From NCBI GenBank assembly GCA_963816145.1, contig CAWFJP010000017.1, positions 224,001 through 288,000 on the forward strand: a stretch of DNA of 64,000 bases, in the 5' to 3' direction. Source of the DNA: an uncultured delta proteobacterium (lineage in GTDB: Bacteria; Desulfobacterota; Binatia; UBA9968). The notes under the pieces are model-generated. The model saw only the letters and a list, made by a program, of their open reading frames with translations, did not search any database and had not been told where the DNA came from. The translations under genes were made by a program, and so were the position numbers. Shown here one piece after another: positions 1 to 64,000 of the stretch. How positions within the stretch are numbered: the stretch's first letter is position 1; each line of letters starts with the position of its first letter.

Positions 1-377
1 AATCCTTTGCTATCAAATTGGGGAAACTGGGGAAACTCTTTAGCGTCCATACCGAAGATCTTAAAAACCGACTTGCCGCTGCGAATCTCCACCCAATCGT
101 TATCCAAACGTTTTAATTGGATTTGATCGTTCGGCACTTCTCTAACGATTTCGTAAAGCTTTTTGGCATTGACCGTGACGCTACCTTCTCTAACGACCTC
201 ACCTTCGACACTACCACGTACTCCCACTTCAAGATCGGTGGCAGTAATTCGTATGCCGCTCTTCTGGGCTTCGATCATCACATTGGCGAGGATCGGCATG
301 GTGTTGCGCCGCTCGACAATGCTTTGAGTCCAATAAAGCGTTGCGAGAAGCTCTCCCCGCTTGGCTTTAATTTCCAT
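1..377 (-). CDS. dnaN: DNA polymerase III beta sliding clamp (5' part; runs off window start)
   Basis: Manual minus-strand translation from ATG at 377 (GGAGG RBS just upstream): MEIKAKRGELL...VERRNTMPILANV...ITATDLEV...AKKLYEIVRE...EFPQFP. Lies downstream of dnaA. Missing from the ORF track because no stop falls in the window. Confidence 0.95.
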   Translation of the reverse strand, partial: MEIKAKRGELLATLYWTQSIVERRNTMPILANVMIEAQKSGIRITATDLEVGVRGSVEGEVVREGSVTVNAKKLYEIVREVPNDQIQLKRLDNDWVEIRSGKSVFKIFGMDAKEFPQFPQFDSKG

Positions 378-399
378 ACTTCCTCCCGGTGACTTCTAC

Positions 400-616
400 T
401 ATCTTATATATATATAAAAATAAGAAGTAATAGTAGGGGCTGTGGAAAATGTGAGTAAACGCGTTTGCAGAGCGATTTCAGTAATATAGCCTGTGGCTTA
501 TTCTGGGGGATTATCCCGCCCATCGACACCTTAATTTGCTCAATGGCGAGTCAGGCACAGTCATCCACAGTTCGACAGGTATTGATAACAAGATATCGAC
601 AGCTATTTGTGGATAT
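400..616. other. Chromosomal replication origin oriC (dnaA-dnaN intergenic): AT-rich tract, DnaA-trios, DnaA boxes
   Basis: TTATATATATATAAAAA (~404-420); AAG-AAG-TAA-TAG-TAG trios (422-436); GGGC; box TGTGGAAAA (441-449) with tandem degenerate TGTGAGTAA (450-458); further box-like TCATCCACA (561-569) and TGTGGATAT (608-616). Confidence 0.88.
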
Positions 617-1937
617 TTAAATTGCGCTCGATGGTCGCGATGGTGGCCTGCATATTGGGGTCTTCTTTGATGCGGCGTTCGATGGTTTTGGACGCGTGAA
701 TAACGGTTGAGTGGTCTCGGCCGCCAAATTTATCACCGATACCAGGAAAAGACGTTTGCGTGTGTTTTCTGCACAAATACATCGCGACTTGGCGCGGAAA
801 GGCAATATTTTGCGTACGTCTTTTGGTTTTTAGGTCGCCGATTTTAAGATTGTAATGATCGCAAATGGTTTTCTGGATGCCTTCGACGGTGATTTCCCGT
901 TCATAATTTTTCAAGTTATTGCGCAAAACATCTTTGGCAAAATCGATGGTAATAGCCGCTTTGGTCAACGAAGAAAAGGCCCCCAAGCGGGTAAGCGAGC
1001 CTTCGAGCTCGCGCACGTTGGAGTGGATGTTGGAAGCCAGAAATATCGCCACGTCATCAGGCAACGGTACACCCTCAAATTCAGCCTTTTTTTGCAGAAT
1101 CGCGACTCTGGTTTCCATATCCGGCGGCTGGATGTCCGCGATCAAGCCCCACTCGAACCTGTTTCTCAGGCGATCCTCGATGCCTGGAATATCTTTGGGA
1201 AACTTGTCCGAAGTAATAACGATTTGTTTATGCGACTCGTAGAGCGAATTGAAGGTGTGGAAAAACTCCTCCTGGGTCCGTTCTTTACCAGCGATGAACT
1301 GAATATCGTCGATGATCAGGATATCGACATTGCGAAATTTTCTCTTGAATTCGTCCATCCGATCGCGCCGGAGCGAACTGATCAGTTCGTTCATGAACGA
1401 TTCGGAACTAAGATAAACGATTTTTAAATTTGGCCTTTTGGCCGCGGCATGATGTCCGATGGCGTTAACCAGATGGGTTTTGCCGAGACCGACACCGCCG
1501 TAGATAAATAGCGGATTGTAATGCTCGCCGGGTTGGTTGGCGACCGCGACACAAGCAGCGTGAGCAAACTGGTTGCTTGTACCTATAACGAAGTTCTCAA
1601 AGGTATACTTTTGTACCAGATGATTTGGACGCGGTTGCCGATCAAGCTGTTGGTCATCTTTGCGCTGGTTCTTTCCCTGTGTTTTTGTTTCATCGCCGTT
1701 TTGATCAACTTCTATAACGATCTTCAAGTCATGTTTGGCAATCCCGCTCATCACAGACTCTAGGTCGCTGAGGTAGTTCTGTCCGACCCAGTCGCGAAAA
1801 AATTTATTCGCAACCGCGACGACCATTTCATTCTTGTTCCGGGATACGAACCGGATCGGTTTGATCCAGGTATCGTAGTTTTGCTTACCGATCCGCTCTT
1901 TTATTTCCGCTTGCGCTTCAGCCCACAACTCAGCCAT
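603..1937 (-). CDS. dnaA: Chromosomal replication initiator DnaA
   Basis: YNPLFIYGGVGLGKTHL Walker A, IDDIQF, QEEFFHTFN, GGRDHSTV domain IV. Start set at MAELW (1937) because the longer ORF start would overlap the DnaA boxes. Confidence 0.98.
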   Translation of the reverse strand: MAELWAEAQAEIKERIGKQNYDTWIKPIRFVSRNKNEMVVAVANKFFRDWVGQNYLSDLESVMSGIAKHDLKIVIEVDQNGDETKTQGKNQRKDDQQLDRQPRPNHLVQKYTFENFVIGTSNQFAHAACVAVANQPGEHYNPLFIYGGVGLGKTHLVNAIGHHAAAKRPNLKIVYLSSESFMNELISSLRRDRMDEFKRKFRNVDILIIDDIQFIAGKERTQEEFFHTFNSLYESHKQIVITSDKFPKDIPGIEDRLRNRFEWGLIADIQPPDMETRVAILQKKAEFEGVPLPDDVAIFLASNIHSNVRELEGSLTRLGAFSSLTKAAITIDFAKDVLRNNLKNYEREITVEGIQKTICDHYNLKIGDLKTKRRTQNIAFPRQVAMYLCRKHTQTSFPGIGDKFGGRDHSTVIHASKTIERRIKEDPNMQATIATIERNLNIHK

Positions 1938-1995
1938 AGGAAAGACCAGTGAAAGTAAGATTTTCTGCCAAAAACAAAAAATAGTTACAAACAAC

Positions 1996-2017
1996 GTTAT
2001 CCACAGCTGTGGATAAC
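1996..2017. promoter_or_regulatory. Inverted pair of perfect DnaA boxes upstream of dnaA
   Basis: GTTATCCACAGCTGTGGATAAC: TTATCCACA (1997-2005) and TGTGGATAA (2008-2016). Confidence 0.9.
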
Positions 2018-2322
2018 TAAAAATCGCCAAAATCTATGTTGTAATAGGAATCGCTAAGAAAAAACTTGCCGGTAATATTATCTCACCGGAATGGTTCGTC
2101 CCAACACACACCGCAAATGATTTGCTTCGCCGCGCCGAGTGAGAAAATTTTTTTCTCAAACTATGAGCTCGCGGTAGTGAAAATACATTGCGTGTCATTG
2201 GGAAGGAAATCTCATATTCCTTTTCAAATTTCATTGCAAGAAAAAACTGAAGAATTTTTTTTCTCCTGCGATTCAACCAACTTGACTGGAATAGAGCGCG
2301 ATGTTACCAACACTCACTCCCG

Positions 2323-3612
2323 ATGGTTTCACGATCGAAAAAATATTTTGCCCGTGCTTTGAAAAAAATTCCCGGCGGAGTGAACAGTCCGGTGCGCGCA
2401 TGGCAGTCCGTCGGCGGCTCGCCATTGTTTATTTCACGCGCGAAAGGGAGCTACATTTTCGACGCGGACAACAGAAAGTACATCGACTTTGTCGGCTCCT
2501 GGGGGCCGATGATTCTCGGTCATGCCAATGCAAATATTATCCGGGCAATCGCTCGACGTGCTGCTAATGGGACAAGCTTCGGTGCACCAACACTAGGGGA
2601 AGTAGAGTTAGCGGAATTGGTCTCGCAGTGCATGCCATCAATCGAGAAACTTCGGCTGGTCAGCTCCGGCACGGAAGCGACGATGACTGCGATTCGATTG
2701 GCCCGCGCGTTTACTCGTCGATCCAAGCTCGTCAAGTTCGACGGCTGCTACCACGGCCACTCCGATGGCTTGCTGGTAAAAGCCGGATCCGGTGTCGCAA
2801 GCCTCAGTCTTCCCGATAGTCCAGGTGTTCCCGCAAGCGTTGCGCGCGAAACCCTGACAGCTACTTACAACGATTTACAATCGGTGCAAAAGCTTTTTGA
2901 TCGTTACGGCAAAGATATTGCCGCGGTTATCGTCGAACCGATCTGCGGCAATATGGGAGTGATTCCGCCACAGGCCAGTTTTCTTGCCGAGTTGCCCAAG
3001 ATTACGAAACGTTACGGCGCTTTGCTTATCTTTGACGAGGTGATCACCGGCTTTCGGGTAGCTTTGGGCGGAGCTCAACGACGCTATAACGTTGAGCCTG
3101 ATCTAACCTGTCTGGGTAAAGTTCTCGGCGGTGGACTGCCCATGGCGGCCTTTGGCGGCCGACGGCGAATTATGGAGCAGCTAGCTCCGCTTGGTCCGGT
3201 CTATCAAGCGGGAACCTTATCGGGTAATCCGTTGGCCGTTGCCGCCGGAACGGAAACTTTACAAATGCTGGCGCGGCCAGGATGTTACGAGATCCTCGAA
3301 ACCAAAGGTTGCCGGCTGGAGGATGGTTTAAGGGATACCATCCGCAAGCATGGAATTCAGGCCACGATCAACCGGGTCGGATCGATGTTAACCCTTTTCT
3401 TCGGCATTAGTTCGGTTGCGACCGTGGACGATGCCCGCCGTTGTGACCGCAAACAGTTCGCCAATTTTTTCCACGGTATGCTCAAACGCGGCATTTATTT
3501 GCCACCGGCGCCTTTTGAGGCTTGGTTCATCTCCCTGGCCCACTCAAATGCTCAATTGGACAGAACAATTGCTGCTTTTGACGACTGGGCCGACAGCTCC
3601 CAGCGCGGTTGA
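2323..3612 (+). CDS. hemL: Glutamate-1-semialdehyde 2,1-aminomutase
   Basis: IPGGVNSPVRA, SSGTEATM, GCYHGH, FDEVITGFR, LGKVLGGGLP, YQAGTLSGNP. Confidence 0.97.
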   Translation: MVSRSKKYFARALKKIPGGVNSPVRAWQSVGGSPLFISRAKGSYIFDADNRKYIDFVGSWGPMILGHANANIIRAIARRAANGTSFGAPTLGEVELAELVSQCMPSIEKLRLVSSGTEATMTAIRLARAFTRRSKLVKFDGCYHGHSDGLLVKAGSGVASLSLPDSPGVPASVARETLTATYNDLQSVQKLFDRYGKDIAAVIVEPICGNMGVIPPQASFLAELPKITKRYGALLIFDEVITGFRVALGGAQRRYNVEPDLTCLGKVLGGGLPMAAFGGRRRIMEQLAPLGPVYQAGTLSGNPLAVAAGTETLQMLARPGCYEILETKGCRLEDGLRDTIRKHGIQATINRVGSMLTLFFGISSVATVDDARRCDRKQFANFFHGMLKRGIYLPPAPFEAWFISLAHSNAQLDRTIAAFDDWADSSQRG

Positions 3613-3646
3613 TCCAGCCTAACCTTCATGCTAAAAACCTAGCGCA

Positions 3647-3934
3647 GTGGAAAAAATTGGGGGCCGCCCCAATCGTCAGAACGATAGTCGATCTCCGATC
3701 TTGCGCAGCGCAGGATTGTACTTGGGAGTTGCTTTCGAACTACCGGGTACCATTATTGGTGGATTGGTGCTCGGCTATTTCCTGGACGAATACTTCCGCA
3801 CTTCGCCTTGGTTACTGATAACGCTGACGGCATTGGCCTTCATTGGAGCTTTCGTCCGGCTGGTGCGGTGGGTAAAGGTGTTTGGCCGCAATCGTAATGG
3901 AAGCAACGGCCCGCAAGACCATACTGAGAATTGA
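3647..3934 (+). CDS. AtpZ/AtpI family membrane protein
   Basis: Two TM helices with G..LGYFLDEYF.TSPW motif, first gene before atpB. Confidence 0.8.
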   Translation: MEKIGGRPNRQNDSRSPILRSAGLYLGVAFELPGTIIGGLVLGYFLDEYFRTSPWLLITLTALAFIGAFVRLVRWVKVFGRNRNGSNGPQDHTEN

Positions 3935-4274
3935 ATGCTGGCATGGCGTCTTGTTGTTGGCATTGTTTTTCATCTTGGGACGGACCGCCGCAATTGACGG
4001 CACCGCTCTGATTGCCGGTGGTCTGTTCATGGGGGTTAATTTTCTCCTGCTGAGTTTCGGTGTCGCAGCAATTCTGACGCCGCTGGCGAGCAAAGGCAGA
4101 GTTAAACTAGGTGTTGGCTTGTTGCTGCTTAAGATTATATTTTTTTTGGCGCTGTTAACGACGGTTTTTTTTCGCTTTAATGTGGATGCGATTTCCTTTG
4201 CGCTGGGCTTTTCGACTTTGATTGTAGCAATAGTGGTCGAAGCGGTTCGCAGATCGCTGTGGATAGGGACGTAA
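3897..4274 (+). CDS. atpI: ATP synthase subunit I (4-TM)
   Basis: Hydrophobic ~125 aa protein directly upstream of atpB. Confidence 0.75.
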   Translation: MEATARKTILRIECWHGVLLLALFFILGRTAAIDGTALIAGGLFMGVNFLLLSFGVAAILTPLASKGRVKLGVGLLLLKIIFFLALLTTVFFRFNVDAISFALGFSTLIVAIVVEAVRRSLWIGT

Positions 4275-4280
4275 CGAAAT

Positions 4281-5072
4281 ATGGAACATCCGTATACATG
4301 GTATAACGCGCTGCCGGAAAGCTTGCAGCATATGTTCGGCGATCACACCTTTTTTGCGTTGATCGCGGCCGTGTTGCTGATACTGTTTGCGCTCAAAGCT
4401 CGTGGCGCCTTGGCGAAGGCCGCTGATCCTTTGGTCCCTGCGGCTGAGCTCGGGTCGAGAAACATCGCTGAGTTGATCGTTCAATTGATCGTCAGCCAGA
4501 GCGATGCGATCATTGGTAAAGCCGGGCGCAAATATGTGCCGTTCTACGGGACTTTTTTCTTCTTTATTCTATTAAGTAATCTAATGGGCCTGTTGCCGGG
4601 CTTCGCACCTCCCACTGGAAATCTAAACACTACTATTGGTCTCGCTTTGGTCTCGTTTATCGGCTACAACTTCATTGCCGTGCGCGAGATGGGTTCGGCT
4701 TATATAAAGGAATTTATCGGTCCGATGACTAGCCTGCCGGGATCGAACTTCATTTCCAAACTGGCGTTCTTGCCGGTCCTGCTACTTTCCGTATGTTTCT
4801 TTTTTATCCTGGAGAGTTTCTCCCACGTCTTTCGCCCGGTGTCGTTATCTTTGCGTCTGTTTGGCAACATGATGGGCGATCATGAAGTCATCGGCGCATT
4901 CATTAGTCTGACTAAACTAGTGGTACCGGTGGCGTTTTACTTCATGGGAACGCTGGTCTCGTTGATTCAAGCTTTTGTATTTACTTTGCTGAGCATGATC
5001 TACGTCGCCTTGGCGATCAGCCATGGCCATGACGAAGAGCATGGGCATGAAGCACAGGGATCACATCACTAA
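4281..5072 (+). CDS. atpB: F0F1 ATP synthase subunit a
   Basis: FFFILLSNLMGLLPG, RPVSLSLRLFGNM, IQAFVFTLLSMIY. Confidence 0.97.
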   Translation: MEHPYTWYNALPESLQHMFGDHTFFALIAAVLLILFALKARGALAKAADPLVPAAELGSRNIAELIVQLIVSQSDAIIGKAGRKYVPFYGTFFFFILLSNLMGLLPGFAPPTGNLNTTIGLALVSFIGYNFIAVREMGSAYIKEFIGPMTSLPGSNFISKLAFLPVLLLSVCFFFILESFSHVFRPVSLSLRLFGNMMGDHEVIGAFISLTKLVVPVAFYFMGTLVSLIQAFVFTLLSMIYVALAISHGHDEEHGHEAQGSHH

Positions 5073-5142
5073 GCGATGGGCCACCGTGGGGAGGATGAGG
5101 ACAGAGGGGTTGTCGGCCGGAATCGCTGGAAAGGAGAAAGAG

Positions 5143-5469
5143 ATGCAGAAATTATTCGCGATTTTCACCGCACTATTAGCAACGCTGATTTCTTCGGGTG
5201 TTGCCATGGCTGCGGCCGAAGGTGGCGCTGCGCCTGGTGACTCGAAAGCCGTAGCGATCGCAATCTCTGCCGGTGTGGCAGTTGCCATCGCCGCCTTTGG
5301 CGCCGCATTGGGCCAGGGCCGCGTCGGTGCCGCTGCCATGGAAAGCATTGGCCGCAATCCGAACGCCGCCGACAAGATCTTCTTGCCGCTGGTGCTGACA
5401 CTGGCGCTGCTTGAAGCTTTGGCGCTTTACGGTTTCGTCATCGCAATTCTCTTGCAAGGCAAGATCTAA
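5143..5469 (+). CDS. atpE: F0F1 ATP synthase subunit c with N-terminal hydrophobic extension
   Basis: GAALGQG...IGRNP...LALLEALALY; AAGGAG RBS before ATG 5143. Confidence 0.95.
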   Translation: MQKLFAIFTALLATLISSGVAMAAAEGGAAPGDSKAVAIAISAGVAVAIAAFGAALGQGRVGAAAMESIGRNPNAADKIFLPLVLTLALLEALALYGFVIAILLQGKI

Positions 5470-5495
5470 CTGCGAGAACGATCCATAGGACACCT

Positions 5496-5530
5496 AAAGG
5501 GTGAGGAGTTTTCTCCTCACCCTTTTTATT
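5496..5530. terminator. Intrinsic terminator between convergent atpE and dCMP deaminase
   Basis: AAAGGGTGAGGAG-TTTT-CTCCTCACCCTTT followed by a T-run. Confidence 0.85.
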
Positions 5531-5548
5531 TGGCTAAAAGGTCGATTC

Positions 5549-6007
5549 CTAGAGCGGCAGGTCAACTTTGTGGAGCTGGACTTGGGTGTAACGGAGGAGT
5601 TCATCCAGAGTGTGCAGCTTGTAGGGCTTGAGGTAGTAAATTTCCTTGATACCGGTGTTGACCAGGACTTTGAGACAGTGGATGCATGGTGTGTGGGTGA
5701 TGTAAATCGCCGCATCCTTTATGTTTGAGCCGTTCTTCGCCGCCTGGGCGATGGCATTCATCTCGGCGTGGATGGTGCGAAAGCAGTTCTGCTCGGTGTC
5801 GCCGTTGGGCGTTTTCGACTCATAAATCAAACAGCCAACGTCGGTGCAATGGGGCATCCCGGCAGGCGCGCCATTGTAACCGGTGGCGAGAATATTTTTG
5901 TCGCGCGCGATTACGGCGCCGACTTTGGCGCGCGAGCAGGTCGACCGCTCGGCCACTTGTAAAGTGATGGTCATGAAGTATTGATCCCAGCTCAACCGTT
6001 CACTCAT
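5549..6007 (-). CDS. dCMP deaminase / ComEB family zinc deaminase
   Basis: WDQYFM...RSTC...VGAV...TGYNG, HAEMNA, PCIHC. Start at MSERLSW. Confidence 0.92.
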   Translation of the reverse strand: MSERLSWDQYFMTITLQVAERSTCSRAKVGAVIARDKNILATGYNGAPAGMPHCTDVGCLIYESKTPNGDTEQNCFRTIHAEMNAIAQAAKNGSNIKDAAIYITHTPCIHCLKVLVNTGIKEIYYLKPYKLHTLDELLRYTQVQLHKVDLPL

Positions 6008-6023
6008 AGTTTCCTCAGCTCTT

Positions 6024-6806
6024 TTACTCTTTGACGGTAACCATGACTTTATCGCCGATTTTCGCCCCGGTCCGCTCCATGACATTACCTTGATTAATAG
6101 CGATTTCGAGCAAGCCCCAACTGTTAAACAGACAGGCAAACTCGCCGGCGCTGACCCCCGCGTAGGTTGTCACCAAGCCGCCCAGCGGGACGCCTTCCAA
6201 ACCGATCTGCAAGCGCTCCATGGGTAGCCCTGTCAAATCACGCTCGCGGATGTTTGTAAATAGATTGCCGAAGCTGTCGGTGTAGATGATTTCACCGTCG
6301 AGCCGTTTTTCGCCTCGGACAATTTGCGGCATAATCAGATTTACTAACGTATCTAGCGGCTTACCGAACGCCGTCGGCGGAACCCCTAAGGATAAGTGGG
6401 CCGCGACCGGAGCAAAAATATCTCGGCCATGAAAAGTCTTGCTGACCTGTTGCAGGTGGAAATCGGCATTGGTTAGTTCGACGATGCAGTCTGGCGGTTG
6501 ACGTTCCAGTGCCAGGCTCAAAACCCCATTATCGGGTCCGACAAAGTAGCTACCATCGTGTTCGAGCAGAATTGGCTTGCGAGCGCCGCCGACCCCTGGG
6601 TCGACGACAACGACGTGAATAGTGCCCACGGCAAAGTGGTGTATCGAGTGCTGGAGGATCAAGGCACCAGCCATAACGTTCTGCGCCGGCACGCCGTGGC
6701 TAAGATCGATGACTTGGGCTTGCGGATTGATCGCGGCGATTACCCCTTTCATGATACCGACGAATGGATCCTGATAGCCAAAATCTGTCGTGAGCGTGAT
6801 CAGCAT
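6024..6806 (-). CDS. DUF62 SAM hydroxide adenosyltransferase (SAM hydrolase; chlorinase/fluorinase family)
   Basis: ITLTTDFG, VVDPGVG..R, GPDNG, TFHGRDIFAP, DSFGNLFTN. The His in TFHGRD is typical of the hydrolase branch. Confidence 0.9.
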   Translation of the reverse strand: MLITLTTDFGYQDPFVGIMKGVIAAINPQAQVIDLSHGVPAQNVMAGALILQHSIHHFAVGTIHVVVVDPGVGGARKPILLEHDGSYFVGPDNGVLSLALERQPPDCIVELTNADFHLQQVSKTFHGRDIFAPVAAHLSLGVPPTAFGKPLDTLVNLIMPQIVRGEKRLDGEIIYTDSFGNLFTNIRERDLTGLPMERLQIGLEGVPLGGLVTTYAGVSAGEFACLFNSWGLLEIAINQGNVMERTGAKIGDKVMVTVKE

Positions 6807-6896
6807 GGTACCCATTTCCAAGCTGAAGGATATTCTAAGCCAATATGGTTTTGGGCGTAAGCCCTCGCCACGACCAACACCGATGGTCAGTACCGT

Positions 6897-7844
6897 TTAA
6901 AGTTGCTCTAAAACCGCGGCGAACAATAGTGGCACCATGATTTCCATATGGCCGATGAGATTATAGCCTTTGCCGCCATGCATGGTCGGGCGGTTGACGA
7001 CGTTGGTGAGCGGCCGGTAGTGCTGGAGAAAGTCGAGATTGACAGTTGTTAGATTGCGAATCGGGTGACCGAGGTTGCGCGCCAAGCTGACGGCTTTCAA
7101 AAACACCTCCGGCAATACGACGGCCGAACCGAAGTTGAGATAAATTCCACGATCGAGAGTCGCGACCACGGAAGTCAGCGTGTGAAAGTCCCGTAGGCTG
7201 CAATCGCCAAGCGCTTTGCCGTCAGCTTTGGGATGCATGTGGATAATATCGGTACCGATGGCGATGTGGGAAGTGACGGGAATTCCTAGCCGGGTGGCGG
7301 TCGAGAGTATGCTTAATTTGCGATGGGGAAGACGGCGCTGATTGATCGCCAGACCCACAGCTGCGCCTATACCCAGGCTACTGCGCGAGCCATCGATGAT
7401 CGCTTGATTGATGAAACGGCCGGTCTCTTCCCCCATCCCGAAACTGCCGTCTTTGAGCGCTGCGGCGACGTCTTCCGAGGTCTCGCCCATGTAGGCGAAC
7501 TCAAAGTCGTGAATCACGCCGGCGCCGTTGAGTGCGATTGCATCGATGATGCCGCGCTCCATGAAGTCGATGATCAGCGGACTAAGTCCGACTTTGATCG
7601 GGTGAGCGCCCATGCCGAGCAGAACCGTGCGATTCTTCAAATGGCACTCGGCGATCTTGCGGGCTATCTCGATCAAATTCTGCGCCGCAAGGATCTCCGG
7701 CAAGCCACGCAAGAATGCCCGCATACTCGCGCCCTTGGTCAGTTTCTTGCCGAGCAGCGAAGTTTGTACCTTGCTCAAGCGCTGACGGACCGGATAAGTC
7801 CTGACCTTACGAAAATCGAGCGGTTTGAAACGCTTATTTGGCAT
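6897..7844 (-). CDS. Deoxyhypusine-synthase-like conserved protein (GSU2086-type)
   Basis: GMGAHPIKVGLSP, NGAGVIHDFE, TSEDV, IGTDIIHMHP, GSAVVLPEVFLKA. Confidence 0.65.
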   Translation of the reverse strand: MPNKRFKPLDFRKVRTYPVRQRLSKVQTSLLGKKLTKGASMRAFLRGLPEILAAQNLIEIARKIAECHLKNRTVLLGMGAHPIKVGLSPLIIDFMERGIIDAIALNGAGVIHDFEFAYMGETSEDVAAALKDGSFGMGEETGRFINQAIIDGSRSSLGIGAAVGLAINQRRLPHRKLSILSTATRLGIPVTSHIAIGTDIIHMHPKADGKALGDCSLRDFHTLTSVVATLDRGIYLNFGSAVVLPEVFLKAVSLARNLGHPIRNLTTVNLDFLQHYRPLTNVVNRPTMHGGKGYNLIGHMEIMVPLLFAAVLEQL

Positions 7845-7854
7845 GGCAACTCGT

Positions 7855-8433
7855 TTACTTGGCTGGATATAGCGTGGTGTCAACTATCTCGCAGATCACA
7901 TGGCCGATCAAAATATGGCTCTCTTGAATACGCGCAGTGTCTGTACTGGCGCCGACGTTGAGAAGATAATCCACTTCGTTAGCCATCTTGCCACCGCCGC
8001 CGCCGGTAAGCCCGATCGTGCGAATGTTAGCCTGCTTGCAGACGGTCAACGCGGCAAGGACATTGGCGGAATTGCCGCTGGTTGAGATCGCGATCGCGAC
8101 ATCGCCGGGCTTGCCGAGTGCCTGCACTTGTTTGGCGAACACCTGGGTGTAATCGTAATCATTGGCGATGCTGGTGAGCGCTGATGAATCGGTGGTCAGC
8201 GCGATGGCGGGCAGGGGTGGTCGTTCGACCCGAAAGCGATTGACAAATTCCGCGGCGATATGTTGGGCGTCGGCGGCGCTGCCGCCGTTGCCGAAAAGCA
8301 GCAGTTTGTTACCCACTTGGAGCGCCGCGACAACGGCATCGATAACCTTGATGAGAATATCGACATTGTCCCGTAAGAAAGCTTGCTTGACCCGGATGCT
8401 GTCGGCGAAAGCCGCGTTGATGACGTCCTTCAT
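7855..8433 (-). CDS. gmhA: D-sedoheptulose 7-phosphate isomerase
   Basis: GNGGSAADAQHIAAEF, ANDYDY, ISTSGNS, RIQESH. Confidence 0.96.
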   Translation of the reverse strand: MKDVINAAFADSIRVKQAFLRDNVDILIKVIDAVVAALQVGNKLLLFGNGGSAADAQHIAAEFVNRFRVERPPLPAIALTTDSSALTSIANDYDYTQVFAKQVQALGKPGDVAIAISTSGNSANVLAALTVCKQANIRTIGLTGGGGGKMANEVDYLLNVGASTDTARIQESHILIGHVICEIVDTTLYPAK

Positions 8434-8459
8434 TGCTTTTTCTCGTATTGTTTCGCCAT

Positions 8460-8711
8460 CTAGCCTGGCACGCCGCCTTTGACCATCGCTTGATTAGACC
8501 AGTCACGGATGATCTGTTCTTCGTCGGCGCACTCGATTTGCGAACCGCCTTTCTTGCGGTCGAGCGAGGGCTGATACTTCTCGATATGGTCTTTACGAAT
8601 ATCTTCGACGAATAATATTTTGACGACCGAGATGCCTTCGCCGTCGATCCAGCGGTCATAGCTCGACTTGGCGCCTTCGGGGACTTCCCAGGAGTATTGT
8701 GACTCAGCCAT
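8460..8711 (-). CDS. Short hypothetical protein, possibly an internally deleted gene remnant
   Basis: 83 aa ORF co-oriented in the operon: SSYDRWIDGEGI...KKGGSQIECADEE. Confidence 0.45.
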   Translation of the reverse strand: MAESQYSWEVPEGAKSSYDRWIDGEGISVVKILFVEDIRKDHIEKYQPSLDRKKGGSQIECADEEQIIRDWSNQAMVKGGVPG

Positions 8712-8774
8712 GTGATTTTCCTGTTGCAAGCGTGGGAATTTTTATCACAGAGCCGGCGGCGATAAAAGCTCGCT

Positions 8775-9974
8775 TCAAGATCGGTAGAATTTTGCAATTG
8801 CAGCGACAACGGTCTCTTGTTGCTCCACCGTCAACTCCGGATATAGCGGCAACGCCAGCACTTGCTTTGCGACCAGTTCAGCATGGGGGAAATCACCCTG
8901 CTTATGGCCAAGGTCGGCGAAACACTTCTGCAAATGCAGCGGCAGGGGATAATAGATCTCACTTTGGATGCCCAATTCGGCGAGAAACTTCTTGAGTTGG
9001 TCGCGGCGCTCGGCGCGGATGCAGTAATTGTTAAACACGTGCGACTTGTCCGTCGTCCCTGGCGGGATCGCCGGCAGCTGTTTGCCGACCAGCCCGCTGC
9101 CCATGAAAAGTAGCCGGTAGGTTCCGGCGCGTACGATTCGCGCGGCACACCAGCTTTCCAAATACTTCAACTTCACCGACAGCACCGCCGCCTGCAGCGA
9201 ATCGAGGCGCGAGTTGAGGCCGGTGACCTCGTGGTGATACTTGGTGCTTTCGCCATGCATGCGCAGCATTCTTAGACGAGCGGTTAATTCCTGCGAATGG
9301 CCGCTCACCAAGCCGCCGTCACCGAAACCGCCCAAATTCTTGCTCGGAAAAAACGAGAAGCAACCGAGAGCGCCGATGGTGCCGGCAAACATTTCTTTGC
9401 CCGCGATGTTTAGCCGTGCGCCACAGGCCTGGGCGACATCTTCGACGATTTGTAGATTAAATTCCTTAGCTACTGGCACTAGAGAATTCATCTTGCAAAC
9501 TTGGCCGAACAGGTGAACCGGCAAGAGGGCTTTGATGCGTGCGCCGGTTTTAGTATCGACGGTCTTGCCTTGCTTGTTTTTGCTGCGCTCGCGGAGAAAT
9601 TCTTGAAGCTTAACTGTTGAGAGCAAATAGGAATCGCTATCGATGTCGACGAATAACGGCGAGGCACCGAGGCGCGTGATCGACGAAACCGTGGAGAAAA
9701 ACGTAAACGGCGTAGTGATGACCGCATCGCCGGGGCCGACGCCGAGCGCCATCAGCGCCAAGAGCAAGGCGTCGCTGCCGGAGGCAACGCCGACGGTGTG
9801 CTCACAGCCAAGAAAGGCGCTCATTTCGTTTTCAAATTGGTTGACCGCAGGGCCGAGGATGAATTGCTGGGATTCCACGACTGCGTCGATGGCGCTCCGC
9901 ACTTGCTCGCGAATCGCGGCGTATTGTGCGCGCAGGTCGATGATTGGAATGTCGTAGAGACTTGGATTAGACAC
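8775..9974 (-). CDS. DegT/DnrJ/EryC1/StrS PLP-dependent sugar aminotransferase
   Basis: SGSDAL, PVHLFG, EDVAQA, FSFFPSKNLGGFGDGG, NSRLDSLQAA. Confidence 0.95.
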   Translation of the reverse strand: MSNPSLYDIPIIDLRAQYAAIREQVRSAIDAVVESQQFILGPAVNQFENEMSAFLGCEHTVGVASGSDALLLALMALGVGPGDAVITTPFTFFSTVSSITRLGASPLFVDIDSDSYLLSTVKLQEFLRERSKNKQGKTVDTKTGARIKALLPVHLFGQVCKMNSLVPVAKEFNLQIVEDVAQACGARLNIAGKEMFAGTIGALGCFSFFPSKNLGGFGDGGLVSGHSQELTARLRMLRMHGESTKYHHEVTGLNSRLDSLQAAVLSVKLKYLESWCAARIVRAGTYRLLFMGSGLVGKQLPAIPPGTTDKSHVFNNYCIRAERRDQLKKFLAELGIQSEIYYPLPLHLQKCFADLGHKQGDFPHAELVAKQVLALPLYPELTVEQQETVVAAIAKFYRS

Positions 9975-11370
9975 TGGTTTTAGTTGCGGGGGAACGTCCC
10001 TTCAAGGCGTTTTCGGCGACTTCGGAAAGCAGTTGATCCTGGTCGTGATTAAGCGCGAAGACCCGAAACTGGACGATCTTAGACGGAATGAATTCGAATA
10101 ACTCGGCTAACGACTCTTTGGCGATCTCACCGCTCGACGGGTCGTAAATGTGAATTTGCTTCTTGCCCATGGCGAAGGGATTCTCCGGCCGCGGATCTTG
10201 GGTCGCCATGTCGACGCGGAATGTCAAATCGCGCAGCGCCGCGGGTAAACCGGCGCGAATCCGTTTCTCCCAGTCGGTGTCTTGGATCAAGTCAACGCCG
10301 TAGTGCAGCTCGTTGAGCGAGAGCGTGCGATCGTAGGCCATCTTCCATTTTACCTCACGATGGAGCACGGTTTCCCACTCCTTGCCGAGCGCCTCGCGCT
10401 CGCTTTTCTGGCGCCGCCAACGGGAGACTTCTTCCAAGAGCGACCAGTCGGTCAAGTAAAGATAGTCGTCCATATGCTCCAGGGGATTGCCCGGAAACAA
10501 TAGTTTCATGGTCTCGGGAAAGATATCGCGCAGGTGTAAGTCGATCGCCCGGGTGGTGCGATGGTAGTAGACGTTGGTGTAAAGGTAGAGCCGGGCATTG
10601 AGAAAAGTGGTCAGCGCATTATTGCCGGCTTTGTGAACCGTGAGCCCCTTGGGCGTGAAGAAGGTGTAATGAATCAAGCGCTCGCGATCTACCGGTCCGG
10701 GATGAACGCCGCACATGTAGGAGTCGCGTGAGACGTAATCCAAATTGTCGAAGGTGAAAATGCCGCCTGTCAATGGTTGGAGGAAGCGTACCCATTTGGG
10801 TTTGCGATTATCTTCCTTGCCGTTCTTCTTGATCGGGAACGCGATATCCTCGGGGCGCAATTCTTCGCCGCTGGCGAATGGGCCGCTCGGGCTGCGGCGC
10901 AGTTGTCTAATGATATCGCCCAAGTATTTTTGAATGATCGTCTGTCCCAAATCCTCGTGGGTCAGATCGTAGTGATGGAGAAAATTATCGTCGAAAAAAT
11001 GGCCGAAGGGACCATGACCGATGTCGTGCAGCAGGCCGACGACACGCATGTACTGCTCGATGTAAGGAGCCGAAGGGCAGTCGTCGCCCAAAACTTTGCG
11101 CAGTGATGGGTAAAGGTGCTTGGCGAATTCCCCCGCCATATGCATGGCGCCCAAGGAATGTTGAAATCGACTATGTTCCGCCGACGGGTAAACCCAGCGG
11201 GCGCTTTGCAATTGGTAAATGTAGCGCAACCGCTGCACCCAGGGCGAATCGATCAGCGCTTTTTCAGTCACATCGCCTTTGTTTTCCGGCACGGTGAACT
11301 GAATGTAGCGGTGAATTGGGTCAGCGATCAGCGCCGTACCGCCGAATTCGTTGTCGATCAATTGTGCCAT
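9967..11370 (-). CDS. HD-domain phosphohydrolase (SAMHD1/dNTP triphosphohydrolase-like)
   Basis: DPIH, QRLRYIYQL, HSRFQHSLG, LLHDIGHGPFGH, DNLDYVSRDS, VYYH. Start MAQLI with GGAG RBS. Confidence 0.88.
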   Translation of the reverse strand: MAQLIDNEFGGTALIADPIHRYIQFTVPENKGDVTEKALIDSPWVQRLRYIYQLQSARWVYPSAEHSRFQHSLGAMHMAGEFAKHLYPSLRKVLGDDCPSAPYIEQYMRVVGLLHDIGHGPFGHFFDDNFLHHYDLTHEDLGQTIIQKYLGDIIRQLRRSPSGPFASGEELRPEDIAFPIKKNGKEDNRKPKWVRFLQPLTGGIFTFDNLDYVSRDSYMCGVHPGPVDRERLIHYTFFTPKGLTVHKAGNNALTTFLNARLYLYTNVYYHRTTRAIDLHLRDIFPETMKLLFPGNPLEHMDDYLYLTDWSLLEEVSRWRRQKSEREALGKEWETVLHREVKWKMAYDRTLSLNELHYGVDLIQDTDWEKRIRAGLPAALRDLTFRVDMATQDPRPENPFAMGKKQIHIYDPSSGEIAKESLAELFEFIPSKIVQFRVFALNHDQDQLLSEVAENALKGRSPATKTSV

Positions 11371-11447
11371 CTCTCCGCTTTGCTCAGAATGACAAATTAA
11401 AGATTTCAGATTCCAAAATATGCACTGCGCTCTTCCGCGCAACTCGC

Positions 11448-11873
11448 TTACAGTTCGAAGATCACCTGGGCGATCCATTGGTTCCCGGTCTTCTGCATTC
11501 CGCTCTTGTGTTCCGCCACGGTGGCGATTTCCTGTTTGATCTCGTGGCGATCGGGATCGATCTTCTCGCCGCACACTTCGGCTTTCACGATGGTATCTTT
11601 GACCTCGGTGATTTTGAATTCTTTGAGCAAGTAGCCGCCGGCCTGGTACAGATAGAGTAGCTCACGCAGCCAATTGACGATCAATTCATCGCGGTCGGCT
11701 CCCTCGACCTCGAGTGGCAGGTGTTCTTTCACTTCGATCTCACTCGCGTTGGCCATGACATCGAACAGCGCGCAGCCCGAGTTCATAAACAGGTCCGCCT
11801 GAGAGTTGCCGGTGATGCGCACAGCCAATTCGTTTTGGTGTTTGGTGATGCGGTATTTGTTCTGGTTGTCCAT
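11448..11873 (-). CDS. Archease family protein
   Basis: LF..SG.ALFDVM, D.DELIVNWLRELLYL, GEKIDP.RH...EI, W.AQVIFEL. Confidence 0.8.
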   Translation of the reverse strand: MDNQNKYRITKHQNELAVRITGNSQADLFMNSGCALFDVMANASEIEVKEHLPLEVEGADRDELIVNWLRELLYLYQAGGYLLKEFKITEVKDTIVKAEVCGEKIDPDRHEIKQEIATVAEHKSGMQKTGNQWIAQVIFEL

Positions 11874-11879
11874 GATCGA

Positions 11880-12185
11880 TCAGCCTTTAGAATCAAGCTC
11901 GGGCGGTGTCTCGTCCTCCAGGTTTTGGTCTACTATAGATCGCCGTCCAGCGACATCGTCATCCAATAATCGGCGAATCTCCGGGCGGTCATAACAATCA
12001 ATACAACTAAGAATATCGGTCGGATGAGTTAATCTAAGGTATCTTGTGGGTGGTGCGTCGGTTTTCGGATTGACGAGAACGTCCCATTCGCTGTGGCCAG
12101 TGTGTAGGCGATAGTAATCGACCCCGTAACTCTTCTGCGTATGAACGGTGCCGCGAACTGCTCTGCCGCAGTGAAAACACTGCAT
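11880..12185 (-). CDS. Small hypothetical protein with two CxxC motifs (putative Zn binding)
   Basis: CFHC near the N-terminus and CIDC; tightly packed in the operon. Confidence 0.65.
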   Translation of the reverse strand: MQCFHCGRAVRGTVHTQKSYGVDYYRLHTGHSEWDVLVNPKTDAPPTRYLRLTHPTDILSCIDCYDRPEIRRLLDDDVAGRRSIVDQNLEDETPPELDSKG

Positions 12186-12195
12186 GGTCTTCTAT

Positions 12196-12945
12196 TTATA
12201 CCCGGTTTATCAGGCTCGCCGCAAACCCCGCGCCGAAGCCGTTGTCGATATTTACCACGGTTACGCCGGCGGCACAGGAGTTGAGCATGCCTAGCAGCGC
12301 CGATAGTCCATGAAAACTGGCGCCATAGCCAACACTCGTCGGTACTGCAACGACTGGTTTGGCGACCAAACCGGCGACCACACTCGGTAGCGCACCTTCC
12401 ATGCCGGCGACCACGATTAGTACCGACGCGGCATCGAGTTTGGCGCGATTGCCGAGCAACCGATGGATTCCGGCGACACCGACATCGAAGAGCCGCTCGA
12501 CTTTGTTGCCCATCATTGTCGCCGTCACGACTGCCTCCTCGGCAACCGGGATGTCCGATGTGCCAGCGGAAACCACCAAAATCGTGCCTTTCCCAGTGGC
12601 ACGAATTGGCTTAGCCGACCAGGTCGCGGCATGCGCCACGGGATAAAGTTTCACGCTGAGGCGGTAGCGTCTGAGTTGCTCGATCTTGTGATCATCTAAC
12701 CGGGTGATCAGAACATTACTCTTGCGCCGCTGCATGACCCGCACGATGGCGGCGATGTCCTTGGCTTGCTTTCCCTGGCCCATGACTACTTCGGGAAAAC
12801 CTTGGCGCAATGCTCGATGGTGGTCGATTTTGGCATAACCGAGATCTTCAAAAGGCAGATCGCGCAGCCGCTGCAATGCCTGAGAGATAGTGACTTTGCT
12901 CCGCTGCACGTGTACGAGAAGTTTTTCGAGATCCTCGGTGTCCAT
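12196..12945 (-). CDS. larB: Nickel-pincer cofactor biosynthesis protein LarB (PurE-like)
   Basis: AKIDHHRALRQGFPEVV, AGTSDIPVAEEA, DVGVAGIHRL, AGMEGALPS, PTSVGYG, VNIDNGFGA. Confidence 0.93.
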   Translation of the reverse strand: MDTEDLEKLLVHVQRSKVTISQALQRLRDLPFEDLGYAKIDHHRALRQGFPEVVMGQGKQAKDIAAIVRVMQRRKSNVLITRLDDHKIEQLRRYRLSVKLYPVAHAATWSAKPIRATGKGTILVVSAGTSDIPVAEEAVVTATMMGNKVERLFDVGVAGIHRLLGNRAKLDAASVLIVVAGMEGALPSVVAGLVAKPVVAVPTSVGYGASFHGLSALLGMLNSCAAGVTVVNIDNGFGAGFAASLINRV

Positions 12946-12988
12946 GTTAATCGGCAATCGCGGCGGTCATGATGGGTAATAGCGCATT

Positions 12989-14002
12989 CTAGCGATTCTT
13001 CCGGCGCCTCGGCCACTGCTTTTTGAAATGGTCGTGGCCCTGCGCTTTGACGGCAACCTCGGTGCCGGCAGTGTCGATCACTCGGATGCCGTTGGCGGCC
13101 GGCTTGCAGGTACCGATTCGGGAGATTAGGACTCCGGCTTGCTTGCCGAGTGTTTCAATCCGCTTTCTTTGCTCCGGCGCCGCACAGAAAAGCAGCTCGT
13201 AGTCATCGCCCCCGCTTAAGGCGTGGCGCATACCGATTTTTCCCGCCAGCGCGAGAAAGGCGCTCGACAATGGCAATTTTTTTTGTTGGATGTTCGCACC
13301 GACACCGCTAGCTTGGCAAATATGGCTCAAGTCCTGAATCAGTCCATCGCTGACATCAATCATCGCCGTCGCCAGATTTCGCCGTGCCAAGAGTGCGCCG
13401 GCCGCGAGCCGCGGCGTCGGCCGGTGAAGGCGCTTAAGTAAGTGTGCTTCAGCTCGGCTTTGCGGTCGACGTTTGTGTCGTAGCAGGTTCAAAGCAAGGG
13501 CGGCGTCGCCAAGGGTGCCGGTCACGTAGATATCGTCGCCGACATGGGCGCCGCTGCGGCTAATCGGTTTCTTGGGCGGATGACCAATGAGACAAACCGA
13601 GATGAGCAACGAACCCGCTGCGTTGGTGTCTCCACCAACGATGGTGACACCATGCTTTTTTGCCAGACCGTTGATGCCGCGGTAGAGTTTGTCGATTTTA
13701 TCAGTGTCGAAGTTTGCCGGAATGCCGAGGGAGAGCATGACGTAAGCAGGCGTGCCTCCCATGGCAGCGATGTCGCTTAAATTAACCGCGAGCGATTTGT
13801 AGCCAAGGTCGGCGAGGGAAGTCCATTTGAGATCGAAGTGAATTCCCTCAATCAACAGATCGGCGGTGACAAGCGATGATCCCAGCGGATGATCGACCCA
13901 AGCGGCATCGTCGCCGATTCCGAGACGAACGCCACGGCTAACCGCAACCTGACGGCGGATTCTGTCGATAAGCCCGAATTCTCCCAACCGGCTTAGTCTC
14001 AT
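12989..14002 (-). CDS. thiL: Thiamine-monophosphate kinase
   Basis: GEFGLI, GIGDDAA, NLSDIAAMG, GGDT, IDVSDGL, GGDDYEL. Confidence 0.96.
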   Translation of the reverse strand: MRLSRLGEFGLIDRIRRQVAVSRGVRLGIGDDAAWVDHPLGSSLVTADLLIEGIHFDLKWTSLADLGYKSLAVNLSDIAAMGGTPAYVMLSLGIPANFDTDKIDKLYRGINGLAKKHGVTIVGGDTNAAGSLLISVCLIGHPPKKPISRSGAHVGDDIYVTGTLGDAALALNLLRHKRRPQSRAEAHLLKRLHRPTPRLAAGALLARRNLATAMIDVSDGLIQDLSHICQASGVGANIQQKKLPLSSAFLALAGKIGMRHALSGGDDYELLFCAAPEQRKRIETLGKQAGVLISRIGTCKPAANGIRVIDTAGTEVAVKAQGHDHFKKQWPRRRKNR

Positions 14003-14089
14003 GGAGTTAGGCTAGAGACGCCTCAGAAAGCGAGATTTCACTGCGTTGGGCATGATTTAAATGGGCGCCGCGATGACATCGTCACGTTT

Positions 14090-16585
14090 CTAGGGCCGTA
14101 GGGGAATCGACCGCTCCCGCGGTTTTTTCGTCACCGGAACGGGGCGCTTGGCCGATCGCTTTTTGCTGGCGTGAACACGGGCTCTTTCGGCCGTTGCACG
14201 AGACTTTCCAGTTGACTTTACCCGGTCAATCAACGCGACTTTCAGGACATCCGACATGTTCTTAGCGCATACCCAACGGAGCTTGCGCCGCAGCGGCTTG
14301 GGGATTTCATCGAGATCTTTTTCGTTTCGCTCGGGAATAAGAATCGTCTTTATGCCGGCACGGAACGCTGCGAGGGATTTCTCTTTAAGACCGCCAATCG
14401 GCAACACACGACCGCGCAGAGTAATTTCACCGGTCATGGCGACATCCCGATTCACCGCGCGTTTGGTCAAAGCTGAAATCAGCGCGGTTGCCATAGTGAT
14501 GCCAGCCGAGGGGCCGTCTTTGGGAATCGCTCCAGCTGGGACGTGAATATGGATGTCGAGCTTCTGGTAAAAATCTGCCTCGATGCCCAGCGTCTTGGCG
14601 TGAGCGCGAGCGTAGCTCACCGCCGCCTGTGCCGACTCCTTCATTACGTCGCCAAGTTGGCCGGTAAGCGTCAAGTTGCCGCGGCCGCGGGAGAGCGACG
14701 CCTCGACATAGAGAACCTCGCCTCCGGTGGTGGTCCACGCCAGACCGGTGGCAACGCCGATCTCGTGGTGCTCCTGTTCCGGTTCGGGCAAGAACTTTGG
14801 CGCGCCAAGAAAGCTATGCAGGTTTCCCCTTGTAACGCGGGTCAACTCGTCTTTGCCTTCGGCGAGTTTGCGCGCGACCTTGCGGCAGATCGAGGCAAAC
14901 TCTCGTTCGAGATTGCGCAGGCCGGCTTCCTTGGTGTACTCGGCGATGATGCGTAGTACTGCGTCGTCGGAAATTTCCAAGCGTTTGAACGCGATGCCGT
15001 TGTCATCGAGCTGGCGCGGGATAAGATACTTGCGAGCGATTTCAAGCTTTTCTTCGTTTGTGTAGCCCGATAGCTGAAGGACTTCCATGCGGTCCGCCAG
15101 TGCGGCCGGAATCGGATCGAGCAGGTTCGCCGTACAGATGAACAACACATTCGATAGATCGAAAGGCAAATTCAAGTAATGATCGCTAAACGCGTGATTC
15201 TGTTCCGGGTCCAAGACTTCCAACAGCGCTGCTGAAGGATCACCACGAAAATCGGCGCCGACTTTGTCGATTTCGTCAAGCATAAAAACCGGATTATTCG
15301 AACCTGATTGCTTGATACCCTGAATAATACGCCCAGGCAACGCGCCGACGTAGGTGCGCCGATGGCCGCGAATCTCCGCTTCATCACGCACACCACCGAG
15401 AGAAATGCGTACAAAATTTCGCCCGAGGGCACGGGCGATAGACCGTCCTAAAGAGGTCTTGCCGACGCCCGGAGGGCCGACGAAGCAGAGGATAGGACCT
15501 TTGATCTTACGCCTCAGTTTATTGACCGCGAGGTATTCGAGGATGCGTTCCTTAATCTTCTCGAGGTTGTAGTGATCCTCATCGAGAACCTGCTTGGCTT
15601 TGCGAATGTTCAGATTGTCCTTGGTTTTCTTGCTCCAAGGGAGTTCGACAAGCCAGTCCAGATAGGTGCGCACCAAGGAAGCTTCTGAGGATTCCGGATG
15701 CATTTGTTCCAGCCGGCGCAGTTGTTTGTCCGCTTCACGCTTCACATCCGGCGGCATCTTGGCTTTTTCGATCTGTTTTTTGACCTCGACAATTTCTTCA
15801 GCGCGTTCATCGCCCTCGCCAAGTTCTTGCTGGATTTGTTTGAGCTGCTCGCGCAGGTAATAGTCGCGCTGCGTCTTGCTCATTTCTTCTTTGGCTTGGT
15901 TTTGAATACGCGCCTGCATCGTGGAGAGTTCGAGCTCACGGGTAAGCAGCTCATTGACCTTTTTCAGCCGCTCGATGGGATCGAAGACTTCTAGGATCGC
16001 CTGGCTCTCGTCGATCTTCAGCCGCAGATTCGACGCCACCAAATCGGCGAGCACGCCAGGATCGCTGATGTTATCGGTCACCATGACGATTTCTGGTGGC
16101 AGGTTCTTCAGATTTAAAATCTGCTCGATCTTCTCCTTGGCGGAACGCATCAGCGCTTCGACCTCGATCGGTACTTCCGGCAACGTCGGTTCGATAACTT
16201 TTCGGATCTTGATTTCAAAGAACGGGCGCTCGCGCAGGTAGCTGTCGACCTCGCCCTTGGCCAAACCTTGGACGAGTATTTTCACCCGGCCGTCAGCCAA
16301 CTTGAGCATGCGCATGATCGACGCGATGGTGCCGACTTTGTGGATGTCCGCTGGATTGGGATTTTCCTCGGAGGAATTCTTTTGTGACACGAGAAAAATT
16401 AAACGGTCGCGCGACAGCGCTTCTTCGACGGCGCGAATCGAAATGTCGCGGCCAACGAACAGCGGCAACATCATGTACGGGTAAATAACGATGTCACGGA
16501 TCGGCAATAGTGGCAGGACCTCGGGAATCTCGACTTGAGTTCCTTTGTTATCTGGGCTCTCCACTTTCCATTCAACATCGCTCAT
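14090..16585 (-). CDS. lon: ATP-dependent Lon protease
   Basis: LPLLPIRD N-domain, [22 protein letters not shown] catalytic Ser, IGGLKEK. Confidence 0.98.
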
Positions 16586-16727
16586 GGGCACTCCAAATGA
16601 CCGCTTAACTTAATCACGTTGAATAGGGAGGTCAACCGGAAACGAGCTCGGAGGCAGATTTATTTCACTTGGGTAAAGGCGGTGGACTCAAATGGAGCAG
16701 TTTGAGAATGACCCTGCAGGCACAAGT

Positions 16728-17843
16728 TTAATCGAACAGTTGCTTCATCTTCTCGAAAAACCCCTTCGACATGGGATTGACATCTTCGCCGCCGATGGCG
16801 GCAAATTCCTTGAGTAACTCTTTTTGCTTACTGGTCAAATGCGTCGGCGTCTCCACTGTGACGCGGACATGCTGATCGCCCTGCTGAAATCCCTGCACGT
16901 CTTTGACTCCTCGGCCTTTCATGCGGAACACTTTTCCAGATTGCGTGCCGCCGGGAATCTTCATCTTCACTTTACCATCGAGGGTCGGCACGTCGATTTC
17001 CGCGCCCAAGGCGGCTTGGACGAAACTGATCGGCACGTCGCATAAGATATCGAGATTCTCGCGCACGAAAATCGGGTGCGATTCTACCTGGATGACAACG
17101 TAGAGATCGCCAGGGCTGCCGCCAACTGGACCGGTTTCACCTTCGCCGCGCAGTTTCAATCGCGACCCGGTGTCGACTCCGGCGGGAATTTTTACACTCA
17201 GTGTATGCATCGCGCGCACCCGCCCGGCGCCGCCGCAGGTGGCGCAAGGATCTTTGATAATAGATCCTTGGCCTTGGCATTGATTACAGGTGCGCGAGAC
17301 GCTGAAAAAGCCTTGTTGAAAAGCGACTTGGCCGCGGCCACGGCAAGTCGGACACGTTTGTGGCGTAGTTCCTGCTTTGGCGCCATTGCCGCGGCAGGTC
17401 TCGCAGGTGCCGTGGCGTGGGATTTTGATTTTTTTTTCCGTGCCAGAAACCGATTCCTCGAATTTTAGAGAGAGATTGTAGCGAAGATCTTCACCGCGTG
17501 AGTGGCCTCGCCGCCGCCCGCCGCCACCGAAAAATTCGCCGAAAATGTCGCCGAAAACATCTTCAAAGCCGCCGGAGAAGTCAAAACCGCCGCCCGCAAA
17601 CGGCCCACTATCACCGAATGCGGCGTGGCCAAACTGATCGTACTGAGCACGCTTCTGCGGGTCGGATAAAACTGAATAGGCTTCGGAAATATCCTTGAAT
17701 TTTTCTTCCGCCTGCTTGTCGCCTGGATTGCGATCAGGGTGATATTGCAGTGCCAGCTTACGATAAGCCTTTTTTAAGTCATCCTCGCTAGCGTTACGGT
17801 TGACTGCGAGTAGCTCGTAGTAGTCTTTCTTAGCAGCAGCCAA
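16728..17843 (-). CDS. dnaJ: Chaperone DnaJ
   Basis: J domain with HPD, G/F region, four CxxCxGxG motifs. Confidence 0.98.
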
Positions 17844-17881
17844 GGGTTATCCTCGTGTAGTTCTCAACCGGAATGAGCAAC

Positions 17882-17918
17882 AAAGCCCCTCTCCACGAAT
17901 TTCGGGAGCAGGGGCTTC
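17882..17918 (-). terminator. Hairpin between dnaK and dnaJ (partial terminator or mRNA stabiliser)
   Basis: AAGCCCCT..TCC...GGAGCAGGGGCTT imperfect stem, followed by TTTGTT on the minus strand. Confidence 0.5.
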
Positions 17919-17947
17919 GTTTGAATGAATCTGTTTGGGCCCCGAAA

Positions 17948-19870
17948 TTAATCCTTGACCTCGGTGAAATCGGCATCGACAACATCGTCTTTTTTCTTGC
18001 CGCCAGTCGCGCCTGCAGCTTTATCATCGGTTTGCTCACCCGCTTGTTGTGTGGCTTGTTGCTTGGACGCCTTGGCGTACATCGCCTCCGCCAACTTATG
18101 CGACGATTGGCTTAACGCCTCGGCAGCCTTGCGCATCGTCTCGGCATCTTGTCCTTCCAAGGACTCTTTGGCTGATTTTAGTGCAGCTTCAATGCTCTCT
18201 TTCACTCCGGCGTCGAGATCGCTGCCGTATTCGCCGAGCGATTTCTCCGTGGAATACACCAGTGAGTCCAGCTGATTACGCGCTTCGACGGTTTCTTTTT
18301 TCTTCTTGTCGTCGTCGGCGTGAGCTTCAGCTTCGCGGACCATTTTCTTAATTTCTTCTTCACTGAGTCCGCTGGAAGCGGTGATCTTAATCGACTGCTC
18401 TTTACCCGTACCCAAATCTTTCGCAGCGACATGCACGATTCCGTTGGCGTCAATATCGAAAGTTACCTCAATTTGCGGCATACCGCGGGGCGCCAACGGA
18501 ATACCGACGAGATCGAACTGCCCCAGCAGTTTGTTGTCAGCCGCCATTTCACGTTCGCCCTGAAAGACCCGGATCGAGACCGCTTGTTGATTATCCTGAG
18601 CAGTGGAGAATACCTGGCTTTTCTTAGTCGGAATGGTGGTATTGCGATCGATCAATTTCGTGAACACGCCGCCAAGGGTTTCGATGCCCAGTGACAGGGG
18701 TGTAACGTCCAAAAGCAAGACGTCTTTGACATCGCCGGTGAGAACCGCGCCTTGGATTGCTGCGCCGATGGCCACCACTTCATCTGGGTTGACGCCTTTG
18801 TGCGGTTCTTTGCCGAAAATTTTTTTAACCCGCTCCTGAACCGCCGGCATGCGGGTCATGCCGCCGACCAAAATAACTTCCTGAATGTCGCTAGCGCTTA
18901 GCCCAGCGTCTTTCAAAGCTTGGCGGCATGGGCCTTCGGTGCGGTCGATCAAGTCGGCGCAAAGCGCTTCGAGCTTGGACCGGGTCAGTTTCATATTAAG
19001 ATGCTTTGGGCCTTGCTGATCGGCGGTGATGAACGGCAAATTAATATCGGTTTCCATGGACGACGAAAGCTCGCATTTAGCTTTTTCACCGGCCTCTTTG
19101 AGCCGTTGCAGCGCCATGCGATCTTTGCGCAGATCGATGCCCTGATCCTTCTTGAACTCATCGGCCAAGTAATCGATGATCCGCTGGTCGAAATCTTCGC
19201 CGCCGAGAAAGGTGTCGCCATTGGTTGATTTGACTTCAAAGACCCCTTCGCCTAGTTCCAAGATTGAAATGTCGAAAGTACCGCCGCCAAGATCGAATAC
19301 GGCGATCTTCTCATCCTTCTTCTTGTCTAAGCCGTAGGCAAGCGCAGCCGCAGTCGGTTCGTTGATGATGCGCAGTACGTTGAGACCGGCGATTCGGCCA
19401 GCGTCTTTAGTTGCTTGCCTTTGACTGTCATTAAAATAGGCTGGCACGGTGATGACGGCTTCAGTAACCTTTTCGCCGAGAAAATCCTCAGCACTTTGCT
19501 TCATTTTCTGCAAAATGAATGCGGAAATCTCCGCGGGGCTATAACCCTTGCCGCGGATTTCTACCCAGGCATCGCCGTTGTCATTGCCTTTGATCTTATA
19601 GGGCAGCACACTCGACGCCTTTTGTACCATAGGATCGTCTGTCCGTCTGCCGATCAAGCGCTTCACCGCCGAAATCGTATTTTCCGGATTGGTGATAGCT
19701 TGGCGCCGCGCGATTTGACCAACTAAACGCTCGCCGCTGTCCGTAAACGCGACAACGGACGGTGTAGTCCGGCTGCCTTCCGAGTTGGCGAGCACATTGG
19801 GGTCACCGGTTTCCATGATCGCCACGCAGGAGTTGGTTGTGCCAAGGTCAATCCCGATAACTTTTGCCAT
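17948..19870 (-). CDS. dnaK: Chaperone DnaK (Hsp70)
   Basis: [26 protein letters not shown]. Confidence 0.99.
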
Positions 19871-19929
19871 TTTGCTTACTCCTCAGATATTCTTTCAAAT
19901 CTTACAGGTCTTATAGGAACCAAAGTTAT

Positions 19930-20550
19930 TTAATCATCGACTTGGTCGTTTTCAACCTCGGTTTCTTCGTTTTTTTTCTCTTGTGATATTGTAGCCTTAG
20001 ATACAGTTACCAAAGCTGGCCGCAAAAGTCGGTCACGCAGTAGATAGCCCTTTTGGTGTTGTTCGATAACCGTGTGAGGAGGGTGCTCAGCGCTTTCAAC
20101 CTGGGCGAGCGCATCATGCTGGGCTGGGTCGAAAGCTAAACCAACCGCGGGAACCGGCTGGACTCCATGCTTCGATAAAATATCCAGAAATCCTTTGAGG
20201 ACCATATCAACGCCTTCCAAAAGTGGTTTTCCATTGCCCCCGCTGGAGGCGTGGGTAATCGCCCGTTCTAAGTTATCAATGACTGGTAGTAAGTCTCTGA
20301 CAAGGTTTTCATTAGCGTAACGGGCGGTTTCCTCGCGTTCACGGGCGCTTCTCTTCTTAAAGTTGTCCAGCTCGGCAACTTGGCGGACATAGCGATCGTA
20401 GTTGTTCTTCGCTTCTTCCTCTTTGGCGTTCAATTTTAGGCGTAAATCGGCAATTTCGCCTTCTTGGTCCGTGACTTTGTCTTGGACGACTTCTGGAGAC
20501 GCTTGGTCGGCGTCTGTCTGAGCCTCGGGTTTGCTATTTTCATCCGACAT
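19930..20550 (-). CDS. grpE: Nucleotide exchange factor GrpE
   Basis: AELDNFKKR, LLPVIDNLERA, FDP..HDA, KGYLL.DRLLRPALV. Confidence 0.97.
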   Translation of the reverse strand: MSDENSKPEAQTDADQASPEVVQDKVTDQEGEIADLRLKLNAKEEEAKNNYDRYVRQVAELDNFKKRSAREREETARYANENLVRDLLPVIDNLERAITHASSGGNGKPLLEGVDMVLKGFLDILSKHGVQPVPAVGLAFDPAQHDALAQVESAEHPPHTVIEQHQKGYLLRDRLLRPALVTVSKATISQEKKNEETEVENDQVDD

Positions 20551-20583
20551 ATTTAACGTTGACTCCCATTCTATGGTCGCGGA

Positions 20584-20612
20584 AATGTAATCACGACAAC
20601 TTATCCTGTCAA
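20584..20612 (-). promoter_or_regulatory. Putative sigma70-type promoter of grpE-dnaK-dnaJ
   Basis: Minus strand TTGACA-17 bp-TACATT, about 35 bp upstream of grpE. Confidence 0.6.
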
Positions 20613-20714
20613 GTTTCGTCGCATTGAAAACACTTGTGAAATTAAATAGTTGTCGTATTTCATAAAAAGTGTTACGGTGCCCAAGTAACGGTACTAAGAT
20701 AAACCCGCTTGTTC

Positions 20715-21512
20715 ATGCGTTCGAGCCAAACCACTCCGGCCATTGTACTGCGAGCCCGGCCTTACGGCGAGTCAGATAAAATAGTTTCGTTTTTAACCGA
20801 GGATTTTGGAAAACTGACCGGAATTGCTAAGGGTGCGTTGCGGTCCCGGCGGCGGTTCATGAATTCACTAGAGCCATTTTCGTTGGTGCGCCTACATTTC
20901 CAAGAGCGCGCCCATAGCAATCTTGCTTTTATTGCAGGTGCGGACCTTTTGTTCGGTTTGCGGCGGTTGGCGTCAAGCTTGGAACGAATCTCATATGCTT
21001 CTTATCTGGTGGAAATCACCGACGGATTGATTAGCGAACGTGAAGAGAATTCGGCGGTCTTCCAACACTTGAGGAATGGCCTGCGTTACTTGGAAGAGAG
21101 CGGCAGTTCGCTTAGGTTTCTGACTCACTACGAACTCAAATTGCTCCACTTGGCCGGTTATCGCCCGGCGATGGACGTTTGTAAACGCTGTGGACAAGCG
21201 CGCTATGACGCACAGTTGAGTCAATGGCACTTTAGTCCGGCCGATGGCGGCGTGTTGTGCGATTCTTGCTCGCGGATGCGCCGTGAAGTCTTGCCATTGG
21301 GGCACCTGGCGGCCGATACGCTGTCAACGTTGCAAACGGATGCCAGTGATGATCTTAGCAGTCGCGTTTTTCTGCCATCATCAGTCATTAGAGAGATGCG
21401 CACGGTTTTGCTTCATTTCATTCAGTATCAGATAGATCGTGAGATCAAGTCAGCTGCGTTCTTAAGTCAGTTTTCCGCACTGGATAAAAAGCCTCCACCT
21501 AGAAATTTCTGA
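20715..21512 (+). CDS. recO: DNA repair protein RecO
   Basis: YGESDKIV.FLT...GK..GIAKGA..SRRRF, CxxC...CxxC zinc finger. Confidence 0.95.
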   Translation: MRSSQTTPAIVLRARPYGESDKIVSFLTEDFGKLTGIAKGALRSRRRFMNSLEPFSLVRLHFQERAHSNLAFIAGADLLFGLRRLASSLERISYASYLVEITDGLISEREENSAVFQHLRNGLRYLEESGSSLRFLTHYELKLLHLAGYRPAMDVCKRCGQARYDAQLSQWHFSPADGGVLCDSCSRMRREVLPLGHLAADTLSTLQTDASDDLSSRVFLPSSVIREMRTVLLHFIQYQIDREIKSAAFLSQFSALDKKPPPRNF

Positions 21513-21544
21513 TTGGGTTTGGAGAATTGCGAGGATTGACCCTC

Positions 21545-24259
21545 ATGCCAAAAAAATATCGCCTCACCTACTCATTTGGCGCTGGCAAAGCACAGGGTAA
21601 TGCCCAGATGCGCGACATCCTCGGTGGCAAGGGTGCCGGGCTCCATGAAATGACTCGAATCGGCGTTCCGGTGCCGCCAGGGTTTACGATTCCAACCGAG
21701 GTCTGCAGTTATTTCTACGCGCATCAGCATCGCTATCCAAACGGGCTCAAACGGGCAGTCGCTGGTGCTTTGAAAGAAATTGAAAAGAACCTCGTTCGGC
21801 GTTTCGGCGATCCGGCTAATCCCCTCTTGGTTTCGGTTCGCTCCGGGGCACGCGAATCCATGCCCGGTATGATGGATACGGTTCTCAATCTTGGGCTCAA
21901 TGATCGCACAGTGGAAGGATTAGCGGCGCGCTCGAAAAATCCCCGATTTGCTTACGATTCCTACCGACGGTTTGTCCAAATGTACGCTGACGTCGTTCTA
22001 GGAATAAAATCCAAGGACAAAATCGCTGCCGAACCTTTAACACAAATTCTCGACAGCAAAAAGCTGCGCCGTGGTGTTCAGAATGACACCGACCTGACCG
22101 TCGATGATTTGCGTGAGCTGGTGACCGAATACAAGAGCGAAATCCGTACCCTGCTTGGTAAGGAGTTTCCCGAAGACCCCTATGAACAGTTGTGGGGTGC
22201 GATTGGAGCTGTGTTTGGCTCCTGGAATAACGATCGCGCCATTGCTTATCGCGACCTTTACCGGATTCCGCATCATTGGGGCACGGCGGTCAACGTCCAA
22301 GCGATGGTGTTCGGCAACTTGGGCGATCGCTGCGCCACCGGTGTGACGTTTACCCGTGATCCTGCCACTGGGGACAAGTGTTTTTACGGCGAGTTTTTGG
22401 TCAACGCCCAGGGGGAGGACGTAGTCGCGGGCATTCGCACGCCTAGATCGATCATCGAACTCAAGCAGGTTATGTCCAAAGCCTTCGACAAGCTCCGGCT
22501 GATTTGCACGCTTCTCGAAAGGCATTTTCGCGAGATGCAGGACATCGAGTTCACCATCGAAGATGACAAGCTGTGGGTGTTGCAAACTCGCACCGGTAAG
22601 CGTACCGGCTTCGCTTCGCTGCGCATCGCCGTCGACATGGTGACCGAGCGGATCATCAGCAAGCAAGAAGCATTACTTCGGGTTGAGCCGGATCAACTCA
22701 ATCAGTTGCTGCGGCCGATCTTTGATCGACGAGGTAAGGAGAGCGCACAAGAAGAGGGACGTCTCCTCGGTCGTGGTTTAGCCGCCGGACCGGGGGCGGC
22801 CACCGGACGGATTGTCTTTCACGCCGAAGATGCGGTTGCGTGGAACAATCGCGGCGAGCGCGTCATCCTTTGCCGCGTTGAAACCAGCCCGGACGATATC
22901 CGTGGCATGGATGCATCGCAGGGCGTCTTGACCGCGCGAGGCGGGATGACTTCCCACGCTGCGTTGGTTGCCCGGCAAATGGGTAAAGTCTGCGTTGCCG
23001 GCTGCGAGGCTTTACAAATTGATTACGCCACCCGCGTACTACACGTGGAAGACACTGAACTGCGCGAGGGCGATTGGATTTCCATCGATGGCAGCACTGG
23101 TGCGGTATTCCGCGGCGAGATTCAAACCCTTCCTTCGGAGATTCTCCAGGTACTATTGAACCGCTCGCTTGATGCGCGGCAATCGATGATCTACCAGTAC
23201 TTTTCTAAATTCATGAAGTGGGCGGATCAAACTCGAACGCTTGGTGTCCGAACCAATGCGGACCAACCAGATCAGGCTGCCATTGCCAGGGCCTTCGGCA
23301 GCGAAGGCATCGGATTATGTCGCACCGAACATATGTTTTTTCAGGGCGATCGTATCCAAGCTGTCCGCGAGATGATCCTTGCCGACGATGAAACCGGCCG
23401 GCGCCGCGCTTTAGCTAAGCTGTTACCGATGCAGCGGCAAGATTTCAAAGGTATTTTTGGCATCATGGGTAGTCTGCCGGTGACGATACGCACTCTTGAT
23501 CCGCCGCTCCATGAGTTCTTGCCGAAGACCGATGCAGAAATCCAAGAACTCGCTCAAGTGATGGGTGTTGAAGTGGGGACCTTGCGCAACAAGGTCAACG
23601 TGCTGCATGAATTCAATCCGATGTTGGGCCATCGTGGCTGCCGCTTGGGAATCTCGTACCCCGAGATTACCGAGATGCAGGCACAAGCGATCTTTGAGGC
23701 TGCTTGTGAGCTTCGGCGGGAGGGTCAAAATCCATTCCCGGAAATAATGATTCCACTCGTCGGCTCACGCCAAGAGCTGCATGAACAGCGTGTTATCGTC
23801 GACCGAGTCGCAGCCGAGACGATGAAGGCGTATGGAGTCAAAGTGCACTATTCCATCGGCACGATGATCGAATTACCAAGGGCGTGCATGGTTGCCGATG
23901 AAATCGCAGAGGAAGCGGAGTTCTTTTCTTTTGGCACCAATGATTTGACCCAGACCTGTTTGGGCCTATCGCGAGACGATGCCGGCAAGTTCTTACCAAG
24001 CTACGTTCTTCATGGTTTGCTGCCCGATGATCCATTCGTAAGCATCGATCGAGATGGTGTTGGCGCACTTATGCGCATCGCCATCACTAAAGGTCGTCGG
24101 CGACACAAGGGATTGGAAATGGGGATTTGCGGCGAACATGGTGGAGAACCACGTTCAATCGAATTTTGTCACCAAATCGGTTTGAATTACGTAAGTTGCT
24201 CTCCGTATCGCATAGCCATCGCCAAATTATCTGCCGCGCAGGCTGCTCTAAAAAAATAA
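21545..24259 (+). CDS. ppdK: Pyruvate, phosphate dikinase
   Basis: LGGKGAGL, SMPGMMDT, GGMTSHAA, GLCRTEHMF, SFGTNDLTQ, GICGEHGG. Confidence 0.98.
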   Translation: MPKKYRLTYSFGAGKAQGNAQMRDILGGKGAGLHEMTRIGVPVPPGFTIPTEVCSYFYAHQHRYPNGLKRAVAGALKEIEKNLVRRFGDPANPLLVSVRSGARESMPGMMDTVLNLGLNDRTVEGLAARSKNPRFAYDSYRRFVQMYADVVLGIKSKDKIAAEPLTQILDSKKLRRGVQNDTDLTVDDLRELVTEYKSEIRTLLGKEFPEDPYEQLWGAIGAVFGSWNNDRAIAYRDLYRIPHHWGTAVNVQAMVFGNLGDRCATGVTFTRDPATGDKCFYGEFLVNAQGEDVVAGIRTPRSIIELKQVMSKAFDKLRLICTLLERHFREMQDIEFTIEDDKLWVLQTRTGKRTGFASLRIAVDMVTERIISKQEALLRVEPDQLNQLLRPIFDRRGKESAQEEGRLLGRGLAAGPGAATGRIVFHAEDAVAWNNRGERVILCRVETSPDDIRGMDASQGVLTARGGMTSHAALVARQMGKVCVAGCEALQIDYATRVLHVEDTELREGDWISIDGSTGAVFRGEIQTLPSEILQVLLNRSLDARQSMIYQYFSKFMKWADQTRTLGVRTNADQPDQAAIARAFGSEGIGLCRTEHMFFQGDRIQAVREMILADDETGRRRALAKLLPMQRQDFKGIFGIMGSLPVTIRTLDPPLHEFLPKTDAEIQELAQVMGVEVGTLRNKVNVLHEFNPMLGHRGCRLGISYPEITEMQAQAIFEAACELRREGQNPFPEIMIPLVGSRQELHEQRVIVDRVAAETMKAYGVKVHYSIGTMIELPRACMVADEIAEEAEFFSFGTNDLTQTCLGLSRDDAGKFLPSYVLHGLLPDDPFVSIDRDGVGALMRIAITKGRRRHKGLEMGICGEHGGEPRSIEFCHQIGLNYVSCSPYRIAIAKLSAAQAALKK

Positions 24260-24338
24260 CTTATATTTATCGAGGGGTTGCTACACTCCCTTCTAGTTAT
24301 AAAACTCAATTCTTTTATCGTGAAGGTTGTACATTTTA

Positions 24339-24367
24339 TTGACAGAAATTTGGCGATCAACGATAAT
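24339..24367 (+). promoter_or_regulatory. Putative sigma70 promoter of pilB
   Basis: TTGACA-17 bp-GATAAT, 22 bp upstream of the pilB ATG. Confidence 0.6.
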
Positions 24368-24389
24368 TTGGTACTCAGCGTAACAAATT

Positions 24390-26117
24390 ATGGAACCACG
24401 AATTGCGGAACTGTTAGTAAAAGGTGGCATTGTCTCCCGCGAGCAGCTGGTCGAAGCCCACAAAAAAGAGCAAGAAAACAACTCCAGTATTGGCAAGGAA
24501 ATCGTTCGCTTAGGCTTCACTACGGAAGAAGTTCTCGCCGATTTTTTGGCGAAGCAATTCGGCATTGAGTGTGTTGAGCTGGTTCCTACCGACACAGATG
24601 ATGCGGTCTTTTCGGTCGTCCCTCCCCAGATCGTTCAAAAGCACCAAATCATCCCGATCAAGCTGATCGGTTCCAGTTTGACGATTGCGATTGCGGACCC
24701 CACGGATTTAGTCGCCATCAACGAAGTAAAGTTTGTCACCGGTTACGGGGTTCGCTCCGTGATCGCGACTCCAACCGGAATCAAGAAGGTTCTGGATCAT
24801 CGATTTGGCGGAGTCAGTTACGACGATGTCTTAAAAAAATTCGGCGATGGTGAGATGGAGGTCATCCAAGAAAACGACGACGTCAATCTACAAGAACTGC
24901 AACAAGCCACCATGGATGCACCGGTGGTCACGTTGGTCAACGCGATCTTGGCGGACGCCGCCAAACGCCGCTGCAGCGATATCCACATCGAGCCTTACGA
25001 AAAAGTATTTCGGGTGCGATTCCGAATTGACGGGGTGCTCCAGGAAATCATGAGTCCGCCGCTTCGGCTCAAGAACGCCTTGGTTTCGCGTCTGAAAGTC
25101 ATGGCAGGTCTTGATATCGCAGAGCGTCGTTTGACCCAGGACGGCCGCATTAAACTCAAGATGGGTTCAGGCGGCGAGTTAGATATTCGCGTATCCATCT
25201 TGCCCACCCTGTTTGGCGAGAAGGTCGTCATGCGTTTGTTGGACAAGTCCAACCTTCAGCTAGATATGGCTAAGCTAGGTTTCGATCCGCAAAATCTCAA
25301 AGACTTTCAAGACGCCATTCACAAACCTTACGGCATGATCCTGATCACCGGTCCGACCGGTAGCGGTAAATCTACGACACTTTATTCTGCTTTGTCCGAA
25401 CTCAATAAGCCGGACGTGAACATTTCCACCGCAGAAGACCCAGTCGAGTACAATCTGATGGGCATCAATCAAGTGCAGGTCCGAGACCAGATCGGCCTTA
25501 ATTTCGCCGCGGCGTTGCGCTCATTCCTTCGCCAGGACCCGGATATCATTATGGTCGGTGAAATCCGCGATCTTGAAACGGCGCAGATTGCCATTAAAGC
25601 GGCGCTCACCGGCCATCTAGTTTTGAGTACCTTGCATACCAACGATTGCCCCGCGACTGTCGATCGTCTGATCAACATGGGCGTGGAAACTTTTCTATTG
25701 ACCTCCTCAATCAATCTAATTCTAGCCCAGCGGTTAGTCAGGAAAATCTGCGACAAATGTAAGGAGCCGATCGACATCAAACCGGAAGTTCTGATCAATT
25801 TAGGAGTCGATGCTGCCGATATCGGCGCGGGCTTTCCGACATTTCACGGTAAGGGTTGTGCGAATTGCGGCGGCACCGGATACCGTGGGCGATTGGCCGT
25901 TTATGAAGTGATGGTGATGCACGAAGCACTCAAGGAATTAATCATTAAAGGCGTATCATCAATGGAGCTCAAACGTGAGGCGGTAAAATTGGGCATGAGC
26001 ACTCTGCGCATGAGTGCCTTACAGAAGGTCCGTGACGGGTTTACGACAGTCGACGAGACCATTCGTGTCACCGATACGGATAAAGGATTTGGCTCAGTGT
26101 TCTCGTTGGGATTCTAG
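24390..26117 (+). CDS. pilB: Type IV-A pilus assembly ATPase PilB
   Basis: SDIHIEP, GPTGSGKSTT, EDPVE, LRQDPD, GHLVLSTLHTND, CxxC..CxxC. Confidence 0.96.
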   Translation: MEPRIAELLVKGGIVSREQLVEAHKKEQENNSSIGKEIVRLGFTTEEVLADFLAKQFGIECVELVPTDTDDAVFSVVPPQIVQKHQIIPIKLIGSSLTIAIADPTDLVAINEVKFVTGYGVRSVIATPTGIKKVLDHRFGGVSYDDVLKKFGDGEMEVIQENDDVNLQELQQATMDAPVVTLVNAILADAAKRRCSDIHIEPYEKVFRVRFRIDGVLQEIMSPPLRLKNALVSRLKVMAGLDIAERRLTQDGRIKLKMGSGGELDIRVSILPTLFGEKVVMRLLDKSNLQLDMAKLGFDPQNLKDFQDAIHKPYGMILITGPTGSGKSTTLYSALSELNKPDVNISTAEDPVEYNLMGINQVQVRDQIGLNFAAALRSFLRQDPDIIMVGEIRDLETAQIAIKAALTGHLVLSTLHTNDCPATVDRLINMGVETFLLTSSINLILAQRLVRKICDKCKEPIDIKPEVLINLGVDAADIGAGFPTFHGKGCANCGGTGYRGRLAVYEVMVMHEALKELIIKGVSSMELKREAVKLGMSTLRMSALQKVRDGFTTVDETIRVTDTDKGFGSVFSLGF

Positions 26118-26208
26118 TACGGCGCAACCGAGGATTCATCGCTGATGGATCCACTTTTCGTAAAAGCGCTTGCGTTGGAAATCGAGTAGAGTCGGGACGA
26201 ATTGATCT

Positions 26209-27435
26209 ATGGCTATTTTCGTTTGGGAAGGGCGAACCGCCCAGGGACGAATCGTCAAAGGTGACACTCTTGAGGCGCCGAATTTAGAAGCCGCATTGGC
26301 GCGTCTTCGCGAGCAACGGATACGCCCCATTGCCAACAAGGTTCGAGAGAAGGGCGCAGGACTCGATAAAGAACTAAGCATCCCCGGATTTGGCCCGACG
26401 GTTTCGACTAAAGAGCTCTCTGTTGCTACCCGGCAGCTAGCGACGATGATCGACGCTGGTCTGCCGATTGTGCAATGCCTCGAAATTCTTGGTGAGCAGT
26501 CCGAGAACAAGCTACTGCGTACTACCATTACTTCCATACGCCGGGACGTTGAAGGTGGTTGTACGCTCGCAGATGCGCTGCGGAAACATCCAAAAATCTT
26601 CGACGAGCTCTACGTCAATATGGTGGAAGCAGGAGAAGCCGGCGGTATACTGAACACAATTCTCAATCGAATTGCTCTGTTCATCGAGAAAGCAAGCAGG
26701 CTAAAAAAGAAGGTCAAGGGCGCAATGATTTACCCGGTTGCCATCGTACTGGTGGCTATCGTTGTGGTCGCCGTCTTGATGATCTTTGTCATCCCAGTAT
26801 TCGCCGAACTCTACGGCAGCATGGGACAAGCACTCCCCGCGCCGACGCAAATCTGTATTAACATCAGTAACTTTTTTGTCGCCTATTGGTGGCTCATGTT
26901 GTTGACAGCCATAGGTGTCGTTACGGCCATCAAGCTCTATTACAAGACCCCGCAGGGTCACATGAAAATCGACGCGCTCCTTTTGCGCATGCCAGTCATC
27001 GGTGACCTGCTCAGAAAAGTTGCGGTGGCGCGGTTTTCTCAGAATATGGCATTACTCTTGAGTTCCGGAGTACCGATCTTGGATGGCCTAGCCATCACGG
27101 GAAAAACCGCTGGTAACAAAGTCGTCGAAAAAGCCATCATGGAGAGCCGGGTTAGTATTAGCAAAGGAAACACAGTAGCGGAGCCCTTGCGTGAAAGCAA
27201 AATATTTCCGCCGCTTGTTTGTCAGATGGTTGCCGTCGGCGAAAGCACCGGCGGGCTCGATGGAATGCTGCGTAAGGTTGCCGAGCTTTACGAAGAAGAG
27301 GTCGATGACGCGGTTAACAATCTTACAGCGATGATGGAACCGGCGATTATGGTGGTGTTGGGGGTGATCCTCGGTGGCTTGGTCGTCGCGATGTATTTGC
27401 CCATCTTTCAGATGGGCTCATTGGTTGGCAATTAG
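26209..27435 (+). CDS. pilC: Type IV pilus platform protein PilC (T2SS F family)
   Basis: RQLATMIDAGLP, AGEAGG.L, GAMIYP, LLSSGVPIL, VGESTG.LD.ML, MYLPIF. Confidence 0.95.
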   Translation: MAIFVWEGRTAQGRIVKGDTLEAPNLEAALARLREQRIRPIANKVREKGAGLDKELSIPGFGPTVSTKELSVATRQLATMIDAGLPIVQCLEILGEQSENKLLRTTITSIRRDVEGGCTLADALRKHPKIFDELYVNMVEAGEAGGILNTILNRIALFIEKASRLKKKVKGAMIYPVAIVLVAIVVVAVLMIFVIPVFAELYGSMGQALPAPTQICINISNFFVAYWWLMLLTAIGVVTAIKLYYKTPQGHMKIDALLLRMPVIGDLLRKVAVARFSQNMALLLSSGVPILDGLAITGKTAGNKVVEKAIMESRVSISKGNTVAEPLRESKIFPPLVCQMVAVGESTGGLDGMLRKVAELYEEEVDDAVNNLTAMMEPAIMVVLGVILGGLVVAMYLPIFQMGSLVGN

Positions 27436-27488
27436 TACGATTTTCAGAACTTCAACACATTAGTCTATCCAACAGAGGAATACCGAGA

Positions 27489-29540
27489 TTGAGTGACGAA
27501 AGAAAAGACCTGAACGAGAAAATCAGGTGGCTACTCCTTCTTCGGGTAGTGATCCTTAGTTTTTTTCTGGGAGCTACGGCTCTCGTCCATTTCTTCCAAG
27601 CGGAATGGGACATTAGGTATCTCATCAGTCTCTCTTTACCGCTGATTCTCGCGTACGCGATTTCGATCGGTTCAGCACTGCTCTTGCCGCGGTTGAAGCA
27701 TCTCCGAGCATTTGCCCATGGGCAGGTAGCTTTGGACGTACTCCTGATCACAGGGATTATCTGGATCACCGGCGATAGCTCTAGCCCGTTTTCTTTTCTT
27801 TACAATCTCGCGGTTATCAACGCAGCGATTTTACTGTTTTATCAAGGCGCGTTAATCGCCGCTGGCATTTCAAGCGTGTGTTACGCAGCGCTTCTTTTGT
27901 GGTCGCATCACTTGCTGCAAAATGGCACCAGTATTCCACTATCGTGGACTGCATTGGTGACGATGGTGATCAACGTCGGCAGTTTCTTCGTAATTGCTGC
28001 GCTGAGTGGATATCTCACGGACAAACTGGGCAAAACGCAGAAGCTGCTACAAGAAAAACAGATAGATTTTCAGGAGCTCGATGCGTTCAAGGAAGCGCTC
28101 TTGCAAGGCATCGGTAGCGGCGTAGCTATCACCGATAGTCAGGGGCGAATCAACTATTTTAATCAGCAAGCGCAGAATTTAACCTCGCTTGGCGAGGCGG
28201 ATGTGATTGGAAAACGGCTCGACCAAATCTTCCCTGGATTACAATTCGATTTCCAGCGTGGCGGCCGTAGCGGTGCCGTCTTCAACGAAGAGCTTCCGTT
28301 ACCTGGTTTACAAGGAGTCCCAAAACAAGTGCGTTTGACGCTGGCCCCGCTCAGTGATTCTGACGAACAGCTTCTCGGGTATGTTTCTATTTTCGAGGAC
28401 ATCACAAAACAAAAACAGATCGAAGAAAAAGTTCGGATCGAGGAAGAACTGCGCAGATCGCGGGAAGTCGAATTACAGGTACCTTCCATTGGATTTGACG
28501 ACGTGCCTTTTCGCTTCGAAGGAGTCGTGGGTAAAAGCGGCGGCATGGAAAAGATTTGCCAGCTCATTCAAAAAGTTGCGGTGAGCAGCACTAACGTTTT
28601 GATCTCTGGTGAAAGCGGGACGGGTAAGGAGCTGGTTGCGAGAGCGGTTCACTTAAACGGGCCTCGGCAAAACAAACCCTTCGTGGGAGTCAATTGCGGT
28701 GCCATCCCGGAAACGCTGATCGAGAGTGAATTATTTGGCCATGTGCGAGGGGCCTTTACCGGTGCGGTGGCGGATCACAGTGGGTTATTCAAACAAGCCG
28801 ACCAGGGAACCATATTTCTCGACGAAGTGGGCGAATTGCCGCTGCATCTCCAAGTAAAACTCTTGCGCATTTTGCAAGAGAAAACCTTCACGCCGGTCGG
28901 CGCCAGTAAACCTGTTAAGGTCGATGTGCGCGTGATTTCTGCGACCAACCGGGATTTGCGAAAGGAATTGGAAGAAGGCAGATTTCGCGAGGATCTTTTT
29001 TATCGGCTAAATGTAGTCAACATGGTCTTACCGCCACTGCGCAGCCGGAAAGAAGATATTCCTTCCCTCGCCCACTATTTTTTACGGAAATTTGCGGCTT
29101 CCCTCAACAAGAATGTCGAAGAAATCTCCAGCGGTGCCCTTATGCAGCTGATGAATCACACTTATCCGGGAAACGTCCGGGAGTTGGAAAACATCATTGA
29201 GCATGCAGTGGCGATAACCAACAAAAATATCGTCACGGAAGAAGATCTGCCGCAGCAACTGAGAGGTAAGACGATCATCAACGATAGCAATGTATTCGAG
29301 CAAACCGCGCCTGGCGGTGCCGAGGTATTCTTTGACAAGGGACTCTCTCTGGATGTGGAGCTAGAGACTCACGAGAAATGCATTTTGCTGGGAGCTCTCA
29401 AGCGCGCCAACGGAGTCCAGAAGAAGGCGGCGGAAATGCTAGGTATCAATTACCGGTCGCTGCGTCACCGCTTGGAAAAATACGACCTTCTAGGAGCAAA
29501 AAATCATTCTTTTTCTGAACAAACGAATAATACCGAGTAA
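27489..29540 (+). CDS. Membrane-anchored sigma54 activator: PilS-like TM sensor + PAS fused to PilR-like AAA+ and Fis HTH
   Basis: About 6 TM N-terminus with PilS-type TG...SPF.FLY; PAS ([15 protein letters not shown]...FEDIT); then [47 protein letters not shown]. Sits at the pilS-pilR position. No H-box, HATPase or receiver visible. Confidence 0.88.
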
Positions 29541-29735
29541 CAAATTTTGTCACACCACCAATGTCCGCATTCCGTAAACTTGAATCTCATCCCTAACCAG
29601 AGCGCCTCTCATCGTTCAATTCAATCACAGACAGAACTTCTAACCTGTTGGAATTATGTGATTTCACTCAATTGTGACCGGAGTATTGACGAGATTCTTC
29701 CAACTTCAGACCATCATTTTAATTCAGCCATTGTT

Positions 29736-29751
29736 TGGCCTTTCAATTGCT
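29736..29751 (+). promoter_or_regulatory. Sigma54 (-24/-12) promoter of pilA
   Basis: TGGCCTTTCAATTGCT = GG-N10-GC, between the activator gene and the pilin. Confidence 0.75.
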
Positions 29752-29898
29752 TTAGTCGTGATTCAACGTTTTGAATCTTATAACAACTATGCGCAAGGAG
29801 GTGGCGATCGACGGCATAGAAGCCATGACAACGGATTGTTTCAGAATCGGAAAATCGTCTCAGAGTAACGGTACTTTACGAAAGGGAGTTGTCTAAAG

Positions 29899-30278
29899 AT
29901 GAAAAAGTTACGTTTGCAAAGTGATGCAGGTTTTACCTTGATCGAATTGTTGGTGGTAGTTGCCATCATAGGTATATTGGCGGCCATCGCGATTCCCCAG
30001 TTCGCGGCTTACAGAAAGCGCGGTCATGAGGCACAGATTAAGTCCGACTTGAGAAACGCTGCGGTCGCGGAGGAGGCATACTTCGCAGCAAATTCGGTCT
30101 ATAAAGCAGGTACAATGACCTCGGGTACACCCGCAGGTTTCAACGCCACTACCGGAGTCACTGTAGTTTCAGCAATCGGACTAACACTTTCCAGTTGACC
30201 GCACTCATACGAATTGTTCTGGAAGTACTGGACTCGAGCAGTACCGGCCAGATCACCGCCAACCAGGCCTGTCAGTAA
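29899..30278 (+). CDS. pilA: Type IV-A major pilin (C-terminus apparently frameshifted in this sequence)
   Basis: Prepilin G|[24 protein letters not shown]. The ORF stops at 30198, but shifted frames continue as NTFQLTA / HTNCSGST / [13 protein letters not shown] (stop 30276-30278) with a Cys pair, ending just before a terminator. Confidence 0.9.
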
Positions 30279-30300
30279 CACTGTTTAGCAGTTGATGAAC

Positions 30301-30340
30301 AAAAAAGGGGGTGGCTCTTACGAACCACCCCCTTTTTTCT
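30301..30340 (+). terminator. Intrinsic terminator after pilA
   Basis: AAAAAAGGGGGTGG-loop-CCACCCCCTTTTTT. Confidence 0.85.
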
Positions 30341-30400
30341 ATCTCATTTTTTCCAAGACAGGCAATTAATTATGAGTTCGAGAGTGGCAAAGGGTCCGCA

Positions 30401-32788
30401 TTGAAATCTAAGCGATTAGAAATAGGGGCAGTTGTCGTAGTAATAGCCTGCCTCTTGTGGTTTTGTCAGGATCTGGTCTTTGATGGCGAGGTGCCGTTTT
30501 ATCGCGACTTAACCAATTATTTCTATCCGTTGCGTCATAGCCTATGGGAGAGCTTCCGAATTGGCGATCTTGGTCTCTGGAATCGCCATTTTGCTCAAGG
30601 CTTTCCAAACCTCGCCGCTTTTCAGACCGGGGTATTTTATCCACCGCACTGGACTTTTTTGGTTTTACCCTTATATGCGTCGCTTCGCACACTTTTTATT
30701 TTTCATTTCCTAGTTGCTGGTTTGGGTAGTTATTTGTTGCTACGGCGTGGGCACTACAGCACGACTGGGCAAATCATCGGGGCCCGTTGTTTCCCTTAGG
30801 CGGGATAGTGGTTTCACTAACCAACCTTCTCAATCATTTCCAATCAGCAGTCTGGCTCCCATGGCTTCTAGTCACATGGGAGCGGTTACTGCTTTCGCCA
30901 CGGTGGCGTTGTTTCGTCGACTTTACCCTGATTGCGTCACTGCAGTTCCTAGCCGGGTCGCCGGAGATCACCGCCCTGAGCATGTTTCTAGCGCTGGTCA
31001 AAGGATTTTCACTTCGTCCATCACAAACGCAAATTACTTCGGGCCGGATAATTGGCTTCGCGATCCTTGGTAACATAGTCATGCTGAGCTTGATTATGGT
31101 CCAAGTTCTGCCGACCGTGGAACTTATCTTAGAGTCCCGGCGCGGTCATTCAATCCCGGCATCTGAGTCATTCATGTGGTCGCTTGAGCCGCTGAGTTTG
31201 ATCAATCTATTTTTGCCTGACAGTGAAGTTGATCGTTCTATCGGCGTTGGAATTGTCTATTATTTTGGCCGAAAAGTACCGCTCTTTTTATCCATGTATT
31301 TGGGACTTATTAGCCTCTACGGAATCGCCTTATGGATGTACTATAGCGCACGCCGGGAAATCATCGCTTTGACCTTCCTGATTTTAATGTCATTGGCGCT
31401 CGCCATGGGGGGTAACGCCCTAGTATATCCGTTCTTTTTCCATTATCTGCCGTTTCTCTCCGCGGTCCGTTTCCCAGAAAAATTTTTCTTTATTGCCAAC
31501 GCACTTTTGATCGTGGTCAGCTTGAGCGGATTACAGAGTTTCCTGATGGACGACTCCAAGAGAATGAAAGGGGCGCCGGTTATTCTTGGTACGATTTGTT
31601 TGAGCTGGCTCGGTTTGTATCTCTATCTAAACTTCCATTCGGAGATACTTAGCAATTTTATTGCGCTCAGTTATCGAGACGCAGCATCCCCAAAAGGGAT
31701 CGGTGATTTGACGATCGGCGCTTTGACGAACATACAACGACAGGTAATTTTGTCCTTCGCGATTTTGTTTCTACTGTTGTTCACCAAAACAGGCAAAATA
31801 CGACCTGTCCTATTTTCCGTGTTGCTGGTTGCGGTGGTTTACGTCGACCTCACCTGGGCGCATAAGAGTTATCTCTTTCCGGTCCATCCTGAAAAACTCT
31901 TGGCGTCGCCGCCCATTATTGACCCAGCGCAGACCCAACAAACCAGATTATTCTATTATCCCTCAGCAAATGATCTTCACCCAGCGTATTTAACCGTACG
32001 CGGTCAGCCGACTTTTGAACAAGCAGTCGCGCTCTCGTATCAAAATTACCTGCCCAATGTTGGCACGCTCTACGGCATCGACTATTTTCAAGAAATTGAC
32101 GCGCTCGGTCGGCGCGACTATAGCGATTTCCTGAAGGTAGCTAACGGCCTGCCGTTGGAGGGGCAAATAAAATTGCTCGGTACGTTTAATGTAAAATATC
32201 TGGTTAGTTTCCGTAATTTGCCGGAGCGAGATATTCACCTAGTGCGCCGGTTCCCGCAATACCTCTCATGGCTTTATGAGATCAAGTCGGTTGTGCCACG
32301 GGCATATATCGTCACCAAATTTTCTGTGGAAAAGGAATCGGTAAAAATTTTGCAGCGGCTCTCCGTTAAAGACTTTGATCCACTAAGGGAAGTTGTCCTC
32401 GATTCAGATGTTTCACTTGTTCCGCCGGCTTCGTCTTCTGCTCGGGTTGACATTCAGCGCTACGAAAATAGCATAGTTACCATCGTTACGGCGACCTGGC
32501 GAAAGCATTTTAGTTTTGGCAGATTCCTTCTATCCGGGCTGGAAGGCATATGTGGATGGTACTGAGACCGCAATTCTTCGCGCCAATCACTTCTATCGGG
32601 CCGTGCGATTACCTAGTGGAGTACATCAAGTCGAATTTCGCTACGAACCTCGGTCGTTCATGATTGGCGCGATGATTTCACTGGCCACTCTGATTGTGAT
32701 GATTTTGATATCGATCCGCCTGTTCGTGCGACAGCGCAAATGTGCCCCCTCGCGCGTTGTCGCTTCTGTAGAAATGCTGCAAATTTAA
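30401..32788 (+). CDS. YfhO-family multi-TM GT-C glycosyltransferase-like protein, split by frameshifts (~30770-30790, ~32500)
   Basis: Three consecutive ORF pieces: RDL..YFYP/LWN....GFP...Q.GVFYP; QFLAGSP...LP..EL; DSFYPGWKAYVDG...RANHFYRAV.LPSG.HQVEFRYEP. Confidence 0.75.
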
Positions 32789-33546
32789 TGAATCAAATCG
32801 AGAGTGGGTCTGCCGCCATCAAAGCGGCCTCGGGACCTGGTCAAGGCCAGCGTCCCGTGGCGATCATTGTCGCTTTATTCATACTTATATTTGTAGCTAT
32901 TTCACTGAGTGCCGTGCGACAAAAATCACCCACTGCCGATGAAACTTTTCATTTGGCTTCGGGTTATAGCTATTTGAAGTGGGCGGATTTTCGACTTAAT
33001 CCAGAGCATCCACCCTTAGCCAAACTGATTGCAGCGTTGCCATTGTTGGCTCTCAACAACGACGACACGCCACTGACCAGGGAACAGCGAGATACAGTAC
33101 AGGTCAATGGAGTCAACGGCTGGCGGTTGGCAAACCAATGGATATTTTCCCGCAACGATGCTGAGTCAATGCTCATTTATGCTCGACTGCCCATGCTTTT
33201 GGTGGCGGGATTACTTGGCTTATTGGTATTCGCTTGGACGCGGGAACTCTACGGTTTGTCCGCCGCTTTTGCGTCACTAGTTCTTTACGTTTTCGATCCG
33301 AACATGTTGGCTTACGCCCCGCTGATTCACACGGATATCCCGTTTGCGCTGACCCTGTTTGGCGGCACTTATTTTTTTTGGCGCACGTTGAGAGAAATCA
33401 CTTGGCTCAACTGGTTGACAACCGTGGTGTTTTTTTCGGCAGCGGCGATTACCAAGTTCTCTTTCATAGTCGTACCGCCGATCTGGGGTGTTTTGGCTAT
33501 TGCACGAGTTGTTTCATCAGAACCGCTGCACTCCAGGGCCAGTTGA
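32788..33546 (+). pseudogene. Truncated ArnT/PMT-like (GT39/GT83) glycosyltransferase
   Basis: SPT.DE..H...GY, NPEHPPLAKL, ARLP, DPN.LA, TKFS. Ends after ~253 aa, directly into a terminator hairpin. Confidence 0.65.
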
Positions 33547-33547
33547 T

Positions 33548-33580
33548 AGAAGGGGGTGGCCACTGGGCCACCCCTTTCTT
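33548..33580 (+). terminator. Intrinsic terminator
   Basis: AGAAGGGGGTGGCC-ACTG-GGCCACCCCTTTCT. Confidence 0.75.
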
Positions 33581-33845
33581 GTGTTACATGTAAACCGATC
33601 CGTTAAAAGTGATTCTCGATAATCTTAATTGCTAATCGTTATGCGCTGTTCTTGCGCAAAACACCCGTGGCCTCGATCGGCCATTTCATTCTTGTTTACC
33701 GCGCTAAAAAGTGAACCCAAAGTTTTTCTCGCGCGGTCGCGTTCGACAACAATTTCGCAGTAAGCCAGTGACGTAGTTGCTGTACTAGCCAAGACCCGTC
33801 ATCCGCCTTATAATAGCAGTAGTAACAATCCTAAGGAGCATCGAT

Positions 33846-34256
33846 ATGAAAAACTTTCTAATATTGACCTTGGTCTCAGTCCCTCAGCTTTTCTTAATGA
33901 CCCCAGTGTTTGCCCAAGCCTTCGGCGAGTACGGCAGAGCAGTTGGTGGACTTCCTCAGGGTGTGGGCCCGAGAACCCCGGGAAGCGCACCGCAAGCAGG
34001 TTCGGGAACGGGAGAGTTTGGCAATCTCGGTGGTAGAGCACTCCCAATCCGTCTCGTGGTGGCGACTAAGGAAGCCGGCTTATATCCTAAACAGGATGAC
34101 GAATCGGAAAAACTTGGCCAACTTGCACAGGGAGAAACCCTGGTGCCGATGGTGCAAAGCAGCGGCGGCAACGACTGGTATATGGTTAAGACCCAGAAAG
34201 GTGTGATTGGGTGGGTGAAATCTGTCGATGTCAAAGAGGAGAAAGCAAAAAAATAA
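33846..34256 (+). CDS. Secreted SH3b-domain protein
   Basis: Signal peptide (..VFA|Q), G/P-rich linker, LY...S..LGQL.QGE.L...WY.VKT.KG.IGWV; AAGGAG RBS. Confidence 0.75.
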   Translation: MKNFLILTLVSVPQLFLMTPVFAQAFGEYGRAVGGLPQGVGPRTPGSAPQAGSGTGEFGNLGGRALPIRLVVATKEAGLYPKQDDESEKLGQLAQGETLVPMVQSSGGNDWYMVKTQKGVIGWVKSVDVKEEKAKK

Positions 34257-34437
34257 AGTTTTAGTTTATGCGACGAGGCAAGAAGGTCGATTCGACATCG
34301 AGCACGATACATCGGGCAGATCGGCTACCCATTTCAATTAATTTGAGAAGTAGGCGTTTTCACCCTGCTAAATTACCGCACGTCGCATCAAATTTATTCC
34401 CCAGATTTCTCGCAATGGCTCGATTGTATCCAACAAT

Positions 34438-34639
34438 ATGACGGTGGCAGAGTGGCATTCATGCTGCTCTACCACCGACTATGATATTCCCTTTCCTCAA
34501 AACGAAAAAAATTCTCATTCCAGACGTACCGCCGCCAAGCGCTCGAGAGTCCGAAGCAGGGCTGGTGATCGCCGGGATCGGAATTTTCTGCGCTTCGGTG
34601 GTAATTGCGGCGATGCTTTTCGTCTTTCTCGGCGCTTAA
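34438..34639 (+). CDS. Possible small membrane protein broken by a poly-A frameshift
   Basis: Removing one A from the A-run at ~34505 joins DIPFPQNEK to ILIPDVPPP...GLVIAGIGIFCASVVIAAMLFVFLGA*. Confidence 0.3.
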
Positions 34640-34872
34640 ATTGCGGCCGGCGGTTTGTGCCACTGATCGGAGACGGTGATTCATGACATGTGCATTTAGA
34701 GTTTTTTCTTTGGCCGCCCTTCTCTTGCTCGTCGCTTAACCGACAATTAGCCCAACTCCTCGGCGGTCACCCAAAAGCGGCCATTTATGGTCACCTCAAA
34801 ACCGGCCATTAAATAACGGTAGAAGCGTGCGAGACATTGACGGCGCAGCGAAGCCTTTTAGGCTCGCGCGCC

Positions 34873-36493
34873 ATGAGCAATGTCTTGAACGAAGAAAAAC
34901 AACAACAAGTACTCGTCCTTGGGCGACTTCAGTGGTCGCTGCGGCGCATCGAGGAACAGATTGGTGTTCGCCGAGAGACCGTCAGCGCGTATCTCAAAGC
35001 GGCTGGGATCGCTGTTCGCGGCCGTGGTCGCCCGGGGCGACGAGAAGTCTCAGCCCCAAGCCGTGAGCCAACGGCCAATTCGAGCGCGGCAAAACCGGCC
35101 AATCAGGTGACCACCGACTCTGGTGGGCCACCCGCAGACAAACCGCAAGCTGCACCGACAGGTCCCAGTCCCAGCGCCAGTACCTGCGAACCGTATCGCG
35201 AGAGCATAGAGCTTTGGCTGAGCCGTGGACGTAACGCCACAGCCATCTGGCAAGACCTGGTCGATCAGCACGGCTATAGCGGCGGCTATCAAACGGTCAA
35301 GCGTTTCGTCCGTAAGCTGCACGGCACTCACTGCCCTCAAGCCGTCGGTATTATTCTGACGGCACCTGGCGAAGAAGCCCAAGTCGATTACGGCACCGGT
35401 CCGATGGTGCGCGACGAGCAAAGTGGCAAGTACCGACGCACTCGGCTGTTCGTCATGACTCTGGGCTACAGCCGCAAGGCGGTACGGTCTGTTGGTCTTT
35501 CGCTCCAGTTCCCAGACCTGGGCCGAGCTCCACGAGAAAGCTTTTCGCCGTCTGGGCGGCACGACGCGTGTCGTGGTGCTCGACAATTTGCGTGAAGGCG
35601 TGCTCAAGGCCGACATCAACGATCCCACCCTCAATCCACTGTACCGCGATGTGCTGTCACACTACGGCGTGGTAGCCATGCCGTGCCGTGTCCGAGACCC
35701 GGATCGAAAAGGCAAAGTTGAAGCCGGCGTCGGACACGCCCAGAAAACTCCGCTCAAGGGGCAGCGCTTCGAGAGCTTGGAAGAGGCTCAAGCCTATCTC
35801 GATCACTGGGAGAAGCGCTGGGCCGATACCCGCATACATGGCACCACCAAGCGCCAAGTGGCAGTCATGTTCGCCGAGGAAAAGCCGTTCTTACAGCCGT
35901 TGCCGATTGAACCGTTTCGCTACTACCAGTACGGCGAGCGGGTGGTCCATCTCGATGGCTGTGTCGAAGTGGAGCGGGCTTACTACGGACTACCCTCAGG
36001 CTGGATCGGTCGGCAGGTCAAAGTCCAATGGGATGCTCTGCATGTGCGTATCCTCGATCCCAAGAATTATCAGCTCTTGCGCGAACACCTGCGCCAGTTC
36101 CCCGGCAACTACCGCATCAACGACGAGGATCGCTCTAAGAAAACTCCGCTCTCCACCGTGCAACTGTTGGCCCGAGCTGCCAAGGCCGGTCCCCATATCG
36201 GCCAGCTCTGCCAGGCGATCTATCGCAACGAAGCCCAACTCGGCATCCGCCGTATTCTCGGTGTCATGGCGCTCGCCAAAAAGCATGGCGTGGCTGCTGT
36301 CGACGATGCCTGCGCTGCGGCTCTCGATCTGGGCGTGGAGAGCTACCGCTTCGTGCGCCGCTATCTGGAACGCCGTCCCCAGCTCTCGCTGCGCCATGTC
36401 GATCCGCTGATCCGGGAACTGTCCGAATACCGTGATCTGATCAACCTCAGAACCAAAGACAATGAAAAGGAGCAAGAAAATGAATCTGATTGA
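34873..36493 (+). CDS. istA: IS21 transposase IstA (one frameshift near 35490)
   Basis: HTH N-terminus, PGEEAQVDYG, FVMTLGYSR | VVLDNLREGV, RKGKVEAGV, RIHGTT. Confidence 0.9.
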
Positions 36494-37235
36494 ACTCAAC
36501 CGTGCCTTGAAGCAACTGCGCCTGGGCGGTATGGCCGCCGTCTTGGAAACCCGTTTACTCCAGGCTCAGGCCCAATCGATGGCCCCCATCGATCTGATCT
36601 CCTGTCTGATCTCCGATGAACTCTCGCGCAGGAGTAATCGATTGCTGGAGCGGCGCCAAAAACAAACGCAGTTTCGTGACCCGCAGAAAACTCTGGACAG
36701 CTTCGATTTCTCTTTCAACAAGAAACTCAACCGTAGTCTTGTCTTCGATCTGGCCACCGCCGGCTTTATCGCTAAGCATGAAGACGCCCTCTTTTTAGGT
36801 CCGCCCGGCACCGGTAAGTCGCATTTGGCTCAGGCTATAGGTCTGGCTGCCATCCAACAAAACTACCGCGTGCTCTACCGTGAAACCCATACGCTTCTCG
36901 ATGAGATCGCTGAAGCCACCATCGACGGCTCGCGCAAGCAACACATGGAACTACTGGCCACCGTGCCGCTGCTCATCATCGATGATCTCGGTATGCGTAA
37001 ACTCCCATCGACAGCGGCTGAGGATCTGCTGGAAATCGTCATGCGCCGCTACGAGCGGGCCAGCACTTTGATGACCTCCAATCGCCCGGTGGAGGACTGG
37101 GGCAAATTACTCGGCGATAGCGCAGCGGTCTCGGCCATGCTCGATCGCTTACTGCATCACGGCCATGTCCTAAAATGCGGCCCTCGTAGTTGGAGAACTA
37201 AAATGGACTTGCCTGATCAGGAGGCAAAAAGCTAA
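36480..37235 (+). CDS. istB: IS21 helper AAA+ ATPase IstB
   Basis: GPPGTGKSHLA, LLIIDDLG, TSNRP..DW, AMLDRLLHH. Confidence 0.95.
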   Translation: MNLIELNRALKQLRLGGMAAVLETRLLQAQAQSMAPIDLISCLISDELSRRSNRLLERRQKQTQFRDPQKTLDSFDFSFNKKLNRSLVFDLATAGFIAKHEDALFLGPPGTGKSHLAQAIGLAAIQQNYRVLYRETHTLLDEIAEATIDGSRKQHMELLATVPLLIIDDLGMRKLPSTAAEDLLEIVMRRYERASTLMTSNRPVEDWGKLLGDSAAVSAMLDRLLHHGHVLKCGPRSWRTKMDLPDQEAKS

Positions 37236-37404
37236 AACTATCCTGTCTCACGCGCTCCCGGTTAAATGGCCGGTTTTGAAGTGACCATAAATGACCGCTT
37301 TTGAGGTGACCATTGAGGCCCACGGCCCTCTCGCGACTTTTCACCCGTTAAATAGGGTACTCGAGGATCAAAATCTGCTGAAGTTGTTGGTACCAATATT
37401 GACT

Positions 37405-37741
37405 TCAACGAGGTCTAAGGTGTTTCTGACAGTGATCATAATTACCTTGGGCATCGCCGACAACACCCCAAAAAAGTGTCGTGAAAAGCGTTGTGAAATG
37501 AACGGCAATTTTCTCCACCGCTTCCGCTTTGTGACTTGGTCTCAAGTGAGAGCATTTTTGCAGCATCTCCAGCTCCTTCCGGCCGCCGAGTTCGTGGATG
37601 GTTCGCAGGTCCACTCCTCCGGCCATCGCCAACCTGCTTGCGAATTGACAAATTTGTCAATTATGACACGACACTTTGTGGTCCACTCCTCCGGCCATCG
37701 CCAACCTGCTTGCGAAGGTATGGCGCAGGGTATTTGGACTT
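37405..37741 (-). pseudogene. C-terminal remnant of a tyrosine recombinase/integrase
   Basis: Minus strand SPNTLRHTFASRLAMAGGVD...LRTIHELGGRKELEMLQKCSHL.PSHK.EAVEKI: box II motif, with Cys at the expected catalytic Tyr position. Confidence 0.75.
37608..37716. repeat. Perfect 37-bp direct repeat separated by a 35-bp spacer
   Basis: GGTCCACTCCTCCGGCCATCGCCAACCTGCTTGCGAA at 37608-37644 and 37680-37716. Palindrome AATTGACAAATTTGTCAATT at 37643-37662. Confidence 0.92.
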
Positions 37742-38202
37742 TGGGAGAATAAATGGAGACCGTCTGCTATCAGGCAAAGAATCCCGGACGTGTTTGTTGT
37801 GCTGAACTAAGGACAATTCAACTCCAAGCTGTGGTCATACCGAATTCGTGAAGCGATCCAAAGAGCTTCAACCCACCAAACAAACTCGCCGTGGCTTCAG
37901 AAGAGCGCACCCGTATTTATGTAAAAGTCGACTCGTGTCTACCTTGTCCGCGCTGCCTACACGGAGAGTTTTCAGCCGCCGTGACGAGTAACCAGAATCT
38001 ATTCTGAGCCATCAATGGGACCTTTTGACATTCCATATGGATTTGTTGAATCGCTCTTCTTAATTGATATGGAATGACAACTGACGGCGAACTCAACGTG
38101 CCGCTAGCAGCAAGAGGGTACGGTCACATCCTGTAGTTTTCCAATACACGGGCCTAGGATTTCAAAACTGACTTGCAGCTTTAACAGAGCAAAGTGCGCT
38201 GC

Positions 38203-38218
38203 CTGGCGTAAGTTTTGC
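38203..38218 (+). promoter_or_regulatory. Putative sigma54 promoter upstream of the biosynthetic cluster
   Basis: CTGGCGTAAGTTTTGC = GG-N10-GC with TGGC and TTGC intact, about 260 bp before asnB. Confidence 0.5.
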
Positions 38219-38475
38219 GTATCCGAAATAGCTGTGATTTCAGTTGGCGTGCTCAACTACAGGGCCCTAGTCAGTCTACTGCCTTGTGTATCGGGTATTG
38301 TCGAGAAGTCCGTGTATAGGTGAACATGGTGCAATACAACGCCGAAATAGTTGGCTCTGCCGTCAGGGTCCAGAGTCTACAAATGGGTTCCATATACGAC
38401 TCTGTCGCGCTCTTCATGTGCCCGGAGAGCGGCGAATAATTTTTTCTTAGTATTTGGCGGTTCGAAGTATTACTG

Positions 38476-40143
38476 ATGTGTGGGATTGCGGGAATAGTTG
38501 ATCCGGCGCTCGACCGAGATCAGGGCAAGATTCTACTGGAACGGATGCTAGGATCTATCCGGCACCGTGGACCCGACAATTCGTCCGTATGGATAGATCC
38601 CCCGGTGATGCTGGGACATAACCGCCTGAGCATCATCGATCTCAGCGACGCGGCCAACCAGCCGATGGAATACGGAGATCTGGTGATCGTCTACAATGGC
38701 GAGATTTACAACTACGTTGAAATCAAAAAAGAGTTGATTGAGAAAGGTTACCGCTTTCGGACGAGTTCCGACACAGAAGTCATCCTCGCGGCGTACCAAG
38801 AGTGGGGTGCGGAAAGCGTCAAGCATTTCGTCGGAATGTGGGCTTTTGCGATCTGGGACAGAGCAAAAAGAGAGCTCTTCTGCTCGCGAGACCGGTTTGG
38901 GATCAAGCCGTTCTACTATATTCATGCGGGTGACAAATTCTATTTTGGCTCCGAGTACAAGCCGTTAAAACTGTCGCCAATTTTCAGGAATAGTTTTAAC
39001 CAAGCACAAATCGCTAGGGGCTTGTTGGAAGCGATGGTGTCCTACCAAAATGAAACCTATTTTGCTTGTTTGAAAATCCTCCCACAGCGAACCAATTTGC
39101 TCTTCAAGGACGGCAGAGTAAAGGTAACCGAGTACTGGGATATCGATCCTTCAAGAAAATTTCACGCAGCCTTTGAGGAAAAGAAAGACCGGTTTTGCGA
39201 ACTCTTTCGAGACAGCACCAAAGTGCATATGCGGAGTGATGTCGAAGTCGGCGCATGCCTGAGCGGCGGCCTCGACAGCTCGTCGATCGCTTCGGTAGTG
39301 GCTACGGATTACCGGGAGGTCCCTTTAAAGACATTTAGTATTTATTACGAGGGCGAAGGCCAAATGGATGAGCGCCCTTGGATTAGAGAAGTCCTGAGAA
39401 TGTATCCTCAAATAGAGCCCGTCTTTTATAGCCCGTCAGAAGAGGATGTCAGAGAATTTTTCGACCATGCAGTCTTAATAAACGACGCCCCATTACTAAG
39501 TTCGTTGCCTCTGTCTCTTTACTTTGTGATGAAAGTCGCCAAGCACCATGGAATGAAAGTTATGCTAGACGGCCAAGGTGCCGATGAATATCTCGGCGGA
39601 TATTCACCCTCGAGCGAAAAGCAGGTCGACTGGATTTCCTTAAGTTCGGGCAAGAGACCTGAAACTTCTATCAAAACAGTTGGGGGATCTCGTTCGAAGC
39701 AATATTTATATCACTTGATGTTTGCGATGCCTTTGCCGGAGCTTCTGCACTACGGGGATCGTATGTCCATGGCTTTCTCCATAGAGTGCCGGGTACCGTT
39801 TTTGGACCATCGGTTGGTGGAATTCGTTCATTCGTTGGATGACGAGGACATCGTGGCGGAAGGGGAAACAAAATACATACTGCGGAAATCACTATACGGG
39901 TATCTGCCTCGGGGAATCGTGAATAGAATAAAAAAACAGCCATTTTTTGGAGGGGAGGCCGCGATGTGGCTACGCGGGCCTTTAAGGTTTTTGACCGAGC
40001 CGCCATTGAACTTGGATCGGCTTCGCATCTTAAACTCCGAAAAAATAGGCGGGCTGTTGGACAAGTTTAAGAGCGGCGACAACAGCGATGTGAGGTTTGT
40101 CTGGAGACTCGCGTTAACCAATTATTGGCTGAGCCAACAATAG
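38476..40143 (+). CDS. asnB: Asparagine synthetase B-like glutamine amidotransferase (cluster-associated)
   Basis: MCGIAG (Ntn Cys), HRGPD, RLSIID, NGEIYN, RDRFGIKP, LSGGLDSS, DGQGADE, RVPFLD. Confidence 0.9.
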   Translation: MCGIAGIVDPALDRDQGKILLERMLGSIRHRGPDNSSVWIDPPVMLGHNRLSIIDLSDAANQPMEYGDLVIVYNGEIYNYVEIKKELIEKGYRFRTSSDTEVILAAYQEWGAESVKHFVGMWAFAIWDRAKRELFCSRDRFGIKPFYYIHAGDKFYFGSEYKPLKLSPIFRNSFNQAQIARGLLEAMVSYQNETYFACLKILPQRTNLLFKDGRVKVTEYWDIDPSRKFHAAFEEKKDRFCELFRDSTKVHMRSDVEVGACLSGGLDSSSIASVVATDYREVPLKTFSIYYEGEGQMDERPWIREVLRMYPQIEPVFYSPSEEDVREFFDHAVLINDAPLLSSLPLSLYFVMKVAKHHGMKVMLDGQGADEYLGGYSPSSEKQVDWISLSSGKRPETSIKTVGGSRSKQYLYHLMFAMPLPELLHYGDRMSMAFSIECRVPFLDHRLVEFVHSLDDEDIVAEGETKYILRKSLYGYLPRGIVNRIKKQPFFGGEAAMWLRGPLRFLTEPPLNLDRLRILNSEKIGGLLDKFKSGDNSDVRFVWRLALTNYWLSQQ

Positions 40144-40242
40144 CCGGAGTTTTTGTGGTCGCATGATTCACCGTTCATAACCGCCGATCTCAATTTATCC
40201 GTATTGAGGCAAACCATTGCTTTAAATCATGTAAATTACGCA

Positions 40243-43200
40243 ATGACAACTGAGAACCCAAAGTCTGCTCCACAATCATCGAACTGGCAAACTCCGAAAG
40301 ATGGATCGAAACGCCAGAAGGAGTCGCTGCAGGAGCTGTTACATCACGCGTGGTTCTATTCAGCTTTCTACCGGGAGCTTTGGGCTAATCATGGAATCAA
40401 AGAGAGCTCTCTGTCGGAACTGACACTCCGTGACTTACCTTTCGTTTCGAAGAAGCTCATGATGGATAACTTCGACGCAGTGGTGACCGATTCACGGCTG
40501 CGAAAACATGAAATAGAGGAGTGGATTCAGAATAATCCCGACCCGGCGGCCGATTACCGTGATGGGGTGATTGTTGTCCATAGTTCCGGTTCTTCGGGAG
40601 AGATGGGTATTTACCTCTATGATCGACGAGCTTGGTACTTCGCGAACGCTACCATTGCGAATCGTGTACCAACCATTACGAATTGTGCGTCAGATCGAAC
40701 AAGGGTCGCGATTTATCTCGCCTCCCACGGCCATTTTGCAGGTGTCTCGACGGCTGTGCGGATGCCGTCGCATATATACAACGTGCAGATTCATTCTGTG
40801 CTTCATGACACTGATCGCGTGGTGGAGCAACTTAACGCTTTTGGACCACATCGAATCGGTGGTTATTCAAGCAGCGTGGCGACCTTGGCGGAGTTGGCTC
40901 TTCAAGGGAGTCTTCAAATCCATCCAAAGACGATATTGGTCAGTGGTGACAAACTTACCGCTCAGATGGAGCAAAGTATTTGGGACGCGTGGAACCTGCC
41001 TGTTCACGTCCTGTACAGCGCGTCAGAATCCTTGTGCATAGCCGTCAAAACCCCAGGGACAGATGAGATGACCGTGTTGGATGAGCTGAATTCGCTCGAG
41101 GTCCTTGATCATCAAGATGAACCGGTTTTGCCCGGCACTGCGGGACGAGCAGTTCTGACGAATCTATATAACTACACGTTTCCAATAATTCGATATGAGC
41201 TAGGAGATTATTTGACTGTGGGGTCTACAAACGGAACTGCCGGTGTCACAAGCCTCCGAGATATCGAAGGCCGGCTCCGGGATGCGTTGCCTGTCGTTTT
41301 GGGGAATGGAAATTATGACACGATCCACCCCATCGCGTTGGCGGAATTTTTTGTACCGGGTCTTACGAGGATTCAATTTGTTTCGGTGCTCCCGGAATAC
41401 GTTCTAATAAACTATGTGGCGAGTAGTGATCTTAGCGGATTAATCCAAACGGAGTTTCAACGAATACTCCGAATTAAGGGCGCCACGCAAACCCGCTTCG
41501 AGGTTCACCGAAAAGAACATATTCCGAACGATCCGAAAACCGGAAAATTTGCGCTGGTTAAGATCGAACCTCCAAAAGCTGATGTAAAGTCTCTCGGAAA
41601 CCATTCTGAAACGGACTTGGTTACCTCGATGGCGCTGAATTCCTCGATGAACGTTGTCCTATCCAATCAAAACGAGATCGGGCCGTCGATCATCGACCGC
41701 TTTGAAATGCAGGTGGCAAAGTGTCCTGAGCGCATTGCCGTGAAGACGAAACGCATCCGCCTCACTTACACGGAATTGAATGAGGCGGCCAATCGTTTGG
41801 CACGAGCGATTGTTGGAAAGCGCGGCCAAGAGCAAGAGCCGATTGCGCTATTGCTAGAGAACGGCGCGCCAATCATGACGGCGATCTTCGGCGTGTTGAA
41901 GGCGGGTAAGCTCTACATGCCGCTGGACCCATCGTGTCCCCAAGCGCGGATCACGGCGATGCTGGAGGATTCTCAGGCACAACTGATCATTACCAACGCT
42001 CGCCATCACACTCTGGCCCATGAATCAGCGGGAAACGGCGTTCAGGTTATAAACATCGACGATCTCGATTCGAGCGTCTCCACTGAGAACTTACAACTTC
42101 CGCTTTCGGCGGATACGCTTGCCTGCATACTTTACACTTCTGGCTCGACCGGTGAACCGAAGGGTGTGGTCCACAGTCATCGTAATATTCTGCACAAAAC
42201 GATGGAGTACACCAGGGCGCTGCATTTTTGTATGGAGGACAAGATCGCGCTTATGAGCCCGTGCACTTTTAGTTTGTCGGTGGGCTTCATCTTCGGAGCT
42301 TTGCTAAACGGCGCATGTCTCTATCCAGTCGATGTCAGAGGGGAAGGACTTGTGCATCTCGCGGATTGGTTCCGCCAGGAAGAGGTTACCGTTTACAACT
42401 CGGTGCCGACGGTGTTTCGCAATTTCGCCGATACGCTACCGCGGCAAGAAAACCTCCCCAGATTGCGACTCATCCATCTCGGCGGAGAGCCGGTGACGGC
42501 TAAGGATGTGGCGCTGTATAAGAAACGTTTCGCCCCGGACTGTGTTCTGTTGCATCATGTGGGTTCCAATGAAACCGGCACGATCGCCCAATGTTTCATC
42601 GATAAGAAGACCCCGGTTCACGGCAATACCGCGCCTGCTGGCCAAGCGGCTCAGGATAGCAAAATCCTGGTGCTGGACGACGACGGTAAACCGCTGGGAT
42701 TTAACCGTGTTGGCGAGATCGCTGTGCGAAGCCGTTACCTCGCCGTGGGATATTGGCGCAGGCCGGAGCTTACACGTGCCGCTTTTCTGCCGGATCCCGC
42801 GGGAAGTGATGAGAGGATCTATCGCACGGGCGATTTGGGTCTTCTCCGACCTGATGGCTCGCTGGAACACTATGGCCGCAAAGACTTTCAGGTGAAGATC
42901 AGGGGCCAGAGAGTCGAAGTCATCGAGATCGATATGGCCCTAGCTAAGCATGGCGCAGTCAAAGAGGCTGTGACCGTGGCGCGCGAGGATGGACAGGGCG
43001 ATAAGTACCTGGTGGCCTATGTCGTTTCGTCTAGCGAGCCCGCGGTGACGAGTAAAGAGTTGCGGTTATTTCTGCAGCAGCGGTTGCCGGAGTACATGGT
43101 GCCTTCGTCAATTGTGTTCCTGGATGCTATGCCGCTCACGCCCAATGGAAAATTGGATCGCCAGGCCTTGCCGGCGCCGTCCATGGAGAGAGTCGATGAC

Positions 43201-43569
43201 GCGCCGGGGCGTGCTTTACCCAAAGACACGTTGGAACGTCGCTTGGCGGAGATCTGGGAAATGCTTTTGGGCGTTCACCCGGTGGGGATCCACGATAACT
43301 TTTTCGACATCGGTGGTCACTCGCTGTTGCTCATTAAATTGCACGGCGAATTACAAGCAGCATTCGGAGTCGATATCCCGATGATTCAGTTGTTCCGATC
43401 GCCCACTATCAGCGCCCAGGCTGAATACTTGAGTCAAGCGACAATCCCGCTTCCGCCGCAAAAAAGCAACGAGTCGTCCGCGCAAGAGCGCGCGGCGCAG
43501 CAAAGACAGCGGGGACTGCAAGCCTTGGCCCAACGGAGCGCTAGCACACGCGTCACGTCGAATAGCTGA
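40243..43569 (+). CDS. NRPS-like loading protein: PaaK/CapK-like ligase domain + adenylation domain + PCP
   Basis: N-terminal SAFYR..W, LPFVSK, HSSGSSG, YSASE, LTNL.N..FP.IRYELGD, GKF; then YTSGSTGEPKG, YRTGD, GRKDFQVKIRG, NGKLDR; PCP FFDIGGHSL. Confidence 0.88.
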   Translation: MTTENPKSAPQSSNWQTPKDGSKRQKESLQELLHHAWFYSAFYRELWANHGIKESSLSELTLRDLPFVSKKLMMDNFDAVVTDSRLRKHEIEEWIQNNPDPAADYRDGVIVVHSSGSSGEMGIYLYDRRAWYFANATIANRVPTITNCASDRTRVAIYLASHGHFAGVSTAVRMPSHIYNVQIHSVLHDTDRVVEQLNAFGPHRIGGYSSSVATLAELALQGSLQIHPKTILVSGDKLTAQMEQSIWDAWNLPVHVLYSASESLCIAVKTPGTDEMTVLDELNSLEVLDHQDEPVLPGTAGRAVLTNLYNYTFPIIRYELGDYLTVGSTNGTAGVTSLRDIEGRLRDALPVVLGNGNYDTIHPIALAEFFVPGLTRIQFVSVLPEYVLINYVASSDLSGLIQTEFQRILRIKGATQTRFEVHRKEHIPNDPKTGKFALVKIEPPKADVKSLGNHSETDLVTSMALNSSMNVVLSNQNEIGPSIIDRFEMQVAKCPERIAVKTKRIRLTYTELNEAANRLARAIVGKRGQEQEPIALLLENGAPIMTAIFGVLKAGKLYMPLDPSCPQARITAMLEDSQAQLIITNARHHTLAHESAGNGVQVINIDDLDSSVSTENLQLPLSADTLACILYTSGSTGEPKGVVHSHRNILHKTMEYTRALHFCMEDKIALMSPCTFSLSVGFIFGALLNGACLYPVDVRGEGLVHLADWFRQEEVTVYNSVPTVFRNFADTLPRQENLPRLRLIHLGGEPVTAKDVALYKKRFAPDCVLLHHVGSNETGTIAQCFIDKKTPVHGNTAPAGQAAQDSKILVLDDDGKPLGFNRVGEIAVRSRYLAVGYWRRPELTRAAFLPDPAGSDERIYRTGDLGLLRPDGSLEHYGRKDFQVKIRGQRVEVIEIDMALAKHGAVKEAVTVAREDGQGDKYLVAYVVSSSEPAVTSKELRLFLQQRLPEYMVPSSIVFLDAMPLTPNGKLDRQALPAPSMERVDDAPGRALPKDTLERRLAEIWEMLLGVHPVGIHDNFFDIGGHSLLLIKLHGELQAAFGVDIPMIQLFRSPTISAQAEYLSQATIPLPPQKSNESSAQERAAQQRQRGLQALAQRSASTRVTSNS

Positions 43570-43600
43570 TCAGGTTTCGTTTGGTGGGGTAACGAAAGAA

Positions 43601-46600
43601 ATGAGCGAATCAAATACTTTCCATAGTTCCTTCTCTTCCAACGGGATGGAAATCGCCATTATCGGCATGGCCGGCCGGTTTCCGGGTGCGCGGAATCTCG
43701 AGCAGTACTGGCGGAACCTGCGCGACGGAGTAGAGTCGGTGTCGTTTTTCTCTAATGAAGAGTTGATGGCTGCCGGTGTAGGCCGGGAATTGCTCGAGGA
43801 TCGCAACTATGTGAGGGCAGGTCTTGTTCTAGATGACGTGGATCTTTTCGATGCGCCGTTTTTTGGCTTGTCTCCGCGCGAGGCAACGATCCTGGATCCG
43901 CAGCAGCGCTTCTTCTTGGAATGCGCCTGGGAAGCACTGGAACAGGCGGGCTATAGTCCGGACAGCCTAGAAAGACTGACCGGGGTCTATGGCGGTGTAG
44001 GTCAGAACAACTACCTTCGAGTCAACCTGCTCGCAAACCGGCAAAATGGCGAGGGCTTTCAAGAGTACGAGTTAGGAATTGCCAATGAGAAGGATTTCCT
44101 GACGACGCGAGTGGCTTATAAACTGAATCTTCGCGGTCCGAGCGTGACGATTCAAACAGCCTGTTCTACTTCTCTGGTCGCCGTCCACCAAGCCTGTCAG
44201 AGTTTGCTGAGCTATCAGTGCGACATGGCGCTAGCGGGAGGCGTGTCGATTTCGCTGCCGCAGAGGCAGGGATATCTTTTCCAGTCGGGTTGGATCTCCT
44301 CGCCTGACGGCCATTGCCGCGCCTTTGACGCCAACGCTGCGGGCACCATCTTCGGGAGCGGCGCGGCGATCGTTGTGTTGAAACGATTGGCGGATGCTAT
44401 CACTGACGGTGACAGGATTTACGCGGTGATCAAAGGCTCAGCGATCAATAACGACGGTTCTCATAAGATCGGCTACACTGCGCCAAGCGGCGCCGGGCAG
44501 GCTGAGGTCATCGCTATGGCGCAGGCGATGGCCGAAGTGGCGCCGGCGACAGTGAGCTACATCGAGACGCATGGGACGGGAACACAACTGGGCGATCCGA
44601 TCGAGATCGAAGCACTGAACCAGGTTTTTCGCCAGAGCACCGAACGTAAAAGTTTCTGCGCCATCGGGTCGGTCAAAACCAATATTGGACACGTTGATGT
44701 CGCGGCTGGCATCGCGGGTTTGATTAAAACGGTTCTCGCGCTCAAGCATGAACAGTTGCCTCCAAGTCTGAATTATGAAAAGCCCAATCCTCAAATCGAT
44801 TTCGCCAATAGCCCGTTTTACGTAAACACGGAATTAAGGGATTGGAGGACCAATGGCCATCCGCGTCGTGCCGGCGTGAGCTCGTTTGGCGTCGGAGGCA
44901 CTAACGCCCATTTGGTTCTCGAAGAAGGTCCCTCCGAAGAGCCTTCGACCAAGTCGCGCCCCTGGCAGTTGTTATTGCTGTCCGCGCGGACCGAAACAGC
45001 CCTCGATGCTATGACCGTTAACTTAGCTAAGCATCTGTACGATCATCCCCACCTGAACCTTGCCGACGTCGGACATACATTGCAGGTTGGCCGCAAGGTT
45101 TTCACTCAGCGCCGCATGATTGTCTGTCGCGACGTGGCCGATGCCGTCGAGGTTCTGATGAGACGAGATTCGGAGCGCGTCTTTTCCGGGGCACACGAGC
45201 GTCACGACCGACCAGTGGCGTTCATGTTTACCGGGCAGGGTTCTCAGTACTCCGGCATGGCCCAAGGTCTCTATGAATCGGAACCGACCTTCCGCGCCCA
45301 GATCGATGCTTGCTGCGAACTTCTTAAGTCCCATTTGGGCCTGGATCTGCGCGAGGTGATTTATCCGAATGGGTTGAGGTTTGAGAGTCGAGAGGCGAGG
45401 CGCAAAGGACAAAAGACGGTCGACAATGGATCAGTTAACCAGACCTGGCTGACGCAGCCGGCACTGTTCGTCGTCGAATACGCGCTGGCAAAACTATGGA
45501 TCGAATGGGGAGTCGAGCCGCGAGCGATGATTGGTCACAGCATCGGCGAGTACGTCGCGGCCTGTCTGGCCGGCGTTTTTTCACTTGAAGACGCGCTGGC
45601 GCTGGTAGCTGCTCGCGGCCGGCTGATTCAGGAACTGCCGGGCGGCGCGATGCTGAGCGTTGCTCTGGACGAGAGACAGGTTCGTTCCCTGTTGGGCGCG
45701 CAGCTTTCTATCGCGGCCGTTAACGCACCATCGACATGCGTTGTCTCCGGTCCCACCGGCGACGTGGAAGCGCTGGAGAGGCGGCTCGCAGATCAGAGTA
45801 CGGCTTTTCAGCGTCTTCACACCTCGCACGGTTTTCACTCGGCGCTGATGGATCCAATACTGGAGACTTTCACACGCCTGGTCCAACAGATCAAGCTTCA
45901 TGGACCTACGATTCCTTTTGTTTCCAATGTCAGCGGAAGGTGGATCACAGCGGAGGAAGCGACCGACGCGAGTTATTGGGCACGCCATTTGCGGCAAACT
46001 GTGCGCTTCGGGGAGGGCGTGCGTGAGTTGATAAAAGGGCAAAATCTGGCGCTGCTCGAAGTTGGCCCCGGACAGACGCTGACTACCCTGGTGCGGCGTA
46101 ATATGGTGACTTCGCGCGAGCGCGCTCTCTCGTCGCTACGCCAGCCGCAGAGCAATAATTCGGACGTAGAGTTCATCTTGAAAACACTAGGCCGGCTTTG
46201 GCTGCTGGGCGTACCGGTCAAATGGAAAGGGTTCTATTCGCATGAACGCCGCCGCCGTATTCCGTTGCCGACCTATCCCTTTGAGCGCCAGCGCTACTGG
46301 GTGGAGCCGGAGAAATCTTCGGTCGAGAATAAAAAGCAACCGGATTTGGTAAGTAAAAAGCCTGACGTTGCGGATTGGTTTTATGTACCGGTGTGGAAGC
46401 AAGCCCCGCCATTAGGCGTGCCTAGAATCGGCGAGAGTTCCGCGCAGTCTCGATGGCTTGCTTTCGTCGACGCTGACGGGCTCGGTGATCGAATCGTGCA
46501 ACGGTTGCGCGAGCAAAATCAGCATGTCGTGACCGTGGTAGTTGGGAAAGAGTTCGTCAAAGAGGACGATCAGCGGTACGCTATTCGCTCAACAAGCGTC

Positions 46601-49309
46601 GACGATTACGAGGCTTTGTTTGCAGACCTGAACAGGCTGAGATTTTTCCCCGACAATATCATTCATCTGTGGACTTTCAATGCCCAGCCCCGGAACGGTT
46701 CGGTGTTCGATCGCCTTCAAAACTCTCAAGAGCGCGGTTTCTTCAGCCTGCTCCATCTTGCCCAAACTGTCGGTAGACAGAAATCGACGGAGCCGCTTCA
46801 ACTGTTGGTAGTGTCAAATGACTTGTTCGACGTGACCGGTGAGGAAAATCTGCGGCCCGAAAACGCAACTATTCTGGGGCCCTGTAAAACCATTCCGCTG
46901 GAATATTCGAATATTACTTGCCGAGTAATAGATCTCGACGGGTCGCAGATCCGCAGTTTCCACCAGCCTATCGGGTTTATTGATCGTGTCCTCGCGGAAG
47001 TTCGACCTGAGTCTTCAAACGCTCTGGTCGCTTACCGGGGCAATCATCGATGGGTTCAGTCTTTCGAAGCCTTAAGGCTCGCAGACCCGTTAAATGAACG
47101 ACCGCGTTTGAGAGACGGTGCCGTTTGTCTGATCACTGGAGGGTTGGGAGGAATCGGCCTTGCGTTGGCTGAATACTTGGCTCAAACCGCACACGTCAAG
47201 CTCGTTATGATCGGGCGCTCAAGCTTTCCCGATCGTAAAAATTGGGATCAGTGGCTCGCGAGTCATGGAGAAGGTGATCCCGTAAGCCTTAGAATCCGAA
47301 AACTGCGGTCGCTTGAGGCGCTGGGAGCCGAGGTCCTGGTCGTTACGGCGGATGTATCTGACTTAGAGCAAATGAAAACCGCAATCGAGCAGGCAAAGAA
47401 ACGCTTTGGTACGATTCACGGGGTGATCCACGCTGCAGGGATAGCCGGCGGAGGTGTAATTCAAACAAAAGATGTCGCCACGGCAGCCAAGGTTCTGTCG
47501 CCGAAGGTGAAAGGGACGTTGGTACTCGATGAATTGTTGAAAGATATCGCGCTGGATTTCTTTGTGCTTTGTTCGTCGGTGCTTGCACTGACGACCCGGG
47601 CCGGACAAGCAGATTATTGCGGCGCTAACGCATTCCTGGACGCATACGCCCATTACAAATCTTTAAACCATAACTCATTTACCGTTTCGATTAACTGGGT
47701 TGGCTGGCAAGAGGTGGGCATGGCTGTCGATGGCTCATTGACGAGCCAAGCTAGGGTGATTCATGCTGGCTCCATCGGCAGAGAAATCGATCATCCGCTT
47801 CTCGACCGCCTCATCTTTGAAACGCCGGATCGCCTCGTCTATCGCACCAATTTTCGCGTCGCGAAACATTGGGTTCTAAACGAGCATCGAATTTTGGGAA
47901 CTGCCGCGCTTCCTGGCACAGTGTTCCTGGAAATGGCGCGAGCCGCCTTTGGCGAATGCTTTGAGCGAGACAAAATCGAAATCAGGGACGTTGTCTTTTT
48001 AACACCGCTGACGGTAGGCGATGACGAACAAAAAGATGTTTTTACTGTCTTAGAACGAGATGGGGAGTCATGTGACTTCCGCATCATCAGCAAAACTTCG
48101 TCGATCGGTGCAGGAGAACTGGCGTGGCGCGAGCACGCGAGGGGTAAGATTGCCCGTTTGACACAGTCTAACGCTGCCATGGCGGTCACTCAAGAAGCTC
48201 TCAGAGGACTCTATGATAATGGAACACTCGGCCTCAACCAGAAAGAGCAATCAAACGTAAGCAAAACAGTCTATTGGGGGCCCCGATGGCAGTGCGCAAG
48301 AGCTTCGATCTTCGAGGGCAGCGAAGTTCTAGCTCGTCTCGAGTTACCGAAAGAGTTTAGTGCCGATTTGGAGAAGCTCCAACTTCATCCCGCGCTCTTG
48401 GATGTGGCCACTTCGTTGGGTGTCAGACATGCAAGTGACGAGCAATATTTGCCGTTGTCGTACGGGCGCTTGGAAGTGCACGGGCCTCTGTCCCGCATGC
48501 TTTACGTCAAGCTTGAGGATAACGGTTCTTCGGGTTTCGAGACACCCACATTCGATGCGCTGATCACGGATCAAGGGGGGAAGCTACTCGTTCGAGTCGA
48601 AGCTTTCTCATTGAAGCGCGTTAATACACCAAGCGCCTCGCGGAAACTGGGCCGGAACGGGGAAAGAGATCTACGGCCTGACCATGCCCGGCTGAGCGAG
48701 GCGGAAGCGCTTTTCTATGAAAGCCTGGTGGTTGAAAGACAACACCAAAATAAATTCGAGGGCATTCTTCCGCAAGAAGGAGTCGCGGCGTTTCACCGGA
48801 TCATGTCGCTCGAGAAAGTGCCGCAAATCGTCGTTTCGGTCACAGATCTTGCGCCTGTACTTAATCTCCCGGGGGCAGTTGTAGGTTCTTCCGTAGAGCT
48901 GGCGAGTCAGCAATCCTCACTTGGCACCGCGCATGTGCGTCCGAATCTGCAGAGCACATTTGCGGTAGCGCAAAGTGACTCGGAAAGGACTCTTGCAAGC
49001 ATTTGGCAGGAAGTTCTCGGTATCGAACGGGTTGGAGTCAACGACAATTTCTTCGAGCTCGGCGGTGATTCGGTGATAGCGATCCAGGTGATCACCAAGG
49101 CCAACAAAGCAGGGTTTCGCTTCGCCGCCAACGATATATTCCAGCACCAAACAGTTGCTGAGCTCGCGGCCATTGGCGTTTCCGGGCGCCATCAAGAAGC
49201 GATTAAGGATTCAAACGACAAGTCCAAGCCTTCGCGATCAGACGACTTTGGGTGGACCCAAGAGGAGAGGGATAGAATTCGCCGCGCTCTTACTAATTCT
49301 TTGGATTGA
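43601..49309 (+). CDS. Type I PKS module KS-AT-KR-DH-ACP
   Basis: KS TACSTS/HGTGT/NIGH; AT GHSIG with HGFH (malonyl-like); KR ITGGLGGIG...YCGAN; DH HPLL...HRILGTAALPG...LHPALLD; carrier LGGDSV. Confidence 0.93.
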   Translation: MSESNTFHSSFSSNGMEIAIIGMAGRFPGARNLEQYWRNLRDGVESVSFFSNEELMAAGVGRELLEDRNYVRAGLVLDDVDLFDAPFFGLSPREATILDPQQRFFLECAWEALEQAGYSPDSLERLTGVYGGVGQNNYLRVNLLANRQNGEGFQEYELGIANEKDFLTTRVAYKLNLRGPSVTIQTACSTSLVAVHQACQSLLSYQCDMALAGGVSISLPQRQGYLFQSGWISSPDGHCRAFDANAAGTIFGSGAAIVVLKRLADAITDGDRIYAVIKGSAINNDGSHKIGYTAPSGAGQAEVIAMAQAMAEVAPATVSYIETHGTGTQLGDPIEIEALNQVFRQSTERKSFCAIGSVKTNIGHVDVAAGIAGLIKTVLALKHEQLPPSLNYEKPNPQIDFANSPFYVNTELRDWRTNGHPRRAGVSSFGVGGTNAHLVLEEGPSEEPSTKSRPWQLLLLSARTETALDAMTVNLAKHLYDHPHLNLADVGHTLQVGRKVFTQRRMIVCRDVADAVEVLMRRDSERVFSGAHERHDRPVAFMFTGQGSQYSGMAQGLYESEPTFRAQIDACCELLKSHLGLDLREVIYPNGLRFESREARRKGQKTVDNGSVNQTWLTQPALFVVEYALAKLWIEWGVEPRAMIGHSIGEYVAACLAGVFSLEDALALVAARGRLIQELPGGAMLSVALDERQVRSLLGAQLSIAAVNAPSTCVVSGPTGDVEALERRLADQSTAFQRLHTSHGFHSALMDPILETFTRLVQQIKLHGPTIPFVSNVSGRWITAEEATDASYWARHLRQTVRFGEGVRELIKGQNLALLEVGPGQTLTTLVRRNMVTSRERALSSLRQPQSNNSDVEFILKTLGRLWLLGVPVKWKGFYSHERRRRIPLPTYPFERQRYWVEPEKSSVENKKQPDLVSKKPDVADWFYVPVWKQAPPLGVPRIGESSAQSRWLAFVDADGLGDRIVQRLREQNQHVVTVVVGKEFVKEDDQRYAIRSTSVDDYEALFADLNRLRFFPDNIIHLWTFNAQPRNGSVFDRLQNSQERGFFSLLHLAQTVGRQKSTEPLQLLVVSNDLFDVTGEENLRPENATILGPCKTIPLEYSNITCRVIDLDGSQIRSFHQPIGFIDRVLAEVRPESSNALVAYRGNHRWVQSFEALRLADPLNERPRLRDGAVCLITGGLGGIGLALAEYLAQTAHVKLVMIGRSSFPDRKNWDQWLASHGEGDPVSLRIRKLRSLEALGAEVLVVTADVSDLEQMKTAIEQAKKRFGTIHGVIHAAGIAGGGVIQTKDVATAAKVLSPKVKGTLVLDELLKDIALDFFVLCSSVLALTTRAGQADYCGANAFLDAYAHYKSLNHNSFTVSINWVGWQEVGMAVDGSLTSQARVIHAGSIGREIDHPLLDRLIFETPDRLVYRTNFRVAKHWVLNEHRILGTAALPGTVFLEMARAAFGECFERDKIEIRDVVFLTPLTVGDDEQKDVFTVLERDGESCDFRIISKTSSIGAGELAWREHARGKIARLTQSNAAMAVTQEALRGLYDNGTLGLNQKEQSNVSKTVYWGPRWQCARASIFEGSEVLARLELPKEFSADLEKLQLHPALLDVATSLGVRHASDEQYLPLSYGRLEVHGPLSRMLYVKLEDNGSSGFETPTFDALITDQGGKLLVRVEAFSLKRVNTPSASRKLGRNGERDLRPDHARLSEAEALFYESLVVERQHQNKFEGILPQEGVAAFHRIMSLEKVPQIVVSVTDLAPVLNLPGAVVGSSVELASQQSSLGTAHVRPNLQSTFAVAQSDSERTLASIWQEVLGIERVGVNDNFFELGGDSVIAIQVITKANKAGFRFAANDIFQHQTVAELAAIGVSGRHQEAIKDSNDKSKPSRSDDFGWTQEERDRIRRALTNSLD

Positions 49310-49323
49310 TTTTTGACGAATTT

Positions 49324-52300
49324 ATGAAGAACGTCGAGGACTACTACCCGCTTTCACCCATGCAACAGGGGATGCTTTTTCATAGTCGAAGCCGCCCCTC
49401 CTCCGGGATGTACCACGAGCAGGTAAGCTCTTCGTTGCACGGACTACTTGATGTTGCGGCATTCCGTCGTGCCTGGCAGCAAGTTTTTGGGAGACATCCA
49501 GCTCTGCGGACGAGCTTTGCTTGGCAAGATCTGGATGAGCCGGTCCAGGTTGTGCACCGGGAAGTCACGCTATCGTGGAATCAGCAGGATTGGCGCGGAC
49601 TTTCTCGGGAGCAACAAGCCGAGCGGTTCGCTGCCTATCTTCAAATGGATAGAGAGCAGGCCTTTGATCTCCATCATCCTCCCTTGACGCGTTTGGTTCT
49701 TATGCGGATGGCTGACGATGTGCACAAGTTCTTGTGGAGCTATCACCACGCGCTTCTCGACGGATGGTCCGCGTCTTTAGTGCTGAAGGAAGTCTACGGT
49801 CTTTATGAGGCGTTTTGCCAGGGACGGCACATCGATATTGAGCCGGCGCGTCCTTTTAGGGACTACATGAAGTGGTTAAAGCAACAGGACTTTCGTGAGG
49901 CCAAGCATTTTTGGCGCGCCGAGCTCAAGGGCTTCACGACTCCTACGCCACTCCCGGCAGGCCAAATGCATGGCATGCTGGCGGATTACGGAAAGGATTA
50001 TGACGCGCTGACAACTAAGTTGTCAGCGGCTACCACGGGGTTGTTGCAAAGCTTCGTCCGCCAGCACCATTTGACCTTGAACACTATTGTTCAAGGAGCA
50101 TGGGCTCTACTGTTAAGTCGCTATAGCGGTGAGGAAGACGTCGTTTTTGGAGCCACGACTGCGGGTCGTCCGGCGACGCTCGAAATGGTCGAATCAATGG
50201 TCGGCGTTTTTATCAACTCCGTTCCCGTTCGAGTCCAGGTGTCCGCTTCGGATCTATTGCTTCCTTGGCTCAAGGAGATCCAAAGACGCTTCGCTGACCT
50301 GCGACAGTACGAATATGCGCCACTTGTCCAAATACAGGGATGGAGCGAAGTTAACCGCGGATTATTTGAGAGTCTAGTAATATTTGAAAACTTTCCGACG
50401 AGCGGTCTTGCCCACGACAAAGACCAAAGTTTGAAGATCAGAGATAGTCTTTATCGTACGCGCATCAATTACCCGCTTGCGCTGATGGTCGTGCCGGAGC
50501 AAGAGATGTCTTTGCGGATCATGTACGATTGCAAACGCTTCGACGTCGGTGCAATCAGCCGCTTGTCGGATCACTGCTTGAAACTATTGGAAGGGATGGT
50601 TGCTGGTCCGGATCGGCGGCTTTGTGAGTTCCCGATATTGACCGAAGCGGAGCAGCGGCAACTCTTAGTGGAGTGGAACGACACAGCGAGAGATTATCCT
50701 AGAGTTGAGTCTGTTCACAAACTTATTGAAGCTCAGGTACAGCGCAGTCCGGACGCTGTTGCAGTGGTTTTTGCGGGTAAGGAATTGACCTATCGCGAGC
50801 TCAATCAGCGAAGCAACCAATTGGCTCATCGCCTGATAAAACTAGGAGTCGAGCCCGATGTGTTGGTCGGGATTTGCGCGGACCGATCGATGGAGATGGT
50901 AGTCGGATTGTTGGGGGTTTTGAAGGCAGGTGGCGCCTATGTGCCGTTGGATCCCGGCTATCCCAAGGAGCGACTGGCGTTCATGTTGCAGGATGCGCAA
51001 GTGCCGGTTTTGCTCACGCAGGCGCATCTGCTGAAGGGCCTGCCCGAGCACCGGGCGCATGTGCTCTGCTTGGATCGCGATTGGGAGATGCTCACCGGAG
51101 AGAGCACCGAGAACCCGGCGGCGACTGTGAACGGCGAGAACCTGTCCTACGTCATTTACACCTCGGGCTCCACCGGCCAGCCCAAGGGAGCAATGAACAC
51201 GCACAAGGGGATCTGCAACCGACTGCTTTGGATGCAGGAGATGTATCGCTTGACGGAAGCGGATCGCGTGTTGCAGAAGACCCCTTTTAGTTTTGACGTG
51301 TCAGTTTGGGAGTTTTTTTGGCCGTTGCTGGCAGGAGCTCGTTTGGTTGTCGCCTGTCCGGAAGGGCATAAGGACAGCGCCTATTTGGTTAAAGTAATTA
51401 CCGAGCAGAAGGTCACTACACTGCACTTTGTCCCGTCGATGTTGCAGGTGTTTCTCGATGAGCCGGGTCTGGAAAATTGCAGTTCTCTAAAGCGAGTTAT
51501 TTGTAGCGGAGAAGCGCTGACAGTGGCGTTGCAAGAGCTGTTCTTCGCGAAATGTCACGCGGAGTTGCACAACCTCTACGGTCCGACCGAGGCGTCTGTG
51601 GACGTGACTTACTGGGCGTGTGAACGAGATAGCTCTTGGCCCACCGTGCCGATCGGCCGTCCGATCTCGAATACTCAAATCTATATACTGGACTCCCACT
51701 TACAAGCAGTGCCGATCGGTGTTGCTGGTGAGCTTCACATTGGCGGTATTGGTTTAGCCCGAGGTTATCTCAACCGGCCGGAACTAACCGATGCGAAGTT
51801 TCTTCCTGATCCGTTCAGTACCGAGCCGGAAGCTCGTATCTATAAGACAGGAGACTTAGCCCGTTATCTCCCCAACGGCAACATTGAATATCTGGGCCGC
51901 TTAGACCATCAGGTAAAGATTCGCGGTTTCCGCATCGAGTTGGGGGAGATCGAGTCCGTGTTGTCTCGTCACCCGAGCGTAAAAGAGACTGTGGTCCTGG
52001 CGCGGGAAGATACCCCCGGCGAAAAGCACCTTGTCGCTTATGTTGTTCCCGCACACGAGTCAACGCCGACCCCGAACGAGCTGCGGGAGTTTCTCCGACA
52101 CAAGCTGCCCGACTACATGGTTCCGTCAGCGTTTGTTCACCTGGAGTCCTTGCCTCTCTCGCCCAACGGCAAAGTGGATCGCAAAGCACTTCCGCCTCAT
52201 GATCCAATCGCGTCGATTGTTAAGGAGGTTTTCCTCCCACCTCGCACCCTTACGGAGAAAACCCTTGCAAAGGCCTGGTCCGAAGTCTTGAAGGTGGAGC

Positions 52301-52572
52301 ACATAGGGATCCACGACCACTTCTTTGATTTAGGGGGGCATTCGCTGTTGCTTGCGCAAGTCGAGCGCAAATTACGGGGAAGTTTTGACAGGGAACTATC
52401 ACTGGTCGATCTGTTTGAGCACCCGACTATCGCTACTCTGGCCCAGCACATCAATCGAGAACAGGCAGGGGATTTCTGCACCGAGCAAGGAGAGGATACG
52501 AATGTTCAGCGCCTGGACGGGAAAAGCCGCATCGCAGAGCTGCATCGAAGGAGACTAAATAGCGCAGGTTGA
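49324..52572 (+). CDS. NRPS module C-A-PCP, predicted serine-activating
   Basis: C domain HHALLDG; A-domain code read by eye as DVWHISLVDK (Ser-type); PCP LGGHSL. Confidence 0.93.
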   Translation: MKNVEDYYPLSPMQQGMLFHSRSRPSSGMYHEQVSSSLHGLLDVAAFRRAWQQVFGRHPALRTSFAWQDLDEPVQVVHREVTLSWNQQDWRGLSREQQAERFAAYLQMDREQAFDLHHPPLTRLVLMRMADDVHKFLWSYHHALLDGWSASLVLKEVYGLYEAFCQGRHIDIEPARPFRDYMKWLKQQDFREAKHFWRAELKGFTTPTPLPAGQMHGMLADYGKDYDALTTKLSAATTGLLQSFVRQHHLTLNTIVQGAWALLLSRYSGEEDVVFGATTAGRPATLEMVESMVGVFINSVPVRVQVSASDLLLPWLKEIQRRFADLRQYEYAPLVQIQGWSEVNRGLFESLVIFENFPTSGLAHDKDQSLKIRDSLYRTRINYPLALMVVPEQEMSLRIMYDCKRFDVGAISRLSDHCLKLLEGMVAGPDRRLCEFPILTEAEQRQLLVEWNDTARDYPRVESVHKLIEAQVQRSPDAVAVVFAGKELTYRELNQRSNQLAHRLIKLGVEPDVLVGICADRSMEMVVGLLGVLKAGGAYVPLDPGYPKERLAFMLQDAQVPVLLTQAHLLKGLPEHRAHVLCLDRDWEMLTGESTENPAATVNGENLSYVIYTSGSTGQPKGAMNTHKGICNRLLWMQEMYRLTEADRVLQKTPFSFDVSVWEFFWPLLAGARLVVACPEGHKDSAYLVKVITEQKVTTLHFVPSMLQVFLDEPGLENCSSLKRVICSGEALTVALQELFFAKCHAELHNLYGPTEASVDVTYWACERDSSWPTVPIGRPISNTQIYILDSHLQAVPIGVAGELHIGGIGLARGYLNRPELTDAKFLPDPFSTEPEARIYKTGDLARYLPNGNIEYLGRLDHQVKIRGFRIELGEIESVLSRHPSVKETVVLAREDTPGEKHLVAYVVPAHESTPTPNELREFLRHKLPDYMVPSAFVHLESLPLSPNGKVDRKALPPHDPIASIVKEVFLPPRTLTEKTLAKAWSEVLKVEHIGIHDHFFDLGGHSLLLAQVERKLRGSFDRELSLVDLFEHPTIATLAQHINREQAGDFCTEQGEDTNVQRLDGKSRIAELHRRRLNSAG

Positions 52573-52592
52573 CCGCGAGGAGGCAAACCCAG

Positions 52593-55500
52593 GTGAAAAA
52601 TCCAACAAGCAAAAACCATCAAAACGGTATTGAGATTGCCATTATCGGTATGGCGGCACGCTTTCCTGGAGCGGCCAATGTCAAGCAGTTTTGGCGGAAT
52701 CTCCATGATGGCGTCGAGTCTCTTACGCTCTTTTCTGATGCCGAATTGCGATCCTCGGGAGTAGACCCCGCGCTGATCGCCAATCCCGACTACGTCAAAG
52801 CCAAGCCAATACTTGAAGACACGGATTCATTCGACGCGGCTTTTTTTGGCTTCAACCCCAAGGAAGCCGAAATCATGGATCCGCAGCACCGAATTTTTCT
52901 AGAATGCGCCTGGGAGGCGCTCGAAAACGCTGGTTATGATTCGGAAAAGTACAAGGGATTGATAGGGGTGTATGCCGGCGCCAGTATGAACAGCTACCTT
53001 TTGAATCTTGTTGCGAATCACTCTTCCAAAGGGCCTCCCGACTATTACCAAATGCTCGTCGGTAACGAAAAGGATTTCCTCCCCACTCGGGTTTCCTACA
53101 AGCTCAATCTTAAGGGACCGAGCCTCAACGTTCAAAGCGCATGCTCCACTTCGCTGGTTGCTGTGCACTTGGCTTGCCAAGGTCTTCTCAGCGGGGAGTG
53201 CGACATGGTCTTAGCCGGCGGTGTCTCGATCCAAGTGCCGCAAAGAGACGGGTACCTTTACCAGGAGGGTATGATTCGTTCTCCCGATGGTCGTTGCCGC
53301 GCCTTCGATGCCAGAGCGCAGGGCACGAACTTCGGCGAAGGCGTTGGCGTTGTTGTTCTCAAGCGGCTCGCAGACGCGGAATCCGACGGAGATCACATCG
53401 AGGCGGTGATCAAAGGTTCCGCCATCAACAATGATGGCGCATACAAGGTTGGCTACGCAGCGCCAAGTGTTGACGGCCAAGCGAAGGTGATCAGGGCCGC
53501 TCAGTCCGTTGCAGAGGTCGAACCTGACACATTGAGTTATATTGAAGCCCATGGGACCGGAACTGAAATCGGTGATCCGATCGAGATTGCCGCGCTAACA
53601 AAGGCCTTTCGTGCCAGCACCCAGAGGAAGAATTTTTGCGCCGTCGGTTCAGTTAAAACTAATTTCGGACACCTCGATGCGGCAGCTGGTATCGCGGGGT
53701 TGATCAAGACCGCTTTAGCCTTGAAGCACAAATTGCTGCCCGCAAGCATTCATTTTGAGCGGCCTAATGCGAAGATTGATTTCGACAACAGTCCATTCTA
53801 CGTCAACGCTAAGCTCGCGCAATGGCCATCGGGTCCGACCCCTCGACGCGCTGGCGTAAGCTCGTTTGGTATTGGCGGAACCAATGCCCATGTTATTCTG
53901 GAAGAGGGCCCTATTGCGGAAGCCTCCGGGCCCGCACGACCCTGGCAGTTGCTCGTGCTGTCAGCCAAAACGACCACAGCATTAGAAGCTGCGGCGAGAA
54001 ACCTCGCTACACATTTAAGGGACCATCCTGATTTCACGCTCGCTGATGTTGCATACACGTTGCAGGTTGGCCGGCGGCGGTTCGGGCATCGCCGAGCCGT
54101 CGTTTGCCGCGATGCGAGAAACGCAGTCGACATGTTGGAATCGTCCGATCCCAAGCTCGTCATGACGGTTCACAGTGAACAGGAAGACCGGCCGGTGGCG
54201 TTCATGTTTCCGGGACAAGGTGCCCAGTATGTAAACATGGCTGTGTCTCTGTATCGCGAAGAAGCGATTTTCCGGAAGACTGTCGACGAGTGCGCGCAAG
54301 CGCTTGTCCCGCATCTAGAAGTCGATGTGCGCGAGATTCTCTTTCCCGAGCCGGCCCAAACGGCCGCGGCGGAACGCAAGATCACGGAGACCTACATCAC
54401 TCAACCGACTCTATTTGTCATTGAATATGCGCTAGCTCAGTTGTGGCTGAATTGGGGCATTAGGCCGCGGGCGGTAATCGGTCACAGCCTCGGAGAATAT
54501 GTGGCTGCCTGTCTCGCCGGCGTGATGACCCGGGACGACGCCCTGTCCCTTCTGGCGGGACGGGCGCGGCTCATGCAACAACTCCCTCCTGGCGGCATGC
54601 TCGCCGTGCGTCTGGCTGCAAAGGACTTGAAGTCGCTTCTTGACGCACGCTTGTCGATTGCAGCGGTGAACACTACTGCCCTGACAGTGATTTCGGGGCC
54701 TTACGAAGCGCTCGAGTGCCTAGAGCTTGAACTCGCGGAACGAGGTGTCGGGTATCGCCGGTTGCCGACATCCCATGCGTTTCACTCCGACATGATGAAT
54801 CCGGTACTCGAGCCGTTCGCGAAACTAACGGAAAAGATCAGGCTTAGACCGCCGCAAATTGGTTGGGTTTCCTGTCTGACCGGGGATTGGATTACAGAGT
54901 CGCAAGCCATCGATCCGACTTACTGGGTGCGCCAATTGCGAGAAACGGTGCGCTTTACCGAGGGCGTGGGGAAACTTCTCAAGGATCATCAATCGGCGCT
55001 GCTTGAGGTCGGCCCTGGTACTAGTTTAGCAAACTTCGCCAAGCAGCACCCCGACAGGACCAAGGAGCATGTAGTTCTTTCCTCCTCAAGCTCGGCTCGA
55101 GAAGCGGGTCTCGACATCGAATCGATGCTCCACTCGCTCGGCGGGCTCTGGCTGGCCGGGGCCGCAGTGGATTGGCAACAAGTGCATGGTGGCGAACCGC
55201 GCCGCAGGCTACCCCTACCGACCTATCCGTTCGAACGGCAGCGTTATTGGATCGATACCCCGACCACCGCCGATCATGAACCCGAAAATGCGGCCTCCGC
55301 GGCCGATAACGGAGATCTATCAAACCACCGCGACATCGAGATCGAAACGGGAGTATCCGTCATGAAGTCTAATCTAGCCGAATCCGCCTCATCGGGGCAG
55401 CAGATTGAGTTGCAATCCAGGCTGCGCGCAGTTCTCTCCGAACTTTCAGGTATCGAAGCTGCCGCACTGGACAGCTCCGCGAATTTTGCGGAACTGGGAT

Positions 55501-58500
55501 TCGATTCCCTGTTTCTGACGCAGGCCAGTGGTGCGATCCAGCGGTCCTTCAACGTTAAAGTATCGTTTCTCCAGTTGCTCGAAGATCTCTCAACCATCGA
55601 AGCTCTTGCGGCTCACTTGGATCGCGTCATGCCACGTGAGCAAAAAGCAGAGACCGAAAGCCTTATTGTTGCGTCGCAGCCAACGACACAAAAACCGCCT
55701 GCGGAGCCACTTGCCGCCGCGCAGAATTTGTGTGCCACGAGCAACGGATTGCCGACAGATGGACTTGGGCGGGGCTCTGATGCGTTGGAACGAATCCTGA
55801 ACCGGCACCTTGATCTCATGTCGCGTCAGTTAGACCTGCTGCGAAATGGCTCCCGATCCATCGATGGAATATCGTTCTCGCTGGAAGAAATGTCCAGAGT
55901 GAATGGCCACTCGGAGTCAGTACCGGTTGCCGGTCGGGCTCCCGCCATTCCGGTTTCGCCCGCCGTGGCGGGCCGGTCGCAGCTGCTGGAGCGAACCGAC
56001 TCGACAGCATTCGGTCCTTACAGCGCGATAAAAAAACACGCGCAAGAGGCTCTCGCTCCGCGCCAGCAAGAAAACCTCGATAGCTTTATCTCGCGGTACA
56101 CAAAGCGGACTCAGGAATCGAAGCGGTATACGCAAACCCACCGGGCTCATCTAGCCGATCCACGATCGGTCGCTGGTTTCCGTTCACTGTGGAAGGAGTT
56201 GACCTATCCGATTGTCGTTGCACGCTCTTCGGGATGCAAACTTTGGGATTTGGACGGCAACGAATATGTCGACTTGGTGAACGGTTTCGGCTCGAGTCTG
56301 TTCGGCTATGCTCCTCAATTTGTGACCGAAGCGATCGAAGCACAACTGAAGACAGGCATGGAAATCGGTCCTCAGTCGCTTCTGGCGGGCAAAGTTGCTG
56401 AGCTAGTATGCGAAATGACTGGCATGGAGCGCGCCGCATTCTGCAACACGGGCTCCGAAGCCGTCCTGGCGGCGTTGCGCGTTGCTAGGACCGTGACCGG
56501 ACGAGATAAGATTGCCCTTTTCTCAGGCTCCTATCACGGCATCTTCGACGAAGTCCTGGTGCGATCGGTGGCCGGCGGCAGGGAAGCGCGCTCAATGCCG
56601 ATTGCGCCAGGAATCGTCGAGAGCATGGTTAAGAACGTGCTTGTGTTAGATTACGGCAACCCAGAGTCACTGAGAATTCTGAAGGAGCGCTGTGATGAAA
56701 TCGCCGCCGTGTTGGTGGAACCGGTTCAGAGTCGCCGGCCAGAATTGCAGCCAACGGAATTTCTGCACGAGCTTCGTGACCTGACAAAGGCTTCGGGCAT
56801 CGCGCTTATCTTCGACGAAATGATTACCGGGTTTCGCAGTCACCCAGGAGGCGTGCAGACTCTGTTTGGCGTGAAGGCGGATTTGGCGACATACGGAAAA
56901 GTGATCGGTGGCGGACTACCGATTGGCGTCGTCGCTGGTACTGCAGCATTCATGGACGCACTCGACGGCGGGACGTGGAGCTACGGGGATGCGTCGTTTC
57001 CCACCGTCGACGTTACTTTTTTTGCCGGAACGTTCGTGCGCCATCCGTTAGCGCTGGCAGCTGCCCGTGCGGTCCTGGATCATCTCAAGCGAAGCGGTCC
57101 GACCCTTCAGGCCGGCTTGAATGCTAAGACCGCCGAGCTGGTAAAATCCTTGAATGCCTATATTGAGGAACTCGGCGCGCCCATGCGAGTCACGCATTTT
57201 AGCTCATGGCTGAGCATCCATTTCACCGAAAATCTTCCACTGACGAGCCTGTTCTTCGCCTTCATGAGAGCAAAGGGAGTGCACCTATTGGAAGGGCGCC
57301 CCTGCTTCCTGACGACCGCGCATACAGACGAGGATCTAGAGCACGTGGTAGGGGCCTTCAGGGAAAGCGTCTCAGAAATGCAGGAAGCCGGATTTTTGCC
57401 TGCGCCGCAAAATGCACGGCAACAGTCCGTCTCTCGTCAGGTGGCTGAAATTTCCTCATGCAAAGATCCTGAATACGTTCCGTTGTCCTTCACCCAGCAG
57501 CAAATATGGTTCCTGGAACAATTAATGCCTGGAAGCGCGGTTTATAATCTTGCCATCGGCTATCGTTTCAAAGGGTCGCTCAGTGTGCCAGCTCTAGAAG
57601 CTGGTTTGAATGAAATCGTTCGACGTCACAAATCGTTACGGACCACAATCTCCGTGATCGATGAAGTGCCAGTGCAAGTGATTGCGCCGTCAATAAAAAT
57701 CTCTCTGCCCACGCATGATTTGACGACGGTTCCTCAATTCGAACGTGAAGCACGGGCGATGCAGATAGCTTCTGAAGAGGCGCGCGATCCGTTCAATTTA
57801 GTCGAAGGCCCGCTAATGCGCTCGACCGTGTTGAAATTGAGCGAGAACGAGTACGTTCTTCTAGTTACCTGTCATCATCTTATCACTGATGGATTGTCGC
57901 AGGACGTTTTCTTAAGGGAGTTGGCCCATCTCTATGGAACGTTCTCTACTGGAAACCCTTCGCTTCTTCCTGAAATTTCATTCCAATATGCCGACTTCGT
58001 TCGTTGCCAGGAGGAGAAGCTGCGCGGAGATGTGCTGGAGCAGCGGTTGTTATATTGGAAGAGTCAGCTTGAGGGGCTCCCAGAACTGCTCGCTTTGCCG
58101 ACCGATAGGCGGCGACCGGCCGTTCGGACCTATCACGGTGCCACTCAATCGAAGGTGGTATCCAAGGAGCTTACCAAGAAGCTGAAGACTCTCAGCCGGA
58201 ACGAACGGGTTACGCTGTATATGACGTTGCTGGCGGCCTTCAAGGTACTATTATGCCGCTTAACAGGGCAGGCAGACATGGTAGTCGGTTCACCCATCGC
58301 GGGCCGCGATCAAGTAGAAGTTGAGGGGCTAATCGGGCTGTTCGTCAACACCATGATATTGCGCACAGACCTGTCAGGCGATCCGACCTTTCGCGAATTG
58401 CTGCAAAGGGTGAGGGAATCAACACTCGGGGCCTACCGCAACCAGGAAGTGCCATTTGACAAGTTGATGGGAGAACTTAAGTCAGAACGGCATCTCAGTC

Positions 58501-61500
58501 ACAATACCCTGTTCCAAGTGATGTTTGTTCACGAGAAAGCCGACTCTGAGCAGTCACTCAAATTTCCTGGCCTTGATTTCCGTGTGTTTGTCATTGAGAC
58601 AGGGACGAGCATGTTTGACTTAACCCTCTCTATAATGGAGAGCCCTGAAAGTCTGAACTGCTCTTTTACGTATAACACGGACTTGTTTGATGACACTACT
58701 ATCACGCGAATCATGGACCACTTCCAAACCGTGTTGGAAGGTATCGTCGCCAACCCTGGGGAGCGGTTCTCGGCGCTGCCGCTTTTGAAACAGGCCGAGC
58801 GGCAACGGCTCGTGGTGCAGTGGAACGACACCAGGATTGAGTACCCTCAGGACAAATTCATTCACCAACTATTCGAGGAACAGGCAAAGCGCAGGCCGAA
58901 TGGAGTCGGAGTGCTGTTTGAAGGGCAGCGGCTCACGTACCAAGAACTCGATTTACGAGCCAATCGGCTGGCCCACTATCTCGGAAAACGGGGCGTTGGT
59001 CCGGAGGTGTTGGTGGGGATCTGCATGGAGCGCTCGTTGGAGATGATTGTGGCGCTTCTCGGGGTTCTCAAAGCGGGCGCAGCATATGTGCCTCTGGACC
59101 CTCACTATCCAAAAGAACGGCTGGCGTTTATGTTAGAAGACGCGGGCGCTTCGGTGCTCATTACTCGGAGTAGTCTGGTGTCGCAGTTACCCGGGGTTAA
59201 CGTCGACGGGCGACCGACGATGGACAAGGATAATCAACACCGCTCTGCGGCCATCGGTGGACCGTATTCCATGGTTTATCTGGACACGGACTGGAACGCC
59301 ATTATTCAAGAGAGTGGGGAGAATCCCGCGGTAGCGGTGGATGCGGAAAATCTGGCCTATGTGATCTACACGTCAGGTTCCACGGGGAGGCCTAAAAGAG
59401 TAGGGGTCACGCATCGGTCACTAGCTAACTATGCCCAGTTTGCCTCGGAGATGTTCGAAATCAGTAATAGCGATCGGGTTCTGCAATTCGCCTCGCTCAG
59501 CTTCGATACCTCGACGGAAGAGATTTTCCCATGCCTGATAAAAGGAGCGACGCTGGTCCTGCGATCGGATGCCATGATCGATAGCGCCGCATCATTTTTG
59601 CGGCATTGCAGCGAGTGGCATGTCAATGTGCTGGATCTACCGACGGCTTACTGGCATGAGTTGACCGACGGAATGGTTCTTGAGGGATTGGCGCTCCCGG
59701 GTTGTGTGCGCTTGGTGATCATCGGTGGTGAACGAGCGGCACCAAAGCAGTTGATGAATTGGCGTCATGCCGTCCGCGACCATGCGCGACTATTGAACAC
59801 CTATGGTCCGACTGAGGCGACGGTGGCCGCAACGGTATGGGAGTTGAGCGTAACCGATTCCGAAGATGAGTCTTTGAGAGAAGTTCCCATTGGCCGGCCG
59901 GTGGCGAACACGCAAATTTACATTCTCGATTCCCATCTCGAACCAGTGCCGATCGGGGTTGCAGGAGACCTTTATATCGGTGGAGCGGGTCTGGCCAGGG
60001 GCTATTTGAACCACCCGAATCAGACGGCGGAAAAGTTTATTCCCAATCCGTTCGGCGAACGGGTGGGCGAGCGATTGTACTGCACGGGCGATCTGGCGCG
60101 TTATCTCGGTGACGGTAATATCGAGTTTCTTGGGCGGAGCGATCGTCAAGTTAAGGTGCGGGGATACCGTATCGAGTTAGGAGAGATAGAAGCCGTGCTT
60201 GGCCGCCACTCACAGGTGCGCCAAGCGGTCGTCTTGTTGCGGCAAGACGCTCCCGGTGATCATTCGACTTCAGTCGGGGTAAATAAACGGCTGGTCGCCT
60301 ATATTGTGGCTGCGCAACCCCCCGCCCCTTCTACGAGCGATTTGCGGAGCTTTCTCCAAGCGACGCTGCCCGACTACATGATTCCGTCGGTTTTCGTATT
60401 TTTGGATTCTTTGCCGATCACATCGAGCGGCAAAGTCGACCATCAGATGCTGCCTGAGCCTGATCAAAGTGGACCCGATCTCGAAGGCAACTTCATCACG
60501 GCGCGCAACCCTGTAGAGGAGGTGCTGGCGACGATTTGGGCCAACATCTTGGGCATTGGGCGAGTAGGGATTTACGACAATTTCTTCGACCTCGGTGGCC
60601 ATTCTCTTTTGGCCACCCAGGTTATCTCACGCATCCGCAAAGTATTCGGCGTGGAAATTCCTTTGCGCAGCTTGTTTGAGAGTCCCTCGGTGGCCGCATT
60701 GGCGGCACGGATCGACGAGGCTCTTCGTCACCAGCAGGGGTTGCAAACCGTTCCAATTCTACCGATGCCACGAGAAGGCGATCTTGAGCTTTCCTTTGCC
60801 CAACAGCGGCTTTGGTTTTTGGACCGGTTCGACCCCCATAGCTCGGTATACAACATACGGAGCGGATTGCGTTTAAGGGGTCCGCTCGATGTCGCCGCAT
60901 TGGAACGAAGCTTAAACGAGATCATATGCCGGCATGAAACGTTGCGCAGCACGTTCAAGGATATCCGCGGAGTACCCCGGCAAACCATCGAGCAATCGGG
61001 ATCTTTGAGTTTGCCTGTAATCGATCTTTCGGATCGACCAGAGGGCTGTCGGGAAAGCGAAGCCGGGCGGCTGGCCGAGGAGGAAGGCCGACTTCCGTTC
61101 GATCTCACTTCGGATCTGATGTTGCGCGGCAAAGTGCTGCGTCTGGGCGAACGAGATCATATTTTGCTTTTGACCTTGCATCATATAGCCGCGGACGGCT
61201 GGTCGATGGGCATTTTGTTCCGCGAGATTTCGGCATTATATGAAGCCTTTACAACCGGCAAACCATCGTCGCTTGCCGAAGTGACAATTCAGTATGCAGA
61301 CTTCGCCCATTGGCAAAGGCAGTGGCTTCAAGGCGAAATGCTGCAAACTCAGCTTTCCTATTGGAAAGCAAAACTTGAGAATTTGCCCGTCTTAGATTTG
61401 CCTACTGATTATTCCCGGCCGGCCGTGCAGGGCTACCGAGGCGCTAGCGAGTCGGTAACCATTAGCGGGACGACAGTCAGTGCTCTTCGAGAGCTGAGCC

Positions 61501-64000
61501 GGAAGGAAGGCGCAACGCTTTTTATGACGCTGTTGGCGGCGTTCAAGATATTATTATACCGCTACACAGGGCAGCAAGACATCGTCATCGGTACTCCTAT
61601 TGCGGGTCGCAACCGTTCCGAAATAGAGGGATTGATTGGGTTCTTTGTCAACACGCTGGTGCTGCGCACTGACCTTTCCGGCAACTGTACTTTTCGTGAG
61701 TTGCTGGGACGGGTGCGGGAAACGGCCTTGGGCGCCTACGCGCACCAGGATCTGCCCTTCGAGAAACTAGTCGAGGAGCTGCAGCCGGAACGCGACTTAA
61801 GTCGTAACCCTTTGTTTCAGATATTTTTCAACATGCTCCATGGAGGAAGTAGCGACTTAGAACTATCAGGGCTGGAAATAGAAAGCCTCACATCCTTCAA
61901 CTCGGAATCCAAATTTGATTTGACCTTATACGTCGGGGAACACGATGACAGCGCGCATCTGAAAATGGTTTACAACACCGACCTCTTTGAATCAGATACA
62001 ATCAATCGGCTGCTGCGGCATTATTGCACGCTGCTTGAAGGAATCGCGGCGGACCCCGACCGTATTATCATGCATTACCCTTTGTTGACGCAAGACGAAC
62101 GGCGGGGACTCGCCACGGGAAAGAATGCTGTTGGCCCGGCGAACGCGTTTGTGGAATTCAAGAGAGAAGAAATCGAGCAATCGATTGCCGCACGGTTCGA
62201 GCAACAGGCAACGCTTTTTCGGGAAAAAACGGCAGTGAAGAGCCAAGAGCAGCGGTGGACCTACGGCGAGTTGAATCGCAGAGCCAATCAGATCGCCAGA
62301 GCGCTACTGCAGCAGTGCGGCGCCGGGGAAGAAAGAGTTGTGTTATTGTTCGAACATGGAGCGCCGATGATTGCCGCAATCCTGGGAGTGCTTAAAAGTG
62401 CGAAGGCATATGTTCCGCTGGAGCCCAGTCATCCAACAGAACGGCTTAGCTACATGATGGAGGACAGCGAGAGCACAGTGATTCTCAGTGATCGGAGAAA
62501 CCTAGAGTTGGCCCGAGAACTTTCCCGCGGGAGCCGAGCGGTGATCAACATCGAGGAGATCGATCCCGCGACATCGGCAGAGAATCTCGGCCTGACTGTC
62601 TCGCCGGAAGCTATGGCCTATATTCTTTACACCTCAGGCTCAACGGGACAGCCCAAAGGGGTGATGCAAAACCATCGCAACGTGCTGCACCACGCACGCT
62701 GCTATACCAACAGCCTACATATCCATGCTGATGACCGACTCACGTTATTTTCCGCTTACAGTCACGATGCGGCGGTGATCGATATTTTTTCCGCTTTATT
62801 AAATGGCGCCACGCTTTATCCTTGGAAGGTTTCGGAGCAAGGCTTGATTGGATTGCCAGAGTGGTTGGAAGGGCAAGAAGTCACAGTCTACCATTCAACG
62901 CCGTCCCTATATCAGAGTTTGCTTGACACGCTCGATTCGGGCGTGCGCTTTTCGAACGTGCGCGCAGTCGTTTTGGGGGGAGAAAAGGCAGCCAACAGAC
63001 ACTTTGAGGGCTTTTGGGGTCATTTTTCTCCGCATGCTATCTTCTGCAATCTATACGGCTCAACGGAATCTTCCTTTAATTTACTTTTTTCGAGCGGTGC
63101 CCACACGCCGACCAGGCGGAACGCAATTTCCATCGGGTATCCCGTGCAGGACACCGAAGTGGTATTATTGAACGAAGATGGGACTGTGGGAGAGATATAC
63201 GGGGAGATCGGGATTCGTAGTGAGCATGTGGCGCTTGGGTATTGGCACAATCCACAGTTGACCGACGCTGTCTTTTTGCCGGATTCAGAGCAGGAAACAA
63301 GGCGTCTTTACCGCACGGGGGACATCGGGCGGCTGCTGCCCGATGGAAGCATCGGGTTTTTGGGGCGTCGGGATAGCCAGGTCAAAATTCGAGGATACCG
63401 CATCGAGTTGGGCGAGGTGGAGGCAGTTCTGACTCAGCACCCGACTGTCAAACAAGCGGTGGTTGCGATTCGGGGAGAAGCGAACCGAGCGTCCTCAACA
63501 CGGCCTCGCTTCGGAGAACTGTTAGTGGGGTACGTGGTGATGCAGCTGGGGGAGATTTTGAATGCAGATAAACTGCGAGATCATTTAAAGCAAAAGGTGC
63601 CCGAATACATGGTGCCGGCGGTATTCGTGGGCCTTGACACTCTGCCGCTAATGCCCAACGGCAAGGTCAACCGGCGCACGTTGCCATTGCCGGAGGACCA
63701 AGCCGGAGAGATCGAGAGCGTTTTTGTCGCGCCACGCACGCCGATCGAGGATAGCGTGGCGGAGATCTGGCGGGAAGTCCTTGATCTCGAGCGCATCGGT
63801 ATCATGGATAATTTCTTTGCATTAGGCGGACACTCGCTGCTGGCGTTGCAAGTCATCTATCTTGTGGGGAAGCAGTTTAATATTGAAGTGGCGCTGCGGA
63901 TCTTGTTTGAAAAGCCAACGATCGAGCAATTTGCCGGGTTTATTTTTGATCGCTTGGTCAGGAACGAACATGGAGATTTGGATAGCCTCTTAAGTGAAAT
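52593..64000 (+). CDS. Hybrid PKS-NRPS KS-AT-ACP-aminotransferase-C-A-PCP-C-A-PCP (runs off window end)
   Basis: GTG start after GAGGAGG; absent from the ORF track (no stop in window); frame spot-checked at 52.6, 59.5 and 63.96 kb. KS SACSTS/HGTGT; AT GHSLG/HAFH; ACP LGFDSL; class III aminotransferase NTGSEA, FDEMITGFR, TYGKVIGGG; C HHLITDG and HHIAADG; two A domains; two GGHSL PCPs. Confidence 0.92.
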   Translation, partial: MKNPTSKNHQNGIEIAIIGMAARFPGAANVKQFWRNLHDGVESLTLFSDAELRSSGVDPALIANPDYVKAKPILEDTDSFDAAFFGFNPKEAEIMDPQHRIFLECAWEALENAGYDSEKYKGLIGVYAGASMNSYLLNLVANHSSKGPPDYYQMLVGNEKDFLPTRVSYKLNLKGPSLNVQSACSTSLVAVHLACQGLLSGECDMVLAGGVSIQVPQRDGYLYQEGMIRSPDGRCRAFDARAQGTNFGEGVGVVVLKRLADAESDGDHIEAVIKGSAINNDGAYKVGYAAPSVDGQAKVIRAAQSVAEVEPDTLSYIEAHGTGTEIGDPIEIAALTKAFRASTQRKNFCAVGSVKTNFGHLDAAAGIAGLIKTALALKHKLLPASIHFERPNAKIDFDNSPFYVNAKLAQWPSGPTPRRAGVSSFGIGGTNAHVILEEGPIAEASGPARPWQLLVLSAKTTTALEAAARNLATHLRDHPDFTLADVAYTLQVGRRRFGHRRAVVCRDARNAVDMLESSDPKLVMTVHSEQEDRPVAFMFPGQGAQYVNMAVSLYREEAIFRKTVDECAQALVPHLEVDVREILFPEPAQTAAAERKITETYITQPTLFVIEYALAQLWLNWGIRPRAVIGHSLGEYVAACLAGVMTRDDALSLLAGRARLMQQLPPGGMLAVRLAAKDLKSLLDARLSIAAVNTTALTVISGPYEALECLELELAERGVGYRRLPTSHAFHSDMMNPVLEPFAKLTEKIRLRPPQIGWVSCLTGDWITESQAIDPTYWVRQLRETVRFTEGVGKLLKDHQSALLEVGPGTSLANFAKQHPDRTKEHVVLSSSSSAREAGLDIESMLHSLGGLWLAGAAVDWQQVHGGEPRRRLPLPTYPFERQRYWIDTPTTADHEPENAASAADNGDLSNHRDIEIETGVSVMKSNLAESASSGQQIELQSRLRAVLSELSGIEAAALDSSANFAELGFDSLFLTQASGAIQRSFNVKVSFLQLLEDLSTIEALAAHLDRVMPREQKAETESLIVASQPTTQKPPAEPLAAAQNLCATSNGLPTDGLGRGSDALERILNRHLDLMSRQLDLLRNGSRSIDGISFSLEEMSRVNGHSESVPVAGRAPAIPVSPAVAGRSQLLERTDSTAFGPYSAIKKHAQEALAPRQQENLDSFISRYTKRTQESKRYTQTHRAHLADPRSVAGFRSLWKELTYPIVVARSSGCKLWDLDGNEYVDLVNGFGSSLFGYAPQFVTEAIEAQLKTGMEIGPQSLLAGKVAELVCEMTGMERAAFCNTGSEAVLAALRVARTVTGRDKIALFSGSYHGIFDEVLVRSVAGGREARSMPIAPGIVESMVKNVLVLDYGNPESLRILKERCDEIAAVLVEPVQSRRPELQPTEFLHELRDLTKASGIALIFDEMITGFRSHPGGVQTLFGVKADLATYGKVIGGGLPIGVVAGTAAFMDALDGGTWSYGDASFPTVDVTFFAGTFVRHPLALAAARAVLDHLKRSGPTLQAGLNAKTAELVKSLNAYIEELGAPMRVTHFSSWLSIHFTENLPLTSLFFAFMRAKGVHLLEGRPCFLTTAHTDEDLEHVVGAFRESVSEMQEAGFLPAPQNARQQSVSRQVAEISSCKDPEYVPLSFTQQQIWFLEQLMPGSAVYNLAIGYRFKGSLSVPALEAGLNEIVRRHKSLRTTISVIDEVPVQVIAPSIKISLPTHDLTTVPQFEREARAMQIASEEARDPFNLVEGPLMRSTVLKLSENEYVLLVTCHHLITDGLSQDVFLRELAHLYGTFSTGNPSLLPEISFQYADFVRCQEEKLRGDVLEQRLLYWKSQLEGLPELLALPTDRRRPAVRTYHGATQSKVVSKELTKKLKTLSRNERVTLYMTLLAAFKVLLCRLTGQADMVVGSPIAGRDQVEVEGLIGLFVNTMILRTDLSGDPTFRELLQRVRESTLGAYRNQEVPFDKLMGELKSERHLSHNTLFQVMFVHEKADSEQSLKFPGLDFRVFVIETGTSMFDLTLSIMESPESLNCSFTYNTDLFDDTTITRIMDHFQTVLEGIVANPGERFSALPLLKQAERQRLVVQWNDTRIEYPQDKFIHQLFEEQAKRRPNGVGVLFEGQRLTYQELDLRANRLAHYLGKRGVGPEVLVGICMERSLEMIVALLGVLKAGAAYVPLDPHYPKERLAFMLEDAGASVLITRSSLVSQLPGVNVDGRPTMDKDNQHRSAAIGGPYSMVYLDTDWNAIIQESGENPAVAVDAENLAYVIYTSGSTGRPKRVGVTHRSLANYAQFASEMFEISNSDRVLQFASLSFDTSTEEIFPCLIKGATLVLRSDAMIDSAASFLRHCSEWHVNVLDLPTAYWHELTDGMVLEGLALPGCVRLVIIGGERAAPKQLMNWRHAVRDHARLLNTYGPTEATVAATVWELSVTDSEDESLREVPIGRPVANTQIYILDSHLEPVPIGVAGDLYIGGAGLARGYLNHPNQTAEKFIPNPFGERVGERLYCTGDLARYLGDGNIEFLGRSDRQVKVRGYRIELGEIEAVLGRHSQVRQAVVLLRQDAPGDHSTSVGVNKRLVAYIVAAQPPAPSTSDLRSFLQATLPDYMIPSVFVFLDSLPITSSGKVDHQMLPEPDQSGPDLEGNFITARNPVEEVLATIWANILGIGRVGIYDNFFDLGGHSLLATQVISRIRKVFGVEIPLRSLFESPSVAALAARIDEALRHQQGLQTVPILPMPREGDLELSFAQQRLWFLDRFDPHSSVYNIRSGLRLRGPLDVAALERSLNEIICRHETLRSTFKDIRGVPRQTIEQSGSLSLPVIDLSDRPEGCRESEAGRLAEEEGRLPFDLTSDLMLRGKVLRLGERDHILLLTLHHIAADGWSMGILFREISALYEAFTTGKPSSLAEVTIQYADFAHWQRQWLQGEMLQTQLSYWKAKLENLPVLDLPTDYSRPAVQGYRGASESVTISGTTVSALRELSRKEGATLFMTLLAAFKILLYRYTGQQDIVIGTPIAGRNRSEIEGLIGFFVNTLVLRTDLSGNCTFRELLGRVRETALGAYAHQDLPFEKLVEELQPERDLSRNPLFQIFFNMLHGGSSDLELSGLEIESLTSFNSESKFDLTLYVGEHDDSAHLKMVYNTDLFESDTINRLLRHYCTLLEGIAADPDRIIMHYPLLTQDERRGLATGKNAVGPANAFVEFKREEIEQSIAARFEQQATLFREKTAVKSQEQRWTYGELNRRANQIARALLQQCGAGEERVVLLFEHGAPMIAAILGVLKSAKAYVPLEPSHPTERLSYMMEDSESTVILSDRRNLELARELSRGSRAVINIEEIDPATSAENLGLTVSPEAMAYILYTSGSTGQPKGVMQNHRNVLHHARCYTNSLHIHADDRLTLFSAYSHDAAVIDIFSALLNGATLYPWKVSEQGLIGLPEWLEGQEVTVYHSTPSLYQSLLDTLDSGVRFSNVRAVVLGGEKAANRHFEGFWGHFSPHAIFCNLYGSTESSFNLLFSSGAHTPTRRNAISIGYPVQDTEVVLLNEDGTVGEIYGEIGIRSEHVALGYWHNPQLTDAVFLPDSEQETRRLYRTGDIGRLLPDGSIGFLGRRDSQVKIRGYRIELGEVEAVLTQHPTVKQAVVAIRGEANRASSTRPRFGELLVGYVVMQLGEILNADKLRDHLKQKVPEYMVPAVFVGLDTLPLMPNGKVNRRTLPLPEDQAGEIESVFVAPRTPIEDSVAEIWREVLDLERIGIMDNFFALGGHSLLALQVIYLVGKQFNIEVALRILFEKPTIEQFAGFIFDRLVRNEHGDLDSLLSE

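Follow-up and report, generated by a model that had tools for sequence, protein, structure and literature searches.

PilS sensor and PilR activator halves joined in one predicted membrane protein that probably switches on the pilin gene without a phosphorylation step

Introduction

How is a pilin gene controlled when the slot of the sensor kinase gene pilS and the response regulator gene pilR, which follows pilC in other lineages of the phylum, is occupied by a single reading frame? This question is raised by a window of 64,000 nt (the whole stretch of DNA analysed here) from an uncultured soil bacterium. A preliminary description, made from the sequence alone, had proposed that PilS and PilR collapsed here into one membrane-tethered sigma-54 activator that works without phosphorylation. 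In the classical system, the step from pilin contact inside the membrane to PilS output is masked by the kinase/phosphatase balance, and the same sensor driving an AAA+ activator directly would offer a simpler read-out of that step. If the proposal is true, an enhancer-binding protein would have to form its oligomer and reach its promoter from within the membrane, a case of which we found none in the literature searched.

Results

One reading frame with a PilS-type sensor and a PilR-type activator

The continuous 683-aa reading frame that had been described at the pilS-pilR slot was recovered, flanked by pilC and the pilin ORF (Table 1). Its product is composed, according to Pfam and in this order, of a 6TM_PilS domain, a PAS domain, a 38-residue linker, a sigma-54 AAA+ domain with its lid (Sigma54_activat, residues 347-512; AAA_lid_14, 518-595) and a Fis-type HTH. 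The PilS-type multi-TM domain followed by PAS, claimed earlier from the letters, is thus matched by the domain models and is the arrangement expected of a PilS, and the AlphaFold2 model places sensor helices at residues 2-37, 42-68, 72-94, 100-143 and 153-207. The PAS domain is complete in every member of the fused family, and in the 7.8 Mb genome (99.5% complete) the fused gene is the sole 6TM_PilS match.

Table 1 Positions of the pil genes, protein domains and candidate control elements in the window
Feature	Position	Strand	Evidence or remark
pilB, type IV pilus assembly ATPase	24390..26117	+	T2SSE E 3e-143 plus MshEN (Pfam)
pilC, platform protein	26209..27435	+	T2SSF E 2.5e-65 (Pfam)
pilS-pilR fused gene	27489..29540	+	single uninterrupted ORF, 683 aa, TTG start
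PilS-type six-helix membrane sensor	27498..28046	+	residues 4-186; 6TM_PilS PF25323, 54.6 bits (cut-off 27)
PAS domain	28086..28415	+	residues 200-309; PAS_9, PAS, PAS_4 matches; terminal D-I-T motif
Junction/linker, PilS/PilR join site	28407..28520	+	residues 307-344; PilS and PilR alignment
Sigma-54 AAA+ domain and lid	28527..29273	+	residues 347-595; PF00158 E 6e-72, PF25601 E 1e-25
Fis-type HTH DNA-binding domain	29361..29483	+	residues 625-665; HTH_8 PF02954, E 2.7e-11
Candidate upstream activator site	29537..29553	.	imperfect palindrome of 17 bp across the stop codon of the fused gene
Predicted sigma-54 -24/-12 promoter element	29736..29751	+	GG-N10-GC; GG 29737-38, GC 29749-50
pilA, type IV pilin	29899..30198	+	99-aa ORF; N_methyl motif (Pfam), NF041775 PilA
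Conserved large membrane protein gene past pilA	30311..32565	+	two ORFs here: 30311-30799, 30787-32565

The H-box, HATPase and receiver had been reported as missing, and indeed zero matches to HisKA, HATPase_c or Response_reg were obtained in the fused protein at E ≤ 0.1 (Pfam). Neither a HisKA/HATPase pair nor a receiver can be hidden between PAS and AAA+, because only 38 residues lie there; this linker has no histidine, and nothing in the fused protein aligns opposite the H-box region of classical PilS. Judged by its domains, the protein is not a kinase: it lacks the HisKA/DHp domain with the phospho-accepting histidine and the HATPase_c domain of a PilS, as well as the N-terminal receiver with the phospho-accepting aspartate of a PilR, and it retains an AAA+/HTH half that is orthologous to PilR and encoded before pilA. 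The label “response regulator PilR”, which automatic annotation gives to the fused family, is wrong, since the receiver is the defining feature of PilR.

An intact AAA+ domain with Walker A and B motifs, GAFTGA loop and R-fingers had also been claimed, and all of these are invariant or at least 90% conserved across 46 fused homologues of 40-96% identity. Walker A (G374-E381) and Walker B (D445/E446) are invariant; the GAFTGA sequence is exact at 421-426, with G421, T424, G425 and A426 invariant and A422 and F423 at least 90% conserved; R500/R506/R564 are invariant or at least 90% conserved. The protein thus has what is expected of an enhancer-binding protein, namely a Sigma54_activat AAA+ domain with Walker A/B and the loop that contacts sigma-54, and the genome holds one copy of rpoN in addition to the -24/-12 element at the presumed target.

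The fusion is kept across the class

Three public DNA runs, from three studies, yielded contigs that cross the junction without gaps, and the fused ORF is no assembly artefact. By comparison with its relatives it is no private deletion either, the layout being kept across many genera of the class. It is common to all 120 relatives listed in the database (64-100% identity), every one of which has both PF25323 and PF00158 and none of which is listed with a kinase or receiver family; it recurs in 24 genomes checked by hand, and both halves lie in one frame in 19/19 top loci of the class. Separate pilS and pilR were seen only in other lineages. The gene was found in all sampled genomes of five families (8/8, 8/8, 17/17, 8/8 and 5/5), and metagenomes from soils and wetlands commonly contain the fused family.

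The order pilB-pilC-fusion, with pilC immediately upstream of the fused gene, is kept in 20/20 fetched loci, and a pilin ORF comes next in 15 of them. Three loci of one family (L039, L042 and L053) have the fused gene without a pilin ORF or sigma-54 element directly downstream, and in L037 the gene is broken into three ORFs. Between strains, 19 synonymous and 6 non-synonymous differences were counted in the fused gene: 6 of the 10 differences in residues 1-310 and all 11 in residues 345-683 are synonymous, and both non-synonymous changes outside the sensor sit in the segment preceding AAA+. By these counts, the fused gene is under purifying selection.

Origin of the two halves

In other lineages of the phylum, separate pilS and pilR genes stand in the same slot after pilC. 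The fused protein aligns to PilS at ~14-340 and to PilR at ~139-460; its PAS aligns unbroken to the PAS of classical PilS, and the receiver-to-AAA+ linker of PilR is apparently kept (46 residues versus 47, with one single-residue gap in the alignment). In seven loci of other families (L008-L014, the same as L055-L061), the best match to the C-terminal half is the regulator encoded beside pilS, which lies downstream of pilS in six loci and upstream in L057. These alignments trace the N-terminal half to PilS and the C-terminal half to PilR. We also considered that a six-helix domain had been joined to a pre-existing PAS-AAA+ activator, and rejected this because the PAS aligns to that of PilS and the C-terminal half to PilR. 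The first proposal, that PilS-PilR collapsed into one membrane protein that has neither kinase core nor receiver, is accordingly in line with both the Pfam domains and the PilS/PilR alignment. From an ancestral pilS-pilR pair, the PilS kinase core and the PilR receiver would have been lost, so that the membrane sensor and PAS of PilS came to be followed directly by what remained of PilR, namely its linker, sigma-54 AAA+ domain and Fis-type HTH. The fusion would then be an example of a two-component system that collapsed to a one-component system via a single in-frame deletion.

The join falls at a short D-x-I-T-K/R motif with which both the PilS PAS and the PilR receiver end, and this shared motif could have let the same fusion arise repeatedly. 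Four fused members from other lineages cluster, by sensor half and activator half alike, with the classical PilS and PilR proteins. In the tree of the C-terminal half, four fused proteins stand with seven classical PilR at 99% SH-aLRT, and only one change is forced; the free tree of the sensor domain, from which L037 (broken) and L053 (over-extended start) were omitted, needs five changes. A single fused clade was not rejected by the AU test (p 0.683), and the constrained tree was better by 9.93 log-likelihood units.

A linker of variable length

The preliminary description had the PAS run through a short helical linker into AAA+. The AlphaFold2 model has a helix at residues 306-327, but the helix does not continue through: a low-confidence stretch follows at 327-339, with pLDDT below 50. 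Within the family to which the window belongs, almost every linker is 38 residues long; over 46 homologues the length ranges from 10 to 39 residues, with only 10 in one member, and in other families the linker is acidic and proline-rich. A linker that is partly disordered in the model and varies this much in length speaks against a mechanism of rigid helical coupling common to the whole fused family.

Promoter element, candidate upstream site and pilin gene

The statement that a GG-N10-GC promoter and the pilin follow the fused gene holds for the element and for the presence of a pilin ORF, which is, however, cut short by frameshifts. The element matches 8 of the 11 specified consensus bases. 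A scan of the whole window for the sigma-54 consensus with 2 mismatches gave 79 sites versus 66 expected, and 8 of 100 shuffles scored as high; such a scan is uninformative by itself, so the promoter assignment rests on conservation across loci, where an element was present within 300 nt past the stop of the fused gene in 18/21 loci, compared with 0.09 expected per 300 nt. No sigma-70-like promoter was found before pilA on the + strand.

The palindrome is imperfect and was recognised by eye and by pattern search; an inverted-repeat search of 29500-29900 with a seed of 6 found nothing. Its motif recurs in related loci: TTGTCA is present in 12/18 upstream regions against 0.05 expected, and a motif of this type in most loci. 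The 15-base palindrome pattern has a single exact copy in the genome. With one mismatch allowed, its matches are no more numerous than those of the reversed control, and the extra site so obtained sits inside an ORF with no sigma-54 element nearby; genome-wide, no palindrome regulon was found.

The 3′ part of the window's pilA is frameshifted by indels relative to the closest orthologue (L035), and the mature pilin has both E5 and P22. A contig from one RNA run (X15) covers pilA at 29800-30113; such a contig is also compatible with DNA in the library and marks no transcription start, and gaps in the cover of the fused gene in this run are uninformative. In relatives a single ORF stands where the window has two past pilA, which correspond to its residues 1-~150 and ~150-730. 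With dnaA at 603-2030, a distance of ~29 kb between pilA and the origin is plausible.

Conserved positions in the sensor

The arginine of TM1 (R19) is invariant in 28/28 fused proteins and present in 35/36 classical PilS. Together with 13 other positions of the membrane part it is common to fused and classical PilS, and 19 positions are shared over the entire sensor half (64 sequences). PilS R24 and pilin E5/P22 are tied to pilin sensing in excerpts of PMC6528607, which leave the signal of the PilS PAS domain undefined. R19 is a candidate counterpart of P. aeruginosa R24. Prediction of a complex between the TM domain (residues 1-200) and mature pilin (residues 12-99) scored 0.00 in two runs, for which controls were not folded; such a score counts neither in favour of binding nor against it.

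Discussion

A probable membrane-bound activator of pilA

By its domains and alignments, the fused gene encodes the PilS membrane sensor and the PilR activator half as one membrane protein, and from there the pilin gene is probably switched on without a phosphorylation step. We consider it reasonably probable that this protein is a pilin-gated sigma-54 activator of pilA, bound to the membrane and born of a pilS-pilR collapse. Its architecture and conservation, the descent of its two halves, the cis elements around it and purifying selection on it are established by sequence comparison. The protein would sit in the inner membrane and bind the palindrome lying across the stop codon of its gene, and its AAA+ oligomer would remodel RNA polymerase-sigma-54 at the -24/-12 promoter ~190 bp downstream, thereby driving pilA. 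Because no phosphotransfer is possible, the AAA+ half has to be controlled by the sensor half without an intermediate step. As the signal, the inner-membrane pilin pool appears most likely; it would be recognised through the conserved TM residues that the protein has in common with classical PilS, and the most likely effect would be on AAA+ self-assembly, which an excess of pilin would hold off in a negative feedback. More tentatively, and with some doubt, we suggest that the AAA+ ring of an integral-membrane sigma-54 activator forms or does not form according to the pilin among its TM helices, that an intramembrane contact is thereby turned into an open complex without phosphorylation and pilA is transcribed at the membrane, and that the shared D-x-I-T-K/R motif could have let such a fusion arise more than once.

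The same activator of pilA might have lost pilin feedback and respond instead to a small molecule bound by PAS, to redox or to the state of the membrane. Every member keeps a complete PAS, whose signal in PilS is left undefined in the excerpts of PMC6528607 cited above, and three loci have the fused gene without an adjoining pilin; we nevertheless think this unlikely, because the conserved positions of the membrane domain, the invariant TM1 arginine included, are those of classical PilS, the pilin retains E5 and P22, and a pilin ORF comes next after the fusion in 15/20 loci.

A role of the membrane domain as a mere anchor of the protein, and perhaps of the locus, would leave an ungated, constitutive activator, with pilA set by protein amount. 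Activators without a regulatory domain exist, PspF being one, and both the missing receiver and the flexible linker of variable length would fit. The 19 sensor positions shared with classical PilS and the synonymous majority (6 of 10) among strain differences in residues 1-310 are hard to explain by an anchor, however, and almost every protein in the family of the window has a linker of exactly 38 residues; we hold this reading to be improbable.

We give an equally small chance to membrane sequestration followed by regulated cleavage, in which a protease would cut the exposed linker and a soluble AAA+-HTH fragment would activate pilA. Such a site might be offered by the low-confidence, acidic, proline-rich pre-AAA+ segment, which varies among families and holds both non-synonymous strain changes outside the sensor, but neither a protease gene nor a conserved cleavage motif was seen at the locus, and the linker of one member has only 10 residues. 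Release may not even be needed: with the upstream site at the gene end and neighbouring genes that encode membrane proteins, action from the membrane appears feasible.

That the gene is a decaying, functionless two-component remnant, as proposed for gonococcal Rsp, which has no apparent role in pilE transcription in the excerpts of PMC6528607, is suggested by the frameshifts in the window's pilA and the next gene and by the broken gene of L037, and is close to refuted by a full-length form conserved to ~40% identity with every ATPase motif invariant, by the 19 to 6 excess of synonymous strain changes, by the presence of the gene in all sampled genomes of the five families and by the conserved promoter and upstream motif.

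Comparison with known systems

Among the closest systems is PilS-PilR itself, as in P. aeruginosa and in the pilC-pilS-pilR-pilA loci of other lineages of the phylum. It shares with the fusion the slot after pilC, a homologous six-helix sensor and PAS with the same conserved residues, a homologous AAA+/HTH half and a sigma-54 promoter before pilA. PilS-PilR has a DHp domain with H-box, an ATP-binding kinase domain and a receiver aspartate, whereas the fusion is without all three; being one polypeptide, its activator would be membrane-integral and control by phosphorylation impossible.

A fusion of this kind has been described in Neisseria gonorrhoeae, where Rsp arose from nps (pilS) and npa (pilR) (Carrick et al. 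2000, as cited in excerpts of PMC6528607 and PMC10269533). Like the fused family, Rsp is described there as joining a PilS-type membrane N-terminus and a PilR-type C-terminus in one ORF. In excerpts of PMC6528607 it is called species-specific and a remnant, and Nps is said to be without a PAS domain; excerpts of PMC10269533 have Rsp repress pilA. Unlike Rsp as described there, the fused family is conserved across many genera, with motifs and cis elements intact.

PrdR-like one-component proteins also combine PAS, sigma-54 AAA+ and Fis-type HTH without a receiver. Enhancer-binding proteins of the PrdR type are soluble, unlike the fusion, and the regulatory domains of 431 clostridial activators are mostly without TM regions according to an excerpt of PMC6615313. 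PrdR is the best NCBIfam match of the fused protein (residues 183-666 versus model 118-577), at 379.7 bits far under the cut-off of 795.

In activators of the NtrC1/DctD type, the linker between receiver and AAA+ holds AAA+ assembly off. The fusion resembles them in that it appears to retain the receiver-to-AAA+ linker of PilR, and differs in that the domain before this linker is the PAS of a membrane sensor where those activators have a receiver that can be phosphorylated, and in that the linker is not conserved in its other families.

Lastly, the fusion may be set beside ToxR, CadC and TcpP, surveyed in PMC10269533, the main text of which contains none of the words sigma-54, sigma54, HTH_8 or enhancer. 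The fused protein has six N-terminal TM helices and a Fis-type HTH (HTH_8), and its sigma-54 mechanism would be driven by ATP and require an oligomeric ring; it is not single-pass and has no OmpR-type winged helix. The likeness is therefore functional only: in both cases a single membrane-spanning polypeptide is also the DNA-binding one, and the target locus must meet the membrane.

Gene, domains and locus

In the pilS-pilR slot of the locus, a PilS-type membrane sensor is covalently joined to a complete, conserved sigma-54 activator. The ORF listing and the Pfam domains confirmed the single fused frame reported in the preliminary description, and the absence of an H-box, HATPase and receiver claimed there agrees with the lack of HisKA, HATPase_c and Response_reg matches in the protein at E ≤ 0.1 in Pfam. 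All NCBIfam matches were sub-threshold matches to sigma-54 activators; the top one, to the PAS-AAA+-HTH protein PrdR, aligned residues 183-666 and reached 379.7 bits, far below the cut-off of 795. The host genome (7.8 Mb, 99.5% complete, 6.7% contamination) carries one copy of rpoN, 34 strong matches to Sigma54_activat and no other PilS, since a profile search of the whole genome returned no second 6TM_PilS match. The pilus locus lies ~28 kb from dnaA (Bac_DnaA E 4e-74), which is located beside the 2 kb of the window with the lowest GC fraction (0.466).

Features of the fused gene, its surroundings and the contigs compared with it (window positions unless residues are given)
Feature	Position	Strand	Remarks
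dnaA	603-2030	-	
pilB	24390-26117		upstream of fused gene
pilC	26209-27435		upstream of fused gene
Fused pilS-pilR gene	27489..29540	+	single ORF, 683 aa, TTG start
6TM_PilS	residues 4-186		Pfam, 54.6 bits, cut-off 27
PAS	residues 200-309		Pfam
Sigma54_activat	residues 347-512		Pfam, E 6e-72
AAA_lid_14	residues 518-595		Pfam
HTH_8	residues 625-665		Pfam
Palindrome	29537-29553		candidate upstream site, overlaps stop codon of fused gene
Sigma-54 element	29736-29751		
Pilin ORF	29899-30198		99 aa, downstream of fused gene
Contig, DNA run X1, record 4	27719-30113		28390-28520 gapless, 10 letters differ from window
Contig, DNA run X2, record 17	27400-30113		28390-28520 gapless, 18 letters differ from window
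Contig, DNA run X3, record 23	27490-29956		28390-28520 gapless, 17 letters differ from window

Integrity and distribution of the fused layout

At least half of the sampled words of 27400-30400 were present in 14 public runs, which are soil and wetland metagenomes. We compared contigs of three DNA runs from three studies, one of which may be the window's own source sample, with the window across the junction (28390-28520). Each run supplied a gapless contig, and the mis-assembly that had been considered at the junction was not seen. Inside the ORF, the contigs and the window differ at 25 positions, 19 synonymous and 6 non-synonymous, as expected for a gene under purifying selection; all 11 differences in residues 345-683 are synonymous, and two of the six non-synonymous changes affect linker residues 334 and 340. 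This pattern leaves little room for the reading of the fused gene as a decaying remnant.

With residues 1-345 as the query, 626 proteins were matched at E ≤ 0.001 among 8000 scored candidates, and all 120 matches listed (64-100% identity, mostly 676-720 aa) contain both PF25323 and PF00158, with no kinase or receiver family among these 120. The listed relatives are named 'Candidatus Binatia bacterium' proteins at NCBI and 'response regulator PilR' at JGI. Of the best 150 sensor-half relatives in a 50%-identity clustered library, 10 bear a sigma-54 half (nine full-length proteins, all with the fused layout confirmed by Pfam, and one fragment), and 29 of 31 other scanned relatives are classical 6TM_PilS-PAS-HisKA-HATPase_c kinases of 533-634 aa. 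The library protein P0225 (751 aa) joins a PilS-type 6TM sensor and PAS to a beta-lactamase-fold domain and DUF3471, with no kinase or activator after the sensor, a further output swap on the same sensor.

Both halves stand in one open frame in all 19 of the best loci from 150 genomes sampled in the class, including the truncated L023 and L020, which stops at a contig end. 6TM_PilS was found in seven families (8/8, 8/8, 17/17, 8/8, 5/5, 3/3 and 16/18 genomes) and was absent from five others (0 of 8, 2, 7, 17 and 4 genomes), the strongest matches sitting in frames of at least 676 aa. Across the phylum, only four others of 200 genomes (G026, G036, G076 and G020) give full-length matches, at 41-44% identity. 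A private deletion, raised earlier as a possible explanation, is ruled out by the presence of the layout in listed relatives, library clusters and class loci.

Within the window's genus, the genome G251 (98% complete) gave weak PAS-type and 6TM matches only (E 2e-6 and 7e-4) and may have lost the locus; the fused gene is present in both other genomes of the genus. At locus L037 (G319:C6, 4468-6557), the fused gene is split into three ORFs of 587, 169 and 109 aa, still with a pilin ORF and a sigma-54 element, and is either pseudogenised or affected by sequencing errors.

Origin of the two halves

In six of seven fetched classical loci, the same slot is occupied by pilC-pilS-pilR, with PilS of 530-599 aa and PilR of 457-487 aa; in the seventh, L057, pilR lies ahead of pilS. 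In other families of the phylum, the best match of the C-terminal half is a receiver-AAA+-HTH regulator encoded beside a PilS-like kinase gene. The fused protein aligns with PilS at ~14-340 and with PilR at ~139-460. Fused proteins track PilS as far as the D-I-T motif closing the PAS domain, beyond which classical PilS runs on to the H-box, whereas the fused proteins have none. From D-I-T on, the window protein tracks the PilR linker between receiver and AAA+ domain (46 versus 47 residues, one single-residue gap). A similar motif, D-x-I-T-K/R followed by an acidic pair, occurs at the PAS end of PilS and at the receiver end of PilR, so the join would most simply be explained by an in-frame deletion between these two stretches.

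The sensor-half tree (28 fused and 36 classical rows, with L037 and L053 left out) requires five changes of state; however, a single fused clade was not rejected in the AU test (p 0.683), and the tree constrained to it was better by 9.93 log-likelihood units. For L054, L044, P0144 and P0165, fused proteins from outside the window's class or of unknown origin, the best C-half matches are classical PilR, and in the C-half tree these four form one clade with 7 classical PilR (SH-aLRT 99%). The starred branches of both trees allow one origin of the fusion.

Promoter, upstream motif and pilin gene

The fused gene adjoins a conserved sigma-54 promoter and an upstream motif of the pilin gene. The order pilB, pilC, fused gene holds in each of 20 related loci fetched, often with a second, pilT-like ATPase gene after pilB, and 15 of the 20 continue with a pilin ORF. 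The sigma-54 element seen in the preliminary description is present, and -24/-12 elements (at least 8 of 11 specified positions, GG and GC fixed, within 300 nt past the stop) follow the fused gene in 18/21 loci, against 0.09 per 300 nt in upstream coding DNA of the same loci. Neither this element nor a pilin ORF was found downstream in L039, L042 and L053 (genomes G287, G218 and G311, one family), where the fused gene follows pilC as usual and a different membrane-protein-like ORF lies downstream.

Between the stop and the -24 element, 12 of 18 loci contain TTGTCA (0.05 expected) and 15 of 18 TGTCA (0.145 expected), 82-193 bp upstream of the promoter; the motif is palindromic in five loci and in none of the control DNA. 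A genome-wide search found only one exact copy of the 15-base palindrome pattern; the single one-mismatch copy elsewhere lies within an ORF with no sigma-54 element near, and the reversed control pattern matched equally often in that one-mismatch search. A strong -24/-12 element, together with comparable upstream motifs, is also present at the classical locus L059, with pilA after pilR.

No sigma-70-like promoter was found on the forward strand of 27300-30900. Two contigs from one metatranscriptome library cover 29800-30113 (521 nt long) and 29261-29486, with none on 29521-29722, a weak hint only, because such contigs cannot show a start and DNA may occur in such libraries.

Compared with its closest orthologue, at L035 (84% identity where the two align), the 3′ part of pilA (30104-30300) is out of frame through single-base gaps near 30178 and 30203 and one further shift, leaving the 99-aa ORF without the C-terminal part and its cysteine pair. 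All four public runs compared (three DNA, one RNA) diverge from the window at 30113 into one shared alternative sequence, and this region is therefore either strain-variable or mis-assembled in the window. Downstream, a conserved, large membrane protein gene without a Pfam match (30311-32565) is split into two overlapping ORFs of 162 and 592 aa and forms one ORF of 704-778 aa in six relatives; together with the next ORF (32740-33546), which matches PMT_2 (GT-C glycosyltransferase), it may constitute a pilin-modification module.

Conservation, predicted structure and proposed mode of action

Conservation across 46 fused homologues (40-96% identity) is complete or at least 90% in Walker A (G374-E381), in the GAFTGA loop (G421-A426), in Walker B (D445/E446), at R500, R506 and R564, and at several positions of the HTH. 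In the sensor half, 19 positions are conserved at ≥85% in both fused proteins and classical PilS, and R19 in the first TM helix is found in 28/28 fused and 35/36 classical sequences. In PMC6528607, the P. aeruginosa PilS residue R24 and the PilA residues E5 and P22 are described as important for the PilS-PilA interaction; E5 and P22 are present in the window pilin, and R19 could correspond to R24.

AlphaFold2, run on the 46-row alignment (mean pLDDT 79.9, pTM 0.46), predicted membrane helices at 2-37, 42-68, 72-94, 100-143 and 153-207 and a PAS fold up to residue 304. Of the helical linker described as running straight into the AAA+ domain, the helix was recovered (306-327), but its straight continuation was not, as 327-339 is of low confidence. 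The segment between PAS and AAA+ spans 10-39 residues over the 46 proteins; within the window's own family it is almost always 38 residues long, its charged first half being conserved, and outside that family it is short, acidic and proline-rich. Because the linker is variable and partly disordered, a rigid helical relay is disfavoured as the family-wide mode, and control via the oligomeric state of the membrane part fits better.

We propose that a membrane-anchored oligomer would bind the palindrome and switch on pilA, the sensor half controlling directly how the AAA+ half assembles or how active it is. If it behaves like PilS, the signal would most likely be pilin in the membrane and the control negative feedback. 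Less probably, the sensor half might read another signal; the three loci with no pilin ORF downstream speak for this, and the sensor residues shared with classical PilS, E5 and P22 of the pilin and the pilin ORF next to the fused gene in 15 of 20 loci speak against it. Also less probably, the AAA+ activity might not be gated at all, against which the sensor positions shared with classical PilS stand, or the activator might be freed by cleavage in the linker, a segment that varies among families. The upstream site sits where a gene for a membrane protein ends, and the neighbouring pilC and pilA have membrane-protein products as well; coupled transcription, translation and insertion may thus already place the locus at the membrane.

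Comparison with known systems

In full-text literature searches, we found neither an account of this family nor a membrane-integral enhancer-binding protein. The terms sigma-54, sigma54, HTH_8 and enhancer are absent from the main text of a survey of transmembrane transcription regulators (PMC10269533), and among 431 clostridial activators TM regions were missing from most regulatory domains, according to PMC6615313; the supplements of both papers might include architectures of this type. The architecture offers a natural minimal version of what we propose to be pilin-responsive control, and a membrane-embedded sigma-54 activator whose mechanism beyond the architecture is likewise our proposal. 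The closest precedent for PilS-PilR in one polypeptide is gonococcal Rsp, taken here by its descriptions in citing papers of the original work (Carrick et al. 2000); one describes Rsp as chimeric, with the membrane part taken from PilS and the DNA-binding part from PilR, and as a repressor of pilA (PMC10269533), whereas the other, in disagreement, describes a remnant with no apparent role in pilE transcription (PMC6528607). The one-polypeptide PilS-PilR is real, conserved and apparently functional, and it represents a variation on a known system, not a new type.
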